Assembly: GCA_039091855.1 (NCBI GenBank) | Contig: JAWCLA010000025.1 | Span: 1-11,155 of the forward strand | Direction: 5' to 3' | Source of the DNA: Candidatus Aenigmatarchaeota archaeon | GTDB taxonomy: Archaea > Aenigmatarchaeota > Aenigmatarchaeia > QMZP01 | DNA: 11,155 nt | Part shown: positions 1 to 11,155 of the stretch, in pieces | Numbering within the stretch: the first letter of the stretch is position 1 | Layout: every line of letters starts with the position of its first letter | Notes under the pieces: model-generated | The model's input: the letters and a program-made list of their open reading frames with translations, nothing else | What the model was told of the DNA's origin: nothing | Database searches by the model: none | Made by a program: the position numbers and the translations under genes

Positions 1-179
1 ATCTGGTATCCAAGATGGCTTATTGTCAATATTATGTCAGTTATGCCATAGTTCTTCAAGTATGATATTATGTGTTCCAGAATTGGCCTTTCCTTGAATG
101 GCAGGAGAGGCTTTGGCACAATATGGGTAAAAGGCCTTAACCTCGTTCCCTTCCCTCCAGCAAGAATGACGGCTTTCAT
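1..179 (-). CDS. Sugar-phosphate nucleotidyltransferase (NTP_transferase family), N-terminal part; runs off the window start
   Basis: Manual translation from the ATG at 179 (minus): MKAVILAGGKGTRLRPFTHIVPKPLLPFKERPILEHIISYLKNYGITDIILTISHLGYQ. It contains the LAGGxGTRLxPxTxxxPKPLLP signature. Not in the supplied ORF track. Confidence 0.93.
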   Translation of the reverse strand, partial: MKAVILAGGKGTRLRPFTHIVPKPLLPFKERPILEHIISYLKNYGITDIILTISHLGYQ

Positions 180-200
180 ATATTAATATCTTCCGAATGT

Positions 201-216
201 ATTAAAAAGTTTTTTT
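201..216 (-). promoter_or_regulatory. Putative BRE/TATA promoter of the nucleotidyltransferase (probably leaderless)
   Basis: Minus strand reads an A-run, then C-TTTTTAAT; the TATA-like box is 22-29 nt upstream of the ATG at 179. Confidence 0.5.
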
Positions 217-353
217 GGAACGGCTCACCAAATTAACAACTCTTGATAAATCAATGTAAAGAAAGAGTCAAGTTCCAAGAGATGTTACGTATAATAGCGA
301 AGATCGAAATATAATGCAGCAATTTATGAAGTGATTTCATAATATTCAGGTCA

Positions 354-1091
354 TTACTTGTCATAACTTGAAAAAATAACGGCATCTAAAACACAAGGAA
401 AAATATCAGACTCAGAACACCACTTTTGGATACCGTCCATAATCAATTCATAATAATTTTCATCAGATAATCCAGATGCAGATAATCTAAAAGGAAACCC
501 GTTTTTGTTTAACCATTTTATAATTCTGCTATCAATAGGAATTTCATATCTTGTTAGACCCAGGTCCTGCCAAAGGTTTCTTGATTGTTTAGGTCCAATG
601 CCTTTGAGCCTTTGGACTAATAAACAAGCTTTTCTTTCAATTTTGATTTTTTCTAAATTCGGGTTTTTTCTCGCTTCAACCAATTCATCATAAATTTCAT
701 TAACATTTTTCCAAAAACCATTTTCTAACAAACTAAAATTGTATTTAATTTCTTCACTGATTCTATTAGTTCTTCTTATTCCTCCAAATTTAGTTAAAAT
801 CTTAAAGGCATCTTTTTGCAGGTTTTCAGATTTTTTGCAAAAGTCATAATTCAAAGGAAACGGATTGAAAGTTAAGAATTTAAAAATTTTACTATTAGGT
901 CCTGATCTTTGTCGCGTTGTCAGAAGGCAGGAAATAATTTGTTTCCAAAATTCTTCTTTTGAAAAAAGAGGTGGATTATCTAATAAATTTCTTTTTATCC
1001 TTATTTTTACAAAATTATTTTCTTTGTGTATATTAACAAAACCCGTAAGCAATTTTATATCTTCATCTGTTATTATCCATTTAAATTTCAT
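354..1091 (-). CDS. HhH DNA glycosylase/AP-lyase-like protein, Ogg2 (8-oxoguanine glycosylase)-like, 245 aa
   Basis: HhH motif LKGIGPKQSRN with Lys at the catalytic position, followed by IPIDSRI (catalytic Asp); N-terminal EEFWKQIISCLLT and C-terminal VLDAVIF follow the archaeal Ogg2 pattern. Start placed at ATG 1091 (MKFKW) rather than the TTG at 1136. Confidence 0.65.
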   Translation of the reverse strand: MKFKWIITDEDIKLLTGFVNIHKENNFVKIRIKRNLLDNPPLFSKEEFWKQIISCLLTTRQRSGPNSKIFKFLTFNPFPLNYDFCKKSENLQKDAFKILTKFGGIRRTNRISEEIKYNFSLLENGFWKNVNEIYDELVEARKNPNLEKIKIERKACLLVQRLKGIGPKQSRNLWQDLGLTRYEIPIDSRIIKWLNKNGFPFRLSASGLSDENYYELIMDGIQKWCSESDIFPCVLDAVIFSSYDK

Positions 1092-1163
1092 ATTAAAAGA
1101 ATATTGTGAACTAACTTTATTAATTTGACCAAACAAAATGTTCGCTTAATAAAAAGCGAGTTT

Positions 1164-1301
1164 TCATTCCCCTGAAACAGCCCTTTTTCTTGCGCCCCAA
1201 AAGACAATGCTGCCGAGAAAAAATATTATCAACAGTGAAAGCCCGTAAAAAGCCGGCGGATTTGCTATCAGCATACCTATTAGGTCGGTTTCCCCTGCCA
1301 T
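1164..1301 (-). CDS. Small single-pass membrane protein, 45 aa
   Basis: Manual translation MAGETDLIGMLIANPPAFYGLSLLIIFFLGSIVFWGARKRAVSGE*. One hydrophobic helix followed by RKR; fills the gap between two same-strand genes. Confidence 0.6.
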   Translation of the reverse strand: MAGETDLIGMLIANPPAFYGLSLLIIFFLGSIVFWGARKRAVSGE

Positions 1302-1339
1302 AATGATCAATTAATAAATATTGGAAACAGAATTAAAAA

Positions 1340-2887
1340 CTAACGCTCAAGAATGAAATACTTCCTGTTCTTCTCAATCTCTGGAATCTCTGCCAGCATC
1401 ATCTCGGAGGTTTTGCCTATTCCCATCACGGTCAGGTCATTCTCCGACATTTGATCAAGCGTGCGCTCGAGCTTGTATCCCTTTTCAGCGAAAATCTCGA
1501 AAATCGTTTCGCCCTTCTTGACGCTGTCGCCTGTTTTTTTGTGGAGGAGTATCCCTGCTCCCTTGTCCTTCGGTGCGCCAGCCTCCCTGGCTATCTGGAC
1601 GATGGCTGTGTTGTTTATCCACAACACCTTTCCGGAAACCTTTGACTTTATCTGTAGCGATTCTTTTCCTATTGGTATATCCTCTGGTCTGATTTTCGGG
1701 TCACCGCCCTGCTCCCCTATTATTTGCCTGAACTTCCTCTCTGCCTTTCCTGACCTTATGATATCCATTGCTTTCTTATATCCATTCCTGATTCCTGCAA
1801 ACTTGAAGAGGACTGCACAGAGGTCGCAGACCTTGTCAAGCTGGTCCTGAGGAATCCTGTGTCCCGAAAGAATGTGGAGCGCTTCCCTCGCCTCAAGCGC
1901 TGGTCCTATTCCAAACCCTATCGGCTGCTCTCCAAACGTTGAAACGCACTCTACCCTTATGCCAAGTTTTTTCCCGAGTTCTATAAAGTTATTGCCCATT
2001 TCCTTCGCTTCATTTATCGTTCTTATCTTCACACCCTTCCCTGTCGGTATGTCAACCACAAGGTATTTTGAGCCTATTGCCTTCTTTTTTGACATCACCG
2101 AAGGCAGGAGAAGCGGGTCTATTGAAAGTGGATGCTCTATTTCTATGAATATGTCATCGGCAGGCGCCAGGTCAAGTGCACCTCCCCATACCAAGCAACC
2201 ATTGGTTTTCCTTACAACCCTTTTTATGTCATCGACAGAAAGGCTTACCGGGCATATGCATTCCATCTTGTCAGCTGTCCCGGCAGGAGCGGTTATTGCT
2301 CGCGAAGAGGTTTTTGCTATCGTAAGCCCTGCCGCAGCAACAGTTGGCACGAGAATCATAGACGTCTTGTCGCCGGGAACGCCACCAATGCTGTGCTTGT
2401 CATAAAGTGTTTTGTTTGTAAGCTTGAGCTTTTTTCCTGTTTCCACCATTGCCATAGAAAGAGCCGCTGCCTCTTCCATTGACATTGTCCTGTGATAGAG
2501 ACTTATTACAAACGATGTTATCTCTATTTCTGAAAGCTTGTGGTCAACAACATCATTAACTATCTGCCTTATTTCCATTGGCTTAAGGACTTTTCCTTCA
2601 AGCCTGCTTTTTATGTATGCCAGAGATTCTGGTGGTTCAGCAGGCTCGACCCTTATTTTTGTGCCTTTCTTTACGCACAAACCTTCCTCAACGCAGCCGT
2701 AAAGCCCTATCTCTCCAGGCTTCACAAAACTTTCTGTTATGTTCACTATGCCTATTTCTTTTTTGCCGTTGCAGGAGAGTTCAACCCTGTCCAATGCCCT
2801 GATGTCAAGCTCTTCTGCATCCTCCCTGTTTAGAATCACGATGGGTTTTTTCGCTTCCACGTATAACGGTTTTGCCTTGAGAAACAT
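1340..2887 (-). CDS. deoA: AMP phosphorylase (archaeal NMP phosphorylase, thymidine phosphorylase family)
   Basis: 515 aa with the extra N-terminal domain typical of archaeal AMP phosphorylases and motifs DKHSIGGVPGDKT, KTSSRAITAPAGTAD, WGGALDLAPADD, SVMSKK, QPIGFGIGPALEARE, AGAPKDKGAGI. Confidence 0.95.
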   Translation of the reverse strand: MFLKAKPLYVEAKKPIVILNREDAEELDIRALDRVELSCNGKKEIGIVNITESFVKPGEIGLYGCVEEGLCVKKGTKIRVEPAEPPESLAYIKSRLEGKVLKPMEIRQIVNDVVDHKLSEIEITSFVISLYHRTMSMEEAAALSMAMVETGKKLKLTNKTLYDKHSIGGVPGDKTSMILVPTVAAAGLTIAKTSSRAITAPAGTADKMECICPVSLSVDDIKRVVRKTNGCLVWGGALDLAPADDIFIEIEHPLSIDPLLLPSVMSKKKAIGSKYLVVDIPTGKGVKIRTINEAKEMGNNFIELGKKLGIRVECVSTFGEQPIGFGIGPALEAREALHILSGHRIPQDQLDKVCDLCAVLFKFAGIRNGYKKAMDIIRSGKAERKFRQIIGEQGGDPKIRPEDIPIGKESLQIKSKVSGKVLWINNTAIVQIAREAGAPKDKGAGILLHKKTGDSVKKGETIFEIFAEKGYKLERTLDQMSENDLTVMGIGKTSEMMLAEIPEIEKNRKYFILER

Positions 2888-3074
2888 TTTCCTTCCTCTT
2901 TTGCCATATTAATTAATTTGTATATATTATATCCTTGTCCGTATTTAAGCCAATATAAATAACCCACCATTTACAGGTCATTTATTCCAAAAACAAGAAA
3001 AAATCTGCGATAGCTTTAAAAGCTTATTCCGTATGCGCTTAAAAATTTTTGCATTTATAGTAAAAGTAGGTACC

Positions 3075-5231
3075 ATGAAAGGGAAATTCTTTGTGATTGG
3101 GCTTCTGCTTGTTTTGGGAAGCATTATCACGGCTGATGATGTTGTTGGGCAGGTCTGGGCGCAGAGCTTCGAGCTTGAAATTATTCCTTCCTCTGTTTCA
3201 ACCTGCACCTGCAGCTCACTGACTCCGCAGAATGTCCAGATATCAGTCAAGAACCTTTACCAGTATGCAGACACATTCTCATTTACAGTTGAGGCTCCAC
3301 CAGGCTTCACGTCCACGATCCAGAGCAACGTTATGGTTAACCCTGGCGAAAAAAGGAATCTTGATTTGTTTCTTGTGAACATTGGTTGCAATGTTCAGCC
3401 AGGACCTTATAAGCTAAAGATAAAGGCAAAATCGGGCACAACAGGAGAAACAATAACAAAAACAGTTGACATTGATGTAATGAATTGCTATGAGGTTCAG
3501 CTTGAGATAGAGAGCAAGTTCAGGGAGCTTTGCAGGGAGGAAAACAAGTCCGTGATTTTTGACATGATTATAAAAAACAAGGGCAAGTACACCGACACCT
3601 ATGAACTAACTGCATCAGTTCCTTGGGCTCTTTTTTCAGACAACAGCTTTACAATAGAGGCTGGAAAGTCAAAGAGTGTAGGGCTTGCTCTTGTGCCGCC
3701 TGAGACAGCAACAGGATTGCAGAATGTTAATGTTGTAGTTAAATCGCAGAAATTCTACTCAACGGACAGCGAAACGGTGCAGATTGACATAAAGGATTGC
3801 TATCAGATGTCTGCGGACCTTCAGCCAAGTGAGGCAAAGATATGCCTTGGGGAAACAGTTACGCAAAAATTGACAATAACCAACACGGGCTTGAGGGAAG
3901 ACAACTTTTCCATCTCTGTTCCAAACTGGGTAACTTTGGACAGGCAGTCTGTCTCAATAAGCCCAAAGAAAACAGGTGATGTGAAACTTACCTTTACACC
4001 CAGCCAGAAAGGAAGGACACAATTCATTATTAATGTCACTTCTTCAAATGACCCGAAAATCTTAAAAACAATCTCATCGGTTGTTGACGCGGAGGAGTGC
4101 AGGGGAGTTGCTGTTATAGTGTCTCCTTCAAAGTCAACAGTATGCCAAGGCGTGAAGTCTGATTTTCTTGTTTCTGTTAAGAACCTCGGAAAGATACAGG
4201 ACAGCTTCAACCTCACTTCAAACATAGGCGTTTTGGAAGTTAACAAGGTTGTCCTTGGTCCGGGGGAAACTGAGGAATTGAAGCTTGAGGTTTCAAACAT
4301 AACTGTACCGGGAACTTACAAGATAAGGGTAAGGGCAGAATCGGGTGATGTTTCTGACGAGGGAACGGCCGAGTTCATTGTGGAAAACTGTTATTCAGCC
4401 TCAGTTGACATTTCACCTCAAAATCACTCAACCTGCGCAGGTTCTCCTGTCAGCTACACTGTTGCAGTGAAGAACACGGGAAAGCTTGCAGAGGAGTTTA
4501 TGGTTTCAGTTGAAAGCGATTTAGGTAACGAAACAAGGTCCGTAAAACTTCAACCGGGAGAGGCAAAGACAGAGAATTTTGTTGTTTCAGTTCCCCTTCT
4601 CGCTGAAGGAAGGGAGCATTCAATAAAAGCGTCGGCGAAATCTGTCCATACCTCTGCAGAGATAATGACAACGCTTCTTGTCAAGTCTGCACCGCAATGC
4701 CATTCAGTTCAGGTATGCACGGTTGAGGATAAGCTTGTCGCTCTCTGCAACGCGACAGCAATACCTGTTATTATAAAGAATACGGGAGAGAAGAGTGACA
4801 AGTACAACATAAGCGTTGAGGCACCTTCCTGGGTTTACCTGAGCCCTGATTATGCAGAGCTTGCTCCCGGCAAGCAACAGATAGTTTATCTCTACCTTTC
4901 ACCCTGCATAGGAGTTGAAAAGGGCGTTTACGAGCTTAAGCTTAATGTAATCTCGCCTAACACAAGGACACAGTATGAAGTTGGGGTTGGTGTGGTTCCG
5001 GAGATAACAGGCACCCCACCTGAAGAAAAAATTGTGTGCAAAGGTCCTCCTGCCCCGCCTGCAATCACAGAGAATGTAACAGCAGGAAATGTAACACAGC
5101 CAGTAACAGGAAACGTAACAGGGCTCATACTTGGAATTGACACAAACACCTGGAAGATAATAGCAATAGTTATAATAACCCTGGTAATAATAATAATTCT
5201 CGCAATAAGGTTCATACTGCTGGCGAAATAG
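3075..5231 (+). CDS. Secreted, C-terminally membrane-anchored surface protein with about six Ig-like (NEW3/CARDB/COG1470-like) repeats
   Basis: From ATG 3075: signal-peptide-like MKGKFFVIGLLLVLGSII..., ~100-aa modules with xNxGxxxD/E-F/Y motifs, a Pro/Thr-rich linker with NVT sequons, and a C-terminal hydrophobic helix with basic residues. The ORF-track start at 3033 is less likely. Confidence 0.8.
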   Translation: MKGKFFVIGLLLVLGSIITADDVVGQVWAQSFELEIIPSSVSTCTCSSLTPQNVQISVKNLYQYADTFSFTVEAPPGFTSTIQSNVMVNPGEKRNLDLFLVNIGCNVQPGPYKLKIKAKSGTTGETITKTVDIDVMNCYEVQLEIESKFRELCREENKSVIFDMIIKNKGKYTDTYELTASVPWALFSDNSFTIEAGKSKSVGLALVPPETATGLQNVNVVVKSQKFYSTDSETVQIDIKDCYQMSADLQPSEAKICLGETVTQKLTITNTGLREDNFSISVPNWVTLDRQSVSISPKKTGDVKLTFTPSQKGRTQFIINVTSSNDPKILKTISSVVDAEECRGVAVIVSPSKSTVCQGVKSDFLVSVKNLGKIQDSFNLTSNIGVLEVNKVVLGPGETEELKLEVSNITVPGTYKIRVRAESGDVSDEGTAEFIVENCYSASVDISPQNHSTCAGSPVSYTVAVKNTGKLAEEFMVSVESDLGNETRSVKLQPGEAKTENFVVSVPLLAEGREHSIKASAKSVHTSAEIMTTLLVKSAPQCHSVQVCTVEDKLVALCNATAIPVIIKNTGEKSDKYNISVEAPSWVYLSPDYAELAPGKQQIVYLYLSPCIGVEKGVYELKLNVISPNTRTQYEVGVGVVPEITGTPPEEKIVCKGPPAPPAITENVTAGNVTQPVTGNVTGLILGIDTNTWKIIAIVIITLVIIIILAIRFILLAK

Positions 5232-5235
5232 CAAA

Positions 5236-5414
5236 TTACGGCTTTTCGAGCTGCCGCTTCCAAATCTCGAAAGACGGCCTTGTATGGTTTGTCCAAGCCG
5301 TCAATCCCAATTCGGCCGTATAGCAAAAACCTGAGAAAAATTTTTACGGCTTTTCGAGCTGCCGCTTCCAAATCTCGAAAGACGGCCTTGTATGGTTTGT
5401 CCAAGCCGTCAATC
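5236..5414. repeat. Perfect 71-bp direct repeat (5236-5306 and 5344-5414), each copy with two stem-loops
   Basis: TTACGGCTTTTCGAGCTGCCGCTTCCAAATCTCGAAAGACGGCCTTGTATGGTTTGTCCAAGCCGTCAATC occurs twice, separated by 37 bp, between convergent genes. Confidence 0.95.
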
Positions 5415-5543
5415 TAACTTTGGCCTGAATATGCCGCCGGCGCATTTTTGAGCATCCATATCAGCAGGTATGTTGTGCCACAGGCACCTGCCGACTTTTT
5501 TTGTTACAGGAACGAAAAACCTGCATTCAGAACACTTAGGCAT
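5409..5543 (-). CDS. 44-aa Cys-rich mini-protein, putative Fe-S/metal binding (HpdC/BssC-like Cys pattern)
   Basis: Manual translation MPKCSECRFFVPVTKKVGRCLWHNIPADMDAQKCAGGIFRPKLD*. The ATG overlaps the upstream stop (ATGCCTAA) and is preceded by AAGGAGGAAGGAT (strong SD-like sequence). Confidence 0.75.
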   Translation of the reverse strand: MPKCSECRFFVPVTKKVGRCLWHNIPADMDAQKCAGGIFRPKLD

Positions 5544-6177
5544 ATCCTTCCTCCTTCCTGTATTCAAAATATGAGTAAACAGTCGTGAATATGAAAATTA
5601 ATATCAAAACGAACAGCAACAGGATAAAAAAATCCTGCGAAACGAAAAATCCGAGCAGGAAAACTATAGAGTATGCCTCAAGCAGCCTGCCTCCAAGGCG
5701 GTTGGTTTTTTCCCAAACCTTGTCGCTGCTGAGCGTCCAGGGTGTTCTTATCCCAATGAACCAGTTCCTCTTGGATTTCGTGCAAAGGAATCCAACATAA
5801 AACAAAAGCGAAGAAACGCAGGGTATTATGGCTTTTGCTGTATCAATTCCCAATCCTAGATTTGATGCAGCGACAATAAGATAAATGTAAAGCATAAAAC
5901 CTGCAGACAAAACAACCATCCCGTCATAATAAATTATGAATTTTTTTATGTTCTTCCTGAGCGGGTCGATTTTTGGTATAACAAGCAAAAGCCCGTAAAT
6001 TCCCAATGCAAGGCTCAGGAAAAACGCGGAAAAAAACTCTTTGCTCATAAAGCCATCAGGCTTTCCCTGAAAGTTCCAGTGAGTAACAATTATTTCAGGA
6101 AGCAGGAAGTAAAGCCAGGCAACTGCAAATGCCAACAATAGAAAAATCCCGAGTGAGAGATATTGGAGTTTTCTCAT
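5536..6177 (-). CDS. SdpI/YhfL family membrane protein with N-terminal DUF1648, 213 aa
   Basis: Motifs LPEIIVTHWNFQGKPDGFMSK and RNWFIGIRTPWTLSSDKVWEKTNRLGG; several TM helices. Start at ATG 6177 avoids overlap with the divergent carbamate kinase. Confidence 0.9.
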   Translation of the reverse strand: MRKLQYLSLGIFLLLAFAVAWLYFLLPEIIVTHWNFQGKPDGFMSKEFFSAFFLSLALGIYGLLLVIPKIDPLRKNIKKFIIYYDGMVVLSAGFMLYIYLIVAASNLGLGIDTAKAIIPCVSSLLFYVGFLCTKSKRNWFIGIRTPWTLSSDKVWEKTNRLGGRLLEAYSIVFLLGFFVSQDFFILLLFVLILIFIFTTVYSYFEYRKEEGYA

Positions 6178-6208
6178 ATTATTTAGTTTGTTTGTAAAAA
6201 TATATAAT
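6178..6208. promoter_or_regulatory. Compact divergent promoter region (31 bp)
   Basis: TTATATAT on the minus strand (6200-6207) lies 23-30 nt before ATG 6177; a weaker TTATTTAG on the plus strand (6179-6186) lies 23-30 nt before ATG 6209. Confidence 0.5.
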
Positions 6209-7111
6209 ATGAAATCCCGAAAAAACCTTGTGGTCATAGCCTTGGGTGGGAACAGCCTTCTTAGAGCAAGAGAGAAGTTTTCCATTCACAATGAGATCGA
6301 GCATGTCAGGAATGCCTGCCTTATGATAAGCAGGATTTCCAAAATGGGTCACAGGATCGTAATCACGCACGGAAACGGCCCGCAGGTTGGAGAGATTCTT
6401 TTGAGACAAAAACAATCAAAAAACCTCCCCCCGCTGCCGCTTGATGTCTGCGTTGCCCAGACGCAGGGAGAGATAGGATACATAATCCAGAGGGAGCTAA
6501 TGCCTCTTGTAAAAAAGCCTGTTGTAACAATCCTAACACAGGTGGTTGTGAATAGGAAAGACCCTGCATTCAAAAACCCAACAAAATTCATAGGCCCGTT
6601 TTTCCAAAAAAAGCAGCCTGGAATGAAAAGGGATTCCAACAGGGGATACAGGAAGGTAGTCCCTTCTCCTGAACCACTTGAGATTGTGGAGACAGGGGAA
6701 ATTCGCAGGCTGATTGATGAGGATTTCATAGTAATAGCCTGTGGAGGCGGGGGAATACCTGTTTTCAGGACAAAAACGGGATTTGAAGGTGTAGAGGCAG
6801 TGATAGACAAGGATTTGGCTTCGGAAAGGCTTGCCACTTCCCTGCAAGCTGAAACGCTTCTCATCCTTACAGATGTCCCTTTCGTTTACAGGGATTATGG
6901 GACAAAAAGCCAGGAACCTCTCCGCAAACTCTCTATTTCAGATGCACTATCGCTTTATAATTCCGGCCAGTTCCCTCCCGGAAGTATGGGTCCAAAAATG
7001 CTGGCATCTATAAGGTTCATAAAAAATGGCGGTTCAAGGTCCATAATAACATCGCCTGAAAAGGCGGTTGATGCGCTGAAAGGAAAGACGGGGACGGAGA
7101 TAGTTTATTAG
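6209..7111 (+). CDS. arcC: Carbamate kinase
   Basis: Motifs VIALGGNSLL, ITHGNGPQVG, AQTQGEIGY, DPAFKNPTKFIGPF, RKVVPSPEP, GGGGIPV, GVEAVIDKD, FPPGSMGPK. Start at ATG 6209. Confidence 0.96.
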   Translation: MKSRKNLVVIALGGNSLLRAREKFSIHNEIEHVRNACLMISRISKMGHRIVITHGNGPQVGEILLRQKQSKNLPPLPLDVCVAQTQGEIGYIIQRELMPLVKKPVVTILTQVVVNRKDPAFKNPTKFIGPFFQKKQPGMKRDSNRGYRKVVPSPEPLEIVETGEIRRLIDEDFIVIACGGGGIPVFRTKTGFEGVEAVIDKDLASERLATSLQAETLLILTDVPFVYRDYGTKSQEPLRKLSISDALSLYNSGQFPPGSMGPKMLASIRFIKNGGSRSIITSPEKAVDALKGKTGTEIVY

Positions 7112-7118
7112 TCGTGTA

Positions 7119-7125
7119 TTTATAA
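7119..7125 (+). promoter_or_regulatory. Putative TATA box for tspO
   Basis: TTTATAA 23-29 nt upstream of ATG 7148; no SD visible before the ATG. Confidence 0.5.
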
Positions 7126-7147
7126 GTCAGCAAAAAATATCTAAAAG

Positions 7148-7615
7148 ATGAAAAACTACCAGAAGCTCATAATCTCAGTTTTGATACCCTTATCAGTTGG
7201 TTTTTTGGGATCTTTCTTTACTTCCAGCTCTGTCGAAAGCTGGTACTTGACGCTGAACAAGCCAGAATTCAACCCGCCTAACTGGCTGTTTGCGCCTGTG
7301 TGGACTTTTCTTTTCATACTTATGGGGGTTTCATTTTACCTTGTGTGGAAAATTGATTTTGGAGGCAAGAGAAATTCCCTGATTGGGATTTATTCCTTTC
7401 AGCTTTCACTCAATTTGCTGTGGTCCCTTCTTTTTTTCGGCATAAGAAACCCGTTTTTTGCCCTTGTAGAAATAATCTTTTTGTGGTTCGCAATTATGAT
7501 GAACGTTTTAGTTTTTTACAAGGCATCAAAAAATTCAGGGCTTTTATTGATACCATATCTGATGTGGGTAAGCTTCGCCTCTGTTCTTAATTATTTTGTA
7601 GTTATTCTTAACTAA
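7148..7615 (+). CDS. tspO: TspO/MBR tryptophan-rich sensory protein
   Basis: Motifs WYLTLNKPEFNPPNWLFAPVWT, QLSLNLLWSLLFFG, LLIPYLMWVSFASVLNY. Confidence 0.95.
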   Translation: MKNYQKLIISVLIPLSVGFLGSFFTSSSVESWYLTLNKPEFNPPNWLFAPVWTFLFILMGVSFYLVWKIDFGGKRNSLIGIYSFQLSLNLLWSLLFFGIRNPFFALVEIIFLWFAIMMNVLVFYKASKNSGLLLIPYLMWVSFASVLNYFVVILN

Positions 7616-7625
7616 GGGGATAAAA

Positions 7626-8069
7626 TTGCGCCTTTGGTCAATTCATCCCAAATATTTGGACAGGGCAGGTCTTTTGGCTGTGTGGAGGGAAGGTTTGCTT
7701 GCCAAGAAAGTCATCCAAAACAAAACAAAAGGTTACAAAAAGCATCCACAATTGGTTCGGTTCAAAAAGTGCAAAGACCCCGTTTTTGCGATAGAATGCT
7801 ATCTTTTTGAGATATACAAGGAGGCTGAAAGAAGGGGCTACAATTTTGACATTAAAAAAATAAATCGTCCTGAAGAAAGCTGCAAACCAAAGGGGCTGAT
7901 AAGCGTAACCTCAGGGCAGGCTGAGTTCGAATTCAGGCACTTACTGAAGAAGCTAAAAACGAGGGACAAGCCAATATTCGATAAAATAAAAAACACCAAG
8001 GAAATAGAATTGAATCCGATTTTCATAAAAATTCCAGGAAAAAAGGAAAGTTGGGAAAAGGGTTCGTAA
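7626..8069 (+). CDS. Pyrimidine dimer DNA glycosylase / T4 endonuclease V family protein
   Basis: N-terminus MRLWSIHPKYLDRAGLLAVWREGLLA, then GYKKHPQLVRF, EAERRGYNFD and VTSGQAEFEFRHL. TTG start preceded by GGGGA, 10 bp after the tspO stop. Confidence 0.88.
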   Translation: MRLWSIHPKYLDRAGLLAVWREGLLAKKVIQNKTKGYKKHPQLVRFKKCKDPVFAIECYLFEIYKEAERRGYNFDIKKINRPEESCKPKGLISVTSGQAEFEFRHLLKKLKTRDKPIFDKIKNTKEIELNPIFIKIPGKKESWEKGS

Positions 8070-8108
8070 TAATTTTTCACTCGCAAAAAATCAATATCAA
8101 AAATATGA

Positions 8109-8151
8109 AAAGGAGCCCTTATCCACGAACATCGCGATAAGCGGCTCCTTT
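8109..8151. terminator. Stem-loop downstream of the tspO/glycosylase pair; possible terminator or 3' stabilising hairpin
   Basis: AAAGGAGCC(8109-8117)+CTTATC(8118-8123) pair with GATAAG(8136-8141)+GGCTCCTTT(8143-8151), with one bulged C; followed by a pyrimidine tract. Confidence 0.5.
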
Positions 8152-8229
8152 CCTCTCCCCTCTCCCCTTAGCGGTACTAATTTATATGTATGAGGATATT
8201 TAAATACTTTTCTGTCCCAAAATTATTAC

Positions 8230-8271
8230 AGAAACCTTTATTTCCTATGGAGAAAGGTTTATTTCCAATGG
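8230..8271. promoter_or_regulatory. Tandem 21-bp imperfect repeat with internal dyads, putative operator upstream of trkH
   Basis: AGAAACCTTTATTTCCTATGG / AGAAAGGTTTATTTCCAATGG, 18 of 21 identical. Confidence 0.4.
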
Positions 8272-8308
8272 AATTTTTTTGATTGCAAAATCCGCACTGC
8301 TTATTGAT

Positions 8309-8315
8309 TTTTATA
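8309..8315 (+). promoter_or_regulatory. Putative TATA box for trkH
   Basis: TTTTATA 23-29 nt upstream of ATG 8338. Confidence 0.45.
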
Positions 8316-8337
8316 CCCCAAACCTCAATAAAATAGT

Positions 8338-9732
8338 ATGGAATTCCGCTCAATTCTTTCCTATTTGGGAACAGTGCTGGAAATAAACGGAATATTGGCA
8401 ATATTGCCAGTTTTCGTTTCTTGGATATATAACGAGAGCACTCACACGCTGTTTTTTGTTACCGCTGTGATATCCTTCATATCAGGAATAGCTATTGACA
8501 GGAAGTTCAGGAAGAAGGAACTTGGCATAAGCTCTGCAATGGTTCTGGCGAGCGTGAGCCTGATAACAGTTTCGCTTGTCGGTGCAATACCATTTCTCTG
8601 GAATCTAAGTCCATTGGACGCTGTTTTTGAGAGCGTCTCCGGTTTTACAACAACAGCCTTTACCACCGTAAAGCCTGAAAGCCTGCCTTATTCAATTGTT
8701 TTCTGGAGGTCGCTTATGCAATGGGCAGGTGGGTTGGGGACAGTGATTATTTTTATTCATCTTGCAATTTCTCCCGGAATTTCCTCTTATTATGGAAGGA
8801 AGCCCGAAATTGATGAGGCAAGAAAAAAACTACTGCCAAAAAAGGCAGCCTTCATTTATGTTGGCATAACTTTTGTCGGTTTTGTTCTGCTTTTGCTGAC
8901 AGGAATTGGTGCTTTTGATTCTGCCGTGACAAGCATGTCTTCTGTTTCAACAGGAGGGTTTTCAGCAAAAAATGACTCCATAGGTGCTTACAACAACATA
9001 TGGGTTGAGGCAGTGGCGATTTTCCTTATGATAGCAGGTGCCACATCCTTACTGCTTATTGAGGGTTTCACTAGGGGAAGGGTTTTTGAATACCTCAAAA
9101 GCGCTGAAACAAGGCTTTTCTGGGTTTTGATATTCATTTTCACTATATTCCTTTCCTTCTCAATGGTTGCGCAGGAGCCTGTTAGAGCTGCTCTGTTCAC
9201 TACGATTTCAGCAATCACAACAACAGGCTTCTCAACACATTCCACATACTCAGGCCTTTCCATGCTACTGATTATAGTTTTGATGATAATAGGAGGCTAT
9301 GGGGCATCAACAGCAGGAGGGATTAAGCTTTGCAGAACAGGAATAATTGGAAAATCATTCCCCTGGATAGGCAAGAAAATCACGCTTCCGCAGGAGGCTG
9401 TCGTTCCTCTGAAATATGACGAAAGGGTGATAAGGGATTCTGAAGTCACGACCATTGCCATTTTCGTTTCAATATACGTTCTCTTCCTTTTCGGGACAGC
9501 AGTACTACTTAGCTTTATGGGATATCCGCCGCTCGAATCGATTTTTCAGGCAGCATCGGCGCAGGGAAACGTTGGGCTTTCCGCAATTCCCATTGAAAGC
9601 ATAAACCCGCTTGGAAAGGTAGTATTGATGTGCAGCATGGTCATAGGCAGGCTCGAGATATTCCCTGTGCTGGGGTTTCTATACATTCTTGTTAAAACAA
9701 GGATTGGAAGAAAGGAAATAATTAGTGGGTAA
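8338..9732 (+). CDS. trkH: TrkH family potassium uptake membrane subunit
   Basis: Four pore-loop motifs (FESVSGFTTTAF, SVSTGGFS, AITTTGFS, SAQGNVGLS) plus FWRSLMQWAGGLG, STAGGIK and MVIGRLEIFP. Confidence 0.94.
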   Translation: MEFRSILSYLGTVLEINGILAILPVFVSWIYNESTHTLFFVTAVISFISGIAIDRKFRKKELGISSAMVLASVSLITVSLVGAIPFLWNLSPLDAVFESVSGFTTTAFTTVKPESLPYSIVFWRSLMQWAGGLGTVIIFIHLAISPGISSYYGRKPEIDEARKKLLPKKAAFIYVGITFVGFVLLLLTGIGAFDSAVTSMSSVSTGGFSAKNDSIGAYNNIWVEAVAIFLMIAGATSLLLIEGFTRGRVFEYLKSAETRLFWVLIFIFTIFLSFSMVAQEPVRAALFTTISAITTTGFSTHSTYSGLSMLLIIVLMIIGGYGASTAGGIKLCRTGIIGKSFPWIGKKITLPQEAVVPLKYDERVIRDSEVTTIAIFVSIYVLFLFGTAVLLSFMGYPPLESIFQAASAQGNVGLSAIPIESINPLGKVVLMCSMVIGRLEIFPVLGFLYILVKTRIGRKEIISG

Positions 9733-9917
9733 AATCTTGGTTACTCTGCAATCTTTAGCCAGAAGATAGTTGGTAGTGTCAATATTACATATGCGTCATC
9801 CATCGAAACAGTGGAATTTCCGCCTCTATACAACTTACTTTATTTTTCTGTAAAAATCCAGGTGGATATATAAATACATAGATGTTATTTTACATATTTG
9901 AAATGGAGGTGGGCAAT

Positions 9918-10205
9918 ATGATGTCCGAAATACCGAAAAGCCTTTCAAAGGTGAGGCAGGAAGAGCTAAACAAGGAGATACTCAGGGTTGGAATGATAGC
10001 TGAGCTTGACGCAGTTAATCTCTATGAGCAGTTGGCTGCAATGACGACAAACGCTGACATAAGGAAGGTCCTTATGGACATAGCGAAAGAGGAGAAGACC
10101 CACATAGCAGAGTTTGAGACAATGCTCTTGAGGATGGACAAGGAACAGGTTCAGGAACACGAGAATGGAAGGAAGGAGGTTGAGGAGCTGACAGGAAAGA
10201 AATAA
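9918..10205 (+). CDS. Small ferritin-like (rubrerythrin/encapsulated-ferritin Flp-type) protein, ~95 aa
   Basis: IAELDAVNLYEQ and DIAKEEKTHIAEF di-iron ligand pattern. SD GGAGGTG at 9905-9911 supports a start at 9918 or 9921; TATATAAA at 9867-9874. Confidence 0.88.
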   Translation: MMSEIPKSLSKVRQEELNKEILRVGMIAELDAVNLYEQLAAMTTNADIRKVLMDIAKEEKTHIAEFETMLLRMDKEQVQEHENGRKEVEELTGKK

Positions 10206-10390
10206 ATCCTGTCAGTATTATTTTTTGCTTTGTAATGCAATTCAATAATGATTTATCTCACCCACTTACACGCTTCTAAAATTAAGTATATAAAACCAAT
10301 TAATTATTTAATAGACTGACGACTTAATGTCATCCAACAAGTAGTTAGTGATTGCCTTGGTAGTGTAGCGGTCTAGCATATGGGACTGTC

Positions 10391-10574
10391 ATAACCTTTT
10401 CCTCAAGGGAAAAGCTTAACCAAAAGGGGAGGCTGAGGCCTTCCAACATTGGGAATAACCTTTTCCTCAAGGGAAAAGCTTAACCAAAAGGGGAGGCTGA
10501 GGCCTTCCAACATTGGGAATAACCTTTTCCTCAAGGGAAAAGCTTAACCAAAAGGGGAGGCTGAGGCCTTCCAA
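10391..10574 (+). repeat. 64-nt tandem repeat, two full copies plus a 56-nt third copy, inside tRNA intron 1
   Basis: Unit ATAACCTTTTCCTCAAGGGAAAAGCTTAACCAAAAGGGGAGGCTGAGGCCTTCCAACATTGGGA at 10391-10454 and 10455-10518; first 56 nt again at 10519-10574. No mismatches seen. Confidence 0.97.
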
Positions 10575-10599
10575 ATGAAATGAGAAAAAGGTTGTAGAG
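10392..10599 (+). other. tRNA intron 1 at canonical position 37/38, 208 nt
   Basis: BHB motif: TGGGA-CTGT-CA^T-AACCTTTTCCTCA paired with TGAGAAAAAGGTT-GTAG-AG^C-TCCCA. The central helix CTGT/GTAG has two G-U pairs; 12 of 13 pairs form in the intron helix. Confidence 0.88.
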
Positions 10600-10620
10600 C
10601 TCCCATGACCCGGGTTCAAA

Positions 10621-10702
10621 TCCACAAAGGGCTCCCTTTATTAATACAGGCAACTGATGCCCTTTTAGTATGTTCCAAAAATAAATAATGGTGTGGTGAC
10701 CA
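10621..10702 (+). other. tRNA intron 2 at non-canonical T-loop position 59/60, 82 nt
   Basis: Relaxed BHB: CCGGG-TTCA-AA^T-CCAC paired with GTGG-TGAC-CA^T-CCCGG (3 of 4 central pairs). Cutting after the second base of each bulge regenerates CCGGGTTCAAATCCCGG exactly. Confidence 0.85.
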
Positions 10703-10716
10703 TCCCGGCCAAGGCG

Positions 10717-11155
10717 TAGGGTCTCAGGTAAGACTCCCTCATCCATCGATAAATATTCGAAGACAAAAGGTCTACCATGGACCCTTACAACCAAATTTCA
10801 AACAAAATAAACAAGATTAAGGCTGATGATGGGATTACCCCTAAGAACAAGCTTCTCCTTGAGAAGTTCAGGGACTACTGCCTTGCCAACTCTTTATCTG
10901 TTAGGAGGATATTGAAATACCTGCACTACTTATCCGTCCATGCAAAGATTCTTGGGAAGGACTTCGATTCAGCAACAAAAGAGGACATCCAGCTTCTTGT
11001 TGCTGAGATAGAAAAGAAGGAATGGGCAGAATGGACAAAATACGACAACAAGATGATGATCAAGACTTTCTACAAGTGGCTTGAGGGAGATGGGGAGGCC
11101 TTCCCAAAGAAAGTTGCCTGGCTAAAGGCAAAAGTCAAAAGCAACAGGCTGATTG
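10717..11155 (+). mobile_element. Probable left boundary of an integrated element (provirus/plasmid/island) at tRNA-Asp
   Basis: An integrase-like gene starts 60 bp after the tRNA 3' end; the second att copy is not visible in the window. Confidence 0.6.
10777..11155 (+). CDS. Tyrosine recombinase/integrase, N-terminal (core-binding, SAM-like) part; runs off the window end
   Basis: Open frame from ATG 10777: MDPYNQISNKINKIKADDGITPKNKLLLEKFRDYCLANSLSVRRILKYLHYLSVHAKILGKDFDSATKEDIQLLVAEIEKKEWAEWTKYDNKMMIKTFYKWLEGDGEAFPKKVAWLKAKVKSNRLI. The LS..RI.KY / F..ATKEDI..LV..IE / WTK.D.K...K.FYKWL / P..V.W.K pattern is typical of archaeal tRNA-adjacent integrases. Catalytic residues lie outside the window. 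Confidence 0.8.
   Translation, partial: MDPYNQISNKINKIKADDGITPKNKLLLEKFRDYCLANSLSVRRILKYLHYLSVHAKILGKDFDSATKEDIQLLVAEIEKKEWAEWTKYDNKMMIKTFYKWLEGDGEAFPKKVAWLKAKVKSNRLI

Follow-up and report, generated by a model that had tools for sequence, protein, structure and literature searches.

What does a locus encode when a recognizable tRNA can be assembled from it only by discarding most of its length? This question is raised by positions 10354-10716 (+ strand) of contig JAWCLA010000025.1 from assembly GCA_039091855.1, which belongs to Candidatus Aenigmatarchaeota archaeon, a hot-spring member of the DPANN archaea. We analyzed the 11,155-nt stretch of this contig that we call the window; coordinates given below without a contig name are + strand positions in it. 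The initial annotation proposed that three segments spread over 363 bp join into a 73-nt tRNA-Asp(GTC) and that 80% of the gene (290 of 363 nt) is intron. Both the coordinates and the arithmetic held. As described below, the locus is very probably a functional tRNA-Asp(GUC) gene, the only one in the assembly, both of whose introns are spliced at bulge-helix-bulge (BHB) motifs.

The tRNA-Asp(GTC) gene consists of three exons. Exon 1 (10354-10391, 38 nt) spans tRNA positions 1-37, comprising the acceptor 5′ strand, the D arm, the 5′ strand of the anticodon stem, and the loop up to A37. It is followed by intron 1 (10392-10599, 208 nt), which lies at the canonical 37/38 site and has a strict hBHBh′ structure. 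Exon 2 (10600-10620, 21 nt) covers positions 38-59, namely the 3′ strand of the anticodon stem, the variable region, the 5′ strand of the T stem, and the T loop up to A59. Intron 2 (10621-10702, 82 nt) is a BHB intron at T-loop position 59/60, and exon 3 (10703-10716, 14 nt) supplies positions 60-73: T60, the 3′ strands of the T and acceptor stems, and the discriminator G73. The 3′ terminal CCA is not encoded. The gene is neither split nor permuted, as its exons follow one another in tRNA order along the same strand within 363 nt.

When joined in silico, the exons form a cloverleaf that ARAGORN identifies as tRNA-Asp(gtc). The acceptor stem is 7/7 Watson-Crick paired, the D stem has 4 bp (two of them G-U), the anticodon stem 5 bp, and the T stem is paired at 5/5 positions. 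The GUC anticodon lies in a 7-nt loop (CTGTCAC), and U33, U8, A14, G18G19, the T-loop sequence UUCAAAU, and discriminator G73 are all present. We take G73, C38, and G10-U25 to be aspartate identity elements, based on work in yeast. Removing intron 1 alone produced a defective fold, with 2-3 pairs in the T stem and a mismatched acceptor. As had been anticipated for standard scanners, the raw locus was missed both by ARAGORN, whether or not introns were allowed, and by the Rfam tRNA covariance model. At a permissive threshold, Rfam returned six matches between 10250 and 10800, all with E ≥ 0.34 and scores far below the gathering scores; these are chance matches.

To score BHB motifs, we counted pairs in the outer helix, the central 4-bp helix, and the intron helix; by the convention for these motifs, each 3-nt bulge was taken to be cut behind its second base. 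Among equivalent cut positions the best BHB was chosen, giving a slight bias toward structure. The same geometry, two 3-nt bulges with a 4-bp helix between them, appears as the 3-4-3 rule in PMC3239211. Intron 1 scored 4/4, 4/4, and 4/4 (12/12; GGGA CTGT CA/T AACC ... GGTT GTAG AG/C TCCC, with slashes marking cuts), its central helix pairing 10386-10389 with 10594-10597 and its intron helix 10393-10396 with 10590-10593; the predicted cuts fall after 10391 and after 10599. Intron 2 scored 4/4, 3/4, and 4/4 (11/12; CGGG TTCA AA/T CCAC ... GTGG TGAC CA/T CCCG), with one U·C mismatch in the central helix (10615-10618 with 10697-10700) and an intron helix formed by 10622-10625 and 10693-10696. These scores bear out the proposal that BHB motifs at both junctions restore the loops, as the cut sites are exactly those that regenerate the anticodon and T loops. 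The minimum free energy fold of the 363-nt precursor retains the long-range intron helix of intron 1 and leaves the central helix of intron 2 open. Shifting the register of intron 1 by one base gave 11/12 pairs and a product that ARAGORN called tRNA-Thr(tgt); the 12/12 register is the one common to relatives, and cutting after the second bulge base fits all relatives consistently.

BHB-like sites with at least 11 of 12 pairs were not enriched, numbering 76,861 in the genome versus 76,656 in the reversed genome. When splicing at these sites was combined with ARAGORN, the genome yielded 18 tRNA calls at 15 loci, while the reversed genome yielded none. Since the sites are equally common in the two sequences and the calls are not, the signal is the coincidence of a BHB with a tRNA rather than the BHB alone. 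A scan for two-intron pairs (345,006 pairs) gave 11 matches that included evident mis-calls, such as the Asp locus as tRNA-Thr(tgt) and very long "introns," and was used solely to confirm the Asp gene.

We resolved the tRNA-Asp gene in 22 related genomes. The intron tables do not include ten loci with unreliable spliced alignments (L016, L017, L021, L023, L029, L032, L033, L035, L036, and L037), and in L018 (G009) an intron is masked by N. The relatives carry zero to three introns, at sites 15/16, 21/22, 37/38, and 59/60: four genes are uninterrupted (G036, G014, G058, and G005) and the other 18 have one to three. The four uninterrupted genes score 60-61 bits on the Rfam tRNA model (60.2 for G036 and 60.6 for G014 on RF00005, cut-off 29), and our spliced product is 91-93% identical to those of G036 and G014 over positions 5-73. 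Exon 1 occurs once in the assembly and shares 95-97% identity with its counterparts in relatives of the same genus. Intron content varies even within this genus, with G004 and G002 containing only a 59/60 intron (102 and 37 nt, respectively), G003 containing introns at 21/22 and 37/38, and G001 only at 21/22.

Orthologous 37/38 introns are present in 10 relatives. Across the resulting 11 genes, the paired cells in the outer, central, and intron helices were 44/44, 42/44, and 40/44, compared to at most 32/44, 26/44, and 27/44 when the 3′ partner was slid. Introns at 59/60 occur in nine relatives; they range from 33 to 110 nt and are unrelated in sequence but alike in their BHB. In these 10 genes, the paired cells were 40/40, 37/40, and 27/40, versus at most 28/40, 20/40, and 21/40 for slid partners, and there were nine distinct pairs of intron-helix arms. 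In three of the 10 (G004, G040, and G056), the intron helix is weak or absent, giving a relaxed, hBH-like form. Thus, the outer and central helices pair far above the slid controls while the intron-helix arms vary between genes, and the BHB structure is conserved with compensatory changes across relatives.

This conservation bears on the possibility that the locus is a decayed pseudogene, inactivated by its insertions, with a functional tRNA-Asp encoded in the 16% of the genome that is unassembled. The assembly is indeed 84% complete, and intron 2 opens with bases that bear a loose resemblance to a tRNA 3′ end. Yet the exons are free of defects, and both insertions are flanked by BHBs that relatives have maintained through compensatory change. 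The rest of the genome also speaks against decay. The 689-kb, 84% complete assembly yielded no detectable uninterrupted tRNA gene, and since no tRNA reaches the Rfam cut-off, all tRNA genes of this organism would have to be pseudogenes. A second tRNA-Asp 5′ half, which would have betrayed the further tRNA-Asp(GTC) gene whose existence the initial annotation left to be checked, was not found in the same assembly. As the splicing enzymes are also intact (see below), we consider a pseudogene very improbable.

Within its own genome, the disrupted tRNA-Asp gene is unexceptional. T-loop introns are found at nine or more other tRNA loci, eight of which also need a second intron; with tRNA-Asp, this makes ten T-loop-intron loci, nine of them requiring a second intron of 42-208 nt. 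Annotation pipelines will report an organism without tRNA-Asp, and nearly without tRNAs, though the genes exist. A separate census guided by 40 tRNAs of G005 gave inconsistent isotypes and 17 loci without a BHB combination, and was used for no count; its exon chains are suggestive, in that Ile, Phe, and Trp look three-exon.

Which enzyme could remove such introns? The initial annotation had supposed an EndA of relaxed specificity, with Thermoproteales as the best-known precedent. A candidate of the relaxed-specificity type is indeed encoded, and it appears to be a DPANN epsilon2 enzyme rather than the (alpha-beta)2 form of Thermoproteales. Residues 16-408 of a 408-aa ORF on contig C19 align to residues 18-387 of 4fz2_A (E = 1.5e-97), and the ORF contains two PF01974 stretches and one PF02778. 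The catalytic residues Tyr236, His251, and Lys282 (numbering of PMC6379350) align to identical residues, and the loop lysine, K161, is replaced conservatively by Arg. Judged by its sequence, the ORF is an epsilon2-type EndA, with three units (alphaN-alpha-betaC) on one polypeptide, a type of about 390 aa; as such it would act as a homodimer on relaxed BHB motifs. Its closest relatives, by record title, are from Aenigmatarchaeota (54-81% identity), with those of Micrarchaeota at 39-43%. The genome also encodes another EndA (198 aa, alpha-like), RtcB, and, on contig C33, the CCA-adding enzyme.

The proposed pathway would begin with transcription of a precursor at least about 363 nt long, in which EndA would recognize the two BHBs. 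Cleavage after A37 and before C38 would free the 208-nt intron, and cleavage after A59 and before U60 the 82-nt intron; the likeliest enzyme for these cuts is the 408-aa EndA of the three-unit epsilon2 type. RtcB would then ligate the 38-, 21-, and 14-nt exons, and the CCA enzyme would add the 3′ end.

The closest known parallel is ARMAN-2 (Ca. Micrarchaeum acidiphilum), likewise a DPANN archaeon that has BHB introns at both 37/38 and 59/60; according to PMC3239211, these include a 59/60 intron in pre-tRNA-Cys and two T-loop introns in pre-tRNA-Pro. The structure 4FZ2 is that of the ARMAN-2 epsilon2 EndA (Hirata et al. 2012, PMC3488258), and this enzyme type was shown to cut a 59/60 intron in vitro (Fujishima 2011, PMC3239211). 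In both organisms, the three EndA units appear to share one polypeptide with the catalytic triad kept. The differences are that ARMAN-2 belongs to another phylum (Micrarchaeota rather than Aenigmatarchaeota), that no uninterrupted gene is among the tRNA genes found here, and that the present genome has Arg at K161 and encodes the additional alpha-like EndA. Kaneta 2018 (PMC5829648) lists the epsilon2 enzyme only from ARMAN-1/2 and a relative. Our literature search found no paper on heavy tRNA disruption or an epsilon2-type EndA in Aenigmatarchaeota, and PMC12397907 makes no mention of Aenigma or DPANN. The locus would extend the combination of heavy tRNA gene disruption and an epsilon2-type EndA from Micrarchaeota to Aenigmatarchaeota.

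A protein-spliced, multi-intron tRNA gene is of a kind already known. In Thermoproteales, tRNA genes contain up to three BHB introns at non-canonical sites, and introns are gained and lost between close relatives. Sugahara in 2008 and Fujishima in 2010 reportedly described these multiple-intron genes and proposed intron transposition. The present system resembles that one in having several BHB introns per gene, gain and loss, and related introns in different tRNA genes, and differs in that the EndA there is (alpha-beta)2. We know of no report from Thermoproteales of perfect tandem amplification inside a tRNA intron.

Integrative elements with tyrosine recombinases target tRNA genes, and one such element adjoins exon 3. 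The first 126 codons of an integrase gene (10777-11154), a tyrosine recombinase truncated by the contig end, start 60 nt downstream of the tRNA. The fragment has a weak match to Phage_int_SAM_4 and shares 39% identity with a 412-aa ORF that adjoins tRNA-Asp in G018 and carries PF00589. In metagenome contigs, homologues lie 62-64 nt after tRNA-Asp at three of six loci. The att core, CGGCCAAGGCGT (attL, 10706-10717), recurs on contig C29 (477-488, attR) as a 12-nt direct repeat, and allowing one mismatch extends the identity back to 10703, where exon 3 begins, so that the att core and exon 3 coincide. A joined, attP-like form of the element ends was present in contigs of four runs from two studies. 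The neighboring integrase, the repeat of the tRNA 3′ end at each junction, and the joined element ends together mark a tRNA-targeted integrative element. Neither the integrase fragment nor an 87-aa ORF at the element end matched PHROGs, the right flank on C29 showed no synteny with the tRNA-Asp loci of relatives, and viral contigs gave a single match, at 28% identity. The integrase downstream, the repeat on C29, the joined form, and the homologues beside tRNA-Asp are all shared with known tRNA-targeting elements; unlike those, the target here is a three-exon tRNA gene whose 14-nt third exon coincides with the core. PMC3239211 mentions the idea that such integration and the disruption of tRNA genes are related.

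Could intron 2 itself be a scar of such an integration, a duplicated, degenerate tRNA 3′ end plus element remnants that EndA does not splice? The att core begins within 3 nt of the intron 2/exon 3 boundary, and the start of intron 2, TCCACAAAGGGC, resembles a tRNA 3′ end on which ARAGORN builds a poor tRNA. Such a scar would not explain the 59/60 introns of unrelated sequence and equal BHB in nine relatives, nor the T-loop introns at nine or more other tRNA loci of this genome, nor the 11/12 BHB of intron 2 itself. Among the loci examined, an integrase was seen beside tRNA-Asp only in G018. We give this explanation hardly any credence and regard intron 2 as very probably a spliced intron.

Intron 1 contains a tandem array (10391-10574) of 2.9 perfect copies of a 64-nt module (TRF: 100% matches, score 368). 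Each unit consists of a first hairpin (AACCTTTTCC-TCAA-GGGAAAAGCTT), a linker (AACCAAAA), and a second hairpin (GGAGGC-TGA-GGCCTTCC). We found no further copy of the unit elsewhere in the genome, no Rfam family or C/D box pattern in intron 1, and no consensus structure with RNAalifold on 22 module copies. In relatives G025 and G003, the intron at this site contains a single module, and related genomes have relatives of the module within the introns of other tRNAs. Intron 1 is best explained as an old intron with one module, the 64-nt two-hairpin unit having been triplicated recently.

Perfect 64-nt repeats collapse in short-read graphs, and it is conceivable that, although the gene is real, the assembler created either the length of intron 1 (208 nt, 2.9 units) or the transition from host contig to element at exon 3. 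Independent support for the array comes solely from a 94-nt cyclic unitig of the repeat, and contigs built with k = 31 are too short-sighted to count its 64-nt units; this unitig nevertheless proves at least two adjacent units and was recovered from two public runs (X1 and X2). At the join, runs X1 and X3 cover the sequence right of 10706 at 3-10 times the depth of the left side, and the right-hand sequence is also found with another left flank. Against an artificial join, a low-depth X3 contig (10546-10721) runs from intron 1 through exon 2, intron 2, and exon 3 to 10721, and the second junction expected of a true integration is present on C29. Public-run contigs together cover exon 1 and the start of the intron (10120-10414), the repeat junction, and 10546-10721. 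An artefact of either kind is unlikely, and we retain the three-exon gene with its adjoining element as assembled.

The triplication, the related modules, and the att core in the last exon provide material on how introns arise, grow, and meet integrating elements. A broader reading, which we offer tentatively and would not yet favor, is that a mobile module of two hairpins lives in the tRNA introns of this lineage, amplifying in tandem and moving between introns of different tRNA genes at 37/38 and 59/60, and is caught here just after triplication in a genome with no uninterrupted tRNA gene and with an att core confined to a 14-nt last exon. If true, the locus makes it testable whether introns of archaeal tRNA genes behave as spreading mobile DNA, and in what way they interact with elements that integrate into tRNA genes. 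Cargo in a tRNA intron has a precedent in Haloferax volcanii, whose tRNA-Trp intron carries a C/D box sRNA. That intron is likewise canonical (37/38), longer than 100 nt, and structured in content, whereas intron 1 carries repeats of a two-hairpin module that has relatives in the introns of other tRNAs.

The tRNA-Asp gene occupies positions 10354-10716 of the forward strand. Its exons lie at 10354-10391 (38 nt), 10600-10620 (21 nt), and 10703-10716 (14 nt), separated by a 208-nt intron at tRNA position 37/38 (intron 1) and an 82-nt intron at 59/60 (intron 2). These coordinates agree exactly with the initial annotation, as does the share of the gene that is intron (290 of 363 nt). When we joined the exons by script and ran ARAGORN, we obtained the proposed product, a 73-nt tRNA-Asp(gtc) cloverleaf with seven Watson-Crick acceptor pairs, a D stem of 4 bp, anticodon and T stems of 5 bp each, and the anticodon loop CUGUCAC. 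Removing intron 1 alone gave a defective fold, with two to three T-stem pairs and a mismatched acceptor. The start of intron 2 (10621-10640, TCCACAAAGGGC) loosely mimics a tRNA 3′ end, and in this form ARAGORN built a defective 76-nt tRNA-Asp on it. The expectation that standard scanners would miss the unspliced locus was borne out for ARAGORN, which made no call with the intron option on or off, and for the Rfam tRNA model, which gave no match at gathering or permissive thresholds. A probably spurious 87-codon ORF on the opposite strand (10531-10794, reverse) overlaps the gene and matches no Pfam family.

A bulge-helix-bulge (BHB) motif, the structure cut by the endonuclease EndA, had been described at both junctions. 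We scored the outer helix, the central 4-bp helix, and the intron helix of each, taking cleavage to fall between the second and third bases of each 3-nt bulge, and recovered both motifs. The intron 1 junction is a strict hBHBh′ motif with 12 of 12 pairs, while intron 2 has 11 of 12, with a U·C mismatch in the central helix. The 363-nt precursor folds with a minimum free energy (MFE) of −134.2 kcal/mol (z = −4.3). Acceptor, anticodon, and T stems all persist in this fold, the anticodon stem together with the long-range helix of intron 1 and the T stem together with the intron 2 helix; the short central helix in intron 2 stays open. Cleavage and joining at both introns are thus far predicted events. 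By itself, a BHB-like site means little, as sites with at least 11 of 12 pairs occur 76,861 times in the genome and 76,656 times when it is reversed. However, when such sites were spliced and the products passed to ARAGORN, the real genome gave 18 tRNA calls (15 loci) and its reverse gave none, so the coincidence of BHB motif and tRNA exceeds chance.

We also examined tRNA genes across the assembly (689 kb, 38 contigs, 84% complete, 42% G+C), in which the window makes up one complete contig, C18 (11,155 bp). No tRNA in the whole assembly reached the Rfam cut-off. At E ≤ 1e-4, matches among 61 genomes numbered zero in this genome and in the relatives G048 and G051, 7-12 in four genomes of the same genus, and 5-64 in other relatives; a further relative, G005, had 47 at E ≤ 0.001. 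The sole intron-less ARAGORN call, a 93-nt Arg(gcg), in fact falls on a locus with a 124-nt 59/60 intron. Every resolvable tRNA locus was interrupted. T-loop introns directly after GTTCRAN were present at ten loci (Arg-tct, Thr-ggt, Ser-like, Gly-ccc, Met, Phe, Asp, Arg-gcg, Leu, and Ile/Lys-like), nine of which require a second intron of 42-208 nt. The Asp gene is therefore typical of its genome, although its canonical intron is the longest of the ten.

We searched 60 related genomes at the DNA level and, by spliced alignment, worked out the tRNA-Asp gene in 21 relatives, adding G005 separately; ten further loci with unreliable exon chains were left out. The gene is uninterrupted in G036, G014, G058, and G005, which score 60-61 bits on the Rfam tRNA model, and our spliced product is 91-93% identical to the genes of G036 and G014. 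An intron at 37/38 only was found in G025, G029, G006, and G035, and also in G009, where it is masked by N; at 59/60 only in G004, G002, and G056; and at both sites in G055, G040, and probably G031. Introns at 21/22 occur alone in G001, with 37/38 in G003 and G042, and with 59/60 in G037 and G060. G021 combines 15/16 and 59/60, and G019 has three introns. Intron content in all four same-genus genomes differs from that of the window. A 27,985-nt contig (depth 28) from public run X1 shares 10354-10394, carrying exon 1 with four differences, and then continues with other sequence, indicating that a co-occurring relative has a different intron at 37/38.

BHB pairing is maintained across relatives despite sequence change. 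In 37/38 introns (11 genes), paired cells numbered 44/44 in the outer helix, 42/44 in the central helix, and 40/44 in the intron helix, compared to at best 32/44, 26/44, and 27/44 when the 3′ partner was slid. For 59/60 introns (10 genes), the values were 40/40, 37/40, and 27/40, compared to at best 28/40, 20/40, and 21/40. Where several cut positions were equivalent we used the best-scoring register, a choice that slightly favours structure. The 59/60 introns contained nine distinct intron-helix arm pairs. In three of the ten, the intron helix was weak or absent, a relaxed motif whose cleavage calls for an enzyme of broad specificity.

The genome encodes two EndA genes, together with RtcB and a CCA-adding enzyme. 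One EndA, a 408-aa ORF on contig C19 (L002:129-1355), gave a full-length alignment (E 1.5e-97) to 4fz2, the structure of the ARMAN-2 epsilon2 EndA. By sequence the enzyme is thus epsilon2-type, in line with the relaxed-specificity EndA originally proposed for this organism. Tyr236, His251, and Lys282 are kept, while Arg takes the place of Lys161 in the specificity loop (numbering as in PMC6379350). Records titled Aenigmatarchaeota contain its closest relatives (54-81% identity), followed by Micrarchaeota records (39-43%); three-unit epsilon-type EndA is widespread among the former records (L038-L082, 54-81% identity). The second EndA (198 aa, C12:5287-5883, L001) is alpha-like, with Ala at the expected catalytic Lys. 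Its ORF directly abuts a three-exon tRNA-Phe gene (C12:5140-5286), beginning at the base that follows the tRNA 3′ end. Fujishima et al. (2011, PMC3239211) demonstrated in vitro cleavage of a 59/60 intron by epsilon2 EndA, and Kaneta et al. (2018, PMC5829648) gave ARMAN-1/2 and Mancarchaeum as the only sources then known for this enzyme type. We found no description of multi-intron tRNA genes with an epsilon2-type EndA in Aenigmatarchaeota in the literature searched. Our results support both the original observation and its interpretation, and the view that the locus belongs to a kind already known, tRNA genes with several BHB introns that an epsilon2-type EndA would process. The parts that merit follow-up are a module array in intron 1 and an att core in the last exon.

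Intron 1 contains a 64-nt unit in 2.9 perfect copies (10391-10574), with no further copy elsewhere in the genome. A 94-nt cyclic unitig from two public runs confirmed that copies are adjacent, copy number being beyond its reach. Since the 37/38 introns of G025 (76 nt) and G003 (74 nt) hold a single module at the same site, the triplication is recent. Related modules, present at many sites in related genomes, consist of a first hairpin, AAGCTTTTCC-TCAA-GGCAAAAGCTT, an ACCAAAA linker, and a variable GC hairpin ending in GCTTCC. In hairpin 1, 85% of cells are paired and five of ten pairs have both-sided changes, values reached in 0 of 500 shuffles. When 23 occurrences were compared with 40 reference tRNAs, at least 10 fell within introns of tRNA-like hosts (Ser, Leu, two Ile, two Gly, Glu, Thr, and Val); one further array lies directly past a tRNA-Ser gene, and no host was recognised for the remaining tested occurrences. 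Modules occupy canonical 37/38 and T-loop sites, often in tandem, in host introns of 52-301 nt. Besides the window array, the dispersed tRNA-intron loci of the family include L010, L083, L085, L086, L089, L091, L097, L098, and L100.

The junctions between units (10447-10460 and 10511-10524) read CATTGGGA followed by ATAACC. They resemble the exon 1 end, CATATGGGA(CTGTC)A followed by TAACC, minus the anticodon loop, so every unit bears a decoy for the 5′ strand of the anticodon stem. Two more tandem arrays, of period 80, lie on other contigs of the assembly (C4:9108-9357, 3.1 copies; C13:8923-9105, 2.3 copies) and carry the GC hairpin GGAAGTTCC-GAA-GGAACTTC.

Four public runs, which come from two studies, contain contigs that follow the window from 10706 onwards and have another left flank. 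Depth of contigs right versus left of 10706 was 42.3 versus 4.3 in run X1 and 13.9 versus 4.1 in run X3, contig depth being a rough guide. The alternative left flank occurs once in the genome, on contig C29 (457-476; L143), where it is followed by CGGCCAAGGCGT (to 488) and a chromosomal eRF1/Pelota-family gene. This 12-nt core, at 10706-10717 of the window, is thus repeated on C29; with one mismatch allowed, the shared core reaches back to 10703, where exon 3 starts, and coincides with that exon. Judged by sequence, these are three junction forms of an element integrated at the tRNA 3′ end: the window junction looks like an attL site, the C29 junction like attR, and the metagenome form like joined element ends. 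The start of a tyrosine recombinase gene (10777-11154, forward) lies 60 nt after the tRNA. Its homologue in the related genome G018 (412 aa) adjoins tRNA-Asp and carries PF00589. Among six integrase homologues on metagenome contigs, three have an uninterrupted tRNA-Asp(gtc) 62-64 nt ahead of them, and a fourth follows a tRNA-Ser.

Follow-up and report, generated by a model that had tools for sequence, protein, structure and literature searches.

The only tRNA-Asp(GUC) gene found in this archaeal assembly is interrupted at the canonical position 37/38 by a BHB intron that probably goes back to a single ancestral copy of a two-hairpin element, recently amplified in tandem to two or three copies. 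The window, i.e. the whole stretch of DNA that was analysed (11,155 nt), is the entire contig C18 of an assembly of 689,355 bases in 38 contigs, which is referred to as G000 in the comparisons with related genomes. Table 1 gives an overview of the features of the locus.

Table 1. Features of the tRNA-Asp(GUC) locus. Positions are those of the window.
Feature	Position	Strand	Remarks
TATA-like box (putative archaeal promoter)	10287..10299	+	A/T-rich, upstream of the tRNA gene
tRNA-Asp(GUC) exon 1 (positions 1-37)	10354..10391	+	cloverleaf after in-silico splicing
Intron 1, 208 nt, canonical 37/38	10392..10599	+	strict hBHBh' motif
Repeat unit copy 1	10391..10454	+	hairpin 1, AAnCAAAA linker, hairpin 2, 8-nt joiner; Tandem Repeats Finder (TRF); fold
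Repeat unit copy 2	10455..10518	+	identical to copy 1 (TRF 100%); model R1 55.5 bits
Repeat unit copy 3, partial	10519..10574	+	56 nt, without the 8-nt joiner; TRF; model R1 55.5 bits
Unique intron-1 tail	10575..10599	+	h' 3' strand 10586-10593; H 3' strand 10594-10597; 3' bulge
tRNA-Asp exon 2 (positions 38-59)	10600..10620	+	cloverleaf; contiguous with exon 1 in G004, G002 and G001
Intron 2, 82 nt, T-loop 59/60	10621..10702	+	BHB, one mismatch in H
tRNA-Asp exon 3 (positions 60-73)	10703..10716	+	discriminator G; CCA not encoded; matches in G004 and G019

The tRNA gene extends from 10354 to 10716 and consists of three exons and two introns. Splice sites were scored for a bulge-helix-bulge (BHB) geometry in which two 3-nt bulges enclose a 4-bp helix H, with helix h on the outer and helix h' on the inner side. 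Intron 1 conforms to it throughout, with cut sites at 10391|10392 and 10599|10600, all pairs formed in H (4/4), h (5/5) and h' (8/8), and the bulges CAU and AGC. This splice-site anatomy bears out the original prediction of a BHB intron in a tRNA-Asp gene. The same prediction had set the 3' end of the tRNA near 10635, which is wrong, as the second intron at position 59/60 had been overlooked and the gene ends at 10716. Indeed, removal of intron 1 alone leaves the T-stem and the acceptor stem mismatched, while removal of both introns yields a perfect cloverleaf with a 7-bp acceptor stem and a 5-bp T-stem, which ARAGORN calls as tRNA-Asp(gtc). For intron 2 five pairs of cut sites give the same mature sequence. 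Only the pair 10620|10621 and 10702|10703 forms a BHB (H 3/4, h 5/5, h' 5/5, bulges AAU and CAU), and the intron was therefore placed at 59/60. Among 200,000 pairs of sites drawn at random from the window, 2 scored as well. In the minimum free energy (MFE) structure of the 363-nt precursor both the acceptor and the anticodon stem are retained, as is the intron-1 inner helix. Exon 1 shows 97% identity to exon 1 of the relatives G004 and G002, and the motif TATAAA(A)CCAA lies upstream of the orthologous gene in G000, G002, G003 and G004 at a variable distance from the tRNA 5' end.

The assembly also encodes enzymes for splicing. The splicing endonuclease EndA (PF01974) is found at two loci (C12:5584-5856 with 94.8 bits, and C19:768-1283) and the RtcB ligase (PF01139) at C10:538-1842 (561 bits). 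With the BHB geometry present, a canonical tRNA restored by removal of the introns and both enzymes encoded, the two introns belong to the class of BHB introns, and both are predicted from the sequence to be spliced. Of 12 runs listed, none recorded as RNA contains the stretch.

Standard finders do not detect the gene: ARAGORN misses it at default settings and with introns of up to 400 nt allowed, and an Rfam scan of the whole window (E ≤1) reported no tRNA and nothing in the intron. This failure could be taken as a sign of a decaying pseudogene in which the repeats mark the loss of function. Such a reading is very improbable indeed: the cloverleaf is perfect once both introns are removed, the BHB of intron 1 is perfect as well, the assembly has no other tRNA-Asp gene, and nearly all tRNA genes of the genome are overlooked by the standard finders for the same reason. 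As the finders miss nearly every tRNA gene, tRNA counts for such MAGs are badly underestimated. A tmRNA-like Rfam match at 7423-7531 was dismissed as a chance hit (10.5 bits compared with a cut-off of 47). The gene downstream of the tRNA gene shows a weak match resembling an integrase N-terminal domain, below the Pfam cut-off.

Tandem Repeats Finder reported a single strong array within the 11,155-nt window, at 10391-10574, with a period of 64 nt, 2.9 copies, 100% matches, no indels and a score of 368. The first base of the array, 10391, is the exonic A37, and the other 183 bases lie inside the 208-nt intron 1, exactly as had originally been read from the sequence. Each unit comprises two hairpins, CTTTTCC-TCAAG-GGAAAAG and GGGAGGC-TGAG-GCCTTCC. 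Both had been proposed at the outset, and both make up the MFE fold of the unit (−23.6 kcal/mol, z −2.43), which is equalled by 5 of 200 dinucleotide shuffles. In this fold the 8-nt joiner pairs with the linker, so that each unit closes on itself. There is no second site of the 64-nt unit in the 689-kb assembly, the remaining blastn-short matches being at most 19 nt long. A BLAST search of the unit against its own genome, which had been suggested together with the original prediction, gave nothing beyond these short matches.

Read evidence on the copy number comes from four runs of one hot-spring study that contain parts of the stretch and from which the assembly may derive; a different assembler was used for the contigs of these runs. 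In three of the runs (X1, X2, X4) contigs of 94 nt lie wholly inside the array without a single difference. Being longer than one unit, they cross the junction from unit to unit, and thus at least two copies are real. Their length equals 64 + 30, which suggests that they represent the closed loop of a tandem repeat in a 31-mer graph. No contig of these runs spans the array, and 2.9 copies is therefore a provisional figure, taken from the assembly. No weight was given to the lack of cover for parts of the stretch in some runs. Compared with the contig of the left flank, the loop contig has a k-mer depth of 5.83 vs. 3.11 in X1 and of 6.5 vs. 4.3 in X2, a rough hint at two to three copies, depth not being a copy number. 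Exact matches to the unit junction, the tail and the transition from exon 1 into the intron were absent from the collections metagenome_contigs and genome_contigs, from which records of the own genome have possibly been left out. Checking the copies against reads, as had been advised, therefore confirmed the repeat junction and at least two copies.

These data bear on the reading that the array is in part an assembly product, i.e. that the true locus holds two copies or a mixture of alleles and that 2.9 is one path through the repeat loop of the graph. The missing bridging contig and the collapse of the array to a closed 94-nt contig in the 31-mer graph agree with it, as do the depth ratios of 1.5-1.9, which stay below the value of about 2.4 expected for a 184-nt array by our own arithmetic. 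A second perfect array in the MAG, on contig C13, has moreover a similar total length (183 nt). We nevertheless regard this reading as rather unlikely, given that the unit junction occurs without differences in contigs of three runs, which calls for at least two copies, and that a depth as low as 3-6x is no measure of copy number.

For a comparison of the same locus, 40 relatives were searched with the region and the in-silico mature tRNA was aligned to the orthologous loci with long gaps allowed. Alignments to distant genes showed artefacts at the acceptor end, and for this reason only the rows of the genus and the near family were relied on. Within the genus, five genomes with the same downstream gene were compared. 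In G000 the D-loop is uninterrupted, and introns of 208 nt and 82 nt are present at 37/38 and in the T-loop, respectively. G003 has introns of 34 nt in the D-loop and 74 nt at 37/38 and none in the T-loop. A T-loop intron alone is found in G004 (102 nt) and in G002 (37 nt), and a D-loop intron alone in G001 (32 nt). The T-loop introns of G002, G004 and G019 are located at the site of intron 2 and are unrelated to it.

The 74-nt intron of G003, which belongs to the same genus and is syntenic, aligns end to end with the last copy of the array plus the tail, 55 of 81 columns being identical, and this alignment includes paired changes in hairpin 1. An intron of a single unit, about 80 nt long, had been predicted to occur in relatives, and the G003 intron is such a case. 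Among the 13 relatives with an aligned tRNA-Asp locus, nine have an intron at 37/38 and four have none. One of the nine, that of G009, is masked (it reads N) and was left aside. A recognisable copy of the element is present in the 37/38 intron of five of the 13, with E ≤1e-8 in G003, G018, G034 and G037 and E 8.7e-4 in G022.

The 64-nt unit belongs to a dispersed family of two-hairpin repeats, parts of it matching many sites in relatives. Members share a hairpin 1 of variable sequence with an A/U-rich stem, the AAnCAAAA linker and a hairpin 2. The base of hairpin 2 is GGAGSC...GSCUUCC; at the top, copies of this genus have a tetraloop and those elsewhere an A/T-rich extension of 20-40 nt. In an alignment of 18 sequences seven of the nine pairs of hairpin 1 show compensatory changes. 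A first MAFFT alignment of the whole element misaligned the 3' ends. The covariance model R1 was therefore built from the first 44 positions of the element, and hairpin 2, whose 3' strand lies outside the model, was counted by script. At a fixed register downstream of the R1 match, this 3' strand forms at least six of seven pairs in 34 of 48 distinct copies, with inner pairs that vary between G-C (15), C-G (12) and U-A (2). The other 14 copies were excluded from this pair table: 13 form four or five pairs and belong mostly to a GGAGCU...CGCUUCC subtype, and one runs off the contig end. Both hairpins proposed for the unit are thus backed by covariation in relatives. As the covarying stems show, selection acts on structure in at least part of the family, and neutrality alone does not account for this.

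Within the order, 67 of 91 genomes have matches to R1 (E ≤0.01); in a sample drawn from the whole phylum the figure is 60 of 151. As a control of specificity, the model had no match in the 48 genomes of families f11 (0/10), f13 (0/31) and f16 (0/7). The highest copy numbers are 53 in G027, 32 in G068, 31 in G062 and 30 in G018. In G000 the three array copies are the only ones, copy 1 matching with 55.7 bits (E 8.7e-10). By eye, diverged copies with weaker scores were seen in G000 in a tRNA-Glu 37/38 intron (C7), a tRNA (C19), a T-loop intron (C10) and the 5S rRNA region (C1).

The element resides in introns of several genes. It is found in the D-arm and the 37/38 intron of tRNA-Asp in G034, in the tRNA-Cys 37/38 intron of G001, G002 and G003, in another tRNA of G003, and in T-loop introns of G036 and G068; in G068 removal of about 208 nt yields the cloverleaf of tRNA-Val(TAC). 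A copy in G034 (contig C2) lies inside the 23S rRNA gene (Rfam LSU_rRNA_archaea, 517 bits). R1 matches with E ≤1e-8 thus recur across different tRNAs and positions (Asp D-arm and 37/38, Cys 37/38, Val T-loop) and in the 23S rRNA gene, as is typical of transposed introns of the Thermoproteales type. To describe the settings outside introns, 21 copies of G027, the most complete of the high-load genomes (96%), were inspected, namely the best 20 matches listed and one further copy. The 5' end of 11 of these copies abuts a CAT, which is the ATG of an open frame of at least 50 codons on the opposite strand, and in three the first bases provide the stop codon of a long frame on the same strand; 14 of the 21 are thus at gene boundaries and seven are elsewhere. 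Judged from the settings of the family copies, the gene boundaries of G027 included, introns are one niche of a mainly extragenic repeat.

Tandem growth is not confined to the tRNA-Asp intron. In the spacer on contig C90 of G019 identical units of 88 nt are present in two full copies and a diverged third, and tandem units of 55 nt and 81 nt occur in G058 (C6) and G062 (C138). The T-loop introns of G036 (C16) and G068 (C12) are filled by diverged copies in tandem and inverted arrangement. The idea that the array is a one-off is refuted by these pile-ups of the family in other tRNA introns and in spacers of relatives. Furthermore, arrays of a different hairpin module were detected by TRF upstream of protein genes in G000 itself (C13, 80 nt x 2.3, 100%; C4, 80 nt x 3.1, 80%).

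How the family moves was examined through candidate enzymes in the 91 genomes of the order, most of which are incomplete. A Y1 transposase (PF01797) is encoded in 17 of the 91 genomes and in two of the eight with at least 20 copies of the element; for the reverse transcriptase (PF00078) the counts are again 17 of 91 and one of the eight with the highest load, and G000 has no match. Among these mostly incomplete genomes the element load tracks neither enzyme. Two candidates find no support in these figures: a REP/BIME element with a RAYT, as a cognate Y1 transposase is encoded in two of the eight high-load genomes, and a retro-mobile element that depends on a reverse transcriptase, as this enzyme has no match in G000 and is present in one of the eight. 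A target-site duplication, which along with terminal inverted repeats would characterise a MITE, was not seen by eye beside the copies in introns. Disruption of tRNA genes has reportedly been proposed by Randau and Söll, as a hypothesis, to protect against integrating elements.

The 8-nt joiner is absent from the one-copy intron of G003 and from the tail. Plain slippage starting from the one-copy state can therefore not give rise to the unit, and one has to assume either that filler sequence accompanied a duplication or that a second copy inserted next to the first. A stronger form of the latter holds that the array arose without slippage, by mobile copies that inserted beside the resident one, the family having a preference for its own ends. 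Besides the joiner, foreign to the one-copy intron, it can draw on G036, G068 and two loci of G027 (L048/L050), where the distance from one copy to the next is 0-20 nt and many of the copies are diverged or inverted, an arrangement that is beyond slippage. The assembly, which is 84% complete, holds no donor copy elsewhere, the copies of the array are identical down to both joiners, and neither transposase nor reverse transcriptase tracks the load (in two and one, respectively, of the eight genomes with at least 20 copies). On this balance we consider insertion of element into element unlikely as the sole route.

It is also conceivable that the array as such is functional: splicing would release a stable RNA of three modules, perhaps circularised by RtcB, which would act in trans, for instance as a multivalent protein-binding RNA or sponge, and whose copy number would be selected. 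Compensatory changes preserve both hairpins across the family, the unit folds better than most of its shuffles (z −2.43), the pairing of joiner and linker closes each unit, and archaeal introns can carry functional RNAs, an example being the C/D guide in the tRNA-Trp intron (cited in PMC4090602). The copies of the array, however, share 100% identity, and there is one copy in the closest relative and none in three others; this marks the array as young and, within the genus, as dispensable. Neither C boxes nor any Rfam match were found. The members in G027 are mostly at gene boundaries, many of them antisense to the neighbouring gene, and this placement fits poorly to a trans-acting RNA that is specific to introns. 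A functional array thus appears quite improbable.

Three specific identities were likewise rejected. A box C/D sRNA was sought as a C box near the 5' end, a D box (CUGA) near the 3' end and a terminal stem; the intron has no C box (RUGAUGA), CTGA is present only in the three hairpin-2 loops, and Rfam gives no match (E ≤1). A likeness of the long form of hairpin 2 to domain V of group II introns, noted by eye, was abandoned: the AGC triad is not conserved (AGG in this copy) and the other intron domains are absent. A K-turn in hairpin 2 was discarded for want of tandem G.A pairs.

We thus favour the reading of a one-copy intron amplified in tandem. The ancestral intron of about 80 nt would have been one copy of the two-hairpin element dispersed in the lineage, and a stretch of 64 nt would recently have been amplified at the DNA level, in this population, to two or three identical copies. 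This may have happened by slippage or unequal recombination; alternatively, a second copy may have inserted next to the resident one, with unequal exchange thereafter. The BHB is formed by the anticodon loop with the 5' arm of unit 1 and the unique tail at the 3' end. The entire array would thus be cut out, and the expansion would be tolerated because the splicing endonuclease reads the BHB alone. RtcB would then join the exons, and the excised RNA would be degraded or circularised. The neutrality of the array, the mode of amplification and either fate of the excised RNA are our inferences. The alternative that had been offered originally, the intron as a safe harbour for a selfish repeat, fits this picture, because the unit is a member of a dispersed repeat family.

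To estimate the cost of the expansion for splicing, the ensemble free energy of the precursor was calculated both unconstrained and with the BHB enforced, at the native 2.9 copies and, after removal of one or two units in silico, at 1.9 and 0.9. Enforcing the BHB costs about 7.5 kcal/mol at each of the three lengths, and the strict BHB conformer has a probability of 4.8-4.9e-6 at every copy number, a low absolute value that is due to the nearest-neighbour model ignoring the enzyme. In this model copy number makes no difference to the cost of BHB formation.

Beyond the locus itself, the family to which the unit belongs may have a bearing on how archaea gain introns. The origin and movement of archaeal BHB introns have been an open question since similar introns were discovered in tRNA genes across Thermoproteales, the mechanism being unknown according to PMC4090602. 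At the locus described here the intron is absent, present with one copy or present with about three copies within one genus, the copies are identical and young, and the family lives both outside genes and in tRNA and rRNA introns. The three intron states together with the young copies and the two niches of the family make intron growth and gain testable. In the tail of intron 1 the 3' arm of hairpin 1 is present a second time, and the TGAAATGAG motif of this tail also occurs in another tRNA intron, on contig C8 of G003. It is possible, if somewhat doubtful, that the element is a vehicle for the gain of introns that encode no protein: the inner helix of a BHB would form between its 5' arm and a further copy of its 3' arm located downstream, and an element of this gene-boundary family that inserts into a structured RNA would be spliced out and persist. 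If this is true, the array, the presence and absence of the intron within the genus and the coexistence with a population that differs upstream of 10706, with another T-loop intron, would mean that intron gain is ongoing and can be traced in a natural community.

While the intron as such is of a known kind, the BHB intron, the two-hairpin module, its mainly extragenic life and its tandem growth inside introns appear to be new in print: in the open-access papers searched we found no published account of the element or of tRNA introns made of tandem repeats. A preprint of 2026 on Asgard tRNA introns uses Thermoproteales as positive control, and the word "tandem" does not occur in it.

The locus resembles several described systems in part. 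In DPANN archaea whose alpha4 EndAs bear loops, the tRNA genes are heavily disrupted and tRNA sets come out incomplete in predictions (PMC5829648). As in the tRNA genes of DPANN and ARMAN archaea with multiple introns (PMC3239211, PMC5829648), introns are found here at 59/60 and other non-canonical sites and predictors fail, whereas introns of repeated modules are not described in the available sections of these two reports. With the C/D-guide intron of tRNA-Trp (cited in PMC4090602) the present one has in common that it is a long BHB intron at the canonical position with internal structure. It differs from that intron in having no C box, CTGA in hairpin loops and no match to an Rfam snoRNA or sRNA.

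The palindromic REP/BIME repeats, mobilised by RAYT Y1 transposases (the subject of PMC2817692), share with the present family that they are short, structured repeats at gene boundaries, often in tandem or alternating clusters. Unlike REP/BIME, the two-hairpin element is accompanied by a Y1 transposase in 17 of 91 genomes and in two of the eight with the highest load, and it also resides inside spliced tRNA and rRNA introns.

The closest likeness in kind is to introns of Thermoproteales, where similar BHB introns in different tRNA genes have been read as the result of intron transposition by a mechanism that is unknown (Fujishima et al. 2010, as summarised in PMC4090602). Like those, the introns described here are bounded by BHB motifs, and the same element recurs in introns of tRNA-Asp (D-arm and 37/38), tRNA-Cys and tRNA-Val and in 23S rRNA. 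The host lineage is of DPANN type, whereas Thermoproteales are crenarchaea, and the repeat described here differs from the Thermoproteales introns in being a compact two-hairpin module that is mostly extragenic and grows in tandem inside introns.

ARAGORN detected a single uninterrupted tRNA gene in the genome that contains the window (689 kb, 84% complete). The Rfam tRNA model gave no match above its cut-off in the same assembly, with six matches at E ≤1. The tRNA genes of this genome appear to be nearly all interrupted and to go unseen by standard finders. The catalytic domain of the tRNA-intron endonuclease is encoded at two loci (see table), one within a frame of 204 aa and the other within a frame of 418 aa, which has two domain matches and is possibly a fused or two-unit form.

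The T-loop introns of tRNA-Asp in G004 (locus L003) and of tRNA-Cys in G002 (locus L035, contig C7) have long blocks in common when compared by eye, and they interrupt different tRNA species in two species of the genus to which G000 belongs. On this comparison they are a second intron family common to different tRNA types. In the relative G009, the 37/38 intron of tRNA-Asp (locus L009, G009:C42) comprises about 104 nt, is masked and reads N.

For window positions 10706–10800 the four hot-spring sequencing runs X1–X4 hold contigs with a k-mer depth of 13.9–42.3, compared to about 3–6 for the strain of the window. These higher-depth contigs match the window exactly from 10706 on, while the sequence just upstream is unlike the window, and each of the four runs has loose contig ends at 10706. 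The pattern suggests a co-occurring relative that has exon 3 and the downstream gene in common with the window but carries a different T-loop intron.

This downstream ORF, which runs off the contig end, scored weakly against the N-terminal SAM-like domain of phage integrases (E 2.7e-4, under the cut-off). Since the same gene follows tRNA-Asp in the relatives G002, G003 and G004, it probably represents a resident recombinase of the Xer type and not an integrated element. An in-frame TAG is present in one of the two transposase matches found elsewhere in the genome. The genes in window 1–10205 are ordinary, encoding a nucleoside phosphorylase-like protein, a 732-aa surface protein with Ig-like/CARDB domains, SdpI-like, amino-acid kinase, TspO, pyrimidine-dimer glycosylase, TrkH and a rubrerythrin-like protein.

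Coordinates of the ORF and of features elsewhere in the genome (G000)
Feature	Location	Strand	Remark
ORF downstream of tRNA-Asp	window 10777-11154	+	
Endonuclease-domain locus 1	G000:C12:5584-5856		
Endonuclease-domain locus 2	G000:C19:768-1283		
IS200/IS605-type Y1 transposase match	G000:C37:7094-7453		
IS200/IS605-type Y1 transposase match	G000:C37:9001-9324		
Long-period tandem array	G000:C13:8923-9105		80 nt x 2.3, 100%
Long-period tandem array	G000:C4:9108-9357		80 nt x 3.1, 80%

Copies of the two-hairpin element in the relative G027 were sampled at 21 loci (L020, L041–L060). In 11 of them, the CAT at the element start doubles as the start codon (ATG) of a gene on the opposite strand, and in three the first bases form the stop codon of a gene on the same strand. 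The top of hairpin 2 is long, A/T-rich and palindromic in these copies; because it looks TATA-like by eye, these copies might carry promoter signals.

The two long-period arrays are located immediately upstream of protein genes, and the start-codon context of the adjoining gene recurs in every unit. Unlike the tRNA-Asp intron unit, both are built from a GAAG/CTTC hairpin module.
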